This document shows, piece after piece, positions 1-64,000 of a stretch of DNA of 64,000 bases. The notes below the pieces were generated by a model. The model worked only from the letters and a program-made list of their open reading frames with translations. It was not told where the DNA came from and made no database searches. Each line of letters opens with the position of its first letter. Within the stretch, counting starts at the first letter, position 1. The translations under genes and the position numbers were made by a program. Origin of the DNA: Escherichia phage JES2013; the sequence record KC690136. The stretch is one strand, 5' to 3'.

Positions 1-247
1 CCCACACATGTTAACAGACCTGCATGTATGCACTTCTGTTATTGTGTGCACTATGGAGGCCCGGCATCTCGCCCCTCGTAGGCGAGTGCCAATGAAGGGC
101 CGACACTACCCATAGTAAGTAATAAATTTAAAACATGGTACTTAGGATCTAATATATTCTACATAAGTTAAGTATATGTACTTTAGTACCATAAGTACTA
201 GATCTTTTATTTTTTATTATTCAGTTATTTTAGTTATATTCTTTATG

Positions 248-307
248 TGTCCGTATCACGGACAGTTAGTGTCCGTATTACGGGCAGTAGTGTCCGTATC
301 ACGGACA
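248..307. repeat. Three phased copies of a 17-bp palindrome TGTCCGTATCACGGACA (middle copy imperfect), operator-like
   Basis: Copies at about 248-264, 270-286, 291-307, spaced 21-22 bp (two helical turns); perfect inverted symmetry in copies 1 and 3. Confidence 0.6.
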
Positions 308-382
308 GTTAGTGGACTCTGTTCCAGAGCGAACATAAAACATACGAATCCTTATAGTACAGATATTTAAGTTTTTACTGGT

Positions 383-733
383 CTAACCAGTTGTTGACAT
401 CCGAATAACCTCTTCTGGTGGCAAAACTTTGGAAAATGTGCATCTTTTACCTCTCCCTTGTGTGGATGTTTCAACCACCCCCGCACACTCTAAAGTTTTA
501 ACGCACGCTGCTGCTTTTGTTTTCTTTATCCCAACATCTGCTGCAATTTTCCTTGTGCTTGGTGTGAAGCGTGAATTTCCTCCAAGCTTATACCAGTTGT
601 GCAGGTAGCAGTATACAATCTTGTCATACAAGTCAAGAACAACAACCTCTCCAGTTGTGTCATTCAAAACTTTTGACATAGACAGTATTTCAAGGGGGAC
701 TTTAAGATATAGCAGCTTATCCCCATCTTTCAT
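383..733 (-). CDS. Hypothetical protein, possible helix-turn-helix DNA-binding protein
   Basis: 116-aa ORF; segment TRKIAADVGIKKTKAAACVKTLECAGVV looks HTH-like; no firm motif. Confidence 0.4.
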   Translation of the reverse strand: MKDGDKLLYLKVPLEILSMSKVLNDTTGEVVVLDLYDKIVYCYLHNWYKLGGNSRFTPSTRKIAADVGIKKTKAAACVKTLECAGVVETSTQGRGKRCTFSKVLPPEEVIRMSTTG

Positions 734-780
734 ATCTCCTGATTCTCCTTGTGTGGCAATTTTCTTTAAAATAGCAGGGA

Positions 781-1335
781 TTACTCCCCGCTGTCAATAG
801 CAAAACTCATTGCAATACGGTATGCTTCTTCTAATGGTAAGAGTCTCCCCCACACATCCCAACCGACATCAAGCTGCCTGCCAAACAACTGTTGTGTGGT
901 TCCGTGAGCATGACCGAACAGTTGGACTGATCCATGAGGCTTTCTGTTCCACTTTGCAAACTGGTAATGGCTCATACAGATCAAATTCTTGTTGTGGCGA
1001 AGCTCGTAATAATCTACAACCTCGTGATAGAACTCTTTCATAATTCTGACAGTCGTCCTTGTGTCATGGTTGCCACGAACAAGAATAATATGTCCGTTCA
1101 ACATATTTAGAATATCCGGGAGTAAGTTGTTGATATTCTTATCATTAGTGCACGCAATATCTCCCAAGTGGAACACAGTGTCTGCAGGTGACACAACAGA
1201 GTTCCACTCGGCGATGATTCCTGCATTCATACTGTCAAGATTGTGATCATACTGAGATCTGTGTTTTTGACATGAATCAAACTCCATGACCCGCTGGTGG
1301 AGAAAGTGTGTGTCGCTTGTTACAAAGTATTTCAT
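781..1335 (-). CDS. Calcineurin-like metallophosphoesterase (putative 2',3'-phosphatase partner of kinase)
   Basis: Motifs SDTHF, GDIA, GNHD, GHAHG; start refined to internal ATG (MKYFVTSDTHF) with GAGGAA SD; 7 nt downstream of kinase stop. Confidence 0.7.
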   Translation of the reverse strand: MKYFVTSDTHFLHQRVMEFDSCQKHRSQYDHNLDSMNAGIIAEWNSVVSPADTVFHLGDIACTNDKNINNLLPDILNMLNGHIILVRGNHDTRTTVRIMKEFYHEVVDYYELRHNKNLICMSHYQFAKWNRKPHGSVQLFGHAHGTTQQLFGRQLDVGWDVWGRLLPLEEAYRIAMSFAIDSGE

Positions 1336-1342
1336 ACATTCC

Positions 1343-1753
1343 TCATTTAAGTTTAATGCAGTTTTTAAGCTGGCGTTCCATACGATCCACAACCCTGTCT
1401 GGAACATCATGAATGCTTTTATTACCGTGGCGGTTTTCAACCACGATCACGGTATAACTATACCCATGACTGATTGCCATGTCAACATATTCCTGCACAT
1501 GTTTTTCTTTTGTAAACGTATTACTTACCACGATACGGTCGTATCCCATACGCATCATATCTTCTACGTTATCTTTGCACCATTTTGCTGCGAGTGTTAC
1601 TTTACTTGCATCCCAGTTGTAATTGCCGTCATCGTCATACCAGAACATGTCGTTCTCAAAATGTGGATACAGACCTTCTAAAGATAGCGCATTTGCCAGT
1701 GTTGATTTGCCAGACCCTGGCAGACCACGCACGATATATAGCATTTTAGACAT
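1343..1753 (-). CDS. P-loop polynucleotide kinase-like protein
   Basis: Walker A GLPGSGKST near N-terminus; start refined to ATG preceded by GGAGG; adjacent to phosphoesterase. Confidence 0.65.
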   Translation of the reverse strand: MSKMLYIVRGLPGSGKSTLANALSLEGLYPHFENDMFWYDDDGNYNWDASKVTLAAKWCKDNVEDMMRMGYDRIVVSNTFTKEKHVQEYVDMAISHGYSYTVIVVENRHGNKSIHDVPDRVVDRMERQLKNCIKLK

Positions 1754-1853
1754 AGCAATCCTCCGTTTTAATTTTAATGATAGTATACCTAACTGTTTTG
1801 TTAATTTCAAGTGTTGACACTAGGTTATTTGTGTGGCAGGATAGACTGACAAA

Positions 1854-2789
1854 ATGACAAATGAGGAACGTATGATGAAGTATTTTAATGCAGACGATCT
1901 AGTTGACAAAGGTCTTGTAACCAGCAGATATTACCCAGATCTTGGATTAAAGATTTATAAATATGCCAGAAAAGTATTTTACAACAATTTATGGCATTTG
2001 TCCCCTCGTTTGCTGGAGTGCCGAGGCATTGTTGTCGGTAATGAAGGAAATGTTGTGGCATGGCCCTTCACAAAAGTGTTTAACTTGGGAGAAAATCACA
2101 CCAACCTGCCTGACAATAAGCTTGTGACGGCGGTAGAGAAAAAGAACGGATTCCTCGGTGTGGTGTCATCTCATAAAGGTGAACTATTGTTCTCAACAAC
2201 CGGATCTCTTGATTCCCCATATTGTAACCTCGCAAAGGAAACCATCCGGGAGCAATGTGGTAATTTAGATCTTATCAAGAAGGTTATGGGCAATGAAAAC
2301 ATGACATTCATGTTTGAAATTTGTCACCCTTCAGATCCGCATATTGTTCAGGAAGATCATGGCGCATATTTGATAGGTTGCAGATATAATGATTCTGGAA
2401 TAATGCTACCAGAAGCAGCTTTAGATGGGATTGCCAAATACCTTGGCGCAAAACGTCCTCACACTGTGCGTGAAATTCCGTTCAGCTATGCAAAAGAATT
2501 GGCTGCAGAAACAAGAGGTGAAGGGTATATGATTCGTAAGCCTTACTACCCTTATGATCTGCAGCTGAAGATCAAGTCTCCATACTATCTGGCACGGAAG
2601 GCCGTAATGAGGGGTAAAGCTTGGAAGATTTGGGATGATGATATCTTTAAACGTGTTGACGAAGAGTTTTACGGCATGGTAAACTTCATTCGTAGCAATT
2701 ACACAGAAGATGTGTGGAACTGCCTACTGGAGCAGGAACGCAGGGAGATACTCGACCACTATTTCCACAACGAGGACTATATGCAATGA
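1854..2789 (+). CDS. rnlA: RNA ligase 1 (T4 RnlA-like)
   Basis: LECRGIVV and VFNLGEN match T4 RnlA LECRGIMF/FFNLNEN; nucleotidyltransferase motif I EKKNG; FMFEIC motif. Confidence 0.8.
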   Translation: MTNEERMMKYFNADDLVDKGLVTSRYYPDLGLKIYKYARKVFYNNLWHLSPRLLECRGIVVGNEGNVVAWPFTKVFNLGENHTNLPDNKLVTAVEKKNGFLGVVSSHKGELLFSTTGSLDSPYCNLAKETIREQCGNLDLIKKVMGNENMTFMFEICHPSDPHIVQEDHGAYLIGCRYNDSGIMLPEAALDGIAKYLGAKRPHTVREIPFSYAKELAAETRGEGYMIRKPYYPYDLQLKIKSPYYLARKAVMRGKAWKIWDDDIFKRVDEEFYGMVNFIRSNYTEDVWNCLLEQERREILDHYFHNEDYMQ

Positions 2790-3136
2790 AGAAGTTGATT
2801 GTGTGGCTGGATGATTTGAGAGATCCGTCAAATTATGGACTCCCAGACGCTGTTTGGCTGAAGAATTCCTCCGAGTTTATGGATTTTATTAACGATAAGG
2901 GAAAGCTCTACAGACGCGTTTCTGAGTGGCATATGGACAACGACCTAGGAGAAGTATTCGAAGGATATGATTGCCTATCCATGTTGGAGGAAAAATTTGT
3001 ATTCGGTAAGCCTCCCGTGGTTGACAACGTGAAGATTTTCGTACATACTTCTAATCCATCAGCGGCTCGTAAATTCATGCTTGCAGCTGACTCGTTTAAA
3101 AAGTTTGGAATAGAGATTAAACAAAACATCTACTGA
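2786..3136 (+). CDS. Hypothetical protein
   Basis: ATG overlaps rnlA stop (ATGA); 116 aa; no recognised motif. Confidence 0.45.
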   Translation: MKKLIVWLDDLRDPSNYGLPDAVWLKNSSEFMDFINDKGKLYRRVSEWHMDNDLGEVFEGYDCLSMLEEKFVFGKPPVVDNVKIFVHTSNPSAARKFMLAADSFKKFGIEIKQNIY

Positions 3137-3144
3137 GGACACTT

Positions 3145-3906
3145 ATGCGACGACTGATTATTATCTCCGGTGCTGGTTTGAGCGCTGAATCTGGTATTCC
3201 CACTTTCCGATCTGGTAGCACTGCAATGTGGGAGAATTTCAGCATCGATGAGGTGTGCAACATCCACACCTTTGCCAAGAACTACTATAAGGTGCATGAC
3301 TTTTACAATGCACGTCGCGTAGCTCTGGGCAGTGTTGATCCTAACCTTGCACATCTTCGGATCGCTGAGTGGTATTCCCGCTGGTCTGGTCGTGTGATCA
3401 ACCTTACCACCAATGTAGATGATTTGCTGGAGCGTGCTGGTGTAAAACATGAAGATATTTTACATGTCCACGGGTATTTGCCTGAAATCACCTACGAAGA
3501 TGCTGAAGGTAATGATGTAATTAAAAATATCGGATACACGGAGGTAGATACAGGCAAGTATACCTGGGTTAAGCCCAATGTAGTGTTCTTCGGTGAGGTT
3601 GCTCCTAAGTATACAGACATGTATGACCTGTTGACATCTCTCACAAGCAATGATATGGTGATCCTGGTAGGTTGTTCTAACACAGTTATTAATTTTAACT
3701 GGGAATTGTTTCCTGCTACTTGTAAAGGCACAAAACTGCTGATTGTAAACAAGTATGATTCGCAGAGTGCAGATGGAAGTGGCATTTCACGTAGCGACCT
3801 TTATCAATATGAGGATCGCGGGATCCCTGTATGGTTTAACGGTGCTGTTGACGCTTTCTCTGATAAAGTATTTATTGAAACTGTAGAAAACTTTATGGAA
3901 CTTTAA
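3145..3906 (+). CDS. Sir2 family (sirtuin-like) NAD-dependent protein
   Basis: GAGLSAESGIPTFR matches sirtuin GAGxS..GIPxFR NAD-binding signature; TTNVDDL matches TQNID motif. Confidence 0.75.
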   Translation: MRRLIIISGAGLSAESGIPTFRSGSTAMWENFSIDEVCNIHTFAKNYYKVHDFYNARRVALGSVDPNLAHLRIAEWYSRWSGRVINLTTNVDDLLERAGVKHEDILHVHGYLPEITYEDAEGNDVIKNIGYTEVDTGKYTWVKPNVVFFGEVAPKYTDMYDLLTSLTSNDMVILVGCSNTVINFNWELFPATCKGTKLLIVNKYDSQSADGSGISRSDLYQYEDRGIPVWFNGAVDAFSDKVFIETVENFMEL

Positions 3907-3919
3907 AAGGAGACCTTTA

Positions 3920-4633
3920 ATGCTGAATACTAAACTGATCGACAACCTGGAAAAACTGTCTCAGCCTGAAAACTACCTTTGGTCTGCCAACTGGGTGGAA
4001 AACTGGAACCGTGTGGCAGCTAAGGTGAAAAAATCATACACACCATTCGAATTACAGCTTAGCTTCATTGAGGAAGAGTTCAATGAAGTTTTGGAAGAGC
4101 TGGAGAAAGGTGATGGTGGAGATCACTTGCTAAAAGAGGCCTGCGATCTTCATGTTGTCACAAGTTATGCCGCTTATCTTGTTAATGACAATCACGAAAA
4201 GTGGTCAAACCTGTTTGATAATCCACGAGGTATTAAGTTCAAGATTGGTGAGTTCTATGATACACTGATCGCTGCGAAAAACACCTCTAAGCAAAGAGCG
4301 TCTGCTTACCGCTTAGCAGAGTTGTCAACAGCTTTGCTGTTCCAGCTTCGCGGCGATGTGTGCGGGATGATGCGTAAGGTTCTCAAATCGAATGACAGCA
4401 AGTTTGCACGGGTCAACCATCTACGGTATTCACACGGTGCCAGTGCAGATATGCCTGCTGAACAACTCATCGAGTTGGAGATTAAAGATCTTGAGCGACG
4501 CTTTGATGGTCGATATGAAGGTTTTGTTGCTAAGGAAGAATTCTACAACGGTAATAAAGTTATCATATTCCTTGACAGTAAAGGTAAGATCATGAAGCCT
4601 TCAAGCTTCAAGGATGTAACAGAGTATATTTAA
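3920..4633 (+). CDS. MazG-like nucleoside triphosphate pyrophosphohydrolase domain protein
   Basis: EEEFNEVLEELEKGDGGDHLLKEACDL resembles MazG EExxE...E.GD...DL metal-binding helices. Confidence 0.5.
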   Translation: MLNTKLIDNLEKLSQPENYLWSANWVENWNRVAAKVKKSYTPFELQLSFIEEEFNEVLEELEKGDGGDHLLKEACDLHVVTSYAAYLVNDNHEKWSNLFDNPRGIKFKIGEFYDTLIAAKNTSKQRASAYRLAELSTALLFQLRGDVCGMMRKVLKSNDSKFARVNHLRYSHGASADMPAEQLIELEIKDLERRFDGRYEGFVAKEEFYNGNKVIIFLDSKGKIMKPSSFKDVTEYI

Positions 4634-4638
4634 CAACA

Positions 4639-4656
4639 TAGCCGGGATCACCCGGC
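4639..4656 (+). terminator. Stem-loop AGCCGGG-atca-CCCGGCT after gene stop
   Basis: 7-bp perfect stem directly after stop of 3920..4633; weak T tract. Confidence 0.4.
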
Positions 4657-4666
4657 TTTACTTGTT

Positions 4667-5005
4667 GTGGAAAGTATGCAAGTGAGGCAGATAGTTATGT
4701 ACAAGCACTCTAGAGATCTTGAAAACGATGCTGTGTTTGGGGATCAGATGAAAGAGTTGGTTAAACTCATAGGCAGGATAGAGGATAAGTTTGACACTAA
4801 GATCTACATCGACAGCAAAGTATTCAACCACAAAATATGGACAAATCTGTGTGTTGGACTACATGGAGATAAAGATGTTGTAAATTTAGTTGTAATTAGG
4901 TTCATAGTGTGGCAGAATAAAACTATAAATTATTACGATCCACACCTGCTTGTTTACCCGATAAAAGACCTATTAGATAAGGAGGACTGCAATGCCGTTA
5001 TTTAA
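4667..5005 (+). CDS. Hypothetical protein
   Basis: ORF in co-oriented block; start uncertain. Confidence 0.35.
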   Translation: MESMQVRQIVMYKHSRDLENDAVFGDQMKELVKLIGRIEDKFDTKIYIDSKVFNHKIWTNLCVGLHGDKDVVNLVVIRFIVWQNKTINYYDPHLLVYPIKDLLDKEDCNAVI

Positions 5006-5261
5006 TCTTGCTAAACCTGTAGAAGCACACCAGTTTGACGGAAGCTCTTCATCAGTATCTGATCTGCAACGGTGGATTGATACAGGTGTGTTTACATCGT
5101 CACCTGTTCGGACCAGAGATCTTCGTCGTATGTGTGAGCTTGTAGAGCCGTTTGGTAACCTAGTCTTGTACCAGGGTGATTGGCTTGTTGATTTTATGGG
5201 GGACTGGTTGGTAATGAGTAAAGAAGAGATGTTTAAAATTTTTAAGGAAGAGGTAGAGTAA
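4992..5261 (+). CDS. Hypothetical protein
   Basis: 89-aa ORF ending at ligase start. Confidence 0.4.
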   Translation: MPLFNLAKPVEAHQFDGSSSSVSDLQRWIDTGVFTSSPVRTRDLRRMCELVEPFGNLVLYQGDWLVDFMGDWLVMSKEEMFKIFKEEVE

Positions 5262-6544
5262 TGCATCAAATCAAAACAACACTGTACGCACTGAACAAAG
5301 ATGGCAGCTACCAACAGTGGAAAGTATTCACGGATGGTGATAAGGTTATCGTAGAGTTTGGCAAGCTTGATGGTAAACTGCAATACAAAGAGACGATCTG
5401 CACACCTAAGAACGTAGGTCGTGCCAACGAGACTACAGCTGAGCAACAGGCCGAGCTTGAGGCTATCAGTAAGTGGGAAAAACAAGTCCGTCTGGGGTAT
5501 GTTGAAAACATGGAAGATTGCGAGCAGGGTGTTGACCTTTTACCCATGCTGGTGCATGACTATCTGAAGCGTGGCAAGGCACTTAAATTACCTTGCTGGA
5601 TCTTGCGTAAGTTAGATGGCCTTCGTCTGCTTGTTGTTTTCCAAAATGGTGAGCCTAAATTTATTTCCCGTGGTAATAAGTCCTACCCTATTCAAGGAAA
5701 GCTTTTAGAGCAACTTCGTTCTTTCCATTCTACCACTGGGATTAAACAACTTGATGGGGAACTATACATTCATGGTCTTCCTTTGCAGAAAATAGTGTCT
5801 CTTGCTAAACGGTGGCGCACACAGGAAGAGATTCAGGCCGAGATCGATAAAGACTATGAGGCAGATAAAAAACGCCGTCATGCCGCAATTAAGGCAGGCT
5901 TATCAACATACAAAAACTTCAACAAGGTAGATATTCCTGTCGATGTTGATCCTGTTCGTGATGATTTGCGTTACGGTGGGTACTGTAGCTACGATCTGGA
6001 GTATCACATTTTTGATATTCCTAGCGACAAGGTGTGGTGGGATCCAGAAACAGAGTCTGGACGCTGCAAGGATCTTATGGATGCAGAGGATACCGTTACC
6101 ACTCTGATGCTTGACCATATCAAGGTTGTTGACGCAGAGCTTGCGTACACAGTTGATCATTGCGAAGAATCTGTTGGTATATTCATGTCCGAAGGATATG
6201 AAGGTACCATTATGCGTAACTTCTGTGGTAAATATGAGTACGGTCAGCGAACATCTGAAGCATTGAAATGGAAAAAGTTCAACGACGCAGAGGTGAAAGT
6301 TATTGACGTTGAGAAAGATAAGAATGATGAAGGTGTTCTTATCTGTGTTGACAAGGAAGGTATTGTTGTTAAAATGAAGATGAAAGGTACGCACGAGGAG
6401 CGTAGCTATGACAGAATGCAGGAAATGATCGGCAAGTTTGTCACCTTCAAATATCAAGCAAGGACAGAAGACAACAACTACCAATTCCCTGTCGGTATCT
6501 GCGTCCGAAATGTTAACCCAGACACTTGGGAGGTGCTGGAATAA
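5261..6544 (+). CDS. ATP-dependent DNA ligase
   Basis: Motif I KLDGLR (KxDG), EGTIMR (motif IV-like), WKKF (motif V-like). Confidence 0.8.
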   Translation: MHQIKTTLYALNKDGSYQQWKVFTDGDKVIVEFGKLDGKLQYKETICTPKNVGRANETTAEQQAELEAISKWEKQVRLGYVENMEDCEQGVDLLPMLVHDYLKRGKALKLPCWILRKLDGLRLLVVFQNGEPKFISRGNKSYPIQGKLLEQLRSFHSTTGIKQLDGELYIHGLPLQKIVSLAKRWRTQEEIQAEIDKDYEADKKRRHAAIKAGLSTYKNFNKVDIPVDVDPVRDDLRYGGYCSYDLEYHIFDIPSDKVWWDPETESGRCKDLMDAEDTVTTLMLDHIKVVDAELAYTVDHCEESVGIFMSEGYEGTIMRNFCGKYEYGQRTSEALKWKKFNDAEVKVIDVEKDKNDEGVLICVDKEGIVVKMKMKGTHEERSYDRMQEMIGKFVTFKYQARTEDNNYQFPVGICVRNVNPDTWEVLE

Positions 6545-6686
6545 TTTAGGTATGTTTAGTAGCCAATTGAATAAGTGTTTTCAATTTGCACCTACATATG
6601 CCCTGATGTATGAACTGTGCAACCTAGCCACACCACACAGTGGTGCTGATCGGGGCTCGTTATGAGTGAACTGGAGAGTATGAAAA

Positions 6687-7157
6687 ATGAAACTTGATAA
6701 AAATGTTCAACGAAAGGCTTTCTTGGATATGATCGCATATTCGGAAGGCACAGATAATGGTAGACAACCTACCAAGGATCGGGGATACGATGTCATAGTC
6801 GGAGGCAAGCTGTTCAGCGATTACAGCAAGCATCCCGGTGTTTACGTTAAGCTAAATGCTAAACTTACCTCCTCCGCTGCTGGGCGTTACCAGGTTTTGG
6901 AGAAGTTTGCTAAACACTACATGGAACAGTTAGGATTGCCAGATTTTGGCCCTGCCAGTCAGGACAAGATTGCGTTGCAACTGATCCGTGAGTGCAAGGC
7001 TCTCGCCGACATTGACGAAGGGCGTATCCACGAGGCTATCCATAAATGCCGTTCCCGCTGGGCTTCGTTACCTGGTGCTGGATATGGTCAGCATGAACAG
7101 AAGATCGAGAAGTTGATCGAGGTGTTTAAAAAGGCAGGCGGTGTTGTCCTTGATTGA
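6687..7157 (+). CDS. Endolysin, lambda R-type lytic transglycosylase/lysozyme
   Basis: Near full-length similarity to lambda R: QRKAFLDMIAYSEGTDNGRQ, GYDVIVGG, AAGRYQ, WASLPGAGYGQ. Confidence 0.9.
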   Translation: MKLDKNVQRKAFLDMIAYSEGTDNGRQPTKDRGYDVIVGGKLFSDYSKHPGVYVKLNAKLTSSAAGRYQVLEKFAKHYMEQLGLPDFGPASQDKIALQLIRECKALADIDEGRIHEAIHKCRSRWASLPGAGYGQHEQKIEKLIEVFKKAGGVVLD

Positions 7158-7160
7158 TCA

Positions 7161-7189
7161 TTGACATAACCACACGGACGTGGTATTGT
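7161..7189 (+). promoter_or_regulatory. Sigma70-like promoter TTGACA-N17-TATTGT with palindrome CCACACGGACGTGG in spacer
   Basis: Consensus -35, 17-nt spacer; upstream of 7221 ORF. Confidence 0.5.
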
Positions 7190-7220
7190 TACCTCATAAA
7201 ATGTTTAGGAGGGTTTAACC

Positions 7221-7427
7221 ATGAAAGATTTTCTGTTGGCAATTTTGTTCATGGCCGCATGTCTGGCCTGTGGTGTCGTGTTTGCAGGTGAAACAGCGTA
7301 TCTTGTCGATGTATACCGGGACAATGGTAAACGTATTTGCCTTTATGAGACAAGCCAAGGTGAGCTCTACGAGCTTGTGAAACAAGGTGAGGCAGGTTCC
7401 TGCCCTCGCACCCATTTCTTTGAATGA
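7221..7427 (+). CDS. Small membrane or secreted protein
   Basis: N-terminal hydrophobic segment FLLAILFMAACLACGVVFAG; directly downstream of endolysin. Confidence 0.5.
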   Translation: MKDFLLAILFMAACLACGVVFAGETAYLVDVYRDNGKRICLYETSQGELYELVKQGEAGSCPRTHFFE

Positions 7428-7437
7428 GGGAGAACAC

Positions 7438-7902
7438 GTGGAAGACGGACGTTTAATGAAGTCTGAACGCAGGCTTATTGTGCAACTGATCCCAGAAACA
7501 GCTTGGTATAATAACCTCCGAAACGCTGTGAAGAAGGGTGAGTGGGATAAGATCCGCAAGAAGTGCTATAGAGAAGCCAACTACACCTGTGAGGTGTGCG
7601 GCGGTAAAGGCAGCAAACACCCAGTGGAGTGTCATGAACTTTACACTTTCGAAGAGGGAGTGATCCGGCTTGTCGGACTGATAGCGTTGTGCCCAGATTG
7701 TCACACATCGGTGCATCCTGGGTTAGCAAATATCCGTGGAAAGTATGCTCAGGCAGTTAATCAGTTGGCTAAGGTGAATAAGATCACCAAAGGTATGGCA
7801 GAGGCGTATTACCGAGACTGCTTTGCAGAGTGGCGTGAGCTTAGTAAAGTTCCAGAATGGAAGACTGACTTTTCGTGGATAGAGGGTTACCTTGATGGCT
7901 AA
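7438..7902 (+). CDS. HNH endonuclease-like protein
   Basis: CEVCGG...ECHE...CPDCH...H cysteine/histidine pattern; GTG start after GAGGGAG. Confidence 0.5.
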   Translation: MEDGRLMKSERRLIVQLIPETAWYNNLRNAVKKGEWDKIRKKCYREANYTCEVCGGKGSKHPVECHELYTFEEGVIRLVGLIALCPDCHTSVHPGLANIRGKYAQAVNQLAKVNKITKGMAEAYYRDCFAEWRELSKVPEWKTDFSWIEGYLDG

Positions 7903-8185
7903 GAGACCTGTAAAAGAGAAATTTGATAAGACAGCTTTTGTATTCGATACACCTTTGGACGATATCATCAGAGGTATGCAAGCTTTGTATCGGAAGGCTG
8001 AATCGGAGCAGCTGTCAGAATCAGAGCTTTACTGGTTGGGTTGGTGGGAGCTTAATCTACCTAAAGCTGAAAGATCTGATCTAAAAACCGTTAAAACGTG
8101 TGCCCAAGAAAATGCTGCACTTGGAATTTACCACAAAAGAAAAAGATCAACAAAAAGCTCTCCAAGAAAGACTAAAAAGTCTTGA
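7892..8185 (+). CDS. Hypothetical protein
   Basis: 97-aa ORF, basic C-terminus. Confidence 0.4.
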   Translation: MMAKRPVKEKFDKTAFVFDTPLDDIIRGMQALYRKAESEQLSESELYWLGWWELNLPKAERSDLKTVKTCAQENAALGIYHKRKRSTKSSPRKTKKS

Positions 8186-8211
8186 CAAATGAGTCTCTGA
8201 TCTGATATTAT
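8182..8211 (+). promoter_or_regulatory. Sigma70-like promoter TTGACA-N18-TATTAT; -10 inside palindrome CTGATATTATCAG
   Basis: Consensus hexamers upstream of 8245 ORF. Confidence 0.5.
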
Positions 8212-8244
8212 CAGTTAACTATTTATTAACTAGGAGAACTAGGT

Positions 8245-8553
8245 ATGCTTAAAATTTTCATTGTTGAAGATAAAGATATCGTCCAGTTGTATGCAAATGA
8301 GAATCACAAAGGTATGATTCTGAAGAAGGCAAAAAACCTTCATGAAAACACAATTCAACCGGGCGATGTAATTAAGATCTGTGGTTATATGATACCAGAC
8401 TCCTTGATGAAAATAACCTACCACTGGGGGTCTAATCCGTTCCTTTTTGAAAAGTATTGGGATGTTGAGTCACTTATTGCAGAGAGTGATGATGCATTCC
8501 ATTACAGCATCCAACCATCTTGCAGAATAACTAACAGGAGGGTCTTTGAGTAG
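8245..8553 (+). CDS. Hypothetical protein
   Basis: 102-aa ORF with AGGAG SD. Confidence 0.45.
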   Translation: MLKIFIVEDKDIVQLYANENHKGMILKKAKNLHENTIQPGDVIKICGYMIPDSLMKITYHWGSNPFLFEKYWDVESLIAESDDAFHYSIQPSCRITNRRVFE

Positions 8554-9685
8554 AGAATATCCACTTATTGAGTCCATAGATTGTCTGGCTGATCTTCTTG
8601 AACCTGACGCTATAGTTTATTATGACTTCGATCAGGTTGCATATCAAGCTGCAGCAAGTTGTGAAAAAAGGACAATTGAGGTAACACACAAAGCCTCCGG
8701 ACGTAAGAAGATGTTTAAAACACGAACAGAGTTCTGGGGGCGGCAGAAGAACACCGTTGGTGGTTGGTTAAAAGCTGAGAATACCAACCGTGAAGCTGCA
8801 TGTAAAAAGGCTGGCAAGGAGTTTATTCCGTGGACACGGGAAGATTTCGATGTCTTGGATATCCAAACCCCTGATCCTGTAGAGAACTGCTTGCACACAA
8901 TTAAGTGTAAAGCTAATGCAGTCCTTAATTATCTCGGTATTCCGGAAGATCGGTGCGTGGGGGTACTTGGAGGCACAGGTAATTTCAGACTAGATCTTCC
9001 CATGCCGGAAAGATATAAAGCCAACCGTAACAATACTCTTCGACCACTGCTGCTTGGAGATGCAAGACAGTATCTCCAAAAGCAGTATAATGCTCAAGTG
9101 ATCAACGGTATCGAGGCTGATGACTGGTTAGCTATCCAGCAATTTGAAGGTTGGAACCACTACCAAAAAACAGGTAAGTTCAACAAGTTTATTATCTCTA
9201 TTGATAAGGACCAAAGAACACTACCGGGGCTTGTGTTCGATCCCATGCGAAACGATAAGGGAGATTTTGTAAGGGAAACCCCTATGCTGATCGATAACGG
9301 TATGGGTAACATCTTCATGAAGCCTAATGGAGAGGTTGGTGGTTACGGAATGCTGTTCTTCGGATACCAAATGCTGTGTGGTGACTCTGCTGACAACATC
9401 AAGCCGTATCAAGGACTTATCGGTAAGGGTAAGTTCGGGGATGCCTCAGCATTCTACCTGCTGTCTCAGTGCAGCACTCCAAAGGAGATGTGGGTGGCTA
9501 TTATTGATCAGTACAAGAAGTGGTTCCCGAAAGGTGTTGTTAAGTATACTGATTTCAATGGTATTGATCGTAGAATTTCCGTAGGTCAGTGGATGAGTAT
9601 AATTTTTGACTGTTTGTATATGAAGCGAACATTCAATGATCAAACAAAACTTGTTAACGTTCTTAGAAATGTTGGAGCAATTTGA
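8546..9685 (+). CDS. 5'-3' exonuclease / flap endonuclease (FEN, RNase H-like)
   Basis: GIEADDWLA (EADD motif as in T4 RNase H) and CGDSADNIKPYQG (GDxxDNIPG-like motif). Confidence 0.7.
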   Translation: MSREYPLIESIDCLADLLEPDAIVYYDFDQVAYQAAASCEKRTIEVTHKASGRKKMFKTRTEFWGRQKNTVGGWLKAENTNREAACKKAGKEFIPWTREDFDVLDIQTPDPVENCLHTIKCKANAVLNYLGIPEDRCVGVLGGTGNFRLDLPMPERYKANRNNTLRPLLLGDARQYLQKQYNAQVINGIEADDWLAIQQFEGWNHYQKTGKFNKFIISIDKDQRTLPGLVFDPMRNDKGDFVRETPMLIDNGMGNIFMKPNGEVGGYGMLFFGYQMLCGDSADNIKPYQGLIGKGKFGDASAFYLLSQCSTPKEMWVAIIDQYKKWFPKGVVKYTDFNGIDRRISVGQWMSIIFDCLYMKRTFNDQTKLVNVLRNVGAI

Positions 9686-10017
9686 TGACTAAAAACTCTG
9701 TAGATAGTGCAATTATGGAAGCTGTTTTTGAGGATGATCATACAACAGGGGCCCTTAAAACAAAAAATACATTCGTTGTTGCCACAGGTATGTGGCGGTT
9801 GTATGAAGATGACACCATTTCATACATCCTGTACACAGATGATTACGCAGATGACCGTGTATGGTCTGCTGTTTTAAAAGAGGATTGTGAGTTGATTGAG
9901 GGCGAGCGGTTATGCATGTTCACCAGTGTGGAAACAGATGTTAAGCTTTGCTCTCTCGTCTTGTTCAAAGATAAGGCTTATGCTCCTGATGAAGGAGAGG
10001 AGGATGAGGAAGCATGA
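9682..10017 (+). CDS. Hypothetical acidic protein
   Basis: 111-aa ORF, acidic C-terminus. Confidence 0.45.
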   Translation: MMTKNSVDSAIMEAVFEDDHTTGALKTKNTFVVATGMWRLYEDDTISYILYTDDYADDRVWSAVLKEDCELIEGERLCMFTSVETDVKLCSLVLFKDKAYAPDEGEEDEEA

Positions 10018-10643
10018 GAGAGCGTCTATTATCCATAGACCAGTCGTTGACACACACAGCTTGCGTTGTATGGGACGATGGAAAGCCTGTTCACAAGGTT
10101 GTGTTACGAACTCAAAGCTCATCTGCAAAAGAGAAGAAACCAGGGACGGTTTCTTTTGCAACAGCTGCTGAGCGTATTGACTGGATCTGCAAACAGGTCA
10201 GATATTATATCCACACGCACGGCGTTGACACCGTGGTTATGGAAGGGCTTTCCTTTGGATCACGCGGGGATGCCACACGTGAACTGGCTGGGTTGTTTTA
10301 CGGTCTTGAAGTTATGCTTTGGGATGCTTTGGCTGATTGTGAAAATGACGGCCTGTTTAAGGTCCACACAGTGACACCAACAACTGCCAAAAAGTTTGCT
10401 CGTAGTCATCTTCCTGAGGAACTTGCTTTTGAGGAGAAGAAAAAGCTTGACAAAAAGACAGGTAAAGAGCATACTGTGAAGAAACCTGTTACGATGGATA
10501 AAAAGTTGATGGTTAAGGCCTGCGAAGTATCTGAACCTGGGTTCCTAGACGGGATCAATTTGGTACAAGGTAAGGCCGATCTCGCAGATGCTTATTGGAT
10601 AGGCAGGGCGCATCTGGAGGGATTATCGCAAAGCGTAAAATAA
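10014..10643 (+). CDS. RuvC-like (RNase H fold) nuclease, putative resolvase
   Basis: LSIDQSLTHTACVV and VVMEGLSF resemble RuvC LGIDPG...AIEQVFM; weak. Confidence 0.4.
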   Translation: MRERLLSIDQSLTHTACVVWDDGKPVHKVVLRTQSSSAKEKKPGTVSFATAAERIDWICKQVRYYIHTHGVDTVVMEGLSFGSRGDATRELAGLFYGLEVMLWDALADCENDGLFKVHTVTPTTAKKFARSHLPEELAFEEKKKLDKKTGKEHTVKKPVTMDKKLMVKACEVSEPGFLDGINLVQGKADLADAYWIGRAHLEGLSQSVK

Positions 10644-11200
10644 GAAAGAAAGCTGTCAAAGCACCCGTTCATAACGGGTGGCTAAAAGATTCTAAGGACA
10701 TAGCCAACTTTCGAAAAGAATTGTCAGAGGAGCAGGATGGTCTTGATCCGATCTTGTGCGAGCCACTTCGTAAGCCTTGTTTAGATCATGATCATCTGAC
10801 TGGTCGTTGCAGGGGTGTTTTGTCTCAGTGCACTAATACCTTTGAGGGGTATGTGCTTAAATACTGGATGAAATACTGTAACGAGTATACAGATTGCAGT
10901 TTATCAGAGGCGTTGCGCCGGATGGCTGACTATTTGGAGAAAGACTACAGCGACTTCCCGCTCCACAAAAACTACAGAGATGATATGACAAAGTTCTTGA
11001 GGAGATGCTCTAAAGCTACGATCATTGCACGAGCAGAATCAGATCTCAATCTTGTCATTAATCCAGAGTGCACCAAGCATGAGGCTATTGAGCTCTACAT
11101 GCAGGAGTTTATAAAGAAAACTGAGGAGAGAGATTTCTATGGGGATGAAAAAGGTATTCAATCCTTGCGACTCAGTCCTGATCAGGATGAAATACCGTAA
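10595..11200 (+). CDS. Endonuclease VII-like recombination endonuclease
   Basis: LCEP..CLDHDHLTGRCRGVLSQCTNTFEG matches T4 gp49 CxxC...LDHDH...RGLLC..CN..EG; 5' end overlaps upstream ORF, true start uncertain. Confidence 0.65.
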   Translation: MDRQGASGGIIAKRKIRKKAVKAPVHNGWLKDSKDIANFRKELSEEQDGLDPILCEPLRKPCLDHDHLTGRCRGVLSQCTNTFEGYVLKYWMKYCNEYTDCSLSEALRRMADYLEKDYSDFPLHKNYRDDMTKFLRRCSKATIIARAESDLNLVINPECTKHEAIELYMQEFIKKTEERDFYGDEKGIQSLRLSPDQDEIP

Positions 11201-11360
11201 CTGGAAAGGTGTTGTTGCAGATCGCTGCGTTACTGAGCCCAATTTATGGTTTGGCTCTACAGAGTATCATAAAGAAGAGCAGTGGTTGATGCGTGCCTTC
11301 GATGTAGACAAGGGCGAATATCGTGACTTCGCTTTAAAAGACATTCTTCAGTTTTACTAA
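11139..11360 (+). CDS. Hypothetical protein
   Basis: 73-aa ORF overlapping end of endonuclease VII gene. Confidence 0.3.
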   Translation: MGMKKVFNPCDSVLIRMKYRNWKGVVADRCVTEPNLWFGSTEYHKEEQWLMRAFDVDKGEYRDFALKDILQFY

Positions 11361-11372
11361 GGAATCTTAACG

Positions 11373-12356
11373 ATGATGACAAAGTTAACTCTTGAGCAAA
11401 TTTTAACACTAAAGCAACAAGGATACACTAATAGACAAATTGCTCGTGAATTTTTAGGCCGTGAGTCACGTGAGAGCTGGATCCGACTACAGCTTAAACG
11501 TGCACAAGAGAATATGTCAGAGATTGTAGGAGAAGCAACGGAGCGCTTCCTTGAAGAGCACAAAGGTGCTAAAGTTTGGGTGTATGATACAGAGACATCC
11601 CCAACAAACGGCTGGTTCTTTGGGCACTATAAGACCAACATTCAAACCTGTGGTATTGAAGTTATGCCCTATATGCTAACTTTCGCAGGTAAGTGGTTAG
11701 ACAGCCCTAGTGTGGTTGACTGCGCTCTTCCAGATTACAAAATGTGGGATGAGGATATTCACAATGATCTCGAATTGATTCAGGATTTGTGGTATTATCT
11801 GGATAAATGCGATGTCGCAGTAGCCCACAATTCAGGTTTTGACTGCGGGTGGGCCAACCAACGATTTGCATTTCACGGGTTGCCTCCAACAAGCCCCTAC
11901 AAAGATGTTGACACCCTTAAAATGATCAAAAAGGCATTCCGTTTGAATGCAAACACTTTGGAGTATGCATGCAAATACTTCCAACTGGCCCGACAGAAAC
12001 TTATTGATCACACATTTGAAATGTGGATCAAGTGTGTCCATGGTGATCTTGAGGCATTTAAACAGATGCGGGAGTATAATGTTGGTGATATCCTGTCTCT
12101 GGAAGGACTGTATTTGCTGGCTCGCCCGTTTGCTAAGCAGCACCCAAACATGTCATTGTACTACCAGGACGAGGAGCCAAAGGTTCGTTGCCCACGCTGT
12201 GGTGGAGAACACCTTCACGAGGAAGAAGCTTTGGCATATACTCAGCTGAGTGCATTTAAAACATACCGCTGTGAAGGTTGTGGATCTGTTGTTCGTGATC
12301 GTAACAACATCCGTACCCGAGAAGAGATGAAAAACACCCTGATTCAGATAATCTAA
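11373..12356 (+). CDS. DnaQ-like 3'-5' exonuclease with N-terminal HTH and C-terminal zinc ribbons
   Basis: Exo I VWVYDTETS, Exo II VAHNSGFDCGW, Exo III YNVGDILSLEGLY; CPRCGG and CEGCGS. Confidence 0.65.
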   Translation: MMTKLTLEQILTLKQQGYTNRQIAREFLGRESRESWIRLQLKRAQENMSEIVGEATERFLEEHKGAKVWVYDTETSPTNGWFFGHYKTNIQTCGIEVMPYMLTFAGKWLDSPSVVDCALPDYKMWDEDIHNDLELIQDLWYYLDKCDVAVAHNSGFDCGWANQRFAFHGLPPTSPYKDVDTLKMIKKAFRLNANTLEYACKYFQLARQKLIDHTFEMWIKCVHGDLEAFKQMREYNVGDILSLEGLYLLARPFAKQHPNMSLYYQDEEPKVRCPRCGGEHLHEEEALAYTQLSAFKTYRCEGCGSVVRDRNNIRTREEMKNTLIQII

Positions 12357-12363
12357 CAAGTAT

Positions 12364-12386
12364 AGGGAGGCGCAAGCCTCCCTTTT
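12364..12386 (+). terminator. Rho-independent terminator GGGAGGC-gcaa-GCCTCCC + TTTT
   Basis: 7-bp GC stem, tetraloop, T tract, directly after exonuclease stop. Confidence 0.6.
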
Positions 12387-12401
12387 CCTTTTGGAGGCAC
12401 T

Positions 12402-13220
12402 TTGAGTAAGAAAGAGTCCAACGACAAATATTACACAAACCCTGAGTATGCAGAATATCTTGTTGGTAAAGTAAAAGATAAGTATGGGAATTGTGCATAC
12501 GTTGAGCCTTCTGCTGGAAGAGGTTCTTTTTCAAAACTATTTTCAGAGATACTGTCGTACGATTTAGTACCAGATCCTGAATTTGAAGGACCAACACCGT
12601 GCATTCAGGCAAACTTCTTGGAGGTGCACCCCAAGGCAGATGTCTTCATAGGTAACCCACCGTTTGGTAAGAATTCATCTTTAGCTTGCAAATTCTTTAA
12701 CCATTGTGCATCATTGCTAGAGCTTGGCGGGGCTATAGCCTTCATCTTGCCACGGACATTTGAAAAAATATTTTTTTCAAACAAACTGGACATGTCTATG
12801 CACCTTGTCTACAGCGAAAGGTGCCCTAAGAACTCGTTTTTACTTAATGGCAAACCTTATGACGTGCCATGTGTTTTCCAAATTTGGGAGAAAAAGGCGT
12901 GCAATAGGGATCCTGTAGATATTGGAGAGAATAAGTTATTTTCTTTTAGCACACCGGATGACTACGACTTCTGTGTAAGACGTGTTGGGTATAACGCTGG
13001 AAAAGTATTGGGTGATGATGATCCAAAATCTGAAGAATCTACATATTTCATAAAATCTTTAGTTGACGGTGTTGACAGAGTGTTTGCTGAATGCTATTCT
13101 TCTTTTCAAGAAGAAGCAGGTAAGACTGCTGGAATGAAGAGTATAGGCAAGAAAGAACTACAATACATTTTGGAGACCCGGTATGATCAAAAGCATAGAC
13201 TTGACCAAAGAACTTACTGA
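12402..13220 (+). CDS. DNA N6-adenine methyltransferase-like
   Basis: Motif I VEPSAGRGSF and motif IV NPPF; TTG start after GGAGG. Confidence 0.7.
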   Translation: MSKKESNDKYYTNPEYAEYLVGKVKDKYGNCAYVEPSAGRGSFSKLFSEILSYDLVPDPEFEGPTPCIQANFLEVHPKADVFIGNPPFGKNSSLACKFFNHCASLLELGGAIAFILPRTFEKIFFSNKLDMSMHLVYSERCPKNSFLLNGKPYDVPCVFQIWEKKACNRDPVDIGENKLFSFSTPDDYDFCVRRVGYNAGKVLGDDDPKSEESTYFIKSLVDGVDRVFAECYSSFQEEAGKTAGMKSIGKKELQYILETRYDQKHRLDQRTY

Positions 13221-13641
13221 TGCAAAAGCTTTTGGTGAGACAGCGGTACAAAGAGGCCAGGCTATGGGACTGGCACTACCTTTCGTCTTAAAAGAGCACT
13301 TTACAGATTTTCAACTTATCAAGGGTGATAAGGGAATTCTTATCCTGGAGCATAAGTTGAGTAAGAAACGCTATAAAGTTGTTTTTAATTCTAAAGCTCC
13401 AACAAAACTGGGATTCAGAACTTACAATCTTAACCCATCCTACACTAAGGGTGTAGGAAGAGTAGAACAACAGCATTTCAGTGCTAGAGCTTCTTTAGCT
13501 CCCTTGATGCTAAATTTTTCAGGGGTGGCTTTAGGATACCTTGACAAGAAAAGAGTTCTTCATGTCCGTTTCACAGACTTTGTAACGCTTTTAGCTAACA
13601 ATGAGGTAGATGAAAAGGGACGTGTAAAAACAAACTTCTAA
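13183..13641 (+). CDS. Hypothetical protein
   Basis: 152-aa ORF. Confidence 0.4.
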   Translation: MIKSIDLTKELTDAKAFGETAVQRGQAMGLALPFVLKEHFTDFQLIKGDKGILILEHKLSKKRYKVVFNSKAPTKLGFRTYNLNPSYTKGVGRVEQQHFSARASLAPLMLNFSGVALGYLDKKRVLHVRFTDFVTLLANNEVDEKGRVKTNF

Positions 13642-13656
13642 TAACGCATAGTATGA

Positions 13657-13860
13657 TTGGAGACCGCAATGACACTAAAGTTAACAGTTCCAGACAGCTT
13701 TTCAGAAAACTTTATCCCAGAAATGATGGATAAGATGCGATCATTGCTTGATCAGATTGAAGAGGCTGTTTGGGAAGACGATGCTGTAGTGGCTAACGAG
13801 CTGGTAGATAAGTGTAAAAGTATTATTGATGCAGTTGAAGAATACCACGGAGGTTTTTGA
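13657..13860 (+). CDS. Hypothetical acidic protein
   Basis: 67-aa ORF. Confidence 0.4.
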   Translation: METAMTLKLTVPDSFSENFIPEMMDKMRSLLDQIEEAVWEDDAVVANELVDKCKSIIDAVEEYHGGF

Positions 13861-14474
13861 TGGATATTATTGTTCTTAACGCCCCACCTAGTAGTGGTAA
13901 GGATCACATTGCAGATCTCTTGTTGGAAGCTATTCCTAACTCACACCATCGTGAGGTTAAGGAGATGCTCTTCAGCGTGGCAATTAAGGCAGCTGGTGTA
14001 ACTCCTCAACTCTGGAATGCACTTTATGACCGCCACTACAAAGAAGAGCCTTGCCCTTTCTTAATGATAGACGGTAAGCATGTTTCTCCGCGAGAGTGGA
14101 TGATCCATTGTAGTGAAAATCTGATTAAACCTATCTTTGGTGAAGATGCTTTCGGTAAGGCCGCAGTCACATCCTTGAAGAAAGATTTCCCTAAAGGTAA
14201 AGGGGTTGTTGTTTACTCCGATGGTGGATTCAAAGAGGAGCTGGCATGCCTTAGTGAGTACGCATACAGCACAGGTGGAGATCTGTTGTTGTTCCGTATT
14301 CACCGTGTTGGATATGACTGGGGAAATGATTCCAGAACCTATCTAAGTCTGGAAAAGAACGGAATAAAAGGGATTGAGTTCGATGTTGTAAATCCTGAAG
14401 GTGCACCTTGGGAATGTGCATCGGAGATTGTGTGCAAGTATATTGATGCTAAAGAGGCCCAAGAAGAATGTTAA
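13857..14474 (+). CDS. dNMP kinase-like P-loop protein
   Basis: IIVLNAPPSSGKDHIADLL resembles T4 gp1 LSGVKRSGKDTTADFI. Confidence 0.5.
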   Translation: MMDIIVLNAPPSSGKDHIADLLLEAIPNSHHREVKEMLFSVAIKAAGVTPQLWNALYDRHYKEEPCPFLMIDGKHVSPREWMIHCSENLIKPIFGEDAFGKAAVTSLKKDFPKGKGVVVYSDGGFKEELACLSEYAYSTGGDLLLFRIHRVGYDWGNDSRTYLSLEKNGIKGIEFDVVNPEGAPWECASEIVCKYIDAKEAQEEC

Positions 14475-15062
14475 TCGGAATTGATGTAGATTTGACACTG
14501 GTAGATTCAGGAACAGCATGGTGGGAGTGGTTGGAGCGTTTGTATGGTCCAGCCAGTAAGACAGTCGTTAAACCTTCTAATGGGCTGATGTATTACGATC
14601 TGTCAAAGTATTGGCCTGATCGCCCCAAAGAAAACATCATAGGACCTTTTGATTTCTGGAGTGATCCGTTCCTCTACGACTTTCTTAAGCCTGAAGAGGG
14701 GGGCTATTGAGGTTATGAAAGATTTGGTGGCTCGCGGTCACAAGCTCGCATTTATCTCGGTATGCAAGAAAGGTCACCTTGCATCTAAATCAAGGTTCTT
14801 AAAGCGTTGGACCAGTGATTTTATGGATCTGGATGATCACACCCAGGGTCACGGCTTCTACGCCACACATTTTAAAGGAAATGTGGCTGTAGATGTTATA
14901 ATTGACGACAGGCATGAATACCTGAACCAATTCGCTTCACGACCTGAAGTTATTAAAATCCTAAAAGATACGCCTTATGAGCAATTTGAGGAGTTAAAGG
15001 TCAGTGTTGACTATACCGCTGATAGCTGGTATAAAATAGGAAAGTTTTTAGAAGGTATTTGA
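14468..15062 (+). pseudogene. HAD-family phosphatase (nucleotidase-like) split between two frames at a poly-G tract
   Basis: ORF 14468-14710 has HAD motif I IDVDLTLVD; ORF from 14649 has HAD core and IIDD motif; frames join at GAGGGGGG near 14693-14701. Confidence 0.45.
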
Positions 15063-15063
15063 A

Positions 15064-15264
15064 ATGGGCAGATGTTCTAAAGGTGGCGATCCTGTAGTCA
15101 GATACGGTGACTGGCTAGAGGTGTATGATCTGGGAGGTAAGCTAGTGTATGCCTCCAGGATCACCCAAGATATGTGCTCTGACATGTTTAACAGATACCT
15201 TGCATTTAAGGCCAACATAAACCCAGACGAAATTTCCAAAATTAAAACAAGGAGAGCTAAATAA
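15064..15264 (+). CDS. Hypothetical protein
   Basis: 66-aa ORF. Confidence 0.4.
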   Translation: MGRCSKGGDPVVRYGDWLEVYDLGGKLVYASRITQDMCSDMFNRYLAFKANINPDEISKIKTRRAK

Positions 15265-16247
15265 TGCTAAAACTGTGCACTGCAAAGATTATTGCTGACA
15301 GCATTTCCGAGAAAGGTAAGCGTATCACCACTTTTGAACTAGAGTATCCTCGAATTATTCACTCAGAGCTTATGACGCACCGAGTGTTCAGCCGAAACGC
15401 CATGTCTTCCCGTGCAGTGCCTGTCGGCAAGATGCTGCAACAGATTGTGGAGAATCCGGCAATGCCAGTTCGCTTCGGTGTAAATAAGCGAGGGATGGAA
15501 GATGGTGGGGAACACGATCAAAAGATCCGTGTAGAGTACACTGACATGGAGTTAACTCCTGAAGAGTTTTGGAAAGAAGCTGCAAAAAACGCCGCTTGGC
15601 ATGCAGAGAAGTTCGCCCTTGCTGGTTACCATAAGCAAGTATGTAACCGTTTAGTGGAGCCGTTTCAGCGCATGAAAACAGTTGTAACAAGCACAGAGTG
15701 GAATAATTTCTTCCATCTCCGTTGCTGGCACGATGCTGACCCTACTATTCAGATGTTAGCGAATTGCATGTGGGAGGCTCTTATGAATAGCACTCCTGAA
15801 ATCCTTAAACCTGGTCAATGGCACACACCATATGTAGAGCACGTTTATTTGGACGGCGAGTTTAACTATGCTGTACGTGACACAGAAGGAAAGCTTTGCA
15901 TTCTCGATACTGGAGAAGCTCTGTCTATTAGTGCTAGTTGCTGTGCACAAGTATCTTATCGAAATATTGACAGCACGTTTGAAAAGGCAGACAGTGTGGC
16001 TAAAAAACTAATTGGTGGGGATCGTATTCATGCAAGCCCTTACGAGCACCAGGCAACACCTATGGATCATGATAACGCAATGGAACGTTTAAACTACTAC
16101 CTGTCTTCATGTGAAATCACACAAGACATTAGTACTTGGCAGGAAGGTGTAACCCATCAAGACCGTGATGGTAAATTCTGGTCTGCCAACTTTTGTGGGT
16201 GGGTTCAGCACAGACAGCTGCTTAATAACCACTTCGTGAAAGGTTAA
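15264..16247 (+). CDS. thyX: Flavin-dependent thymidylate synthase ThyX
   Basis: ThyX signature RHR-x7-S present as THRVFSRNAMSSRA. Confidence 0.8.
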   Translation: MLKLCTAKIIADSISEKGKRITTFELEYPRIIHSELMTHRVFSRNAMSSRAVPVGKMLQQIVENPAMPVRFGVNKRGMEDGGEHDQKIRVEYTDMELTPEEFWKEAAKNAAWHAEKFALAGYHKQVCNRLVEPFQRMKTVVTSTEWNNFFHLRCWHDADPTIQMLANCMWEALMNSTPEILKPGQWHTPYVEHVYLDGEFNYAVRDTEGKLCILDTGEALSISASCCAQVSYRNIDSTFEKADSVAKKLIGGDRIHASPYEHQATPMDHDNAMERLNYYLSSCEITQDISTWQEGVTHQDRDGKFWSANFCGWVQHRQLLNNHFVKG

Positions 16248-16250
16248 TCC

Positions 16251-16267
16251 TATCACAGCGATAGGTA
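16251..16267 (+). terminator. Stem-loop CCTATC-acagc-GATAGG after thyX
   Basis: 6-bp stem directly after stop; followed by TAACTTTT. Confidence 0.4.
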
Positions 16268-16276
16268 ACTTTTGTG

Positions 16277-16305
16277 TTGACTAATAGTATCAGATAATCT
16301 ATAAT
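16277..16305 (+). promoter_or_regulatory. Sigma70-like promoter TTGACT-N17-TATAAT
   Basis: Near-consensus hexamers about 40 nt upstream of 16307 ORF. Confidence 0.55.
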
Positions 16306-16306
16306 A

Positions 16307-16807
16307 ATGGCTCACTTTGTTAGTGAGCCAGAAATGGAGACAGATATGAGTAATGTTATGATTCCTAAAAAGACATTTATTTCAGTTACTTTGGATTTCC
16401 TATCTACCGTTCCCGGGTTTAACGTTCGCACACGAAACGGTCTCCGAGCTGCACTCTTTGCCGTAGGGTTTGATTTAAAAAGTATTGATGTTCTTCGTGG
16501 AAAAAACGTTCGATGCAAAAATAAGCCAACACATTATCGAAAGGCAGATGTATTTGCTGGTGTCATGCGTGCAGACTTTAGATACCCGCAAATGTATAAC
16601 GGTGTAGATATTTTAGATGTAGATAAAGCACCCGGTGAGGCAATGCTTGTTCAAGATCTTCCGTATGATATCCCTGTGGAGGATCGTGTTAATGTAAGAA
16701 AGTATACAAAACAATCTGAAAAGGCTGAAGATATTCATATTGTTGATGAACCTTTCAATTTTGAAGATCTGCATCGCCTGGAAAAATTATTCGGTATTGA
16801 AAGCTAA
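16307..16807 (+). CDS. Hypothetical protein
   Basis: 166-aa ORF downstream of promoter. Confidence 0.45.
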   Translation: MAHFVSEPEMETDMSNVMIPKKTFISVTLDFLSTVPGFNVRTRNGLRAALFAVGFDLKSIDVLRGKNVRCKNKPTHYRKADVFAGVMRADFRYPQMYNGVDILDVDKAPGEAMLVQDLPYDIPVEDRVNVRKYTKQSEKAEDIHIVDEPFNFEDLHRLEKLFGIES

Positions 16808-16817
16808 GGTGGTGAAG

Positions 16818-17048
16818 ATGAGTCATAACTCCAAGTGGAAGGATCTTGGTTTTGCAAGTCGGGCAGAGTATGTTGGTTGGCTTTGGTTCAATGGCCTGAC
16901 AAACGATATTAAAATGTATGATGATGTCTATTATGACGAGTATACAGGTAAAATTATAAATATCTCTGTAGAAGAGGATACTTTTATCCAGCAAGATACT
17001 GATACCTGCCTTGATAAATACGTTAGTGAAGTGGAGGAAGCAAATTGA
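16818..17048 (+). CDS. Hypothetical protein
   Basis: Start refined to ATG after AAGGTGGTG (MSHNSKWKD). Confidence 0.4.
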   Translation: MSHNSKWKDLGFASRAEYVGWLWFNGLTNDIKMYDDVYYDEYTGKIINISVEEDTFIQQDTDTCLDKYVSEVEEAN

Positions 17049-19360
17049 TCACCAAGGTAATTAAAAGCAACGGATGTGAAGTGGCATTCGATCCAGAACG
17101 TTTAAATAAGGCAGCTATTTTCGGTGACGACGGTAACGGCAATTGGTCACACATTGCACTGGATGCATACAAACGACTGTATGATGGATGTACAACCAAA
17201 GAAGTTAACCAAGCTATCATAGACTCCTGTGTTAGCCGTAAAGACGAAGCACATTCCCGTATGGCTGGTCGTGTTCTTATTGGTCAGATTTATAAAGAGG
17301 CTTTTGGAGGGTTTACAAAGATCCCTTCCTTACCATCATTTTACAATACCATGGTTGAGAAAGGGTATTGGGAGGATATGGGATATAGCTTTACCGAGCT
17401 AAACACTTTAGACGCTGTTATTGACCACAGTAAAGATCTCGGTTATGGCTATGCAGTCCTTAAACAGTTTCGCGACAAATACGGGATCAAGGATACTCTT
17501 AAAGACACCTTGTTTGAATCTCCCCAGATGATGTTTATGGGGATAGCAATGGCTGTCATGAAGAATATGCCGAAAGAACGTCGTATCAACGATGTTGTAA
17601 AATTATACACTTATCTGTCCGACTTAAAGATCAATGCCCCAACACCGTACTTAAACGGGCTGCGCACAGGTAAGACAGGGTATGCATCTTGTTGTGTAAT
17701 AAAAGCTGACGATACAGCAAAATCTATTGGTGTGGCACGTGAAGTTGCGTACACAATGACGGTTAACCAAGCAGGTATCGGCTACTATTTATCATCAAGA
17801 TCTGCAGGCGATGGTGTTCGTGGTAACACTATTAAACACATGGGTAAGATTCCATATTATCGAGGTATTGATGCTGGGGTTAAGGAGAACAGACAACAAT
17901 CACGTGGCGGTTCTGCAACAGTATCATTCCTTGCACTAGACCCACAGATTGATGAGCTAATCCGTTTGAGAAACCCTATGACTGTTGCTTCAAAAAGAAT
18001 CAACACCATGGACTACTCTATAGGTATTAACAGGTCGTTTATCAACCGTGTGGCTAAGAATTTAGATTGGATGCTTGTTTCTTATAAGCACGCGCCTCAA
18101 CTGCATGAAGGTATCTTCACCATGTCTATGGAGGAGTTTGATGCAGAGGTTGATCGTATCGCTAAAGATGACAGTATTCCTAAAACATGGATCCGAGCTA
18201 GAGATCTTGCTGTTGAGCTGATCACGCAGCGTACCGAAGTGGGAAGGCTGTACGTATACTGGACAGATGAGATGAATAGACATACACCTTTTAAAGATGT
18301 GATCTATTCAAGTAACCTGTGTGCAGAAATAGCCCTCCCGACAAAAGGCTATTCAGATATGCGTAATATCTTCAAGTACGATGTTGATGATGGTGAGGTT
18401 GCATTGTGCTTCCTGTCATCTCTTGTAGCTGGAAGGGTTACCCCAGAGGAGTATGAGGATGTTGCATACTATACGGTGCTTATGATTGACAATGTTATGG
18501 AAATCATGACATATCCATATGAAAATATGGAGAGCACTGTTAAAAAACGCAGATCCATCGGGGTTGGCCTTACCAATGTTGCACATTTTATTGCCAGCCA
18601 CAAGGTTACTTACGGATCTCCTGAAAGTAAACAGCTTGTTCACGATCTTGCAGAACTTCACAGCTACAGCTTGCATAAGGCAAGTTTACGGTTGGCAAAA
18701 GAGCGTGGTGTCTGCGAGTGGATGCATAAAACAAAATATCCAGAAGGTTGGTTACCAATCGACACCTATAACAAAGAGGTAGATAGCGTGGTGAAAGATC
18801 CTTCTCTTAAACAGGATTGGGAAGGGTTACGTAAAGAAATCATTGAAAATGGTGGGCTACGTAATAGCGTTCTTGAAGCATATATGCCTAATGAAAGCTC
18901 TTCGCTGGCAACAAACACCACTAATGGGGTTTATCCTGTCCGTGAGCACATCATCTTTAAAAAATCGCCACAAGGGCAGGTGCTGTTTATCGTTCCTGAC
19001 TATGATGAGTTGAAAGAGTATTACACCTCGGCTTGGGACGTTGATACTAACGACATGATCGATATGTATGCTGTGATTCAAAAATTCACAGGTCAGGCAA
19101 TCAGCGCGGATTTATACATAGACTACACCAAGTTGAAAGATGGTAAAATTTCAATGAAGGAGCAGCTAGGGTACCTTATCCGTGCCACTAAATTTGGGAT
19201 GAAGACATGGTATTATTTAAACTCTAGGGTTGGTGCTGGTGACTCCTTGGCAGAGGAACTTCATGCCAAGAAACAGGCTGAAGATGAAACCAGAAAGAAC
19301 TACCCTTTGATTGCAGATAGTTCAGTTGAAGATCCGTATTGCGAAAGCTGTGCACTATAA
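17045..19360 (+). CDS. nrdA: Ribonucleoside-diphosphate reductase class Ia alpha subunit
   Basis: 771 aa; ATP-cone-like N-terminus; NLCAEI active-site region; C-terminal CESC; followed by nrdB. Confidence 0.9.
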   Translation: MITKVIKSNGCEVAFDPERLNKAAIFGDDGNGNWSHIALDAYKRLYDGCTTKEVNQAIIDSCVSRKDEAHSRMAGRVLIGQIYKEAFGGFTKIPSLPSFYNTMVEKGYWEDMGYSFTELNTLDAVIDHSKDLGYGYAVLKQFRDKYGIKDTLKDTLFESPQMMFMGIAMAVMKNMPKERRINDVVKLYTYLSDLKINAPTPYLNGLRTGKTGYASCCVIKADDTAKSIGVAREVAYTMTVNQAGIGYYLSSRSAGDGVRGNTIKHMGKIPYYRGIDAGVKENRQQSRGGSATVSFLALDPQIDELIRLRNPMTVASKRINTMDYSIGINRSFINRVAKNLDWMLVSYKHAPQLHEGIFTMSMEEFDAEVDRIAKDDSIPKTWIRARDLAVELITQRTEVGRLYVYWTDEMNRHTPFKDVIYSSNLCAEIALPTKGYSDMRNIFKYDVDDGEVALCFLSSLVAGRVTPEEYEDVAYYTVLMIDNVMEIMTYPYENMESTVKKRRSIGVGLTNVAHFIASHKVTYGSPESKQLVHDLAELHSYSLHKASLRLAKERGVCEWMHKTKYPEGWLPIDTYNKEVDSVVKDPSLKQDWEGLRKEIIENGGLRNSVLEAYMPNESSSLATNTTNGVYPVREHIIFKKSPQGQVLFIVPDYDELKEYYTSAWDVDTNDMIDMYAVIQKFTGQAISADLYIDYTKLKDGKISMKEQLGYLIRATKFGMKTWYYLNSRVGAGDSLAEELHAKKQAEDETRKNYPLIADSSVEDPYCESCAL

Positions 19361-19398
19361 TTTTAAAGGGGCTTCGGCCCCATTTTAGAGGTAGAATA

Positions 19399-20487
19399 AT
19401 GGCTGTATTTAATGCTGAGAACACCGCTCATAAAACTGGTGACTATCCGCTGTTTCTGGGACAGCAAATGGGTATGTACGACTCTATCAACAAAAAATAT
19501 CCACAACTGTTCGAACTGTACAAAAAACAAAAAGAACAAGACTGGGCAGAGGATGAAGTGGATTTGTCGCAATCTATTTCAGATTTTGTAACATGCTCCA
19601 AGTCAACTTATGATGTGATGGTGCAGACCTTGATGTGGCAATGGGAGGCTGATAGCGTTGCGGCAAGATCGATCATCTGCCTCTTTTCACCATTCATCAC
19701 TAATAGTGAGCTTTTCACTCTATTGATGAAACAGTCAGAGATTGAAGTTCTTCACGCACTAACTTACTCAGAGATTGTTAGACAATGCCTCCCCAATGCC
19801 CGTGAGATTATAGAAGAGATTCAGGAAAACCAAAACGTTCTGAGCAGATCTGGCGTTATTGTCAAATACATGCAAGAGCTTGAGGTTATTGGTGCAAAAT
19901 ACCGACTGGATCCTTCTAGTGTTGAAGAAGATATTGTGCGGAAATGCATTCTTAGAGCGCTTTTTGCACTTTTAGCCCTGGAAAGTATTGAGTTTATTGC
20001 AAGTTTTGCATGCACTTTCGCAGTAGCTGAACAGGGTATTTTTGTTCAGGTGGCGCAGCTTGTTCAAAAAATCATGCTTGACGAAATGCTACATTCGAAA
20101 GGTGATTTTGCCATCATTGATATCCTGCTTAATGATCCGGCATGGGAGAAAAGCTTCCTTGAGATAAAAGGGGAGTTAAAAGAGATTCTTGATGAAGTAC
20201 GAACCAAAGAGTACGGTTGGAGTGACTATATTTTCAGCGAAGGAAGAGCGATTATAGGTCTTAACTCACCGTTGCTTAAAGAATGGGTTGACTATAACTG
20301 CTCACCGATTTATGATTACTACGGCATCGACAAAGACTTTGTGCCGCCAACAAAGGACCCTCTACCGTTTATGCAGGTGTGGATGAAACCTTCATTGCAA
20401 CAGACGGCGAACCAAGAAATGTCGAACACTGACTACCGCGTCAACACAACTGTTAATGACGCTGAAGAAGAAATTTGGGAGTTTTAA
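19399..20487 (+). CDS. nrdB: Ribonucleoside-diphosphate reductase class Ia beta subunit
   Basis: Ferritin-like di-iron helices; start refined to ATG after stem-loop GGGGC-ttcg-GCCCC and GAGG SD. Confidence 0.85.
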   Translation: MAVFNAENTAHKTGDYPLFLGQQMGMYDSINKKYPQLFELYKKQKEQDWAEDEVDLSQSISDFVTCSKSTYDVMVQTLMWQWEADSVAARSIICLFSPFITNSELFTLLMKQSEIEVLHALTYSEIVRQCLPNAREIIEEIQENQNVLSRSGVIVKYMQELEVIGAKYRLDPSSVEEDIVRKCILRALFALLALESIEFIASFACTFAVAEQGIFVQVAQLVQKIMLDEMLHSKGDFAIIDILLNDPAWEKSFLEIKGELKEILDEVRTKEYGWSDYIFSEGRAIIGLNSPLLKEWVDYNCSPIYDYYGIDKDFVPPTKDPLPFMQVWMKPSLQQTANQEMSNTDYRVNTTVNDAEEEIWEF

Positions 20488-20490
20488 TAC

Positions 20491-20769
20491 ATGAGCTGTG
20501 AAAAATCTTTTTTCTTTATTATTTACGGTAAAGATAACTGCCCACATTGTGTAAGAGCAAAAGAATTTGCAGTCAGTAAAGGTCTGCCTTTTGTATATAA
20601 GACACTTGGCGAGGGTTACACAAAAGAAGAGCTTATCGAGAAGTGCAGTCCAATCGTACCCAGAACGTTGCCGCAGATCTTCTTAGAAAGCAATCTTGAA
20701 AGTGTCCATATAGGCGGTGCCGACGATTTCATCTCTTTTGTTAAGAATGGTTTTGGAGAGAAAAAGTGA
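20491..20769 (+). CDS. Glutaredoxin/NrdH-like redoxin
   Basis: CPHC active site in IIYGKDNCPHCVRAKEF; sits between aerobic and anaerobic RNR genes. Confidence 0.7.
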   Translation: MSCEKSFFFIIYGKDNCPHCVRAKEFAVSKGLPFVYKTLGEGYTKEELIEKCSPIVPRTLPQIFLESNLESVHIGGADDFISFVKNGFGEKK

Positions 20770-22889
20770 AAGTTGTAAAACGGGACGGTAGAGAAGAGGT
20801 CTATAACGGAATTAAGGTGATCAAGGCGGCAGAGTCCGCCTTACTTGAGTCTGGACATACTGAAGAAGAAGCTTACCGGATCGCCTGCGCGGTTAATGAA
20901 GTTGTTGCTAACAATCTACCAACCGACCAGTGCACGATCTCTGTAAAAAATATCCATATCCTTGTTGAAGACGCTCTTATGGATATGGGTTTAAAATGTG
21001 CAGCCAGAGAATACATCCAGTATAGGCAGACAAGAGATAATAACAGAGAGGCAGGTGGAAAACTGCTTGCAGATATTAGTGGCTTCTTGGATCGCACTTG
21101 TGATGAATTTACAAAAGAAAACGCAAATAAGCCTACCAATCATGTACACACTCATCGTGACCTGCTTGCAGGCATCCTTAGCAAACACCTTGCATCAACA
21201 CAGATCCTGCCAGACCGTGTCTCAGAAGAGCACAATAAAGGCTTCATCCATGTGCATGATCTTGACTACTTGATCAGTCCGTTAACAAACTGTTGTTTGG
21301 TAAATTATCCAGATATGTTGGAAAACGGATTCAACATTGGCAACGCCCATGTCAGTAAGCCGAAGTCAATAGGGGTTGCAACAACAATCCTTAGCCAAAT
21401 CTCTAGTGCAGTAGCTAGTGCTCAATATGGAGGTCAGACTATGAGCCATATTGATCATTATCTGGCACAGTATGCTGAGGCGACCTATGAGAAGAATCTT
21501 AAATTTTGCCAGGAACACTGGTTGCCAGATGCTGAGACTGTTGCAATGCAAATGACAGATAAAGACGTATTTGACAGCATGCAGACTTTGCTCTATCAAA
21601 TCAATACGTTAACCTCTGTCAACGGGCAAACTCCATTCATCACATTAAGTTTAGGACTGGATACCTCGGTCTTTGGTAGAATGATTACCAAAAACTACTT
21701 GAAAGTCCACAAAATGGGTCTTGGTGAAGAACGTATCACACCTGTGTTCCCTAAAGTGCTGTTCTTCCTAGAAGAGGGTGTCAACATGAGCCCTGGAGAT
21801 CCCAACTATGATTTGAAACGATTAGCTCTGGAATGCTCTGCAGAGCGGATTTATCCTGACTTTGTTTCTGTTCCACTAAATCGTAAAGTGACAGGCTCGA
21901 CAGATGGCAAAGTAACGAGCATGGGTTGCCGGAGTTTTCTTAGCAAATACAATGACTTGGAAACAGGCGAGGAGAAATACCTTGGTAGATTTAACTTAGG
22001 CGTTGTTAGCCTTAACCTGCCAATGATTGCGGCAAAAGCTAAAACGGAAGGTGTTGATTTCTTTGCAGTTCTTGACGAATACCTGGATCTTGCATACGAG
22101 GCTCACCTTGTAAGGGTTAACCGTCTAAAAGGAACAAAGGCAGGGCAGAACCCTATCATGTGGTGTGAAGGCGCTCTTGCTCGCCTGGATCCTGAAGAGA
22201 GTATTGATAAACTCTTCTATGACGGGTACGCTTCCATCAGTATTGGGTATATTGGTGTGTATGAAACCTGTCAGATTTTGGGCAGGGAGGGTGACAAGGC
22301 TTTAGCTCTTGGAATACTCCAGCACATGAGAGATGCTTGTGAGCGATACAAGAAGGAAAGTAGACTAGCGTTTAGCTTGTACGGCACCCCTTCTGAGAGT
22401 CTATGCTATAAAGCTGCAACCTGTCTGGATCGTGAATATCCTGAAGTGTTGAAGCATGAGCATGAATACCTCACCAACAGTTTCCATCAGCCAGTATGGA
22501 TAAATAGCTCTCCTTTTGATAAGTGGGAATACGAGGAAGGTTTTGCTATGATCTCCTCTGGTGGCAACATCGGATACGTAGAGACACCAAATCTGAAAAA
22601 CAACTTAGATGCTTTAGAGGCTCTTGTTGACTTCGGGTATAAACACATTATGTATTTTGGTATCAACCAGCCTGTGGATAAATGTCTTAAGTGTGGTTTC
22701 TCTGGTGAGTTCAGTGCAACAGCTAAGGGATTCGTATGCCCGGAGTGTGGAAACCATGAAGAGGGAACGATCAGTGTGATCAGACGTGTATCCGGGTACC
22801 TGTCTAGTCCAAACTCCCGTCCTTACAATAAAGGTAAGCAAGCGGAAGTTATAGAACGGGTTAAGCACTACGGAAGTTGTGGTTGCTGA
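20766..22889 (+). CDS. nrdD: Anaerobic ribonucleoside-triphosphate reductase
   Basis: 707 aa; C-terminal glycyl-radical-like RRVSGYL and zinc ribbon CLKCGF...CPECGN; followed by activase. Confidence 0.85.
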   Translation: MKVVKRDGREEVYNGIKVIKAAESALLESGHTEEEAYRIACAVNEVVANNLPTDQCTISVKNIHILVEDALMDMGLKCAAREYIQYRQTRDNNREAGGKLLADISGFLDRTCDEFTKENANKPTNHVHTHRDLLAGILSKHLASTQILPDRVSEEHNKGFIHVHDLDYLISPLTNCCLVNYPDMLENGFNIGNAHVSKPKSIGVATTILSQISSAVASAQYGGQTMSHIDHYLAQYAEATYEKNLKFCQEHWLPDAETVAMQMTDKDVFDSMQTLLYQINTLTSVNGQTPFITLSLGLDTSVFGRMITKNYLKVHKMGLGEERITPVFPKVLFFLEEGVNMSPGDPNYDLKRLALECSAERIYPDFVSVPLNRKVTGSTDGKVTSMGCRSFLSKYNDLETGEEKYLGRFNLGVVSLNLPMIAAKAKTEGVDFFAVLDEYLDLAYEAHLVRVNRLKGTKAGQNPIMWCEGALARLDPEESIDKLFYDGYASISIGYIGVYETCQILGREGDKALALGILQHMRDACERYKKESRLAFSLYGTPSESLCYKAATCLDREYPEVLKHEHEYLTNSFHQPVWINSSPFDKWEYEEGFAMISSGGNIGYVETPNLKNNLDALEALVDFGYKHIMYFGINQPVDKCLKCGFSGEFSATAKGFVCPECGNHEEGTISVIRRVSGYLSSPNSRPYNKGKQAEVIERVKHYGSCGC

Positions 22890-22893
22890 TACT

Positions 22894-22925
22894 TGACAAA
22901 AGCCACAAGGATGTGGCATATTATT
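22894..22925 (+). promoter_or_regulatory. Promoter-like TTGACA followed by hairpin GCCACA-agga-TGTGGC and TATTAT
   Basis: Consensus -35; spacer about 19 nt; palindrome shared with element at 29863-29879. Confidence 0.4.
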
Positions 22926-22949
22926 GACACACAGTGAGCTAGGAGGTAC

Positions 22950-23069
22950 AGTATGTCTACAGGTATTTATAAAATTTGCAAGTGTGGTTGTCGTTGCAAT
23001 CTTCGTTGGTGCAAGGCACTGGACGATTTTATTTGGCATTGCCCTAAATGTGATGCGGAGTATCTATGA
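22950..23069 (+). CDS. Small cysteine-rich (zinc-ribbon-like) protein
   Basis: 39-aa ORF MSTGIYKICKCGCRCNLRWCKALDDFIWHCPKCDAEYL; AGGAGG SD; stop overlaps nrdG start. Confidence 0.35.
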   Translation, partial: SMSTGIYKICKCGCRCNLRWCKALDDFIWHCPKCDAEYL

Positions 23070-23539
23070 ATATTGCCGGATACACAGAAATATCTTACAC
23101 CGAAGGGCCAGGTATTAGAACTGCCTTATGGGTATCTGGGTGCCCACACGCTTGCCCTGGTTGCTTTAATCAGGCATTTTGGTCAAAAGATAAGGGGAGA
23201 GAGTTTACTGAAGAAGACTTGCAAAAAATCTTGTCAGATTTAGATAACCCGTCTGTGTGCGGTATCTCTCTGCTGGGTGGAGAACCCTTAGCATACTATA
23301 ATGAGCCAGATATTATTAGCCTGATGGAGAAAATTAAGGAAAAATTTGGTGACAAGAAAACTATTCTTGTATATACTGGGTTCACATTTGACCATATCTC
23401 TAGTGATGTTCTTAAACTGGCTGATATCATCATTGACGGTAAGTATGTAAAAGATTTACCAACCAAGAAACCGTTCCGAGGCAGTGATAACCAAAGAATG
23501 TTTAAAAAAGTATCAGGCGGTTGGGTCCAGGTAGACTAG
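23066..23539 (+). CDS. nrdG: Anaerobic RNR activating protein (radical SAM)
   Basis: CPHACPGC matches radical-SAM CxxxCxxC; directly downstream of nrdD. Confidence 0.85.
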   Translation: MNIAGYTEISYTEGPGIRTALWVSGCPHACPGCFNQAFWSKDKGREFTEEDLQKILSDLDNPSVCGISLLGGEPLAYYNEPDIISLMEKIKEKFGDKKTILVYTGFTFDHISSDVLKLADIIIDGKYVKDLPTKKPFRGSDNQRMFKKVSGGWVQVD

Positions 23540-23543
23540 CTGT

Positions 23544-23572
23544 TGACAAAGCTTTGTTTAGATAGGTATAAT
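23544..23572 (+). promoter_or_regulatory. Sigma70-like promoter TTGACA-N17-TATAAT
   Basis: Consensus -35 and -10. Confidence 0.6.
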
Positions 23573-23603
23573 TATCGTAAAATGAAAGCAGAGGAGGTGC
23601 CAA

Positions 23604-23717
23604 ATGGCTAAAAAAGCCTTGAAGAAGGCGTACAAAAAAGAAATTGCGCTTGAGCTCAAGAAAAAACACAAGCGTGAAAAGAAACATCATGAGGATGAAG
23701 AGGGGGTGCAACAGTGA
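23604..23717 (+). CDS. Small lysine-rich protein
   Basis: 37-aa ORF MAKKALKKAYKKEIALELKKKHKREKKHHEDEEGVQQ; GAGGAGG SD; stop overlaps next GTG start. Confidence 0.3.
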   Translation: MAKKALKKAYKKEIALELKKKHKREKKHHEDEEGVQQ

Positions 23718-24064
23718 CACAAGAACGTATCGATTTGGCTAATAAGTTTGTAGATCTCATTTTGCCACGGTTAGTTACTCAACATGCAGACGCTATTTCT
23801 ACTAATCTTGATGGCTTACGCCTAATGCTGAATCGCACAGATGACCCTCGTATTCGGGCTGATTTAGAAGCCTCTGCCAACAAACTGGAAAAGTTCTTGC
23901 AAGTAGACACGCAAGAAGCCTTACACAAGATTATGGTGGAAGGTTTCTCTAAAGAATTTACCATTAAAGAGCTTAAGGAGCTGATCCACCAAGAAGAGAT
24001 GAATATCCGAGTTCAGGCTGTTGCAAGCAGCATGGAAGCGGCTATTGAAAAACTGTTGCAGTAA
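23714..24064 (+). CDS. Hypothetical protein
   Basis: 116-aa ORF, GTG start. Confidence 0.45.
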   Translation: MTQERIDLANKFVDLILPRLVTQHADAISTNLDGLRLMLNRTDDPRIRADLEASANKLEKFLQVDTQEALHKIMVEGFSKEFTIKELKELIHQEEMNIRVQAVASSMEAAIEKLLQ

Positions 24065-24102
24065 AAGTACTTGGCACATCTCAATCTGAAAGGAGTCCCA
24101 AC

Positions 24103-24891
24103 ATGGGTCGAGCTAAAGAAACAAAACGCATGCGTGATGAAGCTAGAGAGGCTCGCAAATCTGATCGCCTGCGTAAGGCTGCTGAGAAATTTGCTGACGA
24201 AAGAGAGCACACCGCTCCAGCTCTCCGACCAATGAATAAGAAGCAGCAAAAGTATCTTGATTATCTAGGGTCACGTAAGATTATCATTGTAAACGGTGTG
24301 TTTGGATCTGGTAAGACATTCATGGCATCTGCCTATGCAGGTGATCTTCTGCGTAAGAACGAGATTGATAAGATCATTGTTGCACGTCCTTACGTTCAGA
24401 CAGGAAAGACTTCAGGATTTAAACCTGGAAATGCAATGCAGAAACTGTGGCCCTATCTTCGAAGCATGATGGACACGATTTGTCGTCGTGTTGGCAAAGG
24501 TGCTTTTGCCGCAATGCTGGGAGACGGTCAGAACAGCCGTATCGAGATTTGTGAGGTTGAAAGCATTCGTGGTCGTAGTTTCGATGAGCGATGCTTTGTC
24601 CTGATTGACGAGGCACAGCAAACTAACCCTGAAGAAATGTTGTCAATTATCACAAGGATCTCTGATCAGGCCACCCTTGTAATTATGGGCGATAATAGCC
24701 AACGTGACATCCCTGGTAAATCTGGCCTTGCATGGGTGACGGATTTCTTTACTCGTCATCCAGATCCTGAGGTTGGAATGATCAGCTTTGATAGTCCAGA
24801 CGATGTTGTTCGTTCCGGGTTGGGTCGTCAGATTGCACTCAATCTTATTGAGGATCGTGCAAATCATATTTGGACCCCTGTTTCCGAGTAA
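24103..24891 (+). CDS. phoH: PhoH-like ATPase
   Basis: Walker A GVFGSGKT, Walker B-like VLIDEAQ, PhoH-like length. Confidence 0.85.
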   Translation: MGRAKETKRMRDEAREARKSDRLRKAAEKFADEREHTAPALRPMNKKQQKYLDYLGSRKIIIVNGVFGSGKTFMASAYAGDLLRKNEIDKIIVARPYVQTGKTSGFKPGNAMQKLWPYLRSMMDTICRRVGKGAFAAMLGDGQNSRIEICEVESIRGRSFDERCFVLIDEAQQTNPEEMLSIITRISDQATLVIMGDNSQRDIPGKSGLAWVTDFFTRHPDPEVGMISFDSPDDVVRSGLGRQIALNLIEDRANHIWTPVSE

Positions 24892-24935
24892 TACAGAAGG
24901 GTGGTTATTCCACCCTTAGATATCTAAAACAGTTG

Positions 24936-24964
24936 TTGACAAACAGGTAAGATTTAGATATTAT
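24936..24964 (+). promoter_or_regulatory. Sigma70-like promoter TTGACA-N17-TATTAT
   Basis: Consensus hexamers; preceded by hairpin AGGGTGG-ttatt-CCACCCT after phoH stop. Confidence 0.6.
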
Positions 24965-24994
24965 TACCGGACAAGACAAGGAGAAGGAGATAGT

Positions 24995-25306
24995 ATGGCT
25001 ACAATACAAGAGAGACTGAATAAAATATACTGCCTGTTTGTCTATAACGGCGAGACAATTTTGGCAAATAAAGGATCCAAGAATGTGTGGATCAAGGACA
25101 GGGGTGGTAATATAATCAACTTAGCGTTGCTACGTGAGCGCCGACACAGATTCTTTATCGAGTCTCGGATTATTGAAAGCAGCACCTGCTACAGAACAGG
25201 CGATAAAGTAATTGTTGACAATGATACGTGGTATGTGGTAGACTGGCAATCATTGAGCTGTGATGCTTCTGACAATCGTAAGTATTCCCTAGTGATTGCT
25301 AAATAA
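24995..25306 (+). CDS. Hypothetical protein
   Basis: 103-aa ORF. Confidence 0.5.
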   Translation: MATIQERLNKIYCLFVYNGETILANKGSKNVWIKDRGGNIINLALLRERRHRFFIESRIIESSTCYRTGDKVIVDNDTWYVVDWQSLSCDASDNRKYSLVIAK

Positions 25307-25366
25307 AGGTAAATGTGAATCAGGTTTAAATAAATAGCTTTCAACTTCCAATATTAAGGATTTCTC

Positions 25367-26416
25367 ATGAATTTAACACCTCGCAGCACCATGGTACACG
25401 GCATGAAAGAAAAACAGAACGGTTTCGAACCTATGAGTAATAAAATGTTTGGTATGCCGGGTGGTATTATGGAAACATACAGCTACCCAACACCTGTTGT
25501 TGACCACGTTCTTTATATCGACGATTTGGAAGACTTACAAGATCATATGTCTCGTCTGCAGACGATCCGTATGGCTCAGCCGGAAGAAAGCATTCGGGTG
25601 ATCATCAATAGCCCTGGGGGTTGCGTGCACATTGCAATGGCTTATCTGCAGGCATTCCGCGAGTCTCAGGCAAGCGTTGTTGCACATGCTGAAGGGATGT
25701 GCTGCTCTGCTGGAACAATCTTATGGCTTGGTTGTAAAGAACGTACTGTGGCTCCGGACACAGAGTTTATGTTCCACTACTATCAAGGTGGCACTTATGG
25801 TAACGGTGTGAACATGAATACTCAGGTCAGCTACTGGAAAAAACGTTTTGAACGCCTGATCGAAAAATACTACGGTGGGGTGCTGACAGAAGATGAGATC
25901 GCATCCATCACAGCTGGTGGCGAAGTGTGGTTGGACGGAGAAGAGCTGGCAGCACGCACTGGAGCTATTATTCTGGATGAAGGCAACATACAACGCATCC
26001 AGAACGGACAAAAACCGAAAAAGCTTCTGGCAAAAGGTGATGAAGAAGGCGTGTTAGGTGAAGCAGGTCTTCCGGAGATTCACCAGTGCACATCTTTAGA
26101 TGAGTTAGTTCATGCTGTTGAATCTGCAAAAGCGGGTGGTTCGAAAGGTGATGTTCACACTGTGTTCCTGAATCTGCAGATGGAAAGTGGCGAGACCGTC
26201 AGAATTGCCCTGGGTGAGATTACTTCAGAAGATCTGCAGAGATTCTCTGTCGTTGAACTTCAGGATATTCTGTCTCAATTGAAGACTACTCTGAACGGCG
26301 GTGAAGAGGTTAAGGTGAAAGATAAGACGCGCAAGCGTCTGGTGGACAATATTATTAAAACAGCAAAAGAGCTCAATGAAAAAATCCTGGGTGCAGGAAT
26401 TGTCGAAGAAGCTTAA
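25367..26416 (+). CDS. ClpP/S14-family serine peptidase-like protein with C-terminal extension
   Basis: INSPGG, GMCCSAGTIL (active-site Ser region) and MFHYYQGG (His region) parallel ClpP. Confidence 0.6.
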   Translation: MNLTPRSTMVHGMKEKQNGFEPMSNKMFGMPGGIMETYSYPTPVVDHVLYIDDLEDLQDHMSRLQTIRMAQPEESIRVIINSPGGCVHIAMAYLQAFRESQASVVAHAEGMCCSAGTILWLGCKERTVAPDTEFMFHYYQGGTYGNGVNMNTQVSYWKKRFERLIEKYYGGVLTEDEIASITAGGEVWLDGEELAARTGAIILDEGNIQRIQNGQKPKKLLAKGDEEGVLGEAGLPEIHQCTSLDELVHAVESAKAGGSKGDVHTVFLNLQMESGETVRIALGEITSEDLQRFSVVELQDILSQLKTTLNGGEEVKVKDKTRKRLVDNIIKTAKELNEKILGAGIVEEA

Positions 26417-26427
26417 ACATTAATTCT

Positions 26428-26450
26428 AAAGCCCTCTTCGGAGGGCTTTT
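26428..26450 (+). terminator. Rho-independent terminator AAAGCCCTC-ttcg-GAGGGCTTTT
   Basis: Perfect stem with tetraloop and T tract after peptidase stop. Confidence 0.7.
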
Positions 26451-26467
26451 ATGATCTGGAGATTTGC

Positions 26468-27001
26468 ATGACTTGTGCTAGAAAACCTGATGAACAACGT
26501 AACGCCTACGATGAGTATGTGACACCGGAGTGGTGTGCAGAAGGGCTGTATGACCTTATTCCGTTCCCAGAAGACTGGACCTACTTAGAGCCTTGCAGGA
26601 ATAGTGCCTCAGGTGTGTTCTACTCCCGTATGCCGTTAGGATCTGCATGGGGAGAAATCCAAGAAGGTGTTGACTATCTGAATACAGAATACAACCATGT
26701 TGACTGTATTATCACCAACCCGCCGTACAGCCTGGCTCGTGAGTTTGTGGACAAGGCGTTGAAAGATGCCGACGTAGTTATTATGCTTTTGCGTCTTAAT
26801 TTTCTGGAAAGCAAGGCCAGATTTGAATGGTGGCTTGATAATGCACCTACCACTGTGATCACAATATCTAAGCGCCCGTCATTCCAATCCAATGGTAGAA
26901 CGGATGGGCAGGCATATGCATATTTTGTATGGGACAAGAAAAACCGTCTAGACTTGCCGCCATTTATGTGGTTGGCACCACCAGAGGCAGATTTGAAATG
27001 A
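26468..27001 (+). CDS. DNA methyltransferase-like (NPPY motif)
   Basis: ITNPPYS catalytic motif IV of N6-adenine/N4-cytosine methyltransferases; short, 177 aa. Confidence 0.55.
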   Translation: MTCARKPDEQRNAYDEYVTPEWCAEGLYDLIPFPEDWTYLEPCRNSASGVFYSRMPLGSAWGEIQEGVDYLNTEYNHVDCIITNPPYSLAREFVDKALKDADVVIMLLRLNFLESKARFEWWLDNAPTTVITISKRPSFQSNGRTDGQAYAYFVWDKKNRLDLPPFMWLAPPEADLK

Positions 27002-27282
27002 AAATGAGTGCTAAGGACAAGTTGCACCAGTTAGCGCTAAAACGTCCTGTAACGCTCCCTGACGAGCTTAACTCCATTTATGATGCGATTGTAGGGGAGA
27101 TACAAAATAAAGCGTTAGCAGGCTTTCTGGGATGCGGATTTTCGATAAATCTACCCTCACATCTCTCAGATTACTTCCCGCATATTGTTGGGGATTTGAG
27201 GGCAGGAGGTCTGCAGGTAGATGTTGTTGGCATCTCTCCAGAGAAAAATAACACGGTTGCCTACTTGACAGTAACCTGGTAG
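26998..27282 (+). CDS. Hypothetical protein
   Basis: ATG overlaps upstream stop (ATGA). Confidence 0.45.
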   Translation: MKMSAKDKLHQLALKRPVTLPDELNSIYDAIVGEIQNKALAGFLGCGFSINLPSHLSDYFPHIVGDLRAGGLQVDVVGISPEKNNTVAYLTVTW

Positions 27283-27317
27283 TTATGTATTGTTGTTCTC
27301 AACAAGGGGGGTCATTT

Positions 27318-27557
27318 ATGTACAAGTCATTTTCAATTTACTCAAGACAGGCGAAACACTACACAGAGATCCTGATTACTCAGAAAAAATCTGTAGAAGG
27401 TGAGTGGGAATATCACCATAAAATGTTGCGTCCAGATTGGGTTTTTGATAGACTTATTGCTATGATCCCTCTTGGAGAAGTATACCCTCTGACAGGTCAT
27501 AGGGATGCTTGGGATTTAATTGATTACATAGATTCATTTAAGGAGCCCAGTGTATGA
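27318..27557 (+). CDS. Hypothetical protein
   Basis: Start refined to ATG after AAGGGGGG. Confidence 0.4.
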   Translation: MYKSFSIYSRQAKHYTEILITQKKSVEGEWEYHHKMLRPDWVFDRLIAMIPLGEVYPLTGHRDAWDLIDYIDSFKEPSV

Positions 27558-27952
27558 AGATTGAGATCACTAAAGAAGGTAAGAAAGTGTCTGGAGACTA
27601 TGCAACAGTAATTCGAGATTTAATGTTTGAAACCACCAAGTTCGGCACATCTAAAGTTGGTCAAACGGTGAGTGTGCAAGGTAATATCACCTCAGGAGAG
27701 AAGATAATCATCGTGATCAAAGGACAAGATCCTGTGGAAGGAACAGTGGGCCGAGGAGGCTACCTGTGCATTTCTGAAGAACCGCGCATGCTGGTTGCTG
27801 ATGACTCCACAGGTAAAAAGCGGGTATGTAACACTGACGAGGTGATGATTATCTATCCAGTCAACCCAGATGATCCTGCAACATGGATTGTGGGGAATGA
27901 AATCTTCTCTTTAGAAGAGTTATCATTCCCAGCTCCGCGCTCTGTTCAGTAA
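27554..27952 (+). CDS. Hypothetical protein
   Basis: 132 aa, begins MKIEITKEG. Confidence 0.5.
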   Translation: MKIEITKEGKKVSGDYATVIRDLMFETTKFGTSKVGQTVSVQGNITSGEKIIIVIKGQDPVEGTVGRGGYLCISEEPRMLVADDSTGKKRVCNTDEVMIIYPVNPDDPATWIVGNEIFSLEELSFPAPRSVQ

Positions 27953-27991
27953 TAATTTATCTTACCAGGGACGGTAGAAGTAGGAGGTAGC

Positions 27992-28225
27992 ATGAAAGTT
28001 AAATTTCTTACAGATTTAGGGTACCCTTCCTTGGTTGACTGCGTTGGTAAAATTGTGGAAGCAAAACGACTATCTGCAAACGATAATGTTGTCATGGTTA
28101 AGGGAAAAGATTTACTATCTGCAGGTGCAGAGTCTGGCAGGATCTCTCCTGACTATACGTATTACCTGTCTTTAAGTAATCTACCAGAACGAGGCGGCAA
28201 AGGCCTTGAAGTTGTGGAGGAGTGA
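27992..28225 (+). CDS. Small acidic protein, paralog family A
   Basis: MKVKFLTDLGYP...VKGKDLLSAGAESG...GLEVVEE; shares motifs with 31616, 31827, 33709, 33950 ORFs. Confidence 0.5.
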   Translation: MKVKFLTDLGYPSLVDCVGKIVEAKRLSANDNVVMVKGKDLLSAGAESGRISPDYTYYLSLSNLPERGGKGLEVVEE

Positions 28226-28230
28226 CAGGT

Positions 28231-28749
28231 ATGCTACTGGTTGATTGGAAAGATTTTTATGGCGATAAAGACCCGAAAGCATTTATATATAAGCCTTGGA
28301 GATACTCAGAGAGTCAAATTGCTGCAATAAACCTTACAGCAAAGCGCCGAAAAATTATTGAAAGTAAATATAGATACGCCCAGCTAGTGGCTGGTGTTTC
28401 TCCACAGGTAGAGGGTTTTGTACTTAAACTGTACGAAAAGTTTATGAATTACGATTTGTCATTCGTGAAGGTGGGCGAGGATTTATCCCCTGGTAACAAC
28501 GTAACTCGTTGGAAAGTTTCGTGTGACAAAAAACTCCCGATCAGTATTGAGGTGTGTCGATACTGGGGGTATCATGATTGTGGATTGTATGACTACCATG
28601 ATGTGGAAATAAAGCCACGCAATCATCTAAGCGACACAGAAAAAGATTACTTGAAGCATGTGATTCTTTCCATGTTTGGAGGGTATATCACAGAGAAAAA
28701 TAGCGAAGACAGAGTATCCTTTCTTAACAGTTTGAACCAGGAGATGTAA
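28231..28749 (+). CDS. Hypothetical protein
   Basis: Start refined to ATG after GGAGGAG. Confidence 0.5.
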   Translation: MLLVDWKDFYGDKDPKAFIYKPWRYSESQIAAINLTAKRRKIIESKYRYAQLVAGVSPQVEGFVLKLYEKFMNYDLSFVKVGEDLSPGNNVTRWKVSCDKKLPISIEVCRYWGYHDCGLYDYHDVEIKPRNHLSDTEKDYLKHVILSMFGGYITEKNSEDRVSFLNSLNQEM

Positions 28750-28750
28750 T

Positions 28751-28987
28751 ATGGCCATAGATACTGTGTTGGTTTGGTATTGCGCATTGACCTTTCTGAC
28801 AATGGTTGTTTTAGCAACTCTTTGCATCATATCTTGTAGAAAAATTAAGTTTGACGACTTTATAACTATAATCACTGCCGCACCTTTTTGGCCTGTCGTT
28901 CTCTTCATTGTTGTTATGTGCTTGGTAGATCACTGTAAAACCGTCAGAAAAATGAAGGAGGCAGATAAGAATGGTAACAGTGACTGA
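28751..28987 (+). CDS. Small membrane protein (two predicted TM helices)
   Basis: Two hydrophobic segments: LVWYCALTFLTMVVLATLCIISC and IITAAPFWPVVLFIVVMCLV. Confidence 0.5.
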   Translation: MAIDTVLVWYCALTFLTMVVLATLCIISCRKIKFDDFITIITAAPFWPVVLFIVVMCLVDHCKTVRKMKEADKNGNSD

Positions 28988-29101
28988 AACTGTTTATACT
29001 GTTCTTAGGGAGATTGCATTCTATACAGACCTTAGTTCAGTATCTTCATGGGAAAAGAGTGTGTATTTAAAATGGTGCGTGAAATTAGAGGGGACCTTCT
29101 A

Positions 29102-29221
29102 ATGTTTCAAGCCATGTTTATTGAAATGCTCTCCGGAGTATTACTGCTGGTAGCCATTTTGGGTGGTGCGGCACTAATGTATAATTATCTTGAAAAAGGA
29201 GACAGCAATGGTAAAAAATAA
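29102..29221 (+). CDS. Small membrane peptide (39 aa)
   Basis: sORF MFQAMFIEMLSGVLLLVAILGGAALMYNYLEKGDSNGKK; GAGGGGA SD; below ORF-track size cut-off. Confidence 0.3.
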   Translation: MFQAMFIEMLSGVLLLVAILGGAALMYNYLEKGDSNGKK

Positions 29222-29393
29222 ATCTTTAGAGCAGGCTGAAAACCTTCTCCACGAGCTGGTAAAGGAGTGGAAAGTTGAATACTCAGATTTTAATGCACGA
29301 GAGGGTGAAGATTATTGGCCTACGGAGCGCTCAGAGGGTGAATGGTATCAAGATTTTATAGAGTGGTTATATCAGACGTGCGATGAGGGGTGA
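29208..29393 (+). CDS. Hypothetical protein
   Basis: Start refined to ATG after AAAGGAG. Confidence 0.4.
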   Translation: MVKNKSLEQAENLLHELVKEWKVEYSDFNAREGEDYWPTERSEGEWYQDFIEWLYQTCDEG

Positions 29394-29851
29394 CGATGTT
29401 TGTTAAATATGTAAAAACGTGCCTCAACAGCCTTGGCAGAGAGCATTGGTACACCTTGCTTGAAAAAGGAGAGATTTTAACAAAATCTGGAAAGATAACT
29501 TTGATACCTCTTGACAGTAAAGACCCGTCACTACTTGTTATAGATGATTACGTTACAGGTGTGACGTTCGAGGTCTCTGTGGAGAGGTTAATACGCAGAG
29601 CTGGCGGCCCTTGTGATCAAAGAGAGTATGTTTTCGATTCCGTTACAGAGAGGGATCATCCGTCTTTAATGTTCAGGATGGTAATCAGAGATATGAGGTC
29701 ATCTATAGATAGGATCGTAAAGGACATTAAGGAACCTTTTAGAGTAAAAGTTAAGAAGTTTTTTGATTCTAAGATTAACATACTTGCCGTTGTGCTAGGC
29801 GTAATTCAACTTCTGTTAATTTTGCACTATTTTGAACTGTTGTCTAAGTAG
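29390..29851 (+). CDS. Hypothetical protein with C-terminal TM segment
   Basis: C-terminal hydrophobic LAVVLGVIQLLLILHYF. Confidence 0.5.
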   Translation: MTMFVKYVKTCLNSLGREHWYTLLEKGEILTKSGKITLIPLDSKDPSLLVIDDYVTGVTFEVSVERLIRRAGGPCDQREYVFDSVTERDHPSLMFRMVIRDMRSSIDRIVKDIKEPFRVKVKKFFDSKINILAVVLGVIQLLLILHYFELLSK

Positions 29852-29911
29852 TGTGCAACAAGGCACAAAGGATGTGCCATAATTAAACAAATTAAGAAAG
29901 AGGTAGAGAGA

Positions 29912-30259
29912 ATGTCAAAGATTAAATCGATATTAATGTGGGTAGCTGTTGTGGCTTTTATAGGGTACTGGGTTTGGGAAACTGAATTAAAAGATATCGG
30001 ATATACCAGTCTTGAGAGCAAGGCGTGCATTGGCATAACCGATGCGTTCAGGCAAAACGCTATGGATCACGAATGTGTTGATGCAGATATAGATGAGAAA
30101 CTGTCTAAGGACAAAGATTTTTACCATGGGCATGCTTTGCTTGATAGTGGTGACACTGTAGAGTTCTGGTCGTGGTTCCGTGAAGATGGAACAATAAAAA
30201 CAGCAGTAAAGATCTCTAACAAAGAGTTAATGCTGTTGCAGCAGAAGGAGGCTCAATGA
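29912..30259 (+). CDS. Membrane-anchored protein
   Basis: N-terminal hydrophobic segment ILMWVAVVAFIGYWVW. Confidence 0.5.
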   Translation: MSKIKSILMWVAVVAFIGYWVWETELKDIGYTSLESKACIGITDAFRQNAMDHECVDADIDEKLSKDKDFYHGHALLDSGDTVEFWSWFREDGTIKTAVKISNKELMLLQQKEAQ

Positions 30260-30543
30260 TCTGGATATCCTATACTGATGGCACCATGCTGTATACTGCA
30301 GGTACCCGATATGAGGTTCAGGAGGACGATAAAAAATTTATCGTAAAAACATTTGACAAGGACGACAACCTTTTGCTAGAATTGACTTACAAGGTTGGAG
30401 AGGTATCCGATATCCAATTGGATTGTGGTCATAAAGATAATCCACTCAAAAAACCTGGAATAGGCAAGGCTTCAGAAGAACGTTTGTCTCGTATTGCAGA
30501 AAGCGTTTCTCCCCAAAAATCTAAGAAGAGGAGTAGAAAATGA
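30256..30543 (+). CDS. Hypothetical protein
   Basis: 95-aa ORF with overlapping start/stop. Confidence 0.5.
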   Translation: MIWISYTDGTMLYTAGTRYEVQEDDKKFIVKTFDKDDNLLLELTYKVGEVSDIQLDCGHKDNPLKKPGIGKASEERLSRIAESVSPQKSKKRSRK

Positions 30544-30740
30544 GTGACAAAATTCTTAAATTTAATACCTACTATGAGAATGATTTGAACGATCTGTATT
30601 ATATAGTGCGTAGCGAAAACCCGAATGTAGTACTGTTTTGCCGAGAACCTTTCAAAGGAGAGGAGATTGAATCTACCATGAATGTGGATCAGATTTCACA
30701 CCTGCTGCTCCTTGGATCATTAAAAGAGGCTGTATTCTAA
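30540..30740 (+). CDS. Hypothetical protein
   Basis: 66-aa ORF. Confidence 0.45.
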   Translation: MSDKILKFNTYYENDLNDLYYIVRSENPNVVLFCREPFKGEEIESTMNVDQISHLLLLGSLKEAVF

Positions 30741-30759
30741 ACCAGGGTGGAGGGTTTTT

Positions 30760-30945
30760 ATGAAGCACTATTGTCTGTCTGGTAGAATGGGTGCAGATTG
30801 TGATTGGGTTTTCTTAAAACTTGTCAGTATTCGAGAGTTCATTCCAGAGGAAGAGCAAGAAAGTGAGCTGATGTCATGGATCAACCATTACGGTAACACT
30901 TTTCGGCATGTTAAGGTGGAAGAGTTGCCAAGCGAGGCTGATTGA
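30760..30945 (+). CDS. Hypothetical protein
   Basis: 61-aa ORF. Confidence 0.4.
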   Translation: MKHYCLSGRMGADCDWVFLKLVSIREFIPEEEQESELMSWINHYGNTFRHVKVEELPSEAD

Positions 30946-30947
30946 CT

Positions 30948-31037
30948 ATGATTGCATCAATATTAACGTTTATGGGTGGCGTGGCATTCGGATTCATTGT
31001 TTGCCTGTTTATAGTGATTATGTCTATGCGAGGCTGA
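30948..31037 (+). CDS. Small hydrophobic peptide (29 aa)
   Basis: sORF MIASILTFMGGVAFGFIVCLFIVIMSMRG fills gap between flanking ORFs. Confidence 0.3.
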   Translation: MIASILTFMGGVAFGFIVCLFIVIMSMRG

Positions 31038-31040
31038 ATT

Positions 31041-31334
31041 ATGAAACTTTTTGAGTGGTTTAAAAAGTTTAAATATAAAGCTGTAGCCATCGTGCCGTGG
31101 TCCATTCAGTGGGTGGACGATGAGGGATTACCAATTCCAGGTGATAAAGACACGGGATACTGGATCATGCTTGAGAACGGGTTCGGTAAACGGAAATATT
31201 CCTGCACGGATACCTCAGGAGCATCTTTTAGGAGAATTCCTGGGTATAAATGTATGATTGTGTGGAAGATGTCTGGTGTACCTCCGGCCAATGCACAATA
31301 TCTTACTACCAATCCAACCACAGAAGAGGACTAA
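31041..31334 (+). CDS. Hypothetical protein
   Basis: 97-aa ORF. Confidence 0.5.
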   Translation: MKLFEWFKKFKYKAVAIVPWSIQWVDDEGLPIPGDKDTGYWIMLENGFGKRKYSCTDTSGASFRRIPGYKCMIVWKMSGVPPANAQYLTTNPTTEED

Positions 31335-31337
31335 GTA

Positions 31338-31619
31338 ATGAAAAAGATTTGCGATACAGATGTGGAGTTCAAGGTGTGTAGTAAGGAGACCTATTGGGAA
31401 GTGAGACAAAAGGTATATTTGTTTGGACTTATCCCATATTGGTCTAAATTCTACTGGGGAGCAGATGAATTAGGGAGATATGCCACCAAAGCTATGGCGC
31501 TTATAGGTATAGCTGAATATATTGCTGCTAGGGACAGGGCTGGAAAAACCTGCTACTACACTGCTGACGAGATTCGTAACAGTGTTTACGTCCCCCAACC
31601 ACCTGAAGGAGACCGTTGA
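31338..31619 (+). CDS. Hypothetical protein
   Basis: 93-aa ORF. Confidence 0.5.
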   Translation: MKKICDTDVEFKVCSKETYWEVRQKVYLFGLIPYWSKFYWGADELGRYATKAMALIGIAEYIAARDRAGKTCYYTADEIRNSVYVPQPPEGDR

Positions 31620-31843
31620 TGAAAGTTAAAGTTTTAGATTCAAGCTTCTATATTGGTCAGGAGCCTTTAGTGGGTAAAGTGTTTACCGCTGTCCCTAACG
31701 AAGATTATCCTGATCTTTTAAAAATAAAGGGCGCAGATCTTATTGCCGCTGGTGCATCTCAGGACTGCTTTGACAGCCAGTGGACCTACAACTTTGCCCT
31801 AGGTGAGGATGTAGAGATAGTGGAGGATGATCATGAAGGTTAA
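31616..31843 (+). CDS. Small acidic protein, paralog family A
   Basis: MMKVKVLDSSFYIGQEPLVGKV...IKGADLIAAGASQD. Confidence 0.5.
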   Translation: MMKVKVLDSSFYIGQEPLVGKVFTAVPNEDYPDLLKIKGADLIAAGASQDCFDSQWTYNFALGEDVEIVEDDHEG

Positions 31844-32087
31844 AATTCTTGACTCTAACGTCTACTTGGGGCAATCCTTCCTGAAAGGAAAGGTCATCCC
31901 TGCGGTATACTTTGAAGGGTTGCCGTGGGATGATCCTGTGCGGCAACATCACAGTTATGTAGGCCACAACGTGGTGTTTATCTTAGGATCAGACCTGATC
32001 ACCGCTGGTGCACCTGAATATTATTTCGGGGAAGAGTCCTATTATGCCTTTGGGGTAGGGTCAGATGCAGATATTGTAGAGCTGTGA
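31827..32087 (+). CDS. Small acidic protein, paralog family A
   Basis: MKVKILDSNVYLGQSFLKGKV...ILGSDLITAGAPEY; tandem to 31616 ORF. Confidence 0.5.
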   Translation: MIMKVKILDSNVYLGQSFLKGKVIPAVYFEGLPWDDPVRQHHSYVGHNVVFILGSDLITAGAPEYYFGEESYYAFGVGSDADIVEL

Positions 32088-32099
32088 TGGGTAACCGTT

Positions 32100-32498
32100 G
32101 TGAAAAATAAACTGTTCAAAGTTACAATGAAAATTCGCGGAGCTTGGAGCGTAAAGCAAGGGCGTATCCCAGAATTTGAGAAAGATTTCTACGTAGTCTC
32201 CACCTCGGAGGAGGCTGCATGCTGGCAGGCTGGCTATGCCTATGCAAGAACCTGGTACGAAGGATACCAGACTGGGGGCTATGACGGAGAAATTATCAGC
32301 AAGGGTGTAGAAGAAATTAATGTGTTGACAAGTGAAAAAGTTTTTGTTATAGTGCATCCAGATTCCAGAGTGAAGCATTACTGGAATGCCAGAACAAAAA
32401 CTTGGACACCGTTTGCAGATTCTGCTACGCCACTTTTAAACCAGAAAGCTCTTGACTCTGCCCCAAGTTATGGGGTTGTTGAAGAAAAGCTAAACTGA
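32100..32498 (+). CDS. Hypothetical protein, paralog family B
   Basis: HPDSRVKHYWNARTKTWTP parallels HPHSNIAYYWDVLNNEWTP in 34309 ORF. Confidence 0.5.
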   Translation: MKNKLFKVTMKIRGAWSVKQGRIPEFEKDFYVVSTSEEAACWQAGYAYARTWYEGYQTGGYDGEIISKGVEEINVLTSEKVFVIVHPDSRVKHYWNARTKTWTPFADSATPLLNQKALDSAPSYGVVEEKLN

Positions 32499-32515
32499 AA
32501 CAGTGAGGTGTCACC

Positions 32516-32806
32516 ATGATGGATTTAATTCTAAATATTGATAACGCAGAAGAATTTAAAGACGATGGTGTAACAAGCATGGGCAAACCATGCTCTGCTA
32601 AGGTTGACTCAAAATGGACCTACAAGTTTGACGGAGAGATCTTCGCAAATGATGAGAAGGTTGTAGATGCTGCAGCCATTTTAAACGCTCTAGGGTACGA
32701 CCCTGTGAATTCTTTGATCAAGGATCCTGTTGAGTTTGCAGAGTATGTTCGAAAAATGGCAGATCTTGCTGTGGATATTTTAAAAACTATCGACAACAAG
32801 CTGTAA
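32516..32806 (+). CDS. Hypothetical protein
   Basis: 96-aa acidic ORF. Confidence 0.5.
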   Translation: MMDLILNIDNAEEFKDDGVTSMGKPCSAKVDSKWTYKFDGEIFANDEKVVDAAAILNALGYDPVNSLIKDPVEFAEYVRKMADLAVDILKTIDNKL

Positions 32807-32812
32807 AAACTG

Positions 32813-32841
32813 TTGACACAACGCTTCAGATTTAGTATCAT
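32813..32841 (+). promoter_or_regulatory. Sigma70-like promoter TTGACA-N17-TATCAT
   Basis: Consensus -35, 17-nt spacer; about 50 nt upstream of the hibernation factor gene. Confidence 0.55.
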
Positions 32842-32888
32842 TGTTTTCAAAGAGGGTTTGGTTCCCTCTTCTTTAAAAGGAACATGTT

Positions 32889-33206
32889 GTGCAAATTGAA
32901 ATCACTGGCAACGTAGAGATCACTGAAGGTATGGTGTCTTTCATTTCCCACAAAATGTCTAAGCTGGAGCGTTTGCACCCCTCTGCCAACTATGCACGTG
33001 TGAGTGTAAAAGTTGAAAATGATCACCAGGAAGTCATGGCGTTCATTTTTGACACTTCCGGAAAAGAAGTTATTGCCAAAGCTAAAGGCAGTAACGCTTA
33101 CGAGGCAACTGACCGTATGGTAGATGTTGCAGCACGTCAGTTGGCTAAATGCGGTGGAAAGAAAGGTAAAGGGAAAGGCAAAGTAAAGATTGACTTTGGA
33201 GAATGA
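32889..33206 (+). CDS. hpf: Ribosome hibernation promoting factor / RaiA (YfiA) family protein
   Basis: MQIEITGNVEITEGM...KLE...VSVKVE...AKAKGSNAYEATDRMVDVAARQL parallels E. coli HPF MQLNITGNNVEITEAL...; GTG start; lysine/glycine-rich tail. Confidence 0.8.
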   Translation: MQIEITGNVEITEGMVSFISHKMSKLERLHPSANYARVSVKVENDHQEVMAFIFDTSGKEVIAKAKGSNAYEATDRMVDVAARQLAKCGGKKGKGKGKVKIDFGE

Positions 33207-33215
33207 GGTGCTACA

Positions 33216-33317
33216 ATGGGCGTGATTAAGAAATTAGTCCCAAATGTAGAGATTGCATGCTTTGAAATTATGTTTGCAATCGCAGTTGTAGTTAATGTGT
33301 TAGGTTACGGCTATTAA
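33216..33317 (+). CDS. Small membrane peptide (33 aa)
   Basis: sORF MGVIKKLVPNVEIACFEIMFAIAVVVNVLGYGY; GGTG SD 5 nt upstream; just after hpf. Confidence 0.3.
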   Translation: MGVIKKLVPNVEIACFEIMFAIAVVVNVLGYGY

Positions 33318-33343
33318 TATCAAATAATTGAGGAGACCTCTAA

Positions 33344-33613
33344 ATGAAAATTAAATTATTCAAAACTGAGCTGGCAGACAAAAACTGTGGACTGGTTGAA
33401 GGCATGATCGTTGAAGCACAACCAGTGGACTACATGAAGGTAGTTCGTGATGCCTTGGGTGAAGGCTTTGATCTGATGGAGCCAGCTCTGCGAGAAGATG
33501 TTATCGAGATGGCTAAAAAGCACACACCTGAAGGCTTGGTGGTGTTTGTTGCACCGGGTAACGGAGAAGAGTTGATTGTAACTCCTGATGTGTATGAGAT
33601 TGTAGAAGAGTAA
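33344..33613 (+). CDS. Small acidic protein (possible diverged family A member)
   Basis: MKIKLFKTELADKNCGLVEGMIVEA...YEIVEE; acidic C-terminal YE[IV]VEE tail. Confidence 0.5.
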   Translation: MKIKLFKTELADKNCGLVEGMIVEAQPVDYMKVVRDALGEGFDLMEPALREDVIEMAKKHTPEGLVVFVAPGNGEELIVTPDVYEIVEE

Positions 33614-33708
33614 TCCTGCTCGGATTAGCATACTTCTCTCAATAAAAAGAAAAGTTTGTAATTATTTGTGGGAAAGGAATCCCCATCTCTTGCCAGAGGT
33701 GATACTAT

Positions 33709-33972
33709 ATGATTGTTTATTTTAAAACTTCAGGTGGATACCCTGATTCTCAAAGCTTGATCGGAAAAACGTGCACAGCATACTCACCTCTTGATGAGGA
33801 GGTAAGCGATATTCTACGAGATATGTATCGGATTGATCCCCAAAAAGCTTTTGATCAAAACCTTGTATTTGTCAAGGGCTCAGACATGAAGTCTTTGGGA
33901 GCATTCCCTGAAGCAGATGATGATGCCGTTTATTCGTTCATGACTCCTTTTGAAGCTATGGTTGTTGGGTGA
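33709..33972 (+). CDS. Small acidic protein, paralog family A
   Basis: GYPDSQSLIGKTCTA...VKGSDMKSLGAFPE. Confidence 0.5.
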   Translation: MIVYFKTSGGYPDSQSLIGKTCTAYSPLDEEVSDILRDMYRIDPQKAFDQNLVFVKGSDMKSLGAFPEADDDAVYSFMTPFEAMVVG

Positions 33973-34309
33973 GAATATGAAAGTACGATTTATTGGTGAA
34001 ACAATTCCTGTGCATCTCCGGTCGCCTGAAGATTCTGCAGATCTTGCATCTCAGAAGGCGAGAGGTTATGATAAGAAAGTAATCTCAAACGCTGTAGAAC
34101 TTGAGGCTACTAGTTTACCTGACCCTGCCGCATTCTTTAATCATTATGGATACTATTTCAGCAATCTGATGAATATCGGTGAGCTTGTGTTTATTAGTGG
34201 TGGAGAAATTGTTAGCAAGCTTGGCGGCGATCCGGATGTCTTTCATGAAACCTGTCCTTTTGCATTTGTGGTAGGTTCAGATGTGGAAGTTATTGAGGAG
34301 GTGCGGTAA
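33950..34309 (+). CDS. Small acidic protein, paralog family A-like
   Basis: FISGGEIVSKLGGDPD...VEVIEEVR; probable true start at internal MKVRFIG. Confidence 0.5.
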   Translation: MKLWLLGENMKVRFIGETIPVHLRSPEDSADLASQKARGYDKKVISNAVELEATSLPDPAAFFNHYGYYFSNLMNIGELVFISGGEIVSKLGGDPDVFHETCPFAFVVGSDVEVIEEVR

Positions 34310-34704
34310 TGGTAAGACTATACCGTGTTGAGTATAGCTCAGATACTGTATACAACGTAAGAAGCAAAGATCGCAGCGACAGAGTGCAAGAAATGTATGT
34401 TCTTGCCGACAGTCCGTTATCTGCAGCGTTCAAGGCAGGGTCTCTTGCATCTCGTTGGAAATTTGAAGGTGGATCTTTCTATGAAGAAACCCTTGAAGAT
34501 TCTGTTGTTATTTCTTCTGCAGAGGTTTCAGATGACTACGAAGGGAAAAAGTTCGTAATGCGGCACCCACACAGCAACATTGCGTACTACTGGGATGTTC
34601 TGAACAACGAGTGGACCCCAGATCTTCAGAAGGCCACTGTGCTAACACCGTTTTTGGCAGATAAGTTTCCACCAGAAGGTAATTTATCCGCACTGTTTCA
34701 GTAA
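34309..34704 (+). CDS. Hypothetical protein, paralog family B
   Basis: Shares HP.S...YW......WTP motif with 32100 ORF. Confidence 0.5.
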   Translation: MVRLYRVEYSSDTVYNVRSKDRSDRVQEMYVLADSPLSAAFKAGSLASRWKFEGGSFYEETLEDSVVISSAEVSDDYEGKKFVMRHPHSNIAYYWDVLNNEWTPDLQKATVLTPFLADKFPPEGNLSALFQ

Positions 34705-34722
34705 TTTTCTTGCACACAGGTG

Positions 34723-34751
34723 TTGACAACGCCAACCCTGTGTGAAATAAT
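34723..34751 (+). promoter_or_regulatory. Sigma70-like promoter TTGACA-N17-AATAAT within palindrome CACAGG...CCTGTG
   Basis: Consensus -35; inverted repeat spans the -35 and spacer. Confidence 0.5.
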
Positions 34752-34780
34752 ACCTTCATCTTAACAAGACAGGAGACCGA

Positions 34781-35041
34781 TTGATGAAGATTAAATTGAA
34801 AAACCTTGAAACGGCAGAGATTCAGGACGGTGTGGATTTCCGTTCTAAAGATGGTGACATCTTAGAGGTAAATATTCCAACCTACGAGCTGATCAAAGGT
34901 TTTGGCAACGTCCCCGAGGAAGGTATCGCAGACGTTCTTATAATGTTAATCGTTAGTGGGACAGTGTTCTTGGGGGAAGGTGAGAACGCTATTGCAATCC
35001 CAAGCCATTTTTATGAAGTAGTTGACGAAGAGGCGCTGTAA
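34781..35041 (+). CDS. Small acidic protein
   Basis: MMKIKLKNLETAEI...FYEVVDEEAL. Confidence 0.5.
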   Translation: MMKIKLKNLETAEIQDGVDFRSKDGDILEVNIPTYELIKGFGNVPEEGIADVLIMLIVSGTVFLGEGENAIAIPSHFYEVVDEEAL

Positions 35042-35392
35042 ATGAAAGTAGAAATTACTGGTTTTGATGTGAATGTGGTTCCGGAAGATATTTTAGCTAA
35101 ACTCCCGGAAGGTTTTGGTAACGGTGTTGTGGTGGATGCTGTTCCTCCTACCAAAGACATTCTGCTGCAGTATGGTGTAGCAGAGGAAGATGTTGATAAA
35201 GTTCTTACAATGATGGCAATCGATCGTGTTGTCGTTGTTAAAGGTCTCGATAATTTTGAGAGTGATCCTCTGATTATTCGTGGAGATGACTACAAAATCA
35301 TCGATAATGAAGGCCAAGAGTTCTATGAGCCTTGTGCAGAAGATATTCTTAACTTATTACTGGAAGCAGGCACCGAAGAGGAGGACGAATAA
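35042..35392 (+). CDS. Small acidic protein
   Basis: MKVEITGFDVNVVPED...; acidic C-terminus. Confidence 0.5.
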   Translation: MKVEITGFDVNVVPEDILAKLPEGFGNGVVVDAVPPTKDILLQYGVAEEDVDKVLTMMAIDRVVVVKGLDNFESDPLIIRGDDYKIIDNEGQEFYEPCAEDILNLLLEAGTEEEDE

Positions 35393-35721
35393 TGAAGATT
35401 GACCCGTTACTGAAGGCTCGTGCAGAAAAAGCGTACACCATTAAGCTGACCAACCTGGTTCCTACTTGTCATCCAGATGTAGGTTGGCCCGAAGGTTTGG
35501 TGGAGGGAACTGTAACAGCTGCATACCTTCCTAACATCAAATACCTCATGGAGATCTTAGAGATGGATGAGGAAACTGCAGAACAGTTCCAGTTGGATAT
35601 GAAACAGAGTGGGACTCTGGTTATTCACGGGTGGTATAATACTAAAGATGCAGAAGACCCTCTGGTAACTTCTAATCTGGCATATGAAATCTTAGGGCCT
35701 TTGAACCTGGAGGAAGACTAA
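35392..35721 (+). CDS. Small acidic protein
   Basis: 109-aa ORF, overlapping start/stop with neighbours. Confidence 0.5.
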   Translation: MKIDPLLKARAEKAYTIKLTNLVPTCHPDVGWPEGLVEGTVTAAYLPNIKYLMEILEMDEETAEQFQLDMKQSGTLVIHGWYNTKDAEDPLVTSNLAYEILGPLNLEED

Positions 35722-36008
35722 TGAAAGATCTGGTTAAGATTAAGATTAAAGATACCAATGGGGAGCTCAGCCATTTTGGAATTAATGATGGTGACGAGCT
35801 GATCGCACACCTGCCTACCAAGGAGGTTGTAAGCAAAGCAGTTGCCGGAGAAGAAGCTGCAATGCAGGCTGCAGGTGTGGATGAAAACTATGTAGCTATG
35901 TGCATGTGCCGAGATCAGGTTGTTCTGTATAAAGCGTATCGACCAAACGGAGCCACGGAGTGGCTTGTATTCCGACCCGAAGGATATGAAATCTTAGAGG
36001 CACTATGA
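35721..36008 (+). CDS. Small acidic protein
   Basis: MKDLVKIKIKDTNGE...GYEILEAL. Confidence 0.5.
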   Translation: MKDLVKIKIKDTNGELSHFGINDGDELIAHLPTKEVVSKAVAGEEAAMQAAGVDENYVAMCMCRDQVVLYKAYRPNGATEWLVFRPEGYEILEAL

Positions 36009-36088
36009 TAAATCTTGCCAAGGTTGCAACGGCACTGTTAATTATTTGCTGGTCAGTAACCTTAACACTGTGTCTTGTATTTCAGTGA
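36005..36088 (+). CDS. Small hydrophobic peptide (27 aa)
   Basis: sORF MINLAKVATALLIICWSVTLTLCLVFQ; ATG overlaps upstream stop. Confidence 0.3.
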   Translation: MINLAKVATALLIICWSVTLTLCLVFQ

Positions 36089-36097
36089 GGTGCTTGT

Positions 36098-36361
36098 ATG
36101 AACATCCTGATGTGGGTTATAGCAGTGGCGTTTGTTGCATGTTTTTGCTGCTGGGTTGCGGTGAGGATTTCTGTAGCTACCCTTCGGAAGTTGGGGTTCT
36201 CAGAATGGGATATTAATATCCTTTCTTTTCGCAATGAGACAATATCAGCCGCCCTGCTTTGTAAGAAATTCAAGTGGGAACCTTGTGAGGTCATGAACTA
36301 TCTAAGAACGGGAGATATCCCTGAAAGATTTAAAAAAGTTCTTGACGGTAAGGATAAATGA
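36098..36361 (+). CDS. Membrane-anchored protein
   Basis: N-terminal TM MNILMWVIAVAFVACFCCWVAV. Confidence 0.5.
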   Translation: MNILMWVIAVAFVACFCCWVAVRISVATLRKLGFSEWDINILSFRNETISAALLCKKFKWEPCEVMNYLRTGDIPERFKKVLDGKDK

Positions 36362-36389
36362 TAGTATAGTGACTAACAAGAGGTGAGGA

Positions 36390-36530
36390 ATGACAGATTT
36401 TACTGAAGCTTTAATGATGGCCTTGTCTGTTTTAGCGCTATCGGTGTGTTTTGGGGCGTTATTCACATCTCTGGTTAAAGTTTTACATACAGTATTATTA
36501 CCCAAGGAGCGCAGTAATGACGAAGATTGA
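36390..36530 (+). CDS. Small membrane peptide (46 aa)
   Basis: sORF MTDFTEALMMALSVLALSVCFGALFTSLVKVLHTVLL...; GGTGAGG SD. Confidence 0.3.
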   Translation: MTDFTEALMMALSVLALSVCFGALFTSLVKVLHTVLLPKERSNDED

Positions 36531-36768
36531 CTTGAATGCTGGCGACCATGTTGTTGTCAAATGCATCGGAGATTATCTTGGATTCACAATCGGCAATACT
36601 TACGAGGCGGTAGTGGCGAAGGTTTATCATGATAAAGTCCTCAGTCTTGTATTTGACTGCGATGATGATGGGGATGACCGATACGTCTGTGAGGTGCTGG
36701 CACGAGACGATAGTGAAGACCAGAAATTCCTGGTTATTGAACTGAACGGTATTTTTGTAGAACGTTAA
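36517..36768 (+). CDS. Hypothetical protein
   Basis: Start refined to ATG after AAGGAG (MTKIDLNAGDHVV). Confidence 0.45.
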   Translation: MTKIDLNAGDHVVVKCIGDYLGFTIGNTYEAVVAKVYHDKVLSLVFDCDDDGDDRYVCEVLARDDSEDQKFLVIELNGIFVER

Positions 36769-36796
36769 TTTAAAACAACATAAGGAGACTCTTACT

Positions 36797-37102
36797 ATGG
36801 CTAAATCTAAAGTTGAACTGTTCACCTCTCTTCCTTCTGACACTGCAGAGCGTGATCGCCTTCGCAAAACAATCGAAGAACTGGTGGAACTCCAACTTCA
36901 GATTAAAGATCTGAAAGATGCCATCAAGGATATCATTCTTGTTGAGAAGCAGGATCATCTGTATTCTCCTAAATTCATCAAATCTCTGGTGGCTACCGAG
37001 TTCGATATTCGATATGAGGCTGAAAAACGTCGAGCTAAAATCGAAGAAGAGGTTGAGCACATGTCCGAGGCAGACATTCTGTTCAAACGCTCTGTAGAAT
37101 AA
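36797..37102 (+). CDS. Hypothetical coiled-coil protein
   Basis: Charged heptad-like sequence; AAGGAG SD. Confidence 0.55.
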   Translation: MAKSKVELFTSLPSDTAERDRLRKTIEELVELQLQIKDLKDAIKDIILVEKQDHLYSPKFIKSLVATEFDIRYEAEKRRAKIEEEVEHMSEADILFKRSVE

Positions 37103-37110
37103 TGACAAAG

Positions 37111-37135
37111 AGAGGGGCTTGGGCCCCTCTTTTTA
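37111..37135 (+). terminator. Rho-independent terminator GAGGGGC-ttgg-GCCCCTC + TTTTT
   Basis: Perfect 7-bp GC stem and T tract after stop. Confidence 0.7.
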
Positions 37136-37157
37136 CTATCTATGAAGGAGATTTGAG

Positions 37158-37484
37158 ATGGGTATACCGATCACTGTAAAAGAATTGAATGAACGTGATG
37201 CAGGTGGTCTATGGCCTGCACGAAAAATACGCTGCGTCTACATGAAAGAGAACCTTGAACATCTTGATCAACAGATCAAGGTCGGTGATATTTTCGAGGT
37301 CTTCTATTCCAATCGTCGCAACTGGGAAACCATTCAGCCTTCTGGTTTTGTTCTTGCCAAACTTGACACTGGAGAAGTGATTATCCCAGGGTTGGATATT
37401 GTCTTCGAAATTATCCAGGAGTGGGATCCGGATAAGATTAGATATGAAGAGTTATTCGGTGAAGGTATTATCAAACCTGTGTGA
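37158..37484 (+). CDS. Hypothetical protein
   Basis: 108-aa ORF. Confidence 0.5.
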   Translation: MGIPITVKELNERDAGGLWPARKIRCVYMKENLEHLDQQIKVGDIFEVFYSNRRNWETIQPSGFVLAKLDTGEVIIPGLDIVFEIIQEWDPDKIRYEELFGEGIIKPV

Positions 37485-37792
37485 GGTGGATTATGTCTAC
37501 AAAGACGGCTAAATACTCCTACATGCCATCAACCTCTGCAGAGGTAGATTTTAGTTTCGATGTGTTTCCACTGTTTGAGGTGGTTCTGGCATACCCAACA
37601 ATACTATCTACTCCGGAATCACTTGTGCCTGTTAAGTTGCAGAACGCCATGCATTCTATGCACTACAACAATAAATGCAGGCACAGATGGTGTCAGGACG
37701 AGGAAAAAGATCTGGATAGTTTGAGAGATTTTGACAGTCACCTTTTGACACCTTTCAGCTACTCCAACCTTGATAAGCCATCATGGGTATAG
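37481..37792 (+). CDS. Hypothetical protein
   Basis: 103-aa ORF. Confidence 0.45.
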   Translation: MRWIMSTKTAKYSYMPSTSAEVDFSFDVFPLFEVVLAYPTILSTPESLVPVKLQNAMHSMHYNNKCRHRWCQDEEKDLDSLRDFDSHLLTPFSYSNLDKPSWV

Positions 37793-37816
37793 CAAAATAT
37801 CAAATTTAAGACACCT

Positions 37817-37844
37817 AGGACGCTCTGTGGCGTCCTTTTCTTTA
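37817..37844 (+). terminator. Rho-independent terminator AGGACGC-tctgtg-GCGTCCT + TTTCTTT
   Basis: 7-bp stem, T-rich tail, just after 37792 stop. Confidence 0.7.
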
Positions 37845-38005
37845 TCTGGTGCACGATTGCATACCTTGGACAGATAATCTCCTTACAGAGCGTTTAAGAG
37901 CTTCCTACAAACAACTCTCTTTTTCGAGCGTAGCGAGAACGCACGTCCGTTTTGACCAAAATCACCATACGCTCGGATTTTAACCAAACCCTCGCGGCGT
38001 TTCTG

Positions 38006-38034
38006 TTGACACATTGCCGCTCCAGTGATAATAT
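38006..38034 (+). promoter_or_regulatory. Sigma70-like promoter TTGACA-N17-TAATAT
   Basis: Consensus hexamers; lies inside track ORF 37952..38365, so that ORF's 5' part is unlikely to be coding. Confidence 0.6.
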
Positions 38035-38054
38035 CCACACATCATTTGGAGAAT

Positions 38055-38156
38055 ATGGAATACACAATGAAAACATTGTCCGAAGTTTTAGTGGTGATCC
38101 TGATGATCATTACGTCCATAGCGGCTGTTGCCGGAATACTCACGGGTGGAACATGA
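38055..38156 (+). CDS. Small membrane peptide (33 aa)
   Basis: sORF MEYTMKTLSEVLVVILMIITSIAAVAGILTGGT; GGAG SD; stop overlaps next ATG (ATGA). Confidence 0.35.
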   Translation: MEYTMKTLSEVLVVILMIITSIAAVAGILTGGT

Positions 38157-38365
38157 TCAACACACATGCATCTGAAGAGACATCAAAAGGAGTGACTATA
38201 TGTCCCTTGGCTGAGCCAGTGAAAGAGGAAAACTTCGATTCTGAAGATTCTCCATCTTCGCTCCAGGTAGACCCTGAGGCTGATGACCTAACGTGGGAAG
38301 ACATCGTAGATATCTGGTTCTCTGTTATGCCTGAGCACGAAGAGTTCAGGGGTGGTAGACTATGA
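38153..38365 (+). CDS. Hypothetical acidic protein
   Basis: 70-aa ORF translationally coupled to upstream peptide. Confidence 0.4.
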   Translation: MINTHASEETSKGVTICPLAEPVKEENFDSEDSPSSLQVDPEADDLTWEDIVDIWFSVMPEHEEFRGGRL

Positions 38366-38486
38366 AGCACCGAGCCCACACAAGTTCCTCATGCTAAAGC
38401 ATGGCCTGAAGAGGCAAACGTGCATAATTCCTGTGCATCGGAACGTATGAAACCTTGTTCACACTCTCATTTCCAGAGGAGATTTT

Positions 38487-38702
38487 ATGAAGATAGAAAT
38501 ATTTGGTGGAGCTGACAACACTCGTGGCCTGATTTACCTTGAATTCGATGAATCATACCTACCAGAGGTGTTAAATATAGACTCTGTTGCGGAGGCTTTG
38601 GGAGTAAACCCTAAAGAACTCCACTCTTGTGCTGAGATCGATGGTTGGGAAGAGACCATGAACATTGATTTCAGTGAAGTAGAGGATGAACCGCTGGACT
38701 GA
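38487..38702 (+). CDS. Small acidic protein
   Basis: MKIEIFGGADNTRGLIYLEFDE...; last gene of rightward block. Confidence 0.5.
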   Translation: MKIEIFGGADNTRGLIYLEFDESYLPEVLNIDSVAEALGVNPKELHSCAEIDGWEETMNIDFSEVEDEPLD

Positions 38703-39541
38703 CACACAATTAGCTGCCCGGCTAAAGTGCTGGAAGCACCTATAACACATCTTTCAACTAAATTTCCCACCACAACAATCACTTACCTCCCATACATGAC
38801 TGTTTGCTTGTTTAGTGAGCAGTCATGCCTTGACATTCTTGCCTATCCTGATAAAATTAAGTTCTTCTCTTTTCTTTTACCGAGTAATTCGGGTTTTCTG
38901 TTCTCTTCGGTTTGAAGGGGTATGGAGATACACCTGAGTGAACAGGGTGAACAACCGAACATTTGGCTATGGCATTAGCATGGCGAAGCGGACGGGTGAC
39001 GAAAGAGGGGCCGGAGGACACCAGTCACTGCCATATGGTATATGGGTGATAACCTGAAGAGTCTGAATAAGTGTTTAAGTACCAGTCAGAGGAAAAGGTG
39101 AATGGTAGCCGAAGGGGGAGGGGGGTTTCTTGTATCTTTAATTTGTATATTATGTATACACTTGTAAACCAATCTCATTTGAATTTGTTTACCACACAAA
39201 GTGGATAGAGACAAATATTACCTATTAAACTTGAATTATTTATAGAAAATACCACAACACTACTTAAGTCTTTGATTTTACACACAAATCCTGCAGATAT
39301 TCACCCTCCATATTTAACATACTTGTAACATATTCCATACTCTACCTGCCCGATCAATTCACCCAACTACATCCCCATATTTTCCCTGTCTGTACTACCC
39401 CTGCCCCGCCGGGAGTCCCGTCATATCTGGCTTTCCAGCAAATATCACACCCACAAATATCATTGCCTGAAGAGGGTTTCGTCCCATAATACATGCCTTA
39501 CCTGAAGAGCGCTTCATATACCCCGTAAATTTTTTAATTGA

Positions 39542-39574
39542 CCCCCTCCCCGCCGCCGGAGGGGTCGGCTTTTC
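39542..39574 (+). terminator. Terminator-like hairpin CCCCTCC-ccgccgcc-GGAGGGG + TCGGCTTTT
   Basis: GC-rich stem followed by T tract in gene-free region. Confidence 0.5.
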
Positions 39575-40120
39575 CCACACAGACCTGAAGAGTCAGCCAG
39601 AAATATCTGAATGGACCCAATTCTGCCCTGTTATGAGCCGTAGCGACTGGAGTGCTGCCAGGCGGACGAAATGGGAATACTTCTCATTCTTATAACAATT
39701 CTCAAATATCGAGGCAGTGAGGCAAATTAATAGGTAAGGCCGTTCACATAGTGGCACAACATTTGCAGTCTATCTGATGTGGTTGAATGAGAATACCTAT
39801 CATTGTGAGAATAGTTATCATTACGGGCAATTTAACATAATACCCATTATGCGCACCACTGGCGATACATACAGGGATTGATAACATGAGTTACTGTTTA
39901 CGCATATAACAATTATATTTCTTATCATTTGTGTGGGATATAGTTAGCAGCCGATAGATTAGATATTGACCTGCGGACTTCTGACCGTCTAGACGTCTAA
40001 ACGCCCACACAACAAGGCTTATACATACATCGCTGAATGTAAACATGGCCGCAAAAATGCTACCATACAAGATTGTAAATTTTTCATGCAGCACTTGACA
40101 AAGAGGAGAAAAACTTGTCT

Positions 40121-40162
40121 GACACTTTAGACATACTGGTGACACAATATGACACTTTAGAC
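40121..40162. repeat. Direct repeat GACACTTTAGAC (two copies, 30 bp apart), followed by iterated TGTTTAC/TGTTCAC motifs to about 40360
   Basis: Exact 12-mers at 40121 and 40151; at least eight (A)CTGTTTAC-like motifs in the next 200 bp. Confidence 0.55.
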
Positions 40163-40449
40163 TTAATTGACATGCCTGACTGTTTACGCTGTCACTATTC
40201 GCGCTATTACTATTCACTCCCTTTACTGTTCACGCTCTTACTGTTTACATGCTTAATGGTTTACATGCTTAATAGACTGCATGTCTAATAGTTTACATAG
40301 CTAACTGTTCACATACTTATCATTTACATGATTGACTGTTTACACAGAGATGATAAGCCATGACATTCGTTTGCATGACAATAATTAACAAGATAACAAT
40401 TGACAAGCTAACAGCCAACAAGCTGACAATTAACTTGTTTACAATAGAT

Positions 40450-40615
40450 GACATAATATAAAAGCAGGGCAACTATTAGAAGATCTATAGTTGCCTTGCT
40501 TGTTATGTCATGATTAACTAAATACAAGGCAACTATGATCTGATTAATAGTTTGCAAACAAACTATCACGGGGGTGATGGTTACTGCTTTTATATTATGT
40601 CGCGACTCCGTCGCG
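40450..40615. repeat. Nested inverted repeats: 18-bp arms GACATAATATAAAAGCAG / CTGCTTTTATATTATGTC around palindrome GGCAACTAT-N10-ATAGTTGCC, plus CGCGAC-tcc-GTCGCG
   Basis: Arms at 40450-40467 and 40584-40601 are exact reverse complements; inner palindrome 40468-40495; GGCAACTAT also recurs at about 40517 and 40634. Confidence 0.6.
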
Positions 40616-41295
40616 CCATGCCATTCGTTTGCATAGTTGCCTTATTGTTACAGATAAAATAATTGTATTGTTAATTATTTCTTATCTTTCTATTAGTCAT
40701 CTAATGATTCCAGTCAATATAGTAATGTACAGTAAACATTAGACGACTAAAGATTTATCTGCTTATAATAACTTACCGTGACAATTTCGGACTGTTTACG
40801 AAAAATGTTGGCACCTAAGCTGATTTATGTTATGCAGTTTACACGAATAATTATTTTATGCAGGTATTGACTATTCCATTATTCTATGGTTGGAATAAAT
40901 ACTTAGCAGACTATAGAATGGTGAGCGTACGTAAATTCTGAGATCTGGCGGCTATAGTTATACTCGATTTTTCACGTAGAGCACGCTTTTGTGGTTATGT
41001 AAGTGTATGACTTATAAAGATTTTTAGTTGTTGACAAGACACTGAAGATATGCATCAGGTTAAATTTTGTGCAATAGCTGCATTACGTGCAATTTTGGAA
41101 GGAAAAACGGGTAAAAATAGCCCTGCTACCACACAATGAAAAGTTATGCAATAGTTATTTTACATGTATATTTGTACAGTGTGTGGGGTTGATGGCTCGT
41201 CAATTATTCCACTTGCCAGGTAGGGCCGTTTATGGTAGGGGGAAGATCAGACAAAAAGAAAGGGGCCTAAGCCCCTTGATAATTCAGTTAAAAAA

Positions 41296-41715
41296 TTATA
41301 ATGATTCGTATATTTCAAAAATCCGATTTGCCAGGTCGTTACGGTACCGGAATTTTTCATCACGTTTGATCATAAGATCTTTATAGCCGTACTCTTTAAG
41401 CACTTCATTAACTTTATGGCGGCACACCTTCATATTATCCTGAGCGTCACCAATAAACCTGTTGCTATGGTGCATGGCTTTAATTTCTTCTTCCAGGACC
41501 AGGGCAACTATGCGGACCGGATCAAGCTGATAGGCGGTAACATCAATGCGGCATTGTAAACGGCTTTTTACGTCTGCCACCGGATATACTGCAACCTCTT
41601 CCCCGTCAACATTGACAATAATTAGTTTACCATCGATTTCGAATCCTTTCGCCGCCGGACCGTGACAAAAAGCGTTATCAAAGCTATATGCCGGATTATT
41701 AGATTTAATGTTCAT
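41296..41715 (-). CDS. Hypothetical protein
   Basis: 139-aa ORF; last gene of leftward block. Confidence 0.5.
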   Translation of the reverse strand: MNIKSNNPAYSFDNAFCHGPAAKGFEIDGKLIIVNVDGEEVAVYPVADVKSRLQCRIDVTAYQLDPVRIVALVLEEEIKAMHHSNRFIGDAQDNMKVCRHKVNEVLKEYGYKDLMIKRDEKFRYRNDLANRIFEIYESL

Positions 41716-41860
41716 GGTGTTTTTACCTCTTAGTTAATTTTCTTACAACTTCCCTTTAAAAAAGAATATAGCAAAACTGCCGATCCTTGTCAATAAGGAT
41801 AGCATAATTTTTATGTGATCAAGGGGCTTTATTGCCCCCCTGACCATGTAACTTGTTGTA

Positions 41861-42124
41861 TTATTTGTTATTCATCCAGTTTTCCCAAGCTGCCTGATAA
41901 TCTGCTTCACTGCGGCGGATCTCTTCTTGCTCTTCAAGTCGGATCTCTTCTTCCAGGTACCCCAGGATATCGGCTTTTTTGGTCTGGCGTAACATCCAAT
42001 CATCTTTTTTACGGGTAAAGATCTTATATGCTTTCTCGCAAACCTCTTTTTTGCTACCTTTTTGGACTTCAAGAACTTTGTAGGCCATGTACTGAACTAG
42101 TTTGAGCTGATCAAGACGTTTCAT
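41861..42124 (-). CDS. Hypothetical protein
   Basis: 87-aa charged ORF. Confidence 0.45.
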   Translation of the reverse strand: MKRLDQLKLVQYMAYKVLEVQKGSKKEVCEKAYKIFTRKKDDWMLRQTKKADILGYLEEEIRLEEQEEIRRSEADYQAAWENWMNNK

Positions 42125-42184
42125 GATGTTTACCTCTTTATGCGGTTCTGATTAGTGGGCCTTTTGGCCCGTGTCATTATCTTA

Positions 42185-42457
42185 TTACTTATGGCGGCAG
42201 AATTCAAGCGTTTTTAATTGATAATCTTCCTCAGCCTGGAGTACGACCGCCTCGATCATTTCGTTGGCATTGTTAAAGCCATAACCTTTAGCGAAATCAT
42301 CCGCGCCACCTTCGTGATCATGTTCTGCGTTCATCGCTTCCACAAAATGGAATTCCAAATTGTTGAGGTAGGGGCTTGATGTTCCGTCCTCTTTTTCGAT
42401 GAGATCCCAAATAGCATTAAAACGTGATTCTACTTCTTGATTAATCCAGCTTGACAC
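42185..42457 (-). CDS. Hypothetical acidic protein
   Basis: 90-aa ORF. Confidence 0.5.
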   Translation of the reverse strand: MSSWINQEVESRFNAIWDLIEKEDGTSSPYLNNLEFHFVEAMNAEHDHEGGADDFAKGYGFNNANEMIEAVVLQAEEDYQLKTLEFCRHK

Positions 42458-42668
42458 AGTGTTTTCCTCTCTTCTGGTTGTTGTGTGGGCACTTTTGCCC
42501 CTTCAAGATAAATGTTACCCCACCCCATGGCAGATGTCAACGGTTTTTATAGTTCTTATATGACAGGCAGGCCCGGTGATTGTCTCCCCCCGTCGCCAGG
42601 TGCCTGCCGTGAAACAAGTATAACAAAAAACAGGACCATTGCAAGCCCTGTTTTGTAGTTTATAAATA

Positions 42669-42860
42669 TTATATTTTTTCGCCTATGTAGTCCGGTCGGT
42701 TTTTCTCTGTCATGCGCTTTAGCAATTCTTGCATGTTGCTTATGGCTTGTAGTGTATCCCCTTCCAGGCTTGAATCGACATAATCAGGATCGTCTATGAC
42801 CTTTCTATGATTATGATAACGCAGTACCGCCAATACCTTTCTGACTTGTTCGATATTCAT
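42669..42860 (-). CDS. Hypothetical protein
   Basis: 63-aa ORF. Confidence 0.45.
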   Translation of the reverse strand: MNIEQVRKVLAVLRYHNHRKVIDDPDYVDSSLEGDTLQAISNMQELLKRMTEKNRPDYIGEKI

Positions 42861-43009
42861 TTTTACCGCTCTTTAAAACAAGGTGCCAACCGTTTCCAAT
42901 AGATCACTGACTGCCAGGACAATACCGATCAGCACATATCTAACCATAAGGGGAAAGAGCGCCAATATTGCCACCACAATCCCCAAGGTGATAATTATCT
43001 TTCTCATGG

Positions 43010-43294
43010 TTAACGGTTCACGTAAGTTTTCCCGTTCACGGTTATGGGCAGATCCTCCAGGTCTGGATCTTCCTTAAGGTCGCGAGCAAGCTCACCGCAC
43101 CGGATACCCTCGAATCCGTAGTACTCTGTTGTGCCGTCCTTAAAAGTTTTAGCGGCAAGGCATAAGCGATAAGTAACCCCGATTTGATTGACGGCATGAA
43201 TATCCGTTAGATTAACCTCTTTTGCCAGCTCTTTAGCCATTACAGGCGCATTAAGTCCAACAACCAGGGCAACCACTGCGATCATCTTTTTCAT
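43010..43294 (-). CDS. Secreted/periplasmic small protein with signal peptide
   Basis: MKKMIAVVALVVGLNAPVMA-KE resembles a Sec signal peptide with AxA-like cleavage site; start refined to ATG after GAGG. Confidence 0.5.
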   Translation of the reverse strand: MKKMIAVVALVVGLNAPVMAKELAKEVNLTDIHAVNQIGVTYRLCLAAKTFKDGTTEYYGFEGIRCGELARDLKEDPDLEDLPITVNGKTYVNR

Positions 43295-43385
43295 TGTGTC
43301 CATCCTCTTTCTGCTACGTTTAAGGCGGCGGTAACCGCCTGTTTATGCTTTGTTGGTTAATTTTCGGGTATAGGTATAAATTAAA

Positions 43386-43601
43386 CTATGCTGTACGCTC
43401 AACTATAACAACGGCTTGAGGGATCTCACCTTCAACCACTATCAAGGCTTTTTTCTGCGTGATAGATATCTTTACCCGCTTCAGCGTGGCGGTAAAATCT
43501 TTCATTTCGTCACGTGGTGTTTTAGTGCAATACCAGATCTCAGGCTTGCCGATCTGTAAGTTGCGTAAAAATTCTGTTTTGCCTGTTTTGTTAGTGATCA
43601 T
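43386..43601 (-). CDS. Hypothetical protein
   Basis: 71-aa ORF. Confidence 0.45.
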   Translation of the reverse strand: MITNKTGKTEFLRNLQIGKPEIWYCTKTPRDEMKDFTATLKRVKISITQKKALIVVEGEIPQAVVIVERTA

Positions 43602-43610
43602 TTGGCAACC

Positions 43611-43715
43611 TCACCCGATACCGTTGGAAGACAAGATCGCATTAGCCATGGTTGCAATCAGGCCAATACCCAGGGCAATAACCAAGATCACTGCATCGAT
43701 TAATTTCTGTTTCAT
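43611..43715 (-). CDS. Small membrane peptide (34 aa)
   Basis: sORF MKQKLIDAVILVIALGIGLIATMANAILSSNGIG in gap between listed ORFs. Confidence 0.3.
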   Translation of the reverse strand: MKQKLIDAVILVIALGIGLIATMANAILSSNGIG

Positions 43716-43792
43716 GGTGTTTATTCTCTTCTGTTAGTAACCTTATTCATGGGGCCGCTACCACAGCCCCAAGGTAAGGCAGCTATGTGCTT

Positions 43793-44038
43793 TTAGTGTT
43801 TCATTCCAACCATCGCGGCACGGATCGCCGTAGTGCTGTACTTGAAGCCGTCCGGGGTCTTATCTTGTCCGGTTAGCTCCAGAAAAAGCATCATATCCCG
43901 CGCCGCATCATTACGATTAGCATTGGCGTTAATAAAGCCTTGGGCCAACCGGTACAATGACTCATCGTTATTAATCCAAAGGCTTACATTCCAATGAGTT
44001 TTGTTTTTGTAACCGTTATAACCTTTATTGCTTTTCAT
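43793..44038 (-). CDS. Hypothetical protein
   Basis: 81-aa ORF. Confidence 0.45.
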   Translation of the reverse strand: MKSNKGYNGYKNKTHWNVSLWINNDESLYRLAQGFINANANRNDAARDMMLFLELTGQDKTPDGFKYSTTAIRAAMVGMKH

Positions 44039-44385
44039 GGTGTTTACCTCTTCTTTGTTCCAGGTGGCGGATCATTCTACCACCTTATGTATTATGCTTT
44101 GTTAGATGGTTGTTTGTTGTCAAACTATTTTACCGATAATCATCATATGCTTTATTTACCTGGCGAATATAACATTCAAAAGCCAAATCAATAGATTTAT
44201 ATTCACGGATATACTCACCATAGGAAACCACATACATTTCTATAGCTTCCTCATATGCGAGGAGAATAGAATCTAAGCCTACGATCTCAGTCTTTGCAAT
44301 AATAGCCATGATTTTTTATCCTCTTTGTGGTTGGTGGGGTTCGTTGCCCCCTTTGATTTATATATTACAGTCTTATATGGTCATG

Positions 44386-44619
44386 TCAACTATTTTCAAA
44401 AAATTTTTCTGCTGTGATATTCTTCCCGGTAGGGTTCGCTACTTTCAAAATTTTATCATGCACTGGACGCCCAAAAGAATAAGCGCCGTACACAGTAAAC
44501 CAATAATCGCCGTCAGGTTGTACTATTACTGCCGCATATGGTACGCCTTTTTCGTTTTTGCTGACAAAATAGATCACGTTGCCATTAATAGCCTCGGCGC
44601 GTTTAATTTGTTCCATCAT
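44386..44619 (-). CDS. Hypothetical protein
   Basis: 77-aa ORF. Confidence 0.45.
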   Translation of the reverse strand: MMEQIKRAEAINGNVIYFVSKNEKGVPYAAVIVQPDGDYWFTVYGAYSFGRPVHDKILKVANPTGKNITAEKFFENS

Positions 44620-44675
44620 GATGATTTGCCTCTCTTTATTTTCATAATTGGGGGGCCTTTTCGGCCCCGCCAGGT

Positions 44676-44960
44676 TTATTTATTGATAGCGTGCAGCGGG
44701 AAAGGTACGCCAGGTTGATAGATAACCTTTACAACCTCATCAGGACAAAAGAAGTTGCAGAACTCACCGCAATAGGCCTCATCCTCTTTCAACTCTTCAT
44801 CAACATACTCAAAAAAGTAGTCGATGCTTGGATAATCTTGACCAGGGTTATAATCAACCATAGTGAGGACCAGTTCAAGATCATTGCGGATGATATGCAT
44901 ACCAGCTTTTAAATACTTCGCTTCCATTTTTACTACATCGCCAGCGGTAACAATAGCCAT
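44676..44960 (-). CDS. Hypothetical acidic protein
   Basis: Start refined to ATG after AGGAG (MAIVTAGD). Confidence 0.45.
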   Translation of the reverse strand: MAIVTAGDVVKMEAKYLKAGMHIIRNDLELVLTMVDYNPGQDYPSIDYFFEYVDEELKEDEAYCGEFCNFFCPDEVVKVIYQPGVPFPLHAINK

Positions 44961-45185
44961 GGTTTTAACTCCTGTTTCTGTTAATGATTGGAGGCATAAC
45001 CCCCCTCGACAACTCTTATTATCCATATTGTAGGGCTTGATGCAAGTACTTCTTTAAAAAATTTTTAAGTGCCTTGGAGGCCGCTGTAACGCCAAAATAA
45101 TAAAGGCCATGCAACCGCATAGCCTTTATGTGATTATATCGCTGCAGGCCCTGCTAGGGGCCTTATTTTGCATCATTTGCCGGAA

Positions 45186-45494
45186 CTATACAGAGAAAAC
45201 ATCGTTCACAATAGCGATCACAATGCCGCCCACCTTGTCACGGTCAACAATGCACAAATCACCATAGATCATGTGGTAGTCTGGATGATCTTTCACGGAA
45301 TAGTCAATGAGCGTTTTCTTGTCGTCCAGCTTTGTAACTTCCATTCTCATAACGATATGAGAATCATCAAAGGCATTATTCCGAAAAGTCATAGCCTGAC
45401 CACCAGGGCACCCAGTGATCTCCACTTCCACACCGTCTACGATCTGACCATCAAAGAAATAAAGATTATTAGCCAGGATAAACATGTTTATCAC
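45186..45494 (-). CDS. Hypothetical protein
   Basis: 102-aa ORF; AAGGAG SD. Confidence 0.5.
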   Translation of the reverse strand: MINMFILANNLYFFDGQIVDGVEVEITGCPGGQAMTFRNNAFDDSHIVMRMEVTKLDDKKTLIDYSVKDHPDYHMIYGDLCIVDRDKVGGIVIAIVNDVFSV

Positions 45495-45534
45495 TCCTTG
45501 TTAACTGCGTGTTATTTTACCACGATTAAAATTT

Positions 45535-45578
45535 ACTTTACTGATGGCCCTGGCGTCAAGGCCATCTAAAAATAAATT
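45535..45578 (-). promoter_or_regulatory. Conserved 45-bp module, copy 1: palindrome GATGGCC-N10-GGCCATC enclosing TTGACG, then TAAATT
   Basis: Near-identical to copies at 49277-49321 and 49898-49942; abuts upstream stop codon; read on minus strand. Confidence 0.5.
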
Positions 45579-45778
45579 TACAGGCCTACAATCTCTTTGA
45601 TTCGTTTAACTGCTGCCTCAGCGCCTTGGGGGTAGAAATTATGGTAACCGATCACGCGAGTGATACTAATCGCAGTTTGATGATCTTCATAATAGCCCTT
45701 GAAGATTTCTTGACCGTCAATCAGCACGGCAATTTTTTCTTCTTTTTTGAAGTTAATAACGCGGATATTGTTGCTCAT
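45578..45778 (-). CDS. Hypothetical protein
   Basis: 66-aa ORF. Confidence 0.45.
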   Translation of the reverse strand: MSNNIRVINFKKEEKIAVLIDGQEIFKGYYEDHQTAISITRVIGYHNFYPQGAEAAVKRIKEIVGL

Positions 45779-45919
45779 TTTGTTTCTCCTTTCTGGTTTT
45801 TGTGTTGGTGGGGATTAGCTCCCCGTTGATTATTATTATCCATATTTCGGACCGGATTGCAACACCCCGGAAGAAAAATTTTTTGAAAAAGTTAGGCCCC
45901 CAGGGATCGGGGGCCGTTA

Positions 45920-46039
45920 TCAGTTACTTACAGCGATAAAATACATCCCTACGCCTAACAATATTTCAAGGGCGATGATCTCAAGCCATACCATAACCCG
46001 GCGCACCTTATCGGTGCGGGGCTTATCCTTGGTTGTCAT
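45920..46039 (-). CDS. Small membrane peptide (39 aa)
   Basis: sORF MTTKDKPRTDKVRRVMVWLEIIALEILLGVGMYFIAVSN; strong SD AGGGGGAG. Confidence 0.3.
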   Translation of the reverse strand: MTTKDKPRTDKVRRVMVWLEIIALEILLGVGMYFIAVSN

Positions 46040-46281
46040 CGTCTCCCCCTTTCATCCTGGTAGTAGTGACGTGGTTTACAATGGCCCCCAGGAGTACCAT
46101 CACCACGCACATCACAAGAAAAATTATCTCTGTCGTTGTTCGATCCATTGTTATAAAATTCCTTAAGATCAGGCCTGAAAATAAAGCGTTCGTTATTGAA
46201 TCCATCACGCCAGGCGGCTGGCTTCAAATCTTCATCAAAGGGATTAATTAACGTGGTATTATTTAAACGGCTGGCCCACAT
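46036..46281 (-). CDS. Hypothetical Asn-rich protein (uncertain frame)
   Basis: One of two overlapping candidate frames between 46040 and 46258; no motif support. Confidence 0.25.
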   Translation of the reverse strand: MWASRLNNTTLINPFDEDLKPAAWRDGFNNERFIFRPDLKEFYNNGSNNDRDNFSCDVRGDGTPGGHCKPRHYYQDERGRR

Positions 46282-46630
46282 ATTTTCTATTCCTCTCAAA
46301 TAGGCGATCCGCCTCAGTTAAACAAATCTCATGGGCGTGATCTCTGGTTTTAGCTTCATCGAAAACCTGTTGTGCAAGGCTGCAGCGTAGGGAGACTGGA
46401 AGATCACTATAATAGGCGTTGACAAATGTTTGCGCGTCATACAGGTCGGAAAATACTTTACCCTTTCTATTATCGCCTTTGTCAACAATTGCAAGGATAA
46501 CAAGTACAATAGTTGCAACCACCCCCAGGAAAATAGATATAATAAACCATAAAAAGGCGGATCTACCCATCTTGCCAGCGATCCAGGCGTTAAACAAGGC
46601 AACTAATACGGCCAAAATAATAAATTCCAT
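46259..46630 (-). CDS. Membrane protein (two predicted TM helices)
   Basis: FIILAVLVALFNAWIAG and FLWFIISIFLGVVATIVLVILAIV; start refined to ATG after GAGGT. Confidence 0.5.
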   Translation of the reverse strand: MEFIILAVLVALFNAWIAGKMGRSAFLWFIISIFLGVVATIVLVILAIVDKGDNRKGKVFSDLYDAQTFVNAYYSDLPVSLRCSLAQQVFDEAKTRDHAHEICLTEADRLFERNRKYVGQPFK

Positions 46631-46694
46631 TCTATGTACCTCTTTTGCAGTTCTGTTTAACAATAAGGCGGCAAATATGCCGCCTGTTACCTGA

Positions 46695-47075
46695 TTAAAA
46701 ATTATCGCCGTAAATCTTTCCGCTTTCTGCCCACACCACCACGCGGGGCATACTATCCCACACGTCTTGTTTTAGATTGAGCGCGTGCAATTCTTCGGTG
46801 GTGCCCATACCAGGCACGGGCTGATTGTATACTGCAAAACGACCACCTGCATAATCATAGGCCAGGGTTAAATCACACTGAATCATCTTTTTGATCATGG
46901 CGTTGAGCATAGCGTTAGCCGCATACTGGTCACGTTTTAAAGGCAACTCTTTGATTAGTTTGCGATAGTTTTCAATGTGATCGCACACTGTTTCACGTGG
47001 AAGATCTTTCATATCCTCGCGAAAGGTAACCAGGTTAAACATAACGGTGTCAATAGCTTTAGTAGTGTTTTTCAT
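46695..47075 (-). CDS. Hypothetical protein
   Basis: 126-aa ORF. Confidence 0.5.
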   Translation of the reverse strand: MKNTTKAIDTVMFNLVTFREDMKDLPRETVCDHIENYRKLIKELPLKRDQYAANAMLNAMIKKMIQCDLTLAYDYAGGRFAVYNQPVPGMGTTEELHALNLKQDVWDSMPRVVVWAESGKIYGDNF

Positions 47076-47166
47076 AATGTTTTCCTCTTTGTTTTGTGTG
47101 GGGCAAACGTCTTGCCCCCCCTTGAGTTTTAATATAGCAAGTTTTTAGATTATTGCAACACTTTAT

Positions 47167-47790
47167 TTATGAAAAACTCATCTCTCCATATTCATCCACA
47201 TCAAACCGCCAATCATTGGCCTCAATAAGGCCGATCAGGTTTTCGGTAGTGAACTGTTCTAGATAGGCCTCCTCCAGGTCTACGTAAACCTTGCGGGATA
47301 GCTCCCGTACCGTCTCGGTGATCAGCTCTTCCAGGTCTTCCACTTTGTTTTCTTGTTTGGCGGTCAGATCTAGCCAGGTGGTATCAATGTATCCGCTTAC
47401 AGTGTTTTCATGGCTGTAATGGCTGTACTTGTCGCGTTCAATACTGGCTGATAACTCGCCATCGTGCATTGTGCCAAACAAGTGACGAATTGATCGGAAC
47501 TTGGTCAGGGCCTTTACTTTACGCAAGAATTTTTCTAAATCCACGTTTTCAGCACTGATTGACGCGCCGTCACCCTGGCACCAAAAGCCGGACCAATGTA
47601 CATCGGTATCTTCAAGGCCGTACTCTGGAAAAACTTGCTCTTTATAATATTCAATTACACTTTCTGCGAAAAAATCCTCTCCGCTGTGTTCTTCTCTTTC
47701 GCGGACCATTTCAATAGCTTTTTCTTTTTGTTCGTCGGTCAGCACGTCGAAAGATAAATTGCAACCTGTGGTAATGTTAACGGTGGTCAT
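47167..47790 (-). CDS. Hypothetical acidic protein
   Basis: 207-aa ORF; no recognised motif. Confidence 0.5.
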   Translation of the reverse strand: MTTVNITTGCNLSFDVLTDEQKEKAIEMVREREEHSGEDFFAESVIEYYKEQVFPEYGLEDTDVHWSGFWCQGDGASISAENVDLEKFLRKVKALTKFRSIRHLFGTMHDGELSASIERDKYSHYSHENTVSGYIDTTWLDLTAKQENKVEDLEELITETVRELSRKVYVDLEEAYLEQFTTENLIGLIEANDWRFDVDEYGEMSFS

Positions 47791-47819
47791 GATATTTTCT
47801 CCTGTTTTCTTTGTTAGTG

Positions 47820-47838
47820 GCGGGAAGTTTTCCCGCCT
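47820..47838 (-). promoter_or_regulatory. 5'-UTR stem-loop GGCGGGAA-aac-TTCCCGCC between promoter and RBS
   Basis: Perfect 8-bp stem; same architecture upstream of 49664 and 50339 genes. Confidence 0.5.
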
Positions 47839-47847
47839 GTGTTTTTA

Positions 47848-47875
47848 ATTATACTTATTGAGATTTACTTGTCAA
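47848..47875 (-). promoter_or_regulatory. Sigma70-like promoter TTGACA-N16-TATAAT (minus strand)
   Basis: Consensus hexamers on the reverse complement, upstream of 47790 start. Confidence 0.5.
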
Positions 47876-48125
47876 CACTATTTTTTAAATTATTGTGGCG
47901 CAAAATGTTTAAAATCTCTTCAACGTCATCAACACGGCGGCAATTTTTAAACGCTACCAATTGCCCCATGATTTTAATCACTGGGCGGCCTTGCCAGTGC
48001 CCCTGGAGAAAGCGCGCCTTGACTTTATCAGTGGAACTATCACGCCACCAAACGGCCTTGTTATTGCAGTAGTAAAAATTATTCAGGACAATATCAACTT
48101 TATCAAAATTTTTTAATTTACGCAT
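47865..48125 (-). CDS. Hypothetical protein
   Basis: 86-aa ORF. Confidence 0.45.
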   Translation of the reverse strand: MRKLKNFDKVDIVLNNFYYCNNKAVWWRDSSTDKVKARFLQGHWQGRPVIKIMGQLVAFKNCRRVDDVEEILNILRHNNLKNSVDK

Positions 48126-48370
48126 AGTGTTTACTCCTTCCTTCTTGCTTTGATGTGGTTAGTATATCCGGACTATTCCAAGGTGTCAAGCTTTAAATAA
48201 AATCACTGTCAATGATATTTTTAACACCATAAAACGGCCCTGGGTGATGTTTTCAGGCTAAGAAAGGGGATTGCATAGGTAGGGGCTTTTGTGGCGTTTG
48301 TGGGGCCAACCAGGGGCGCTATTCGTAGGATAGAAATAAAAAGCCCCGCACAATGGCGGGGCGTTGGTTG

Positions 48371-48568
48371 TTATTTGTCTTTATGGCGGTATCGTTCCGC
48401 TTGTCGTTCACGTTCCAAAAGTAGGCCCGGCAATTTACGATCATAATGATTCCGCCAGATCTTCCCAAATCTTTTTGGCTTATTCAGTTTATTGTTGCGC
48501 TGGCGGCGTTCCGGCAACTCTTCGGAATCATGAGATCGCTTTACAATTTTCTCAAAATTAATCTTCAT
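48371..48568 (-). CDS. Hypothetical basic protein
   Basis: 65-aa Arg/Lys-rich ORF. Confidence 0.4.
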   Translation of the reverse strand: MKINFEKIVKRSHDSEELPERRQRNNKLNKPKRFGKIWRNHYDRKLPGLLLERERQAERYRHKDK

Positions 48569-48930
48569 ATATTCCCACCCTTGCTAACTTCAATATTGGC
48601 CTGAATCGCCCGGATACGGCGTTTTATAACCTCCTGATCCGTGCAATCGTATCCCCAAAAGTCTACAATTTTCGCGCCGCCAGCTTTTAAGCGGTATAAT
48701 GTTTCTTGCATTTTGTAAGCTGGGATCGGTCGCGGTGTTACCTGGTCGCCTTTTTCATCCTTGTACTTGATTATGTAGTCCTCGTTGTCGTTGAATACCC
48801 AAAAAGGGTACTCTGTAAGGGCGTTGCTTTCTTTTTCGTTTTTAGATTGGATCTTGTTTACAATTAAAGCCGTAGCAATAGCGCCAATAATAAAACTAGC
48901 CCCGCTGATCATGTTACTTTCTCCTTTCAT
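48565..48930 (-). CDS. Membrane-anchored protein
   Basis: N-terminal TM ISGASFIIGAIATALIV. Confidence 0.45.
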   Translation of the reverse strand: MKGESNMISGASFIIGAIATALIVNKIQSKNEKESNALTEYPFWVFNDNEDYIIKYKDEKGDQVTPRPIPAYKMQETLYRLKAGGAKIVDFWGYDCTDQEVIKRRIRAIQANIEVSKGGNI

Positions 48931-48987
48931 TGTGTTGATAAACTATCTTTATAGATGGCCCTGTTACCAGGACCACCGAAAAAATAA

Positions 48988-49233
48988 CTATTTCACAATG
49001 CCTACAAAACAGATCCCGCCTTCACCTATATAGGCAATATCGGTAATTTTATAATTTGTCAAGATCCGCGTGTTCAGATCATTAATAAAATCGGTCATCG
49101 CGTTGGTGTAGTTGTCTTCCGTGTCTAAGGCATAATCCCAGGTGTAAACCTTTTTACGTCCGAAGCCTTTTACCATGATACGGGCGCTTTTGGTGTTGGT
49201 AGGGGCATAATATTTGGTGATTAGTGCTGCCAT
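48988..49233 (-). CDS. Hypothetical protein
   Basis: 81-aa ORF; GGAG SD. Confidence 0.45.
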   Translation of the reverse strand: MAALITKYYAPTNTKSARIMVKGFGRKKVYTWDYALDTEDNYTNAMTDFINDLNTRILTNYKITDIAYIGEGGICFVGIVK

Positions 49234-49276
49234 GGTTTTAACTCCTCTGAATTAGTTCAGTGTTAACAGTATAAAG

Positions 49277-49321
49277 TTTACTTTATTGATGGCCCTGAAG
49301 TCAAGGCCATCTAAAAATAAA
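49277..49321 (-). promoter_or_regulatory. Conserved 45-bp module, copy 2: GATGGCC-N10-GGCCATC around TTGACT, then TAAACT
   Basis: Same element as 45535-45578; abuts stop of 49323..49664. Confidence 0.5.
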
Positions 49322-49322
49322 C

Positions 49323-49664
49323 TTACTCGTTTTCTTCCAGCTCCGCAAGCTCTTCTTTTGCTTCTTCTAACTCTGTCTGTAGTTCCTGGTATTCTTCATC
49401 GTCCTCAATATCCAGGCTGTCGATGTAGTCGCTAAATCCGCAGCGGTAAGCGATAGGATCTAGCTCCTTGAGGATACGCGACGGAAGAAAAGAAATGTTT
49501 CCGATCATAATTTCGCCGTAGATCTCGTCTAACCATTCATCATAGTTTTCGTCGTACTTGTCCTCGTCGATTTCAAAGTTATCGATCTTGTTCTCAAGGT
49601 CTGCGATCTGTTTTTTCAGCGCGGCGATCTGCATAGCTTTTTCTGCGGCGGTCATAGTAGTCAT
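49323..49664 (-). CDS. Hypothetical acidic coiled-coil protein
   Basis: 113-aa ORF; preceded by promoter TTGACA-N16-TATACT and hairpin GGGAA-aac-TTCCC. Confidence 0.5.
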   Translation of the reverse strand: MTTMTAAEKAMQIAALKKQIADLENKIDNFEIDEDKYDENYDEWLDEIYGEIMIGNISFLPSRILKELDPIAYRCGFSDYIDSLDIEDDEEYQELQTELEEAKEELAELEENE

Positions 49665-49743
49665 GGTGTTTTCTCCTTTTGTGTGCTCTGGGAAGTTTTC
49701 CCGTTTACGTGTTTAAGTATAGCGATCTAAGTTAGTTTGTCAA

Positions 49744-49863
49744 TTAAAAATTTAAGAAAAATTTTGCAAAACTGTTAGCGCTACTCATTAACATTTGCGC
49801 CAGGATGTAACCAATGATGCAAACGATAATAGTTACCTTTGTGTGCTGGCGTGTAGTACTCAT
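49744..49863 (-). CDS. Small membrane peptide (39 aa)
   Basis: sORF MSTTRQHTKVTIIVCIIGYILAQMLMSSANSFAKFFLNF; SD GAAAGGGGGG. Confidence 0.3.
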   Translation of the reverse strand: MSTTRQHTKVTIIVCIIGYILAQMLMSSANSFAKFFLNF

Positions 49864-49897
49864 CTTTAAGCCCCCCTTTCCGCTCAACTGTGGTTAG

Positions 49898-49942
49898 TTT
49901 ACTTTATTGATGGCCCTGGAGTCAAGGCCATCTAAAAATAAA
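49898..49942 (-). promoter_or_regulatory. Conserved 45-bp module, copy 3: GATGGCC-N10-GGCCATC around TTGACT, then TAAACT
   Basis: Same element; abuts stop of 49944..50339. Confidence 0.5.
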
Positions 49943-49943
49943 C

Positions 49944-50339
49944 TCAGTACGTTTTCAGTACTTTCCCGTCCAACCTGTCTAACTGAATCTCAATAGCTGC
50001 AGAAAACCTATTGTAAACCACATCGCCCAAGGAGTCCAGCCAATCTATAACGTTATACACCTGCTCTTTATTCTTGCAAGTCCGGATCCGTTTCATTACG
50101 TAAGACGGATCAATATTAGTACTCCCGTTGTTGTGGTCATGCGCCTGGCCTGCTGCACTGGTTATAGATTTTACAACCACCTGAAAGGGCTTTAAGGTGC
50201 CTTTTGCGTTCATCTCACGCGCTTTTGCGGCGCGGTTGTTATATGTTACACAACGGCGGCAAATGTTGAATAAATGCATGTCAATAATTTTTTCATCGTT
50301 TGCCAGTTCGTTCATGATGCGGCGTACGTTCTTATTCAT
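49944..50339 (-). CDS. Hypothetical protein
   Basis: 131-aa ORF; upstream promoter TTGACA-N16-TAAACT and hairpin GGCGGGA-aaca-TCCCGCC. Confidence 0.5.
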   Translation of the reverse strand: MNKNVRRIMNELANDEKIIDMHLFNICRRCVTYNNRAAKAREMNAKGTLKPFQVVVKSITSAAGQAHDHNNGSTNIDPSYVMKRIRTCKNKEQVYNVIDWLDSLGDVVYNRFSAAIEIQLDRLDGKVLKTY

Positions 50340-50422
50340 AGCTTTTCCTCTGTGTTGGCGGGATGTTTCCCGCCTTTTGTGTCTAGTTTACTTGAATTTT
50401 GCAGCGTGTCAATAATTTTTTT

Positions 50423-50821
50423 TTATTCGTGGGCACATGTTACAATGTGCTTTTTATAGCCCAGGTGGGCAGCAAGTGCCGCCAAAAACTCATCTTCATA
50501 GATCCAGCCGTTGGCAGTGATCCCCATAGCATTTAATGCGCTCTCAAGTGCTGCGTTAGCTTTATCATAACCGTGACCGCTCGCCTTGCCGCCAGTATAA
50601 CCGTACTTATTGTTCTTGTTGTCGTGTATCCAAAAAACGCAGTAGTTAGTGTTACCGCTGGCGGCGGCATAGTACCGGATCTCCGCTACTTCGTGCAAAT
50701 TATTATCATCGTCCAGGCCAACCAGATTATAAGCCTTGTAAAATCCACGATCACGGCGGCAGTTCTTGACATCAGAAAAAGAGAAGTCGGCATTGTCAAA
50801 ATTAAAGGTTGTGGTTTTCAT
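50423..50821 (-). CDS. Hypothetical protein
   Basis: 132-aa ORF; upstream TTGACA-N17-TATACT. Confidence 0.5.
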   Translation of the reverse strand: MKTTTFNFDNADFSFSDVKNCRRDRGFYKAYNLVGLDDDNNLHEVAEIRYYAAASGNTNYCVFWIHDNKNNKYGYTGGKASGHGYDKANAALESALNAMGITANGWIYEDEFLAALAAHLGYKKHIVTCAHE

Positions 50822-50885
50822 GATTTTATCCTCTTAGTGTCTTTTGTGATTTCAGTATATTTTGTGTCGGGGCGTATGTCAATAC

Positions 50886-51083
50886 TTATTTTTTATTAAA
50901 CCAGTGATTGATCTGACCTTTTGTCAGGGCGCAACGATTAAGCTGTTGCAGGGTATAGCTATGACCGCGACGAAATTTATAAAGGCCTTGCCCGTTGTTG
51001 ATGGTTACATCCACCAGGCAAACCACTTGATCGGTGACCACCTGGCGAGTGTTGCGACGTACTTTGATTCCGTATGCGTTCAT
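50886..51083 (-). CDS. Hypothetical protein
   Basis: 65-aa ORF. Confidence 0.4.
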   Translation of the reverse strand: MNAYGIKVRRNTRQVVTDQVVCLVDVTINNGQGLYKFRRGHSYTLQQLNRCALTKGQINHWFNKK

Positions 51084-51161
51084 GATTTTTTATCCTCTCT
51101 GTTAATTAGTGTGGTGTTGTTCACCTTGCGAGGATAAGAATAACAAGAACTGTCCGAGCTG

Positions 51162-51323
51162 TCAACCATTAGTTAAAATTATTTTTGCCCCTGCCAGGTT
51201 AACCATCATTTTTTCGTACTCTTCTTTATGTTCCAACGCTCCCGCCATAGCCTTTTCAACCAGGGCGATAGCCTCAGCGTCATTAATAGCTACATTTTCC
51301 AGGGGGATCATATTACCTTTCAT
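51162..51323 (-). CDS. Hypothetical small protein (53 aa)
   Basis: sORF MKGNMIPLENVAINDAEAIALVEKAMAGALEHKEEYEKMMVNLAGAKIILTNG; strong SD GGGGAGG; preferred over antisense track ORF 51109..51360. Confidence 0.4.
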   Translation of the reverse strand: MKGNMIPLENVAINDAEAIALVEKAMAGALEHKEEYEKMMVNLAGAKIILTNG

Positions 51324-51590
51324 TTTTGTACCTCCCCTTCAATTGTTACCTATCCTATAGCATAGGCCCACCAGGTTTACAAGCCTTCATTCTCTCCTGC
51401 CTGGTCAGTTAGGTCCTGCCAGGCTGGCCCCGCCAGGTTGCAGCGGTTAGCGCATCAGGTTAGAAAAATTTTTTGAAAAGTGTTGACAGCGGCCCCGCCA
51501 GGTGGCACAATATACCTATCGAAAGGACGGCAGGCACCGGTGACGGGGGAGGCAACCACCGGGGATGGACGCTGCATAAAATGAGAACGG

Positions 51591-51601
51591 TTATCATTAT
51601 C
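51591..51601. promoter_or_regulatory. Fur-box-like motif TTATCATTATC (module 1)
   Basis: Exact 11-mer of the reverse complement of E. coli Fur consensus GATAATGATAATCATTATC. Confidence 0.3.
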
Positions 51602-51718
51602 ATTTAAAAATTTATGCAAAAAATCCTTGCTTTCTTTGTCCTGTGTGATACTATAATAACAAGCCGGGGCAACAGGGGCCGGGAGACAATCACCGGGCCT
51701 GCCCGTTATTCTGCAAAC

Positions 51719-51735
51719 GAGAATGATTATCATTC
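51719..51735. promoter_or_regulatory. Fur-box-like 7-1-7 palindrome GAGAATGATTATCATTC (module 2)
   Basis: GAATGAT-T-ATCATTC perfect inverted repeat; contains AATGATTATCATT, an exact 13-mer of the Fur consensus reverse complement. Confidence 0.3.
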
Positions 51736-51864
51736 AAAATTCTAAATGAGAACTCCTCGCATTTAATAAATTTAATTAGCATGCTAATTACCCTCCGTAA
51801 CAATTTCCTATAAAACAGTATCCCATAAAATATTTCCATATAGAAATTTTAAAAATCCATTTCT

Positions 51865-52027
51865 GAAAACGAAAAATCGATTTCGTCCCCAAAAATTTCA
51901 GGTCGAGATCCGGAACGATTTCCAGAAAATCCGATTTAGAAAACGAAAAACAGATCGAGTACTGAGAAATTTATCGAGAAAAATTTTCAGAAAATTCAAT
52001 CTTTGAAACGAAAAACAGATCGAGTAC
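51865..52027. repeat. Direct repeats GAAA(A)CGAAAAACAGATCGAGTAC (two near-exact copies plus one degenerate)
   Basis: Copies at 51939-51962 and 52005-52027; degenerate copy 51865-51880; AAATCCATTTTAG also repeated nearby. Confidence 0.55.
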
Positions 52028-52339
52028 CTGGAAAGCTGCACTGCAACTTCAAGATAGTGGTTAGATTATTACCATAAAAGGTCAAGGGTAAGTGGAGGAA
52101 GTTCTAGTAGAAGGATGTGAGCATGTGTGGGAAATCTATAATGGTGGCCTGGAATATGGTGCAAACGATAGGATGAGTTATTCAGCTTGTCGCGCCTACT
52201 CTGAAAAATCCATTTTAGTTTTCGATCCATTTTCTGATTTTCTAAGAATTTTAAAATATCCAGCCCGGTGAAATATCAAAAGGAGGAAATCCATTTTAGA
52301 AATCCCCCTTATACTTGATATGCCAGGAATTTTCAAGTA

Positions 52340-52669
52340 TCAGTTGTCTTTGTTTTTAGGTTTGTACATGCGCAGAGGTATGGTCTTTGTAACATTCCAT
52401 TTCCTCAACCCTTCCCAGCTCCAGTTGTGGGCGTGGTATCCGGTTATGCATGCACTACTGGAGTGATCGTAAGCATAAGAGAACGCTAAGCGCACCAGGT
52501 GGGGCCAGTCCTTCCATGGTTGTGGACCGTAAGCTTTTCTCCAACACCGACACAAACTAAATGTCTCAAGGATAGGAAGGATAACAAACCCATACACTGT
52601 CACCAAAATAGTCAGTGCAATGATTGTCAGGAACACATACCCTGCAGTTGAAATGATGATCTCTGTCAT
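52340..52669 (-). CDS. Membrane protein
   Basis: N-terminal hydrophobic stretch TAGYVFLTIIALTILVTVYGFVILPIL. Confidence 0.45.
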   Translation of the reverse strand: MTEIIISTAGYVFLTIIALTILVTVYGFVILPILETFSLCRCWRKAYGPQPWKDWPHLVRLAFSYAYDHSSSACITGYHAHNWSWEGLRKWNVTKTIPLRMYKPKNKDN

Positions 52670-52869
52670 TTGTCGTCCCCTTTCTTACGGATATAGATGT
52701 GAGAACCTGCCTGTATATAAATTTCTCGACCATCTTCTGCGAAGATGTGGAATACACGGTCACCTTCGTACTCAATACGAGATATCTTCATAATGGTCTT
52801 TCCACCTGGGATACGGATCTCGTCCCCCACAGCGATGTTCCATGCAGATTTAAGCTTAAACATCTGCAC
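52666..52869 (-). CDS. Hypothetical protein
   Basis: 67-aa ORF. Confidence 0.4.
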   Translation of the reverse strand: MQMFKLKSAWNIAVGDEIRIPGGKTIMKISRIEYEGDRVFHIFAEDGREIYIQAGSHIYIRKKGDDK

Positions 52870-53101
52870 CCTCCTTTGGGAACTTGAACTCTGGCATAGC
52901 CATATACGCTACAACAGGGTTGTGATCAAAGTAGAACTGACCGTTAATTATCCCGGTTTTACTCACATAGTTACCAGATCCTGCAAGAACAACCTCGCAA
53001 GCTCCGAAATCTACATTGCCATCCTCATCAGCCATGGCTACGATATACTTTCCTAGAGGCATGTTTTTAACGCCGTCTACAAATGTCCACCCTTTGTTCA
53101 T
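52856..53101 (-). CDS. Hypothetical protein
   Basis: 81-aa ORF. Confidence 0.45.
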   Translation of the reverse strand: MNKGWTFVDGVKNMPLGKYIVAMADEDGNVDFGACEVVLAGSGNYVSKTGIINGQFYFDHNPVVAYMAMPEFKFPKEGADV

Positions 53102-53121
53102 ACTTTATCTCCTGCACTTTC

Positions 53122-53454
53122 TTAAGGTAACCAGTAAACAATCTCGCCTTTCAGCTTCATGTCGTTTCCAACATAAATTTCCCAGCCATCCATCTTAGCA
53201 ACTGTAGGCCCAAAGTCATCCGCACCCCTTACCTCTTTCCAGGCTCCGTAGTCAGGTTGCCAGATATAGAATCCACCTTCTTTGTCCCATGCTCCGTACA
53301 CTACGTTTAACAGGTTTCCCATTGCAACAATGGTGGGCCGTGGGAATAATACATCTACAGATGCGCCACAATTTCGGGTATCTTTTAAGTTGCAATCCCA
53401 AAAGATGTCTGCCAGTGTGGCGGCGATAGCTTTACGTCTTTCCAATGTTACCAT
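53122..53454 (-). CDS. Hypothetical protein
   Basis: 110-aa ORF. Confidence 0.45.
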   Translation of the reverse strand: MVTLERRKAIAATLADIFWDCNLKDTRNCGASVDVLFPRPTIVAMGNLLNVVYGAWDKEGGFYIWQPDYGAWKEVRGADDFGPTVAKMDGWEIYVGNDMKLKGEIVYWLP

Positions 53455-53464
53455 GGCACGATAC

Positions 53465-53656
53465 TCACTTGTTGTTAATAAGTTCTAAAACTTTCTGTCT
53501 TACTTTGTCAAGGTCTGTTGATTCAAAAACTGTGCGATATCCCCAACTTTGCCCATAGGAGTGACTGCAATCTCCGTAGCACCATTGCTCAATTTGATAG
53601 TATTCAAGGAAGGGGTGCTGTCTAACTATGATGCCATCCCGGTTAAAAATTACCAT
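53465..53656 (-). CDS. Hypothetical protein
   Basis: 63-aa ORF. Confidence 0.4.
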   Translation of the reverse strand: MVIFNRDGIIVRQHPFLEYYQIEQWCYGDCSHSYGQSWGYRTVFESTDLDKVRQKVLELINNK

Positions 53657-53719
53657 AATACGTCGCTCTCTGTTAGTCTGTGCGTATATTATACACTGTA
53701 GTTTTCAGATGTCAATCTT

Positions 53720-53914
53720 TTACAGGTTACTCCAGTATACTCGGCATTTACATTTCGGGCAATGAGGCTCTTTTATGTAATAACCATCAGTCTTTGGAAC
53801 ACTTTTTGGTGCAGTTTTAAGATTGTACCGAGTAAAACACCGGAAGCAGGTTACCTCTCCAACCTGTTGATCGTTTATCCACTCGCCAGAGTAAAGCTCT
53901 CTCTTGTTTCTCAT
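53720..53914 (-). CDS. Small zinc-ribbon-like protein
   Basis: CFRCF...CPKCKC pattern; start refined to ATG after GGGAGAG. Confidence 0.45.
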   Translation of the reverse strand: MRNKRELYSGEWINDQQVGEVTCFRCFTRYNLKTAPKSVPKTDGYYIKEPHCPKCKCRVYWSNL

Positions 53915-53940
53915 AATTCTCTCCCAAATCCTCTGCAATC

Positions 53941-54111
53941 TTATACCAAAATCTCCAGCCAGAAAGCACACGGGAACACTTTGATGATTGAATCTTTACC
54001 TGGTTCAGCAGTTCTTTTTCCGTAGGGTAGGTAGAAATACCCTCCTGCAGATTCGAACACAGCCCCTTCGGTTGTATCTATCACAGCCAGAATTAAGATT
54101 TTAGTCTCCAT
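53941..54111 (-). CDS. Hypothetical small protein (56 aa)
   Basis: sORF METKILILAVIDTTEGAVFESAGG...; SD GAGGGAG; below ORF-track cut-off. Confidence 0.3.
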   Translation of the reverse strand: METKILILAVIDTTEGAVFESAGGYFYLPYGKRTAEPGKDSIIKVFPCAFWLEILV

Positions 54112-54164
54112 AGTGCTCCCTCTCTCAATCGTTGTGGTGACTATACCATCTCAAAAACCCGCTG

Positions 54165-54662
54165 TCAACACTTTTTGTACTCCACCACGATAATATTCAT
54201 ATCAAAAGTGGCAAGGTTAATAACGTCCTCTACGTGCTCCCACTTCAAACCGCCTATGCCGCACCCGATCTTAGGGATGTAGAATGGTAAAGTCGATCCA
54301 CTGAATACCTCATTGACTAGCTCAAAGCCTTTCAGGATTGAGAAATATTCAGCATTAGGTCCTGGGTAGAACTGAGTATACAGATTGATTCCGTAGACAA
54401 TACCTCTCGGAGATAAGTGCTCCCATCGGGAGAACGCACCCAGTTTACTTAGGCAACCGTGTCTGGTCTCTTTGTCAGCTGCCAATGCTTGAGGGAACTC
54501 ACGGGCAATCTGTTTTGCTATCCCCTTGCCCATTGTGTGGAAGCAGTTACAACCGTGGATCAGGTGACCAGCACCGCTCTTAAAAAGGGAGATTAAATCT
54601 CCCTCTACAGTATCAATAATCACGGTATGCCAGCTCCTCTTCCGCAATTTCAAAAAACTCAT
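54165..54662 (-). CDS. Macro domain protein (ADP-ribose binding/processing)
   Basis: VIIDTVEGDL...GHLIHGCNCFHTMGKGIAKQI and IPKIGCGIGGL match macro-domain motifs; start uncertain. Confidence 0.65.
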   Translation of the reverse strand: MSFLKLRKRSWHTVIIDTVEGDLISLFKSGAGHLIHGCNCFHTMGKGIAKQIAREFPQALAADKETRHGCLSKLGAFSRWEHLSPRGIVYGINLYTQFYPGPNAEYFSILKGFELVNEVFSGSTLPFYIPKIGCGIGGLKWEHVEDVINLATFDMNIIVVEYKKC

Positions 54663-55038
54663 CCCAACCTTGTGGCATATTTGAGTTGCCGAAGTGGCTT
54701 TCATAGTAAAGGTTCTCACCACTTGGGAGATAGAAATCTGTTACCTCGTAGAATCCACAATCGTCGCACTCGCCTTCTTCAAACTTGGCCTCAACCTTAA
54801 TACCGAGGAAGGTGAAAAGTTTATGAATATCTTCAGTTTCGAACTCCCAGTGAATGTTGTTTTCCGCATCGGTGTAGAACTGGATCAGCAGACCATTGTC
54901 CAGTTTACCAAAATACTCTGTGAAGTAACTTCCTTCCCAGAAATCTCTATGACAAATAATATCCATGCGTTTGCCCATAATAATGGTGTGAGCGTTTTGG
55001 GCATCGTCGCGAATCAGTTTTGGCATTTCATAGATCAT
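54613..55038 (-). CDS. Hypothetical acidic protein
   Basis: 141-aa ORF; 3' end overlaps macro-domain gene. Confidence 0.45.
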   Translation of the reverse strand: MIYEMPKLIRDDAQNAHTIIMGKRMDIICHRDFWEGSYFTEYFGKLDNGLLIQFYTDAENNIHWEFETEDIHKLFTFLGIKVEAKFEEGECDDCGFYEVTDFYLPSGENLYYESHFGNSNMPQGWDEFFEIAEEELAYRDY

Positions 55039-55106
55039 CTTAGTTCTCCGGGTTCAACAGGTGGTGGTGCTACAGGAAGATCATAAAACATAGCTATCAC
55101 AGTCTC

Positions 55107-55304
55107 TTACACAGGAATTGCTTCAAACAGGCCGTTATCTATACCGTCCTTCAGATAGAGATTATATTCTATATCGGTATCTGTATAAAGGGCAGCATCC
55201 AGCATTCTATCTGTGAGTCCATCCATTGGGTGGAGAAACCACCACCCACGCCAGTCAAAGTAACAGCCTGGTGCATCTTCTCTTACACGGATTCGATAAA
55301 TCAT
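55107..55304 (-). CDS. Hypothetical protein
   Basis: 65-aa ORF; AGGAGG SD. Confidence 0.4.
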   Translation of the reverse strand: MIYRIRVREDAPGCYFDWRGWWFLHPMDGLTDRMLDAALYTDTDIEYNLYLKDGIDNGLFEAIPV

Positions 55305-55400
55305 GGGCAGTGGCCTCCTGTTAGTTATACATCCCAGTTTTCTTCGTTCATCGCGTCCTCCCGTTATATGAAGTTATAATTGCACACCTTTCAACCTGTG

Positions 55401-55817
55401 TCAACAGAAAACTTCAACAAATTCTTCCACAGTTTTAATGTCGTGGGAAAAAGGTTTACGGCTATAACGGGCAATAGCACTATCAACCACCGCCCGGTAC
55501 TCCAAATCTTCAGAATATTTCATGAAGCATTGCAGCGTCTCTGGGCAGATAGCTAAATAGCTCCACCACCCCTCTTCAGATTGGTAGTCGAATCCCATAC
55601 TCTCCAACCATGAAGCATATACTCCTGCACCCTCTAGCCAGTGGGTATTTTCATCAAGAAATTTATTCACCGACATGTGTGCTTCCAGGCACTCGTCAAG
55701 CTCTTTTCCGTTAACCAGCCATGCACTGACTGTGGCGCATCCGAGGTCTACAGATTGAGTTGACAGGTTGTATTGGTCATAGTTCTCAGGTTTAACAATG
55801 ATATCTTCTAATGTCAT
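55401..55817 (-). CDS. Hypothetical acidic protein
   Basis: 138-aa ORF. Confidence 0.45.
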   Translation of the reverse strand: MTLEDIIVKPENYDQYNLSTQSVDLGCATVSAWLVNGKELDECLEAHMSVNKFLDENTHWLEGAGVYASWLESMGFDYQSEEGWWSYLAICPETLQCFMKYSEDLEYRAVVDSAIARYSRKPFSHDIKTVEEFVEVFC

Positions 55818-55879
55818 TTTTCAGATCTCCTTATACAAAAATGCCCCACCCTTTCGGGCAGGGCTATGTCAGTTAGGTG

Positions 55880-56503
55880 CTAAAAGTATTCATAGAGGTA
55901 TCCATCGGGAGCTGGAATTTTTTCATGAATGTAGTAATCAACACATATTCCGGTTTCTCTTCTACAAGAATTGTGGGATACCCATTCTTTAAGAACGTTG
56001 CCATTCATGTCCAGCCTCCTTACATTTTTACACCGTCTACCGCTGGTGCTTCTATGCAACAGAATATCCTCCGTCTGCTTGTCTTTATTTTCTCCCCAGG
56101 TCGTTAAACGGATATTATCAAAAGAGTACCCTTTGAAATCATCTATCCTGTCACAAGAAGGCTTTTTCCTTTTGTCGTATCCGCTGGCTACCCACTGGTC
56201 ATACAACTCTTTGTAACCGTTCAGGTATAGCCACTCCTTAAACTCTTTTTTGGTGTAAGTCGGAGGAGGGTGACCTCTTTGCTTGCTGTTGCACTTTTGA
56301 GCCTTGTACAACACGCGTATTACACCTTTTTCTGAAGAGTCGTGGGAAAACTGGTCAGCCTCCCTACTGGCCTTCTTACAACACTCTTTGCACTTATTAA
56401 GATGACCGTCAGACATCTTTGGGTGTTTGTAGAACTCGGAGAGGTTTTTCACCTCTCCGCACTTGATGCATCTCTTACAATGCGTAGATTCTACTTTTGC
56501 CAT
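55880..56503 (-). CDS. Putative free-standing homing endonuclease (HNH-like)
   Basis: N-terminal CKRCIKCG...CKEC; [23 protein letters not shown] resembles HNH_3-type motif; overlaps 3' end of SSB-like gene. Confidence 0.45.
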
Positions 56504-57746
56504 ATTGCAGACCTACCGGAGCGAAAGGAATGTCATCACAGAAGTCATACTGTGCTGGATTCTGATCCATCGGGTCATCTTCCTCATCATTTACAGGAGG
56601 AGCGTCTACAGTGTTTTGCTGTGGAGCTGTTTCCTGTTTGGCAGCCTGAGGTTCTTGATGGTCAGTTGACCCAGCACCGTTCTTGATCCAATCGTACAAC
56701 GGCTCAGCCAGATTAGTCAAGACATCTTTTGCTTCTGCAGTAATTGCCGCTGCAAAATCATCAACTTTCGTTTTCTTGTCAATACGGCGACAAGCGTTCA
56801 ACACCGCATTACCGACACTGGCACCTACTTCATCTTCAGTTCGGTTGGTGGCTTGAGCATACTCTTTCTTAAGCTCAATGGTGACTACGTGCAGTGTTTT
56901 AGCCACGCCCAGTGGGTCGTCTACCTTAAACCCGCGATCCAGGATGATCTGCAACGCATTGATGCTATGCCCCGTTTCCACACCGATAGGGTCGTAAGAG
57001 GATTTACGCTTGCCACCAGAGCCTTGAGTGCCGTTCTCTGCCTTAGGAGGATAGGCCTTGAAACCACTGATAATGTTTCCGGTGTCTTTGTCAACAATGG
57101 CTGCAACACGACCACCTACCACCAGGTCTTTAAGCTGCTCATCAGTTACAACCATAGCACCTTCGCCAATCTTGTGGTCATTAACAGTAACCACGTTGCC
57201 AACAATCTGAGTCACATCACCATAGATGCGTAAAACGTCCTGATTGGCATTCTGCTGAGGTTTCTGCTTCTGGCCTTGTGATTGTGCACCTTGTTGCTGT
57301 TTTTGCTGCTGAGTCGCTGCTGGAGCCTCTCCTGCACCCAGCTTAACCATCTTAGCCAGTGAGCCCTTGTAATAGGTCTTACCGTTATGCTCGTTTGCCT
57401 TCAAAGGGATATTTACGATCCATCCTGGCGTTACGGTTTCCCACTTGTCATCAATCTTAACAGAGACAGAGTCTTGATGACCTGGTTTAAGCAGCTTATC
57501 ACCCATGCTGATCCAGACTTCTTCACCACCTTGAAGCAGGTTATCAGAGGAATCCAGTTCAGAAATCAGTAAAGAGATGGTGTGGCTGGATTCAATTTTC
57601 TTACCTTGCCACACAGTGGTTTTAATACCTGTTGTAGGATCAGCACCTTTGATAGGCTTGATGCTAACACGTTTAATCATGCCGTGAGCCAGTAAAACAG
57701 TTTCACGCGGATTCATTGGGTTAGCGAATTGTTGAATAACGCTCAT
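56475..57746 (-). CDS. Putative single-stranded DNA-binding protein
   Basis: Gln-rich linker [20 protein letters not shown]; acidic DEEDDP...YDFCDDIPF like the SSB C-terminal DDDIPF tip; neighbourhood of DNA polymerase. Confidence 0.4.
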
Positions 57747-58111
57747 TATTTGTCTCCTTGTTCTTCGTTAGTGCTTGCCGTGTGTGCGAACCCTGCTTGA
57801 ATTAATTTGTCCTGAACTTGAGCCAACAGGCCCATTGCAAAACTTGTGGTCCCAGAGAGGGCCATCAGCATATCCCGTTGTTGAGCTACCCAACCTAAGG
57901 CATAGTCCAAACGACGATATTTTTCTTCTTCACGCAAAGCTTGGAATAATTGTTCAGCCTCTGGCTGTTGTGTGAGCTCCTGAAGTCTTCCCATGAAAGA
58001 AGAAAGCACTAGCAAAAGAGACACTTGATCTTTACTTAACCCTAAGAAAAATTCTTGAGGTTGTTCTTGCTCGTTCATCGCAACCGACTCTTGATCGTTC
58101 ATTTGTTCCAT
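57746..58111 (-). CDS. Hypothetical protein
   Basis: 121-aa ORF. Confidence 0.45.
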   Translation of the reverse strand: MEQMNDQESVAMNEQEQPQEFFLGLSKDQVSLLLVLSSFMGRLQELTQQPEAEQLFQALREEEKYRRLDYALGWVAQQRDMLMALSGTTSFAMGLLAQVQDKLIQAGFAHTASTNEEQGDK

Positions 58112-58194
58112 TATGGAATCTCCGATTTTATTTGAACAACATAGAAGGAGACACTATTTTAGCATCCCCTTCTGTAAATTACAATAGGTATTTG

Positions 58195-58440
58195 TTAGCC
58201 AATCACTTCGAAAGTTCCCCAATTCCCGTCCAGCAGGCAGGTGATCGGATCCCCATCGTCGTCAAAGATTTCAAAGTTTTCAGCATCCAGGATGTGGCCC
58301 TCGAACACAATACTTTCGTCGCCACCACCAGAGATAACAGCGTATTCCTTACCTTGAGTCAAGTTTTGACACCCTTTGCCACCAAAACCTACTTCAACAC
58401 AACGTACTTTCTGTCCTGCGCGAGCAACTACTTCAGTCAT
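58195..58440 (-). CDS. Hypothetical protein
   Basis: 81-aa ORF. Confidence 0.45.
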   Translation of the reverse strand: MTEVVARAGQKVRCVEVGFGGKGCQNLTQGKEYAVISGGGDESIVFEGHILDAENFEIFDDDGDPITCLLDGNWGTFEVIG

Positions 58441-58457
58441 CTTAAGGTCTCCTGATA

Positions 58458-58778
58458 TTAATCGTCAAGTTCAAAATAGATTTTAACAGCTTCATCGAAG
58501 ATTGGAATCCCGATGTTGTTGATAAGCTGCCAAACTACCATATCTTTACCTGGATCTGGGAGAATGTCAACCTTTCTCCATGCGCTGTATACCCAGTTCG
58601 GACCGCCTTCTGCACTAACTGGCAGATTTTCACCAGCCTCCTGTAGATACTTATACAGCAAAAGATATTCTGGATACTCCAGAACACTGTCCTCTGTAGT
58701 ATATAGCAGTTCACGGTATACTTTTAAGAACCCTGCTGGGGTGATGTTTTCAGTCTTCATTTGCTGCTTCTCCTGCAT
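58458..58778 (-). CDS. Hypothetical protein
   Basis: 106-aa ORF. Confidence 0.45.
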   Translation of the reverse strand: MQEKQQMKTENITPAGFLKVYRELLYTTEDSVLEYPEYLLLYKYLQEAGENLPVSAEGGPNWVYSAWRKVDILPDPGKDMVVWQLINNIGIPIFDEAVKIYFELDD

Positions 58779-59139
58779 TCATCAGATCTGCCATAGCGTC
58801 ACCCACGAAGAGAACAACCACATCGTTTACCGCGTCAGCATCATCTTTGTTGACGTTGCTGAATTTAGGACACACAGCAATAATCATATAGACACCGTTA
58901 CCCACCTGAACTGTCCGTGTGGTGCACATCATGGCGGTATTTGTGCCTTCTTTGAAGGCGAAGCCTTGAAGACGCTCCTCTAGAGTGTTACCGGTAGACT
59001 TCAGAAGCGCCAGCTCGTCCAAGGCATAGATGATATCTCCGGAAGTTAGTGTTGCCTTGCCATCAGACACCATAATCACTTCATCAGCACCGTCAAGCTT
59101 AGAGGCTTCAAAGATATCAATATCCCAAATATTTTTCAT
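58750..59139 (-). CDS. Hypothetical protein
   Basis: 129-aa ORF. Confidence 0.45.
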   Translation of the reverse strand: MKNIWDIDIFEASKLDGADEVIMVSDGKATLTSGDIIYALDELALLKSTGNTLEERLQGFAFKEGTNTAMMCTTRTVQVGNGVYMIIAVCPKFSNVNKDDADAVNDVVVLFVGDAMADLMNAGEAANED

Positions 59140-59411
59140 TACGCTTCCTCGTCGTCTAAGTAATCATCAAGAGAGGTGAAGATTTCACCGAAGTATTCTA
59201 AGATTTCTAGCTCACGTGTGGTGCAGCAAACATAATCGCCTTGGTCGTCCTTAATAGTGGCCTCTTTACCCAGAATATCTACTTCAAGTTCATCGTTCAA
59301 CAGGACGGCCCCTGTGTAAACTTTGTCAGCTGTGCAGTCCCGAAAAGCAGAGTCCTTCTCCAGATAGTCTGGCTTAACCTTGGCTTTAATTCGTTGGTAT
59401 TGTTTGGTCAT
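59139..59411 (-). CDS. Hypothetical protein, paralog family C
   Basis: KPDYLEKDSAFRDCT...KDDQGDYVCCTTRE parallels 59475 ORF; start refined to ATG. Confidence 0.45.
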   Translation of the reverse strand: MTKQYQRIKAKVKPDYLEKDSAFRDCTADKVYTGAVLLNDELEVDILGKEATIKDDQGDYVCCTTRELEILEYFGEIFTSLDDYLDDEEA

Positions 59412-59474
59412 TGTTGTGGTCCCCTTTCGTTTTGATAGGACCATTGTATTAGGTCCTATCGCTGTTGTCAAGTA

Positions 59475-59729
59475 TTAATGTTCAGGTTTTACAAAAACGA
59501 CTTCATTAACAGTGCACCAGACAGAGTCTCCTTCATCATCTTTAAAGGTAAGGCACTGTGCTGAGTTTTCCAGCTCATCGATCTCTTCTTGTGATAAAGG
59601 GGCCCCTTCTTCCAGAAGGGCTTTTACCAGAGGGTTCTCACAAAACTCTGCTTCATAAATTGCACCGACTGTGCAATCTTTAAAAGCTCGGTCATTTGCA
59701 ACGCATTCTGGCTTCAAAGTAATTTTCAT
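59475..59729 (-). CDS. Hypothetical protein, paralog family C
   Basis: KPECVANDRAFKDCT...KDDEGDSVWCTVNE; tandem to 59139 ORF. Confidence 0.45.
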   Translation of the reverse strand: MKITLKPECVANDRAFKDCTVGAIYEAEFCENPLVKALLEEGAPLSQEEIDELENSAQCLTFKDDEGDSVWCTVNEVVFVKPEH

Positions 59730-59805
59730 CTTGGCAGTCTCCTTAGTTATTTAAAAATCACCGATCTGTTTGTGTGAAGCATCTTATATCTAATCTTACT
59801 TCTTG

Positions 59806-60204
59806 TCAATGGCTATTTTCAATCAGCCACACAGGGTCGAGGTAAATTTGTTGGCGTGTTGCCCAATGACAAACTTCATTGTACATCTGAATCTCTTTGT
59901 CCGTCAGTTCACGAATAGGCTCATCTATACCCTCATTTTTGTGGTAATCCCAGTCGGCATCGATTTCCCACAGCCATGACTTGTTGTCACCACGCTTACG
60001 CACACAGAAGTCACCGGGACGGCCTGCCAATGCATTTAAGAACTCGTTCTCCGCTCGCTCTTGGAGAATACTAAGGAGCAAAACGTTAGAACATGACCGT
60101 AGAATATGCTTCAGCTCACAATCATCAATCTCAACTTCAATACGTTGTTTGACTGTGTGGGTACCTTTTACTAACATCCTACCTCCTCTAAACGAACTCT
60201 GCAA
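59806..60204 (-). CDS. Hypothetical protein
   Basis: 132-aa ORF. Confidence 0.5.
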   Translation of the reverse strand: MQSSFRGGRMLVKGTHTVKQRIEVEIDDCELKHILRSCSNVLLLSILQERAENEFLNALAGRPGDFCVRKRGDNKSWLWEIDADWDYHKNEGIDEPIRELTDKEIQMYNEVCHWATRQQIYLDPVWLIENSH

Positions 60205-60382
60205 GGGTTGTGTTGTTCACTGCACCGCAGTAAATGGAGTATCCCAGCCCATTAGAGTGCAGAAACCACGGCGTGCCGAAATTATCTTTCACGTAGACAT
60301 CACCGTTGCTTGTAAAGGGCCAATATTCTTCACCAAGGGTGAAATACCTACTCATACCCTCAGCCAGATACTTTACTTTCAT
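60188..60382 (-). CDS. Hypothetical protein, paralog family D
   Basis: WFLHSNGLGYSIYCGAV...LAEFV parallels 60379 ORF. Confidence 0.45.
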   Translation of the reverse strand: MKVKYLAEGMSRYFTLGEEYWPFTSNGDVYVKDNFGTPWFLHSNGLGYSIYCGAVNNTTLAEFV

Positions 60383-60606
60383 AGGCCCTCTTCAACAGCT
60401 ACAAACTTGGCAAGCAGGGTGGTTCCGTAGATATGATACTCACCGTTTGCCAGATGGGAGATAAACCAGGCAATCCCTTCCTCGTCTTTAATCATCTTGT
60501 TTGCACGATTTTTATCGTAATAAACCTCGTAGGTCTTTCCTTCTTTAAAGAATGACAGGTCTGTCATCTTTTCTTCTACAAAAGTAGCTTTAACCAAAGT
60601 TGTCAT
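60379..60606 (-). CDS. Hypothetical protein, paralog family D
   Basis: WFISHLANGEYHIYGTTLLAKFV. Confidence 0.45.
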   Translation of the reverse strand: MTTLVKATFVEEKMTDLSFFKEGKTYEVYYDKNRANKMIKDEEGIAWFISHLANGEYHIYGTTLLAKFVAVEEGL

Positions 60607-60977
60607 TGATCGGTCTCCTTCTTGTTAAGTCTGAATACTGCAATAATAGCATTCCCAAGGTGCAGTGTCAAATCATTTCCAAGATACCACAACATTCCAC
60701 GGTCATCTTTAATGAAAGGGTAACAATCTGGTGCCTTCCAGACATTGTACACTTTCCCAACCTGAAAGAAATCAGGCCCTGTTGGGATTTTGGTGCCAGG
60801 CCACACTTGGGATACCTGAACACACTCCACCTGCATAATAACAGGAATAGTCATGGATGTAAATGTTTTTGTTGGTTCTACTACCATAAAAGTCTCCTCT
60901 TTGCTTAACAGCACCTCCCTGTGCTGATAGTTTACATTAGTGACAATCACCCCAGTTACGACCACACAAGTATTCAC
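60603..60977 (-). CDS. Hypothetical protein (possible family D relative)
   Basis: DDRGMLWYLGNDLTLHLGNAI; 3' of DNA polymerase gene. Confidence 0.45.
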   Translation of the reverse strand: MNTCVVVTGVIVTNVNYQHREVLLSKEETFMVVEPTKTFTSMTIPVIMQVECVQVSQVWPGTKIPTGPDFFQVGKVYNVWKAPDCYPFIKDDRGMLWYLGNDLTLHLGNAIIAVFRLNKKETDQ

Positions 60978-63714
60978 CTGTGATCTGGAACGGGACTCCC
61001 ATCATTTTAGAAGCTTGCCAGAAGCAATGTACCACCATCTCGCCCACAGGGCTCCAGATAAGTTCAAGCTTTCCGTCATCGTTCAGGATAGGATCGTACA
61101 CCGTGTTTCCGTCTCTGTCAACCACTTCGTTTCCGTTTTCATCCTTGCGTGCCTTTTTGTACTTATGACCGTCGAACACATGAAGTTTGGCCTCCTGCTC
61201 TGCCTTAAATGCTTCCAATTCTTCAATTGTGTCGAAGGTGTACACAGTCTTATACTTCGGTGTGTCAGGTACTTGAAGCTGATATTCGTCATGGTAATAG
61301 ATAATACGACGAACACCTTCATCGTACCACCCACGCTTCACCATTTGGTGGTGCATAAGTATCCCAACTAAGTCACACAGCGATGCACCACCATTCTGTT
61401 GGTATGCATTAAGTAAAGAGTGTTTAGATCGGGTCCAGATGGCATGACCATCAAAAGAGTAGATAAACTTCTTACCCGTTGCTTCCCAGAATTTCTCCAG
61501 ATCCTCTTTACGCCCCTTAAGACCAGGGTTGGCATCCCAAAGTGCATCGATCACCCTTTGTCCCAACTCTGGAGAGATGTCCAGCATATCTGCAACTTTA
61601 TCTTTTTGTGCCCCGTACATAACCCCATACGTGATAGGTTTACCGTCGTTACGAGACACCTCTCTGCCTGCTACTTTTGTATATGCCTCAGCATTGTTTT
61701 GGTGTGCGTCCCCGTTACTTACAACATCATAATACAAGCCGTTGTCGAACTCAAAGGCACCCCAAGCCCCGATAAGCTGCTCTAAGTTGGACCCGTCAAT
61801 ACCGATCTCAAAGTATCCTGGAGGAACACCCCACAAGCTACGCATCTCTTTACCCATAACCACTTTAGGAGAGGGTTTAGGCATGTTTGCACAAATACTG
61901 TGTTTCTGTCTGGAAGTGTTTGTTAATCCAGAGCTTTTAGCAGGAAGCTTATGGTCAATCTTCAAACGTGGGTGATTAAGAAGACCAGTGTCAACCTTAT
62001 CCTCCTTGATTGGATCAAGTACCGATCTGCGGTTTCGCAATGATAACCATAAGACGATATCTTTAGCCATCTCTCCGTTCAATTTTTCAAGATTCGGACA
62101 CAGGTGTCCAAACGTATCTTTCAGTTGCGGAGAAGTAATAAGTGCCCTAGCTTTTCTACGTATTTTCCCGAATACTTCCTTTTTAATCCTTTCGGAGTTA
62201 GGAAAGCTTCGGAACTTGTGCACGGTTGTCTGGAACTTAGCATCAGTTTTGTTCCAGAAGTTGATAATTAGGTCACAATACTCTGACTCTAAAAGCTCGT
62301 CCATATATGCATATACTCGTGCATCAACATCTGCATCAGGTAGAGCTTTCTTCTTGCTGTCTTTAGTTACATCCTTAGTTCTCCACATTGTCGGAAGCCA
62401 ACCAGCACTGATCAGGTATCGCTTAATGTCGTCCTGATTGCTGATTTTCATAGGTATCTTGCAGTCCGGCATTCGCTTCTGCTGTAGATCACTTATTGCC
62501 TGATCCATTAGCTCTTTAGGTAAAGGTTGTGGTGTGGAGGTGCCCTTAATATAACCTCTCAAGAAATCAGCCATCTTGTCGGGGTCTTTGCAGCCCATCT
62601 CTTCGCACCATTTTATCCCCATCTTGCTGACATCTCCTGTGGAGGTAAATGCTCGCTTAGGCGGGGCTTTGAACTCTAAAGCGCTCATGTCTACAGGATA
62701 GCCAAGCTTATCTTTTAACCATTTCCAACCATTATTGGAGATTGTCCCATCTTGGTTAAACGGCTTTTCAGGGAACTTGGGCCGCTGAGACATTGACAGC
62801 TCTTTTAAAGGTAGTTGTGGTTCAACACGATCAGCTATTTCTTTCATCCACGCATCACAACGGTCACGTAAAGCAATAGCTCCATCTATGTCAAAATACA
62901 CACCCTGACGGGCCTGCAGCTCCATCAGGAAGTGCTGCAGCATGCCTCGGCGTAGTGCGTTCTTCCAGGTGATCTTCTTGAACCCTTTCGGCTTCTCTTT
63001 GGCAGGATCGTACATAAAGTTCTGCATGTCAGATTTGCCGTAGAATACACCTTTTGATTCCGCTACCAGCTCTTTCCAGAGCAGCTCCTGGATGATAACG
63101 TCCTCGAATACACGATCCACATACTTCCACAATGGAAGATCGCGCCAGTCATCAATTTGAACTTTCTGGTTACCAAGGGCGTAGCCCCATGCCATAAGGC
63201 CGTGAGGACCAACAGGCTGCATTTTCTTAGTAACCGGGTTGAATACAGAGTCCGGACAACCTTTTGGTAAAGGGCGATCAGGCCACAAGATTCGGCTCAT
63301 CGCCAACGTATCAAACAGATTAACCTGGTGGTCGTTGATAGTCCCCATGCATTTAGGATCACGGAACATATCAAAATGAATACCGGATAATCTTTCCATC
63401 AGCATAAAGTCATAACTGTAGCAGTTATGGCAGTTCAAAGCTGTTGGTGACCAGTCGGAATTTCCTGTAAGCCAACCTTCCAACTCCGAAAAATCTGCTA
63501 TGCGAACTTCAAAATCTTTATAAAGAGTTTTCTTTGCCAGAATAAAGTTCTTAGCCTTCTCTATATCCTCCTCGGAGTAGTGTGTGCGGTCATTTAGAGG
63601 AAGGAACAGCATAAAACGGTTCTTATTCAGCTCTTTAAACAGGCCGCAATGATAATAAAGATCTGGGTCTTCCAAGAGCCCGGAGGCCTCCAGATCGAAG
63701 CACCAATTACTCAT
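60937..63714 (-). CDS. DNA polymerase, family A (T7 gp5-like) with N-terminal 3'-5' exonuclease
   Basis: N-terminus CFDLEASGLLE...HCG parallels T7 gp5; motif B-like KPITYGVMYGAQ; motif C-like YYHDEYQ; C-terminus GRNWGDCH vs T7 GPNWAICH. Confidence 0.9.
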   Translation of the reverse strand: MSNWCFDLEASGLLEDPDLYYHCGLFKELNKNRFMLFLPLNDRTHYSEEDIEKAKNFILAKKTLYKDFEVRIADFSELEGWLTGNSDWSPTALNCHNCYSYDFMLMERLSGIHFDMFRDPKCMGTINDHQVNLFDTLAMSRILWPDRPLPKGCPDSVFNPVTKKMQPVGPHGLMAWGYALGNQKVQIDDWRDLPLWKYVDRVFEDVIIQELLWKELVAESKGVFYGKSDMQNFMYDPAKEKPKGFKKITWKNALRRGMLQHFLMELQARQGVYFDIDGAIALRDRCDAWMKEIADRVEPQLPLKELSMSQRPKFPEKPFNQDGTISNNGWKWLKDKLGYPVDMSALEFKAPPKRAFTSTGDVSKMGIKWCEEMGCKDPDKMADFLRGYIKGTSTPQPLPKELMDQAISDLQQKRMPDCKIPMKISNQDDIKRYLISAGWLPTMWRTKDVTKDSKKKALPDADVDARVYAYMDELLESEYCDLIINFWNKTDAKFQTTVHKFRSFPNSERIKKEVFGKIRRKARALITSPQLKDTFGHLCPNLEKLNGEMAKDIVLWLSLRNRRSVLDPIKEDKVDTGLLNHPRLKIDHKLPAKSSGLTNTSRQKHSICANMPKPSPKVVMGKEMRSLWGVPPGYFEIGIDGSNLEQLIGAWGAFEFDNGLYYDVVSNGDAHQNNAEAYTKVAGREVSRNDGKPITYGVMYGAQKDKVADMLDISPELGQRVIDALWDANPGLKGRKEDLEKFWEATGKKFIYSFDGHAIWTRSKHSLLNAYQQNGGASLCDLVGILMHHQMVKRGWYDEGVRRIIYYHDEYQLQVPDTPKYKTVYTFDTIEELEAFKAEQEAKLHVFDGHKYKKARKDENGNEVVDRDGNTVYDPILNDDGKLELIWSPVGEMVVHCFWQASKMMGVPFQITGEYLCGRNWGDCH

Positions 63715-64000
63715 ACTGTCTCCTCCTGTGTCTTCTCAGCATTCTTTCTTGCAGCTATTGCATCGTCCCTGTTCTTGAAATACCCAAGGCATTTCCTTTT
63801 ACCATCTACATAAATTCTGGCTACCCATCTTTCATGGGTTTTATCCCAATTCACCCCTGAGCAACCGCTGGTGTTATTATACTGCACGGCTCTTCCACTC
63901 TTGTGCGAAAAACCATTATCTTCGAAGAACTTTCTTGCCCACTCTGCCTCTTCAAAAGTTCTGTACTGGCCTAGCCAGACCCTTTCACCTACAGAGTCTG
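63711..64000 (-). CDS. Homing endonuclease C-terminal fragment with AP2 DNA-binding domain (5' end outside window)
   Basis: SGCSGVNWDKTHERWVARIYVDGKRKCLGYFKNRDDAIAARKNA matches AP2-domain pattern; stop overlaps polymerase ATG (ATGA). Confidence 0.5.
   Translation of the reverse strand, partial: DSVGERVWLGQYRTFEEAEWARKFFEDNGFSHKSGRAVQYNNTSGCSGVNWDKTHERWVARIYVDGKRKCLGYFKNRDDAIAARKNAEKTQEETV

Follow-up and report, generated by a model that had tools for sequence, protein, structure and literature searches.

A phased palindrome array beside a small winged-helix protein gene as a candidate replication origin of rV5-like phages

Near the left edge of a 64,000-nucleotide stretch of Escherichia phage JES2013 DNA (record KC690136; hereafter the window) lies a tandem array of short palindromes that, on balance, we believe to be the iteron set of a Vequintavirus replication origin, with the 116-aa protein encoded beside it as a candidate initiator made up of a DNA-binding domain only. 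Neither iteron origins nor RepA_N-type initiators are new; judging from sequence comparison and a predicted structure, what would be unusual is that a large virulent enterobacterial phage has an initiator consisting of the DNA-binding domain alone. Phages of the rV5-like group are widely isolated and are used in E. coli O157 typing and biocontrol, and the first 3 kb of the window is 100% identical to E. coli O157 typing phage 4 and 96–99% identical to more than 100 Vequintavirus (rV5-like) genomes. Some database records label the gene ‘replication initiation protein’ and some label the array ‘repeat_region’, with no link drawn between the two; the literature that we searched contains no paper linking rV5-like phages or Vequintavirinae to an origin or to iterons.

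The array contains exact copies of TGTCCGTATCACGGACA at 248–264 and 291–307 and, between them at 270–286, the copy TGTCCGTATTACGGGCA with 2 changes, at start-to-start intervals of 22 and 21 bp. An initial annotation had described two perfect copies and one with two changes at 21–22-bp spacing, and both the motif count and shuffling bear this out: 100 dinucleotide-preserving shuffles of the window gave a mean of 0.10 matches at ≤3 mismatches, and the observed count was reached in none of them. Tandem Repeats Finder, which is independent of the motif search, also delimits the array. Each unit is an imperfect palindrome with 7-bp arms and a non-symmetric 3-bp centre. The array is at the same time a tandem direct repeat with a unit of 21–22 bp, a feature that goes beyond the initial description, and several direct repeats of about 17–22 bp in helical phase are a mark of iteron-type origins. 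The features of the array are:

247–314, no strand: the tandem array as a whole, with a period of 22 and 3.1 copies, counting a degenerate partial unit (Tandem Repeats Finder).
248–264, no strand: iteron 1, TGTCCG-TATCA-CGGACA, exact, found in all relatives examined.
270–286, no strand: iteron 2, TGTCCG-TATTA-CGGGCA, with an A-to-G change in the right half-site that is common to nearly all relatives.
291–307, no strand: iteron 3, the counterpart of iteron 4 in four-copy relatives (ten-variant alignment).

In the same alignment, the window is without the unit TGTCCGCGTGACGGACA and its spacer, exactly 21 bp, which is the third unit of the four-copy relatives.

We extended the sequence leftwards with the typing phage 4 record (L001; window position equals L001 position minus 6000). 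The palindromes stay in non-coding DNA on this extension and do not fall within a conserved coding region, the finding that had been named as speaking against them. They sit in a 640-bp non-coding gap flanked by minus-strand genes for proteins of 116 aa (383–733) and 192 aa. Their position 3' of the minus-strand gene ending at 383 was described correctly: the array lies 75 bp past the stop codon and immediately to the right of a block of 20% GC. From right to left, the gap comprises a 75-bp spacer, the array, the 133-bp 20%-GC block and a GC-rich block of approximately 250 bp. The features in and around it are:

383–733, minus strand: gene for the 116-aa winged-helix protein (rV5 ORF79), a candidate iteron binder that resembles a RepA_N-type N-terminal DNA-binding domain.
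308–332, no strand: hypervariable spacer between array and gene, 25 bp, 17 of the 25 columns variable.
115–247, no strand: AT-rich block, 133 bp, 20% GC, two GATC sites, candidate DNA-unwinding element.
201–213, plus strand: 13-mer GATCTTTTATTTT, the sole exact match to GATCTnTTnTTTT in the 64-kb window.
1–110, no strand: right end of the GC-rich conserved non-coding block, of which approximately 140–170 bp lie past the window edge.
768–797, minus strand: sigma-70-like promoter before the 116-aa gene (TTGACA, 18-nt spacer, TATTTT, upstream TG).

The AT-rich block abuts iteron 1, and an AT-rich region beside the repeats is another mark of iteron-type origins. Within it, GATCTTTTATTTT fits GATCTnTTnTTTT, the E. 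coli oriC 13-mer consensus; however, the window has one exact 13-mer and no conserved DnaA box, and the likeness to oriC may be chance in AT-rich DNA. The best DnaA-box candidate in the gap, TTATCCAAA, was rejected, as it is not kept among relatives. The promoter at 768–797 (L001 6797–6768) corresponds to the rV5-annotated ‘P76’. Inside the 640-bp gap no sigma-70-like promoter was called and the late-promoter motif proposed for rV5 is absent, and no intrinsic terminator (GC-rich hairpin followed by a T run) was called in L001 5000–8200. An Rfam scan of the 5 kb around the array returned tRNAs only, and the array region is absent from complete RefSeq E. coli genomes. The GC-rich block (L001 5860–6110) is conserved above the level of its surroundings and may or may not belong to the origin. 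Its RNA folding z-score is −2.8 on both strands, with no compensatory pairs seen among relatives and no Rfam match. ORF78, which the rV5 annotation places in this block, was rejected as a real gene, given that substitutions are even over codon positions (10/11/9) and mostly non-synonymous.

Sixteen further array sequences were read, nine from GenBank phages and seven from assembled metagenomic contigs. Four units at 22-21-21 bp are found in most relatives (rV5, inoa, ECML-10, Aya, SYGMH1 and five metagenomic contigs), three units in typing phage 4, nomo and bov10K2, with a different unit lost in each, and two in YN3. As isolates have 2–4 units, the precise make-up of the array is not critical. 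Where the gene for the 116-aa protein was checked in phages with reduced arrays (nomo, bov10K2 and YN3), it is intact, and in bov10K2 the right half-site of iteron 2 reads CGGACA. In an alignment of ten variants, 1 of 48 columns varies in the half-sites (outer hexamers), 5 of 20 in the central 5 bp, 0 of 13 in the between-unit spacers, 11 of 130 in the AT-rich block and 17 of 25 in the stretch from array to gene. Half-sites and centres differ in variability (Fisher p = 0.007, ten variants), and a contig that encodes a 70%-identical protein has kept TGTCCG-TGTGA-CGGACA in diverged flanks. Hence the idea of helically phased dyad sites on one face of the helix gains support from the relatives, which vary in the centres and spare the outer hexamers. 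Near-invariant TGTCCG/CGGACA around a variable centre is the pattern of a predicted dimer-binding site, and hexamers 11 bp apart with free centres in a fixed two-turn register are expected from a dimeric DNA-binding protein, not from an RNA hairpin. We predict with good confidence that the adjacent 116-aa protein binds the array. The hypervariability of 308–332 contrasts with the near-invariant array and spacers, and may be the remnant of a further, decaying repeat unit or a scar left by recombination.

By sequence, the nearest homologues of the 116-aa protein are initiators. It matches PHROG 12838 ‘replication initiation protein’ (E 5e-80) and, more weakly, three other initiator PHROGs, and its best PDB match by sequence is 4ro3 (E 3e-6), the N-terminal domain of Vibrio cholerae PLE RepA (PMC7145576). 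Its Pfam scores lie just below the cut-offs for DUF6945 (PF22182; 27.4 versus 28) and HTH_36 (PF13730; 24.5 versus 25), and the 70%-identical variant P0013 is above both (30.5 and 28.2, respectively). Pfam RepA_N (PF06970) gives no match at E up to 0.1, and there is no Pfam match to the Phage_rep_O (lambda O) family (PF04492). A single-sequence AlphaFold model was unusable (pLDDT 39), whereas a model from a 14-sequence alignment has a pLDDT of 82; its six best Foldseek matches are 4ro3 and staphylococcal RepA N-terminal domains, the latter as matches 3–6 and including a Rep–DNA complex. The predicted model has a winged-helix fold like that of the solved RepA N-terminal domains, although the winged-helix fold is generic. 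The protein stops after the winged helix and the C-terminal domain is absent. As a candidate for the linked gene for a sequence-specific initiator that iteron-type origins have, the neighbour encodes a homologue of an initiator DNA-binding domain without any further domain, and this protein corresponds to the RepA N-terminal domain alone.

Word-indexed and exhaustive searches recovered only vequintavirus copies and a small clade of 182–217-aa relatives, and an IMG/VR protein scan with the 116-aa protein gave no relatives. Gene and motif are limited to one genus and are absent from the other Vequintavirinae genera. Distant homologues of 182–195 aa (on L111 and L112) are encoded amid replication genes; upstream are an AT-rich block and two AGGTACA motifs at a distance of 22 bp, with no clear tandem array. 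These homologues (P0009, P0014, P0016, P0020, P0015, P0017–P0019 and P0021) have C-terminal extensions that end in acidic tails (...DEAPF or ...GEPF), which resemble the SSB C-terminal tip, or in PWE(A/I/V), and their genes adjoin those for a primase-helicase and DNA polymerase A. We also considered ORF77 (192 aa) as a split-off RepA C-terminal half, but it is unlike anything in the PDB, Pfam or the longer homologues, and its 51%-identical relative has a different context with no origin-like region, which leaves the split-RepA idea unsupported.

Several characterized systems combine a related domain with repeated sites. PLE RepA binds semi-palindromic iterons that are needed for PLE replication, as established by gel shift and deletion (PMC7145576, PMC8263062), and its authors assigned it to RepA_N by structure, not sequence (PMC7145576). 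PLE differs in that its RepA has an extra C-terminal domain and its iterons are approximately 30 bp, with longer sub-repeats around an A-tract; the unit centres of the Vequintavirus arrays (TATCA, TATTA and CGTGA) form no A-tract, and the array lies outside the neighbouring gene. PLE is also a helper-dependent satellite, whereas an rV5-like phage is a 137-kb virulent myovirus with its own replisome genes. The 120-aa N-terminal domain of pSK41 Rep binds four Rep boxes, oligomerises and bends DNA, and a separate C-terminal domain contacts DnaG primase and is essential (PMC5703833). The phage protein is similar by predicted fold to the approximately 120-aa winged-helix N-terminal domains that pSK41 and pTZ2162 place on four Rep boxes. 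In these plasmids, however, the origin is inside the rep gene and the primase-binding C-terminal domain is essential, whereas the phage array lies 75 bp past the stop codon and the phage protein ends after its N-terminal domain. In pPR9, the place of the RepA_N domain can be taken by an N-terminal domain of the PF13730 type, which supports replication (PMC5703833).

In layout, the array also resembles lambda ori, which is annotated in NC_001416 as four 18-bp dyad iterons spaced 20, 24 and 23 bp apart and followed by an A-rich block. Lambda ori and the four-copy arrays share dyad iterons of 17–18 bp about two turns apart, with conserved half-sites and variable centres, and each has an A/T-rich block after the iterons and a place in the phage early region. 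Lambda nevertheless differs in that ori lies within the O gene and that the O C-terminal domain, unlike anything in the 116-aa protein, recruits P and DnaB, and homology between the 116-aa protein and lambda O is undetectable by BLASTP (E 0.29). In phage ICP1, a RepA-like domain has been recruited into the anti-satellite nuclease Odn (PMC8263062), which is thus likewise a lytic-phage protein with a RepA-like N-terminal domain that recognises iterons. Odn, however, is a T5orf172 nuclease fusion aimed at a satellite origin, whereas the 116-aa protein has no nuclease and its sites are in its own genome.

The strongest comparative argument for an origin is that what look like parallel modules occur in other Vequintavirinae genera. 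In KB57 (Mydovirus), a gene next to a divergent intergenic region encodes a 122-aa protein that matches PHROGs of the DnaD-like and replication-initiation kinds and, by hhalign, the family profile (E 1.4e-4). TATTCC-N6-GGAATA occurs three times beside it, twice in tandem at 24 bp, and the AT-rich block has 20% GC and three GATC sites. In EspYZU14 (Seunavirus), a 105-aa protein matches phrog_8102 (E 1.4e-35), DUF6945 (E 1.4e-5) and, weakly, lambda-O-like PHROGs and PHROG 12838; two copies of CTCAAATTGATA lie 23 bp apart and the AT-rich block has 16% GC. The layout of gene, repeats and AT-rich block is common to the three genera, and AGATCTTTTA is present in the AT-rich blocks of the window, KB57 and EspYZU14. 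Exchangeable replicon modules would be expected to show just this, one layout filled in each case by its own small initiator-like protein and its own repeat. More tentatively, Vequintavirinae might in general start replication with a 105–122-aa initiator that is a winged-helix domain alone, each genus having its own initiator–iteron pair, a generalization that we regard as possible but doubtful. If it is true, a T7-like primase-helicase would need no more than origin recognition and remodelling by the N-terminal domain in order to load itself, whereas to our knowledge every characterized RepA_N, O or Rep initiator has a recruitment domain.

We scanned the complete rV5 genome (137,947 bp) for the motif, GC content and skew. 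The search for further copies that had been suggested at the outset confines the motif (≤1 mismatch) to the four-copy array at 65152–65232. The equivalent of the AT-rich block, 65011–65150, is the lowest-GC 120-bp window of the genome (20% versus a mean of 43.6%). Cumulative GC skew has its global minimum at 66,689, 1.46 kb from the array, but we rejected skew as an origin locator, given that the minimum falls exactly on the point of divergent transcription, where replication and transcription are inseparable; it is compatible with an origin at the array and does not decide. In the rV5 genome paper, skew changes follow transcription, and the origin was looked for by skew in 2013 and none was defined (PMC3606486). 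A motif scan of IMG/VR gave 104 loci, essentially all single chance palindromes and none like the array. Among unrelated sequences, a GC-rich viral contig (L083 1798–4426; IMG/VR 3300042691_021677) carries six dispersed (T/A)GTCCG-N5-CGGACA versus 0.02 expected; its copies of the same palindrome are 350–750 bp apart and not tandem.

An origin at the array would work as follows. The 116-aa protein would be expressed early from its own sigma-70-like promoter and one dimer would bind each dyad, the half-sites, being 11 bp apart, falling in successive major grooves. The 21–22-bp period would set all dimers on one face of the helix, and dimer–dimer contacts would bend or wrap the DNA, as in the staphylococcal RepA N-terminal domains. 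Strain from the bending or wrapping would then open the adjacent 133-bp AT-rich block, where the T7-like primase-helicase (rV5 gp230) and DNA polymerase (gp228) of the phage would load. As the protein has no C-terminal recruitment domain, recruitment would either be unnecessary or come from a partner. Against an origin speak the lack of a Pfam RepA_N match, the missing domain that is essential in pSK41, the flexible unit number, the restriction of gene and motif to one genus, and a skew minimum that is explicable by transcription alone. Transcripts or recombination can also start replication in large virulent phages. Elsewhere in the window (approximately 39.6–41.3 kb), a further ORF-free, repeat-dense region could be the origin or one of several.

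The main competitor, which we consider distinctly less likely than an origin, is an operator or roadblock. The 116-aa protein would then be a regulator that binds the phased sites cooperatively, and would either repress an unrecognised promoter of the leftward genes (ORF77 onwards) or block ORF81–79 read-through. The initial annotation called the array a classic cooperative operator, and of this the phased dyad sites hold, as they suit cooperative binding by a repressor, and the 116-aa protein is the obvious candidate binder; the promoter that an operator should overlap or flank is missing, as neither a sigma-70-like site nor the late motif is found in the gap. The array is also 3' of the neighbouring gene and not at its promoter, and it is the single site cluster in the whole rV5 genome. 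These same observations count against control of a transcription unit beyond the window edge, which had been suggested. Many other structural neighbours of the 116-aa protein are MarR-, LexA- and ArsR-type regulators and the rV5 record labels ORF79 a ‘putative transcriptional regulator’, but its nearest homologues by sequence are the initiators described above. One KB57 repeat is immediately upstream of the start codon of the small protein, as for autoregulation, and plasmid iterons often double as operators. An operator would, however, leave the adjoining AT-rich extreme unexplained.

The array is improbable as any other kind of site on the DNA, be it for packaging (pac), for partition or centromere-like function, for recombination (a hot spot) or for the exclusion of competing phages or satellites. 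Both pac and parS sites carry repeated protein-binding sites, and an rV5-like genome is on record as an E. coli ‘plasmid’, but the terminase genes are 4–5 kb away, the 116-aa protein has no link to packaging, and there is no partition ATPase nearby. ICP1 took the same RepA-like domain into its anti-satellite nuclease (PMC8263062), whereas the 116-aa protein is without a nuclease domain, and none of these sites would explain the AT-rich block or the initiator homology. Least likely, and improbable to a high degree, are tandem RNA hairpins at the 3' end of the ORF81–79 message that act as terminators, processing sites or stabilisers: the array is just 3' of the gene, each unit could form a 6–7-bp GC-rich hairpin and folding is far better than in shuffled sequence on both strands (z −4.8 to −6.8), but low folding energy is a trivial outcome of repeated palindromes, none of the hairpins is followed by a T/U run, no intrinsic terminator was called, on the minus (gene-sense) strand the conserved change in unit 2 mispairs C with A, the CGTGA and TATTG variants lose the seventh pair, no compensatory change is seen, and the fixed 21–22-bp spacing and invariant spacers are left unexplained.

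The proposal of an iteron origin reduces to a candidate origin of approximately 200 bp and a candidate 116-aa binder, and is hence concrete and directly testable. Confirmation would bring the RepA_N/PLE-type initiator domain, known from Gram-positive plasmids and a Vibrio satellite, into large virulent enterobacterial phages, in a form pared down to DNA binding, and would be of use to phage engineers, for instance when replicons are built or sites to be avoided are chosen.

Three further observations concern the wider genome. The region at 39600–41300 of the window is repeat-dense and ORF-poor, lies at convergent transcription and equals the rV5 ‘non-coding’ box at approximately 104–106.6 kb. 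It includes at least 10 copies of a 15–16-bp ACTGTTTAC(A)-type unit at 40166–40344 and several inverted repeats, among them AAGCAGGGCAACTAT/ATAGTTGCCTTGCTT at 40462–40501, and may serve as another origin, in packaging or as some other cis element. The genome deposited as a plasmid (PLSDB CP057073.1; 137,565 bp) is a complete rV5-like genome from cattle faeces that is listed as a non-mobilisable E. coli ‘plasmid’ and encodes the 116-aa protein with 97% identity. Finally, the gene for the terminase large subunit is split: the two annotated pieces in typing phage 4 (L001 1–2222) have an endonuclease VII gene between them, and in rV5 the terminase CDS (58027–60872) is joined from three pieces with an HNH homing endonuclease within.

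Follow-up and report, generated by a model that had tools for sequence, protein, structure and literature searches.

A predicted RNA end-healing and sealing module in an rV5-like Escherichia coli phage

In an rV5-like E. coli phage, a six-gene cluster combines an RNA ligase, an RNA-end kinase and a phosphoesterase with three accessory enzymes. It lies near the start of the 64,000-nucleotide stretch of Escherichia phage JES2013 (KC690136) analysed here, referred to below as the window, the first 4.4 kb of which match the Vequintavirus E. coli O157 typing phage 4 at 100% identity. With a probability of about 0.75, the region is a phage module for the healing and sealing of RNA ends. The trio at its core is best read as a 5'-kinase, a 2',3'/3'-phosphoesterase and an Rnl1-type ligase, predicted to be functionally parallel to T4 Pnk and Rnl1, and the cassette most likely re-joins RNAs, for instance tRNAs, that have been cut by bacterial defence nucleases. 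An earlier sequence-only reading had proposed these three activities; as predictions they are computationally well supported by family, fold, catalytic residues, conserved neighbourhood and gene fusions, the evidence on which the RNA healing-and-sealing reading rests. The same neighbourhood in its V5 prototype was independently predicted to act in RNA repair (PMC9503650), which lends further support.

Candidate makers of the breaks would be anticodon nucleases (PrrC, RloC), HEPN toxins and colicin-like tRNases. tRNAs, like other RNAs, are now known to be attacked often by bacterial anti-phage systems. At such a break, the small kinase would phosphorylate the 5'-OH, and the metallophosphoesterase (MPE) would remove the 2',3'-cyclic or 3'-phosphate to leave a 3'-OH, possibly once the cyclic-phosphate processing receiver (cREC) protein has opened the ring. 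The Rnl1-family ligase would then reseal the break using ATP, with cREC, a zinc-less sirtuin and a MazG-like protein as likely accessory parts. We infer what each protein catalyses, which RNA is the substrate (tRNA or another kind) and which defence system is countered. Any connection with anticodon nucleases or with host range, from which the sequence-only reading had deduced hosts with tRNA-cleaving defence, is likewise only what we infer.

The locus and its accessory genes

Gene calls and family matches place all six genes within 781–4633. The kinase and MPE genes stand in tandem on the minus strand, divergent from the T4 RnlA-like ligase on the plus strand as previously described, with a spacer of 100–121 bp between the pair and the ligase group. 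The earlier description named the three core genes correctly, but the module has six: the cREC gene, although inside 781–3136, was overlooked, as were those for the sirtuin and the MazG-like protein. The ligase operon runs in the order ligase, cREC, sirtuin and MazG, with gaps of -4, 8 and 13 nt, and is closed by a G+C-rich, terminator-like hairpin at 4640–4657 (AGCCGGGATCACCCGGCT; 7 pairs, 6 of them GC), which was detected on both strands. Phage Murica has an annotated terminator at the corresponding position. No tRNA genes were found in the window itself. The module region is also a strand-switch point with many accessory genes.

In the divergent intergenic spacer (1754–1874), a promoter scan picked out TTGAAA-17-TATACT on the minus strand (1810–1782), upstream of the kinase, and TTGACA on the plus strand (1814–1819) without a good -10. 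The 23 promoter-like sites counted represent no enrichment over shuffled sequences (17.5 +/- 4.3), and therefore no promoters are claimed for the spacer. The sign of the GC skew flips here.

The cREC gene (2786–3136, plus strand, 116 aa) overlaps the ligase stop codon by 4 nt (ATGA). Its product matches PF20274 above the cut-off (1.5e-14) as well as phrog_1479 (5e-35), and residues D9, D10, D51 and H87 are invariant in seven diverse homologues. Such domains have been predicted to be metal-independent cyclic phosphodiesterases (PMC7824862, PMC9503650). The cREC gene adjoins the ligase gene in both Vequintavirinae and Stephanstirmvirinae, and distant cREC genes are found inside the tRNA gene arrays of T5-like, T4-like and jumbo phages. 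No histidine kinase was present in any phage neighbourhood examined, and the longer cREC proteins carried no second Pfam domain among 119 hits in a representative library of 1.84 billion proteins.

The next gene of the same operon (3145–3906, plus strand) encodes a class-III-like sirtuin of 253 aa (SIR2, 7e-28; phrog_2162, 1.6e-108), for which E. coli CobB (1s5p, 3.3e-21) is the nearest relative of known structure. The GAGxS motif and the catalytic His are retained and the four zinc-binding cysteines are missing. The protein scores under every NCBIfam deacetylase cut-off, and the PADLOC models of defence-type NADase Sir2 proteins do not match it. It has been predicted to remove RNA 2'-phosphates in an NAD-dependent manner (PMC9503650). 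The last gene (3920–4633, plus strand) encodes a putative MazG-like nucleotide pyrophosphohydrolase of 237 aa, which matches phrog_671 (5.4e-22) and in which an EExxE motif can be seen by eye; sequence searches of Pfam, NCBIfam and the PDB gave no match. MazG has been counted as a member of this gene neighbourhood (PMC9503650).

Iyer et al. 2022 proposed that cREC opens the cyclic phosphate and that the sirtuin uses NAD+ to remove the 2'-phosphate in the manner of Tpt1/KptA (PMC9503650). The rV5-type module would then hold, beside its kinase/MPE/Rnl1 core, a eukaryote-like NAD+-dependent RNA-repair branch made of a metal-free, receiver-fold ring opener (cREC) and a zinc-less sirtuin acting by ADP-ribosyl transfer. 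This branch, with its two unprecedented enzymes, is the hypothesis of those authors, to which the distant cREC genes in tRNA arrays are added here; we consider it possible, if rather unlikely.

Ligase, kinase and metallophosphoesterase

The ATP-dependent RNA ligase of the Rnl1 family is encoded at 1854–2789 on the plus strand and has 311 aa if translated from 1854, or 304 aa from 1875. The second start is probably the one used, since GAGGA is found at 1863–1867, homologues begin with MKF and GenBank KP869102 also uses 1875. The protein matches the whole RNA_lig_T4_1 model above its cut-off (6.9e-15, model positions 1–227) and phrog_562 (2.7e-66). The NCBIfam equivalog TIGR02308 gives 38.8 bits, far under its cut-off of 242 bits, which puts the ligase within the Rnl1 family but not as an equivalog of T4 RnlA. 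In the PDB, its profile retrieves T4 Rnl1 structures only (1.8e-12).

Residues K96, E155, E223-G224 and K239/K241 of the ligase align with T4 Rnl1 K99, E159, E227-G228 and K240/K242, and the motifs that they belong to (K96-x-N98-G99, E155, E223-G224, K239/K241) are invariant in 42 homologues. R57, K74 and F76, aligned with the Rnl1-specific residues R54, K75 and F77 of T4, are also invariant. Every residue that we take to be essential in T4 Rnl1 is thus unchanged in these 42 proteins. The AlphaFold2 (AF2) model (pLDDT 91) matches Rnl3, T4 Rnl1 and the fungal Trl1 ligase domains with E-values of about 1e-11, whereas the best DNA ligase, that of ASFV, reaches 1e-5, and LigD and human ligase I stay above 1e-3. 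In T4 Rnl1, the C-terminal all-helical domain (residues ~255–374) confers tRNA specificity. The corresponding helical domain of the phage model has ~70 aa (H243–305) as opposed to ~120 aa, and the profile alignment to T4 Rnl1 ends at motif V. Given this short domain, the substrate of the ligase may be tRNA or another RNA.

The P-loop kinase (1343–1753, minus strand, 136 aa), a predicted polynucleotide 5'-OH kinase, has GGAGG seven nt upstream, and its stop codon is followed after 7 nt by the MPE start. It matches AAA_33 (8.8e-11), phrog_2071 (3.5e-58) and phrog_505, annotated 'polynucleotide kinase' (5.7e-10). Searching the PDB with the lone sequence of either the kinase or the ligase gave no useful match, and profiles built from homologues were required for both. 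The kinase profile aligned over the full length with Pnkp1, tRNA(Sec) kinase, T4 Pnk and the Clostridium Pnkp kinase. Similarly, its AF2 model (pLDDT 82.8) gave query-normalised TM scores of 0.73–0.78 to the Clostridium Pnkp kinase, which has the closest fold (TM 0.77), T4 Pnk and tRNA(Sec) kinase, as opposed to 0.45–0.60 to adenylate, shikimate, gluconate and APS kinases. By profile and predicted fold, the protein thus groups with polynucleotide and tRNA kinases as opposed to nucleotide kinases.

The P-loop G10-x-x-G13-x-G15-K16-S17-T18 and D35 are invariant across the kinase family. D35 aligns with the Asp of the Pnkp1 motif 'NRDDFR' and, in a provisional alignment, with the catalytic D35 of T4 Pnk (hhalign probability 96%). 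R38 of T4 Pnk contacts the phosphate on the 3' side of the terminal nucleoside. An equivalent is absent from the same provisional alignment, where the window protein has W38 and the family consensus has Phe; invariant basic residues elsewhere (R9, R108, H109, H115) might act as substitutes.

The MPE gene (781–1335, minus strand, with its ATG at 1335) encodes a protein of 184 aa, predicted to heal ends bearing 2',3'-cyclic or 3'-phosphate, which matches Pfam Metallophos (6.4e-7) and phrog_547 (2e-51). All five metal-binding motifs (D8-x-H10, G58-D59, G88-N89-H90, H123 and G141-H142-x-H144) are intact and invariant in an alignment of 35 homologues, and with them the binuclear metal site. Its profile finds 1xm7 (aq_1665, 3.5e-29) in the PDB, then GpdQ, YfcE, MJ0936 and Rv0805, and up to an E-value of 0.1 no entry named as a Pnkp phosphatase or lambda phosphatase. 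The GDxxDRG motif of the Pnkp/lambda-phosphatase clade is replaced by GDIACT, without DRG, and the match to a Pnkp-type MPE domain of cyanobacterial origin (GDLVDRG) is weak (hhalign probability 63%, 47 columns). Membership of the Pnkp/lambda-phosphatase clade was rejected on the grounds of the missing motif and the PDB matches elsewhere; by sequence, the phage MPE is classed as aq_1665/YfcE-like within the calcineurin-like superfamily. The statement that the phosphatase is a metallophosphoesterase as in bacterial Pnkp therefore holds at the superfamily level and fails at that of the clade. The protein bears no resemblance to protein phosphatases.

Profile searches of the kinase, MPE and ligase led, respectively, to polynucleotide/tRNA kinases, aq_1665-like phosphoesterases and T4 Rnl1. 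The sequence-only reading had named assignment to protein kinases, protein phosphatases or nucleotide kinases as evidence against it, and neither the kinase nor the MPE falls in these classes.

Conservation of the linkage and competing explanations

Gene neighbourhoods were surveyed in 80 IMG/VR viral loci from unrelated contigs, fetched by the ligase alone at 35–89% identity. Within 6 kb of the ligase, a kinase is found in 71 and an MPE in 62 of the 80, with both present in 56, an association of kinase, phosphoesterase and ligase that is far above chance. Gene order varies, with MPE-RNL-KIN in 36 loci and KIN-RNL-MPE in 18. In L005–L007, the three genes form an isolated operon. The genes are co-directional in 79 loci, the divergent layout being peculiar to Vequintavirus. 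The sirtuin, cREC and MazG genes accompany the ligase in 10–12 of the 80 loci, exclusively in related large myoviruses (MazG homologues in 12, all Vequintavirus-type large genomes), and their linkage could be inherited synteny.

Kinase and ligase are joined in single proteins in 12 viral loci (AAA_33 + RNA_lig_T4_1 by Pfam); in one of these (L057), no replacement 3'-phosphatase was recognisable by Pfam. In Cardiobacteriaceae, an MPE belonging to the phage clade comes after a kinase-ligase fusion, and Leptolyngbyaceae encode proteins of ~680–790 aa with the order kinase-Metallophos-RNA_lig_T4_1, which is the domain order of Clostridium Pnkp. One of the latter lies 1.6 kb from RtcB. A tie between the triad and tRNA gene clusters was considered as evidence of tRNA specificity and rejected, since only 16 of the 80 loci have a tRNA gene at most 6 kb from the ligase and the window has none.

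Several findings count against the RNA-repair reading: besides the missing equivalent of T4 Pnk R38, the short C-terminal domain of the ligase, the scarcity of tRNA genes near it and the limited spread of the sirtuin, cREC and MazG genes, the closest characterised relatives of the MPE are generic phosphodiesterases, and its remoter clade members in T5-like phages have no RNA ligase nearby. It is very unlikely that the kinase and MPE instead clean 5'-OH/3'-phosphate DNA ends for an ATP-dependent DNA ligase, like PNKP or the bacterial ligase-associated MPE, with the Rnl1-like enzyme serving replication or recombination. A gene for such a DNA ligase does lie 2.5 kb downstream (5261–6544), and 30 of the 80 loci have one less than 6 kb from the RNA ligase, as do L003, L004, ESCO5 and KpS11; furthermore, the MPE weakly resembles ligase-associated PdeM (7e-4, far under the cut-off) and 'Nuclease MPE' 6nvo (2.5e-3). 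However, the kinase and MPE directly flank or are fused to the RNA ligase and not the DNA ligase, and the triad is found without a nearby DNA ligase in 50 of the 80 loci, and as the isolated operon of L005–L007. The ligase model and profile, which match RNA ligases only, and the cyanobacterial fusion beside RtcB point in the same direction.

The three proteins might also have unrelated functions in one accessory region, which seems quite unlikely. T4 gp63 has tail-fibre attachment as its other activity, and many annotations carry that label. The phage ligase could be such an attachment catalyst, as its database labels ('RNA ligase and tail attachment protein') would have it, while the kinase and MPE act on nucleotides or host signalling molecules; YfcE, MJ0936, GpdQ and Rv0805 are small-molecule phosphodiesterases, and the location at an accessory-rich strand switch would suit such an assortment. 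Nevertheless, tail-fibre attachment has no obvious need for the catalytic residues that are invariant throughout the ligase family, the kinase fold is that of polynucleotide and tRNA kinases, and the three-way linkage and fusions in unrelated phages and bacteria point to a shared pathway. A role in anti-signalling appears similarly improbable. There, cREC, sirtuin, MazG and MPE would degrade or consume immune messengers (cADPR isomers, cyclic oligonucleotides, 2',3'-cNMPs) and RNA ligation would be a separate matter, in keeping with the placing of cREC and sirtuin in an NAD+/ADPr network by Iyer et al. (PMC9503650), with the NAD-salvage genes (NAMPT, PRPP synthetase) that immediately precede the module in Mydovirus KpS11 and L003, and with the nucleotide hydrolysis of which MazG-type and MPE enzymes are capable. 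Against this, the cREC gene overlaps the ligase stop codon and stays next to the ligase across subfamilies, its distant relatives within tRNA gene arrays point to RNA, the sirtuin matches no model of defence-type NADase Sir2 proteins, and the conserved kinase/MPE/ligase core has no obvious signal-degrading role.

Comparison with known systems

The cassette is already known in silico. Iyer, Burroughs, Anantharaman and Aravind (2022, Viruses 14:1977, PMC9503650, section 3.7.3) predicted an NAD-using, sirtuin-centred RNA-repair neighbourhood, their type 2, with Escherichia phage V5 and Proteus phage Mydo as prototypes. It has the same set of genes (T4-like tRNA ligase, cREC, nucleotide kinase, sirtuin, MazG pyrophosphatase and calcineurin-like phosphoesterase) and the same phage group, Vequintavirus, without essential difference from the cassette described here. 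The emphasis does differ: there, the sirtuin is central and the phosphoesterase 'occasional', while in our survey kinase, phosphoesterase and ligase form the core (56 of 80 loci) and the sirtuin, cREC and MazG occur only in a single group of large myoviruses. The finding confirms the published prediction and as it stands reveals nothing new. Literature searches found no experimental work on the cassette or on Vequintavirus RNA repair, including biochemistry or genetics of the six proteins, and the AriB paper offered nothing of relevance.

To our knowledge, T4 Pnk/Rnl1 is the sole experimentally established phage answer to RNA cleavage by repair. The present cassette would be a split and widely spread alternative, found in most of the 80 viral contigs and in bacterial fusion proteins. 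The Vequintavirinae and Stephanstirmvirinae that carry it are used in phage therapy and biocontrol; if active, it would account for part of the insensitivity of such phages to RNA-cleaving defences and provide a source of compact new RNA-end-processing enzymes. Should their predicted chemistry prove true, the cREC and sirtuin would be enzymes of genuine interest to biochemists.

The phosphatase of T4 Pnk is of the HAD/DxDxT type, and the 3'-end enzyme here is a metallophosphoesterase instead. The likeness to the T4 system lies in a ligase of the Rnl1 family with all catalytic residues, a homologous kinase and a predicted scheme in which both ends are healed and then sealed. The differences are that T4 Pnk fuses kinase and phosphatase while the phage kinase stands alone with its 136 aa, that the ligase is ~60–70 aa shorter than T4 Rnl1 with a C-terminal domain of about half the size, and that cREC, sirtuin and MazG are extras. 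The repair of tRNA by T4 Pnk and Rnl1 against the anticodon nuclease PrrC is ascribed to Amitsur, Levitz and Kaufmann (1987) where PMC12409363 cites them.

Bacterial Pnkp (Clostridium thermocellum Pnkp/Hen1, Capnocytophaga Pnkp1-Rnl-Hen1) combines the same three activities of kinase, metallophosphoesterase and ligase that are predicted here, and the cyanobacterial single-chain proteins join the ligase family of the phage to the Pnkp domain order. The phage proteins are nevertheless separate polypeptides, with an MPE of the aq_1665/YfcE clade and a ligase of the Rnl1 type where Pnkp has another. The genes in 1–7200 and the related loci examined included no Hen1 methyltransferase, and a Pnkp-Hen1 system was rejected because of this absence and the different MPE clade.

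The fungal/plant pair Trl1 and Tpt1 offers a further parallel, as the phage ligase has the Trl1 ligase domain (6n0t, 9qw7) among its best structural matches (E about 1e-11). The cyclic phosphodiesterase, kinase, ligase and NAD-dependent 2'-phosphate remover of that pathway would correspond to the predicted roles of cREC, kinase, ligase and sirtuin. The phage MPE could yield a 2'-OH,3'-OH end, in which case the 2'-phosphate removal step of Trl1/Tpt1 would be unneeded. Conversely, the 2H phosphodiesterase and Tpt1/KptA of that pathway are absent from the phage cassette, where cREC and the sirtuin are their putative substitutes.

Gene layout of the cassette

Over its first 4.4 kb, the window matches Escherichia coli O157 typing phage 4 (KP869102, Vequintavirus) at 100% identity and more than 100 further rV5-like phages at 96-99%. 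About 20 unannotated GenBank records named 'Campylobacter phage' (MG0656xx, host Campylobacter jejuni) are 96-99.7% identical to the rV5-like phages of E. coli over the regions compared, and their host labels look doubtful.

ORF listing together with homology places on the minus strand the genes for a helix-turn-helix protein (383-733), a metallophosphoesterase (MPE) of 184 aa (781-1335) and a small P-loop kinase of 136 aa (1343-1753), which ends 7 nt ahead of the MPE start. Across a spacer of 100-121 bp, the plus strand encodes an Rnl1-family RNA ligase (1854, more probably 1875, to 2789), a cyclic-phosphate processing receiver domain protein (cREC; 2786-3136) whose start overlaps the ligase stop, a sirtuin (3145-3906) and a MazG-like protein (3920-4633) with a PHROG as its sole match. 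These are followed by a G+C-rich hairpin (4640-4657), at a place that carries an annotated terminator in phage Murica. Both ligase starts are found in annotation, ATG 1854 in Murica and ATG 1875 in KP869102, and the latter is favoured by the way in which homologues begin and by a GAGGA at 1863-1867. The minus-strand kinase and phosphoesterase divergent from a ligase, which the sequence-only reading had described, are thus confirmed by ORF listing and homology; the bounds that it set, 781-3136, do hold these three genes, but they also enclose cREC, which it left unmentioned, and the transcription unit is 1.5 kb longer.

The GC skew of the window changes sign at the divergent spacer (~1750-1850) and near 38 kb (~38000), which puts the kinase-MPE pair in a leftward gene block and the ligase operon in a rightward block of ~36 kb. 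In KP869102, the leftward block also takes in a tRNA cluster lying ~2-2.7 kb past the start of the window. The divergent layout, peculiar to Vequintavirus, coincides with this genome-wide strand switch. An ATP-dependent DNA ligase is encoded at 5261-6544, 0.6 kb past the operon terminator, and 30 of 80 viral loci have a homologue of it at most 6 kb from the RNA ligase.

Relationships of the ligase, kinase and phosphoesterase

The ligase covers Pfam RNA_lig_T4_1 end to end (6.9e-15), and a profile of 42 homologues has T4 Rnl1 as its sole match among all PDB sequences (1.8e-12). Its invariant K96/G99, E155, E223-G224 and K239/K241 align with K99/G102, E159, E227-G228 and K240/K242 of the T4 enzyme, and R57, K74 and F76 align with R54, K75 and F77; these T4 residues are reportedly the essential ones in mutagenesis by the Shuman laboratory. 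The AlphaFold model (pLDDT 91) is nearest to archaeal Rnl3, T4 Rnl1 and fungal Trl1 ligase domains (E ~1e-11). In contrast to T4 Rnl1, the helical domain that follows motif V spans only ~70 residues, roughly half the length of its counterpart, and the score falls far under the NCBIfam equivalog cut-off. The protein is a member of the Rnl1 family and not a T4 RnlA equivalog.

The family of the kinase, made up of ~130 aa proteins, is very large (at least 8000 candidates in the search); invariant in it are the P-loop, D35, an SNT motif and an ENRHG motif. The best full-length PDB matches of the family profile are Capnocytophaga Pnkp1, tRNA(Sec) kinase, T4 Pnk and the Clostridium thermocellum Pnkp kinase domain, while nucleotide kinases in the PDB align at the P-loop only. 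Similarly, the model (pLDDT 82.8) superposes on Clostridium Pnkp kinase, T4 Pnk and tRNA(Sec) kinase with TM 0.73-0.78, compared with 0.45-0.60 for adenylate, shikimate, gluconate and APS kinases. An hhalign comparison with the kinase domain of T4 Pnk has a probability of 96% and sets D35 on D35. R38 of T4 Pnk, a defining Pnk residue, is missing: an aromatic residue stands in its place. The possibility of a nucleotide kinase with no polynucleotide specificity was checked, and profile and fold side with polynucleotide and tRNA kinases. In PADLOC, the kinase weakly matches the AAA-type domains of two CRISPR-associated models, CARF_PDDEXK_AAA (5.9e-6) and Csx3-AAA (5e-3).

With regard to the MPE, the metal-binding motifs of the calcineurin-like superfamily are all invariant. 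Among solved structures, the uncharacterised Aquifex aq_1665 is nearest (3.5e-29), followed by GpdQ, YfcE, MJ0936 and Rv0805, all of them phosphodiesterases. Since the protein reads GDIACT where the Pnkp/lambda clade has GDxxDRG, and no entry named lambda phosphatase or Pnkp phosphatase occurs among the PDB matches to its profile, the resemblance to bacterial Pnkp proposed earlier holds for the superfamily and not for the clade. Members of the MPE clade at 40% identity are also found among small early-region genes of T5-like phage contigs (L008, 5001-5657, and L009), where they adjoin an NAD-dependent DNA ligase and no RNA ligase lies close by; the clade is not solely coupled to RNA ligases.

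Linkage of the triad and its accessory genes

The strongest evidence for a module is linkage. For MPE homologues at 49%, 44% and 42% identity, the MPE, an Rnl1-type ligase and an AAA_33 kinase are adjacent in three phage backgrounds, one of these contigs being an isolated three-gene operon. A scan of IMG/VR by the ligase alignment alone yielded 80 loci (35-89% identity), whose ORFs were then compared with HMMs built from the alignments of the kinase and of the MPE. Of the 80 loci, 71 have the kinase, 62 the MPE and 56 both; there are two main gene orders, and the genes are co-directional everywhere except at the Vequintavirus locus. Furthermore, the kinase and ligase are fused (~430 aa; AAA_33 + RNA_lig_T4_1 in Pfam) in 12 IMG/VR loci, such as L050 (5530-6822) and L057 (5527-6825), and further single-chain fusions occur at L099 (5371-6861) and L110 (4726-6864). 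Taken together, the kinase-ligase fusions measure ~430-500 aa.

A search of 185,579 species genomes gave just 33 loci of the ligase family. In Cardiobacteriaceae MAGs, a kinase-ligase fusion precedes an MPE that belongs to the phage clade. In Leptolyngbyaceae cyanobacteria, kinase, Metallophos and RNA_lig_T4_1 are joined, with the same domain order as in Clostridium Pnkp, in a single protein of roughly 710 aa, or 680-790 aa across stop-to-stop reading frames; the fusion gene of Leptolyngbya PCC 7375 lies 1.6 kb from RtcB and adjoins a Pol-beta nucleotidyltransferase. In the cyanobacterial fusion, the MPE domain belongs to the GDxxDRG type and shows only a weak alignment to the phage MPE, so that two different MPE clades have been recruited to the same kinase-ligase pair, which argues for a common predicted role in 3'-end healing.

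The sirtuin, cREC and MazG co-occur with the ligase in just 10-12 of the 80 loci, all from ~145 kb genomes, and what ties them functionally to the core is mainly their shared operon in this phage and the independent contexts described by Iyer et al. (PMC9503650). The cREC domain (PF20274), which was defined in a jumbo-phage paper of 2021 by the same authors (PMC7824862), has invariant D9, D10, D51 and H87 and adjoins the ligase in Vequintavirus, Mydovirus and Phapecoctavirus. Beyond the rV5/phi92 group, every distant homologue (28-38% identity) is embedded in a tRNA gene array: in Providencia phage PR1 (L094, 3989-4345), Morganella phage Mm5 (L095, 3998-4342), Yersinia jumbo phage fHe-Yen9-03 (L097, 4004-4366) and Proteus phage PM135 (L096, 3923-4270), where cREC is flanked by tRNA-Met and tRNA-Gly within a series of 14 tRNAs. 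These four phages represent three unrelated groups (Demerecviridae, Straboviridae and Eneladusvirus), and the location, which is not mentioned in the passages of PMC9503650 and PMC7824862 drawn on here, suggests a tRNA-related role or co-expression. The label 'putative RNA ligase and tail attachment protein', borne by the stand-alone cREC of phage ESCO5 (gp119; L012, 4995-5339) and several other records, is an annotation error that has spread among Phapecoctavirus records.

The sirtuin is most closely related to CobB and SIRT5 and retains the NAD-binding motif and catalytic His; it has lost all four zinc-ribbon cysteines of CobB and scores under every NCBIfam deacetylase cut-off. The GenBank labels 'NAD-dependent deacetylase/cobB' are probably wrong as to function. 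Iyer et al. (PMC9503650) propose that it works in the manner of KptA/Tpt1. In Klebsiella phage KpS11 (Mydovirus; L013, 1-1124) and a related metagenomic phage (L003, 1549-4322), nicotinamide phosphoribosyltransferase and PRPP synthetase genes lie directly upstream of the module on the opposite strand, an arrangement compatible with a step that consumes NAD or with a shared counter-defence island.

Function and comparison with known systems

The region is likely to be an RNA end-healing and sealing module (probability about 0.75). Fold, residues and linkage support the RNA repair interpretation of the sequence-only reading in part, its Pnkp-type MPE being one point that they do not bear out. 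The narrower claim that the module repairs tRNA cut by anticodon nucleases stands at even odds, as the C-terminal domain of the ligase is unlike that of T4 Rnl1.

Processing of DNA ends for the adjacent DNA ligase is improbable; DNA ligases match the RNA ligase model far more poorly (best 1e-5, most >1e-3) than do RNA ligases. There is an equally slim chance that the proteins degrade NAD or cyclic-nucleotide signals; the sirtuin, which would supply a link to NAD, bears no likeness to defence NADase Sir2 domains in model comparison. It would be just as surprising if the genes, linked and fused as they are, had unrelated functions.

RNA repair was already predicted for this type of neighbourhood by Iyer et al. 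(PMC9503650), and no experimental test of the cassette was found in the literature, so that the system is known as a prediction only. To that prediction, the present analysis adds that the broadly conserved core is the kinase-MPE-ligase triad and not the sirtuin, that kinase-ligase and kinase-MPE-ligase fusions exist, and that the MPE belongs to a clade other than that of Pnkp.

Follow-up and report, generated by a model that had tools for sequence, protein, structure and literature searches.

In the window analyzed here, a 64,000-nucleotide stretch of Escherichia phage JES2013 (KC690136), a Sir2-family gene (3145..3906, plus strand) was found as the third gene of a four-gene operon. The sequence belongs to a Vequintavirus (rV5-like) and, in a 2.5-kb comparison, showed 100% identity to that of E. 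coli O157 typing phage 4, in which the sirtuin is already annotated as cobB/Sir2-like. The first gene of the operon (1854..2789, plus strand) encodes an RNA ligase of the T4 Rnl1 (RnlA) family (Pfam RNA_lig_T4_1, E = 6.9e-15; TIGR02308, E = 5.8e-10, well under the equivalog cutoff), and its stop codon overlaps the start codon (ATGA) of the second gene (2786..3136, plus strand; start as annotated in KP869102 and Murica), which encodes a cREC (cyclic-phosphate-processing receiver-like) protein (Pfam cREC_REC PF20274, E = 2.7e-14) with residues D9, D10, D51, D53, H87-T-S-N-P91, and K96 at least 95% conserved in 54 homologues. Eight nucleotides separate the cREC stop from the ATG start of the sirtuin, a single-domain protein of 253 aa in a lytic phage, and AAGGAG occurs 13 nt past the sirtuin stop, ahead of the last gene (3920..4633, plus strand). 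The product of this last gene is a MazG/PRA-PH-superfamily nucleotide pyrophosphohydrolase-like protein (phrog_671, E = 5e-22; RefSeq name "nucleotide pyrophosphohydrolase"), for which no Pfam match was obtained at E <= 0.01. The unit is closed by a GC-rich, intrinsic-terminator-like hairpin (4640..4657, plus strand; 7-bp stem with six GC pairs, followed by a T-rich tail), found only after the MazG-like gene and matching in place a terminator annotated in phage Murica.

Two further genes are transcribed divergently from this operon. One (1343..1753, minus strand) encodes an AAA_33/polynucleotide-kinase-type P-loop kinase (Pfam AAA_33, E = 1.5e-10, and Zeta_toxin; phrog_2071 and phrog_505 "polynucleotide kinase," E = 9e-10; P-loop GLPGSGKST), a candidate RNA 5'-OH kinase. 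The other (781..1335, minus strand; start as annotated in KP869102) encodes a calcineurin-like metallophosphoesterase (Pfam Metallophos, E = 1.1e-6, and Metallophos_2; phrog_547 phosphoesterase, E = 2e-52) with the motifs SDTHF, GDIA, GNHD, and GHAHG, which by its sequence is a candidate RNA 2',3'-cyclic phosphodiesterase or 3'-phosphatase acting in end healing. The initial annotation had missed this immediate context of the sirtuin, namely the RNA ligase-cREC-Sir2-MazG operon and, next to it, the kinase and phosphoesterase genes. Searches of the 64-kb window for homologues of NadV, Prs, and HAD_SAK and for tRNA genes found none.

The assignment of the ORF to the Sir2 family, first made from a GAGxSxxSGIPxFR signature, was borne out by profile searches (Pfam SIR2 PF02146, E = 7e-28, 98.2 bits against a cutoff of 24, with profile positions 1-178 of 180 covered; PHROG 2162 "Sir2," E = 1.6e-108), and the signature itself is present as G9-A-G-L-S-A-E-S-G-I-P-T-F-R22. 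The catalytic histidine and the NAD-binding residues were likewise retained in alignment: in phmmer comparisons with CobB (1s5p) and human SIRT5, His109 ("HVHG") paired with the catalytic His ("HMHG"/"EIHG"), and N90 and D92 paired with the NxD of TQNID. Across 120 phage sirtuin homologues, G9AG11, S16, F21R22, N90, D92, H109G110, F148F149xE151, G176xS178, and N202 were invariant or nearly so, with His109 invariant across the clade. An AlphaFold2 model (pLDDT 89.4) gave TM scores of 0.72-0.84 to CobB, SIRT5, and Af1, and the closest solved relatives were E. coli CobB (PDB 1s5p, 6rxj) and human SIRT5 (E ~3e-21, ~27% identity, TM 0.74-0.84). The phage protein shares with these enzymes the GAGxSxxSGIxTFR loop, NxD, the catalytic His, FGE, and a Tyr-x-x-Arg pair; its F53-Y54-N-A-R57-R58 aligned with FYNARR of CobB and FYHYRR of SIRT5, and the Y54/R57 pair was invariant in the phage clade. 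On the strength of what is established for SIRT5, we take Tyr-x-x-Arg to be the class III (SIRT5/CobB) specificity residues for anionic acyl-lysine. Judged from alignments and the predicted fold, the ORF encodes a genuine, class III-like Sir2-family protein that appears catalytically intact, and since its predicted NAD-binding and catalytic residues are preserved, NAD+-consuming chemistry is likely.

The phage protein also differs from CobB and SIRT5 in several respects. The Gln, Asn, and Asp of the TQNxD motif contact the nicotinamide ribose in sirtuins; here the motif reads T88-T89-N90-V91-D92, with the Asn and Asp retained and the Gln replaced by a Thr (T89) that is invariant in the clade. 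The CxxC...CxxC zinc site is lacking, with no Cys between H109 and K143 and only C38, C177, and C193 in the whole protein; a jumbo-phage homologue (L052) retains both CxxC...CxxC and TQN. The clade carries its own C-terminal extension together with an invariant C38 and W29 and, unlike its solved relatives, is phage-borne in an RNA-repair operon. Scores against the NCBIfam CobB equivalog and subfamily models were far under the cutoffs (122.6 vs 243 for NF001753, 104 vs 320 for NF040867, and lower for others), which ruled out CobB orthology, and no PADLOC defence Sir2 model matched (E <= 0.01), which ruled out the defence-type Sir2 proteins (ThsA, DSR1/2, Sir2-HerA, and pAgo-associated). The protein likewise shows no fusion or linkage to SLOG, HerA, pAgo, or TIR.

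These features bear on whether the protein is an ordinary NAD+-dependent lysine deacylase, CobB/SIRT5-like and perhaps succinyl/malonyl-preferring, that resets host or phage protein acylation early, next to RNA-repair genes that would be coincidental or regulatory neighbours. Such a function is the current database annotation, and it agrees with CobB, SIRT5, and Af1 being the top matches in both sequence and structure and with the full set of deacylase catalytic residues, the class III Y54-x-x-R57 included. However, the scores far under the CobB equivalog cutoffs, the loss of the zinc cysteines in the clade, and the change of the conserved Gln to Thr argue against it, and no acyltransferase or known acylated target lies nearby. 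The distribution of the gene cuts both ways, as the sirtuin occurs without RNA ligase in T5 and in a distant relative (L054), but is linked recurrently and independently to Rnl1/cREC/kinase, to HAD_SAK_2, and to RlaP/Thg1. We regard the deacylase function as rather unlikely.

Homologues of the sirtuin were found in ~986 phage records, T5 included (57% identity), and hundreds of phages already have the gene annotated. In Mydovirus-like contigs (~145 kb), the genes followed the order metallophosphoesterase, Rnl1, cREC, kinase, Sir2, DNA ligase ... MazG at 33-63% amino acid identity, so that the metallophosphoesterase was co-localized with the sirtuin and the kinase adjoined it. In T5-like phages, the sirtuin lay <1 kb from HAD_SAK_2 (PF18143), upstream in one genus and downstream in another; HAD_SAK_2 is the "Swiss-army-knife" RNA-repair phosphatase. 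One jumbo phage carries a more canonical sirtuin that has the RNA-repair nucleotidyltransferase RlaP and a Thg1-like gene 2-4 kb away. Sirtuin and ligase module were also found apart from each other. In the relative L060, cREC, the metallophosphoesterase, Rnl1, the kinase, DNA ligase, and a MazG-like gene were present and the sirtuin was absent; in L054, the sirtuin, DNA ligase, and MazG stood beside NadV and Prs, and Rnl1, cREC, and the kinase were undetected within 10 kb. In T5, which carries a sirtuin, the RNA ligase, cREC, and the kinase had no homologue, and phi92-like phages showed no recognizable partners around the sirtuin. The gene at the MazG-syntenic position after DNA ligase in L060 and in another distant relative, L059, bears a weak or faint PRA-PH mark. 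NadV/NAPRTase and Prs occurred near the corresponding region only in L054, L059, and L060, and a tie to phage NAD+ reconstitution was discarded, given no NadV or Prs in the window and a NARP3 paper that does not discuss the phage sirtuin.

The initial annotation had also placed a macro-domain gene at 54165-54662. The domain proved real, but the start at ATG 54662 is unlikely; the start is probably GTG 54623, because homologues are ~152 aa long and the RefSeq annotation of FFH2 is 459 nt. This GTG is preceded by GAGGAG and gives a 152-aa protein (54165..54623, minus strand), which is T4 Tk.4-like and belongs to the TARG1/DarG/Poa1p clade (phrog_335, E = 9e-59; DarG macro models, E ~1e-13; Pfam Macro PF01661, 27.9 bits for a partial alignment, with the cutoff at 22). 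Its AlphaFold2 model (pLDDT 96.8) matched the macrodomains of TARG1, DarG, and Poa1p with TM scores of 0.75-0.85 and Foldseek E values of 2e-10 to 3e-9. Among 45 family members, H23-G-C-N26-C was invariant, T30 was kept in 35, and Q84 in 44. Q84 stands where DarG, TARG1, and AdfM have the catalytic Lys (TaqDarG K80, AdfM K78; INLYTQ vs INFPTK), and Asp125 of TARG1 is replaced by Gly. A DarG/AdfM-like anti-DarT role was therefore rejected despite the best profile matches, as the catalytic Lys is a Gln. The pattern of H23, N26, and Ser/Thr30 is common to the phage protein and Poa1p, although F152 of Poa1p is not conserved. Poa1p-type macro domains hydrolyse ADP-ribose-1''-phosphate and O-acetyl-ADP-ribose. 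The same Poa1p-like pattern has been reported for the macro protein of Pakpunavirus Adele. T4-like phages carry this macro family adjoining vs, and the protein of the window is 69% identical to RB49 Tk.4.

From these two genes, it had been proposed that the sirtuin and the macro domain jointly manipulate host NAD+/ADP-ribose signaling or counter NAD-depleting or ADP-ribosylating defence. Each domain is genuine and, by sequence and model, looks active; macro domains of this clade process by-products of sirtuins and Tpt1 (PMC8883491), and the phage macrodomain AdfM was shown to counter DarT2 (PMC13309987). In addition, the NAD-salvage genes NadV and Prs adjoin the sirtuin in one distant relative, and in one 90-kb contig, 6 kb separate a macro gene from the sirtuin. 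The functional pairing, however, failed on genomic grounds, since a distance of 50 kb separates the two genes, which are read from opposite strands and belong to different transcription blocks. Their phage-wide distributions are also decoupled, the macro family being far commoner (2661 phage records) than the sirtuin (986), and the coupling was rejected because no macro homologue was found in the whole T5 genome, which carries the sirtuin, either by tblastn or with an HMM built from the 45 family members. SirTM-macrodomain operons (Rack et al. 2015) and the toxin-antitoxin-like sirtuin-macro pairs of Streptomyces phages likewise hold both genes in one genome, but there they are adjacent and co-transcribed. 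Iyer et al. are explicit that this sirtuin clade is not macro-coupled (PMC9503650). The counter-defence part fared no better: the sirtuin lacks a PADLOC match, the DarG/AdfM catalytic Lys is missing in nearly the whole macro family, the window holds no NadV or Prs, and an NAD+-consuming enzyme would aggravate rather than relieve NAD+ depletion. No ADP-ribosyltransferase or NADAR was seen in the FFH2 annotation across ~49 kb of the homologous region. A biochemical link between the two proteins is conceivable, given the hydrolytic activities of Poa1p-type macro domains, but has no genomic support; we consider joint action of the kind proposed very unlikely.

Non-canonical chemistry is suggested by the Q-to-T change in the NAD-ribose pocket and by the lost zinc module, and sirtuins are capable of ADP-ribosylation (PMC9503650, PMC8883491). 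The protein might accordingly be a macromolecular ADP-ribosyltransferase that modifies a host protein or nucleic acid (e.g., tRNA, RNA or DNA ends) in the manner of SirTM or SIRT4/6, for takeover and not for repair, which would suit the position of the gene in the early region. Against this stand the neighbours, which heal and seal and are not takeover factors; the catalytic His, which is invariant though plain ADP-ribosyl transfer would not need it; and the lack of an adjacent reversing hydrolase, an antitoxin-like partner, or a SirTM-type operon (GcvH-L/LplA2/macro). We consider a transferase of this type very unlikely.

With an RNA ligase, cREC, MazG, a kinase, and a phosphoesterase as its neighbours, the sirtuin is instead indicated to act in RNA-end repair. 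We consider it likelier that the protein helps to repair cleaved RNA than that it joins the macro protein in attacking host NAD+ signaling, because the sirtuin sits in an RNA-repair operon and has no genomic tie to the distant macro gene. This neighbourhood has been described previously (Iyer, Burroughs, Anantharaman & Aravind; Viruses 14:1977, section 3.7.3; PMC9503650), with Escherichia phage V5, Proteus phage Mydo, and Escherichia phage SP15 as prototypes, and KptA/Tpt1-like, NAD+-dependent removal of RNA 2'-phosphates was proposed there. The sirtuin of the window belongs to that RNA-repair clade: V5 is of the same genus and has the identical neighbourhood of T4-like RNA ligase, cREC, nucleotide kinase, MazG, and calcineurin-like phosphoesterase, the HAD "Swiss-army-knife" context of the T5/SP15 type was reproduced, and no substantive difference from the clade was seen. 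Our analysis adds residue-level conservation (T89, no zinc cysteines, Y54/R57), the operon boundaries, and the separability of the sirtuin from the ligase module.

The scheme, after Iyer et al. (2022), starts from RNA cut by host anticodon nucleases or other metal-independent RNases, whose products would end in a 2',3'-cyclic phosphate and a 5'-OH; the cyclic phosphate would be opened by the phosphoesterase and/or cREC, the 5' end would be phosphorylated by the kinase, and the ligase would then seal. Any 2'-phosphate left over, whether at an end or at the junction, would be moved onto NAD+ by the sirtuin in the style of Tpt1/KptA. We infer that sirtuin chemistry could map directly onto both Tpt1 steps, as C1'' of NAD+ would be attacked by an oxygen nucleophile and the ribose 2''-OH, activated via the catalytic His, would then attack the adduct, yielding a 1'',2''-cyclic species. 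The Y54/R57 pair, which binds the anionic acyl group in SIRT5/CobB, could hold the phosphate instead.

Several lines of evidence support a role in repair. The catalytic residues, invariant or nearly so in 120 homologues, and the predicted fold matching CobB/SIRT5 point to a catalytically competent enzyme; the operon is tight, with the ATGA overlap, 8-nt and 13-nt spacers, and a single terminator at its end; and the linkage outlasts divergence and rearrangement in Mydovirus-like phages, with an independent repair context in T5-like phages. The RlaP and Thg1-like neighbours of the jumbo-phage sirtuin and the lack of CobB-equivalog and defence-Sir2 matches are further support. Other observations speak against repair. 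Some phages have the sirtuin without the ligase module, or the reverse (L060, L054, T5, and phi92-like phages), and because the two are separable, part of their co-localization may reflect a shared, plastic early/nucleotide-metabolism region by the DNA ligase. The kinase, the metallophosphoesterase, and Rnl1 would already make up a full heal-and-seal pathway of the T4 type, in which no 2'-phosphate is made. Moreover, with Y54/R57 kept and acyl-peptide-bound CobB as the best structural match, an ordinary deacylase fits equally well. We therefore propose only tentatively, at somewhat less than an even chance, that the sirtuin serves as the NAD+-using enzyme in a phage cassette for repairing RNA breaks.

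In its specific form, this proposal has a sirtuin fold acting on RNA and not on protein, as a non-orthologous replacement of Tpt1/KptA that strips 2'- (or terminal 2'/3'-) phosphates from broken tRNA with NAD+, while the by-product, an ADP-ribose cyclic phosphate, is cleared by cREC and MazG, perhaps with a last step contributed in trans by the Poa1p-like macro protein; we hold this to be possible but doubtful. The likeness to Tpt1/KptA would lie in NAD+-dependent RNA 2'-phosphate removal via a 1'',2''-cyclic ADP-ribose product and in the company of a ligase, a kinase, and a cyclic phosphodiesterase, as for Tpt1 in the fungal pathway. Tpt1/KptA has an ART fold, whereas the sirtuin has a Rossmann fold, and since the folds are unrelated, the sirtuin is not a member of that family. 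KptA was found in 98 phage records, mostly of jumbo phages, and none of the matches listed fell in a sirtuin-positive genus; this non-overlap among the matches listed is compatible with analogous replacement. Around KptA in Erwinia phage RAY and Klebsiella phage FBKp24, the adjacent genes carry no annotation, and Pfam searches with ten of these genes yielded nothing useful.

The sirtuin gene, its family, and the context-based hypothesis are already known from GenBank and the literature, where the function is only predicted; our literature search found no biochemical or genetic experiment on phage sirtuins, T5/rV5 Sir2, or T4 Tk.4. Because the idea was published in 2022, only proof of activity on RNA 2'-phosphates would be new. 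If true, the sirtuin fold would acquire its first nucleic-acid-directed phosphotransferase activity, with RNA phosphate ends as a second class of sirtuin substrate. It would also give phages a yeast-like 2'-phosphate route of RNA repair, an NAD+-dependent branch alongside the T4 Pnkp/Rnl1 pathway that would bear on escape from tRNA-cleaving defences. The widespread label "cobB / NAD-dependent protein deacetylase," which is without equivalog-level support, would then be corrected. A further label in this setting, the "nicotinamide mononucleotide transporter" beside the sirtuin in phage PSa2, was judged unreliable, as it is attached to an ORF of only 64 aa.

The plus-strand ORF at 3145-3906 encodes a 253-aa protein that belongs to the sirtuin superfamily by profile, fold, NAD loop and catalytic histidine, which confirmed the Sir2 assignment that the initial annotation had drawn from the NAD-binding signature. 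In particular, the ORF covered nearly the full Pfam SIR2 profile (E=7e-28) and matched PHROG 2162 (E=1.6e-108), its NAD-loop motif reads G9-AGLSAESGIPTF-R22, and its AlphaFold2 model (pLDDT 89.4) showed TM-scores of 0.72-0.84 to its nearest solved structures, class III E. coli CobB, human SIRT5 and Archaeoglobus Af1 (phmmer, E ~1e-19 to 3e-21). The phmmer alignments placed His109 (of HVHG) opposite the catalytic histidine of solved sirtuins, N90 and D92 opposite the Asn and Asp of TQNID, and F53-Y54-N-A-R57-R58 opposite FYNARR of CobB and FYHYRR of SIRT5; these positions and the NAD loop were invariant or nearly so among 120 aligned phage homologues (46-93% identity). Because the catalytic histidine and the NAD-binding residues, whose possible loss had been singled out for checking, are both kept, the sirtuin looks active and probably is. 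Compared with canonical sirtuins, however, the JES2013 protein lacks the zinc site and the Gln of TQNxD. Both losses are common to its whole phage clade, with an invariant Thr (T89) replacing the Gln and all four zinc-binding cysteines gone; a jumbo-phage homologue (locus L052) keeps the Gln and the cysteines. It falls into the published phage clade of RNA-repair-associated sirtuins. Assignments to the CobB equivalog (on NCBIfam scores), to SirTM-type macro-coupled sirtuins and to defence Sir2 proteins (none of the PADLOC defence models was matched) were rejected. Tpt1/KptA possibly shares its mode of action, but the folds are unrelated, and thus the sirtuin lies outside that family.

The gene is already annotated, and its interpretation as an RNA-repair gene is already published. 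By megablast, window positions 2500-5000 matched Escherichia coli O157 typing phage 4 (KP869102.1), an rV5-like Vequintavirus, at 100% and 118 other records at 90-99%, and the ORF is labelled "cobB: NAD-dependent protein deacylase", "putative Sir2-like protein" or "Sir2 (NAD-dependent deacetylase)" in matched records. Relatives were detected by tblastn in 986 phage records, T5 gene T5p100 among them.

The initial annotation placed the gene in an early module but overlooked its surroundings. On the plus strand, the sirtuin is preceded by genes for an RNA ligase of the Rnl1 (T4 RnlA) family (1854-2789) and for cREC, a "cyclic-phosphate processing receiver" protein (2786-3136), and is followed by a gene for a MazG/PRA-PH-like pyrophosphohydrolase (3920-4633). 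Two divergent genes on the minus strand encode a P-loop kinase (1343-1753), of the AAA_33/polynucleotide-kinase type, and a calcineurin-like metallophosphoesterase (MPE; 781-1335). The stop codon of Rnl1 overlaps the start of cREC (ATGA), the cREC-Sir2 and Sir2-MazG gaps are 8 and 13 nt, and the only terminator-like hairpin on the operon strand (4640-4657, plus) directly follows MazG, the same place at which a terminator is annotated in phage Murica. This layout indicates that Rnl1-cREC-Sir2-MazG is a four-gene operon of predicted RNA-end-processing enzymes with the sirtuin third, in which an intact sirtuin would be co-transcribed with RNA healing and sealing enzymes.

Neighbourhoods of phage RNA-repair sirtuins have already been described (Iyer et al. 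2022; PMC9503650), including a type with a HAD phosphatase typified by the T5-like phage SP15 and a jumbo-phage version in which the role of MazG is taken by Nudix, and the sirtuin was proposed to remove RNA 2'-phosphates with NAD+ in a KptA/Tpt1-like manner. In the JES2013 cassette, cleavage of tRNA or other RNA by a host RNase would leave 2',3'-cyclic phosphate and 5'-OH ends, the cyclic phosphate would be opened by the phosphoesterase and/or cREC, and the kinase would add a phosphate to the 5' end before Rnl1 seals. Sirtuin deacylation starts with nucleophilic attack of the acyl oxygen on C1'' of NAD+; the ribose 2''-OH, once activated through the catalytic His, goes on to attack the adduct, which yields a 1'',2''-cyclic intermediate. 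The two steps of Tpt1 run in parallel to these, except that the nucleophile is a phosphate oxygen; therefore, the invariant His109 would fit a KptA-like role. By analogy, the class-III Tyr/Arg pair, which normally binds a carboxylate, could bind phosphate instead. KptA itself was found in only 98 phage records, mostly from jumbo phages, and among the matches listed no KptA-positive phage came from a sirtuin-positive genus, which we regard as a weak additional point for RNA repair. Overall, we tentatively favor a function in RNA repair, and the specific KptA-like chemistry appears somewhat doubtful. Kinase, MPE and Rnl1 by themselves make up a full pathway of the T4 type, in which no 2'-phosphate arises. 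An ordinary protein deacylase, with which the retained Y54 and R57 and the CobB-like fold are equally compatible, is an unlikely alternative. No experimental test of RNA 2'-phosphate removal was found in the literature on phage sirtuins; if shown, such an activity would be notable biochemistry, although the hypothesis is not new.

We addressed the conservation of the linkage in 52 loci with relatives taken from IMG/VR, searched using the window's own proteins. In ~145-kb Mydovirus-like contigs, MPE, Rnl1, cREC, kinase, Sir2, DNA ligase and MazG occur together on one strand, with just 33-63% identity to the window and in a changed order, the kinase sitting between cREC and Sir2. T5-like phages carry none of the window's cassette partners (T5 has no homologue of the RNA ligase, cREC, kinase or MazG), and their sirtuin lies <1 kb from a gene for HAD_SAK_2 (PF18143), the HAD phosphatase among the "Swiss-army-knife" RNA-repair proteins; this gene is downstream in Salmonella phage gmork, and Erwinia phage KEY has it upstream. 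In the 279-kb jumbo-phage contig (L052:9721-14642), the neighbours of the canonical sirtuin are DUF4326 and a gene resembling nucleoside 2-deoxyribosyltransferases, and 2-4 kb away on the opposite strand are genes for the RNA-repair nucleotidyltransferase RlaP and for a tRNA-His guanylyltransferase of Thg1-like type.

The sirtuin can be separated from the ligase module. In locus L060 (7001-10571), cREC, MPE, Rnl1, kinase and DNA ligase are present along with a MazG-like gene, but there is no sirtuin; L054, which is distantly related and has a backbone that is partly syntenic, carries NadV and Prs followed by sirtuin, DNA ligase and MazG, with RNA ligase, cREC and kinase undetected within 10 kb of the sirtuin. 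Two further loci (L059 and L061) have cREC, with Rnl1 and sirtuin absent within 7 kb, and phi92-like phages showed no recognizable partner beside the sirtuin. Therefore, some of the co-localization may reflect a plastic early/nucleotide-metabolism region next to the DNA ligase that these phages share. In L054 (4723-8027 and 9693-13210), L059 and L060, which are 145-153-kb phages with a sirtuin or cREC 42-47% identical to that of the window, NadV/NAPRTase-family and PRPP-synthetase-like genes (NAD+ salvage, NARP2-like) lie directly upstream of a variable block that houses sirtuin, cREC, Rnl1, DNA ligase and MazG; neither NadV nor Prs has a homologue in the window. In the phi92-like Escherichia phage ECO340P2 (L056:1940-2215), a gene with the Acb2/Tad1 hairpin domain of the anti-CBASS/anti-Thoeris sponge family lies ~4 kb upstream of the sirtuin, near which no RNA-repair partner was recognizable.

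The macro domain that the initial annotation had reported at 54165-54662 (minus strand) proved real, but its start is probably misplaced. The ORF scored slightly above the Pfam Macro threshold, its best profile matches were macro models for DarG in PADLOC and NCBIfam (~1e-13), and its structural model (pLDDT 96.8) matched the TARG1, Poa1p and DarG macrodomains. The ATG at 54662, also used by some GenBank records, gives 165 aa; the likelier start is the GTG at 54623, which has GAGGAG ahead of it and an 11-nt overlap with the stop of the upstream gene, because homologues are ~152 aa long and the RefSeq annotation of FFH2 gives the gene 459 nt. The family is T4 Tk.4-like, occurs in 2661 phage records and adjoins vs in T4-like phages; the protein is 69% identical to RB49 Tk.4. 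Unlike DarG, TARG1 and AdfM, the family has Gln84 for the catalytic Lys (44/45 members), and TARG1 Asp125 is replaced by Gly in the JES2013 protein, whereas His23 and Asn26 of Poa1p are common to the family and Ser30 is Thr, a His23/Asn26/Thr30 pattern independently reported for a Pakpunavirus homologue.

ADP-ribose-1''-phosphate and O-acetyl-ADP-ribose, both of which are hydrolysed by enzymes of the Poa1p type, are the final product of the Tpt1 pathway and the product of sirtuins, respectively (PMC8883491), so that a biochemical hand-off from sirtuin to macro protein is conceivable. The initially suggested joint action of the two proteins on host NAD+/ADP-ribose signalling or against defence systems is nevertheless very unlikely. 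A distance of 50 kb separates the two genes, which are encoded on opposite strands; the interval holds genes for replication and for ribonucleotide reductase as well as a long series of small hypothetical genes. Thus, linkage lends the hand-off no support. Their co-occurrence in Vequintavirus is as expected by background frequency, because the macro family is widespread (macro domains occur in 41% of myoviruses vs ~1% of siphoviruses; Iyer et al.) and T5 has the sirtuin with no macro homologue by tblastn and HMM. An anti-defence role is likewise not supported, as the sirtuin matched no PADLOC model and an NAD+-consuming enzyme would be an odd counter to NAD+ depletion. Thus, the initial annotation was partly supported, both domains being real and probably active, and RNA repair is better supported than a Sir2-macro partnership. 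The sole locus of the 52 with both genes close together is an 89.9-kb viral contig (L046), in which a macro homologue (4048-4533, 35% identity) lies 6 kb upstream of the sirtuin (10001-10735); a metallophosphoesterase and a gene with weak similarity to MazG are nearby as well.

ARAGORN detected no tRNA genes inside the 64-kb window; a phage tRNA gene cluster (Pro, Met, Thr, Arg) lies ~2.5 kb before the window start, near the RNA-repair cassette (KP869102.1 88889-89425; L001:827-1363), and phage Murica has further tRNA genes. The anaerobic ribonucleotide reductase gene nrdD (20766-22889, plus) is a single intact 707-aa ORF in the window, and that of the related phage FFH2 is annotated as two pieces with an HNH homing endonuclease gene between them.
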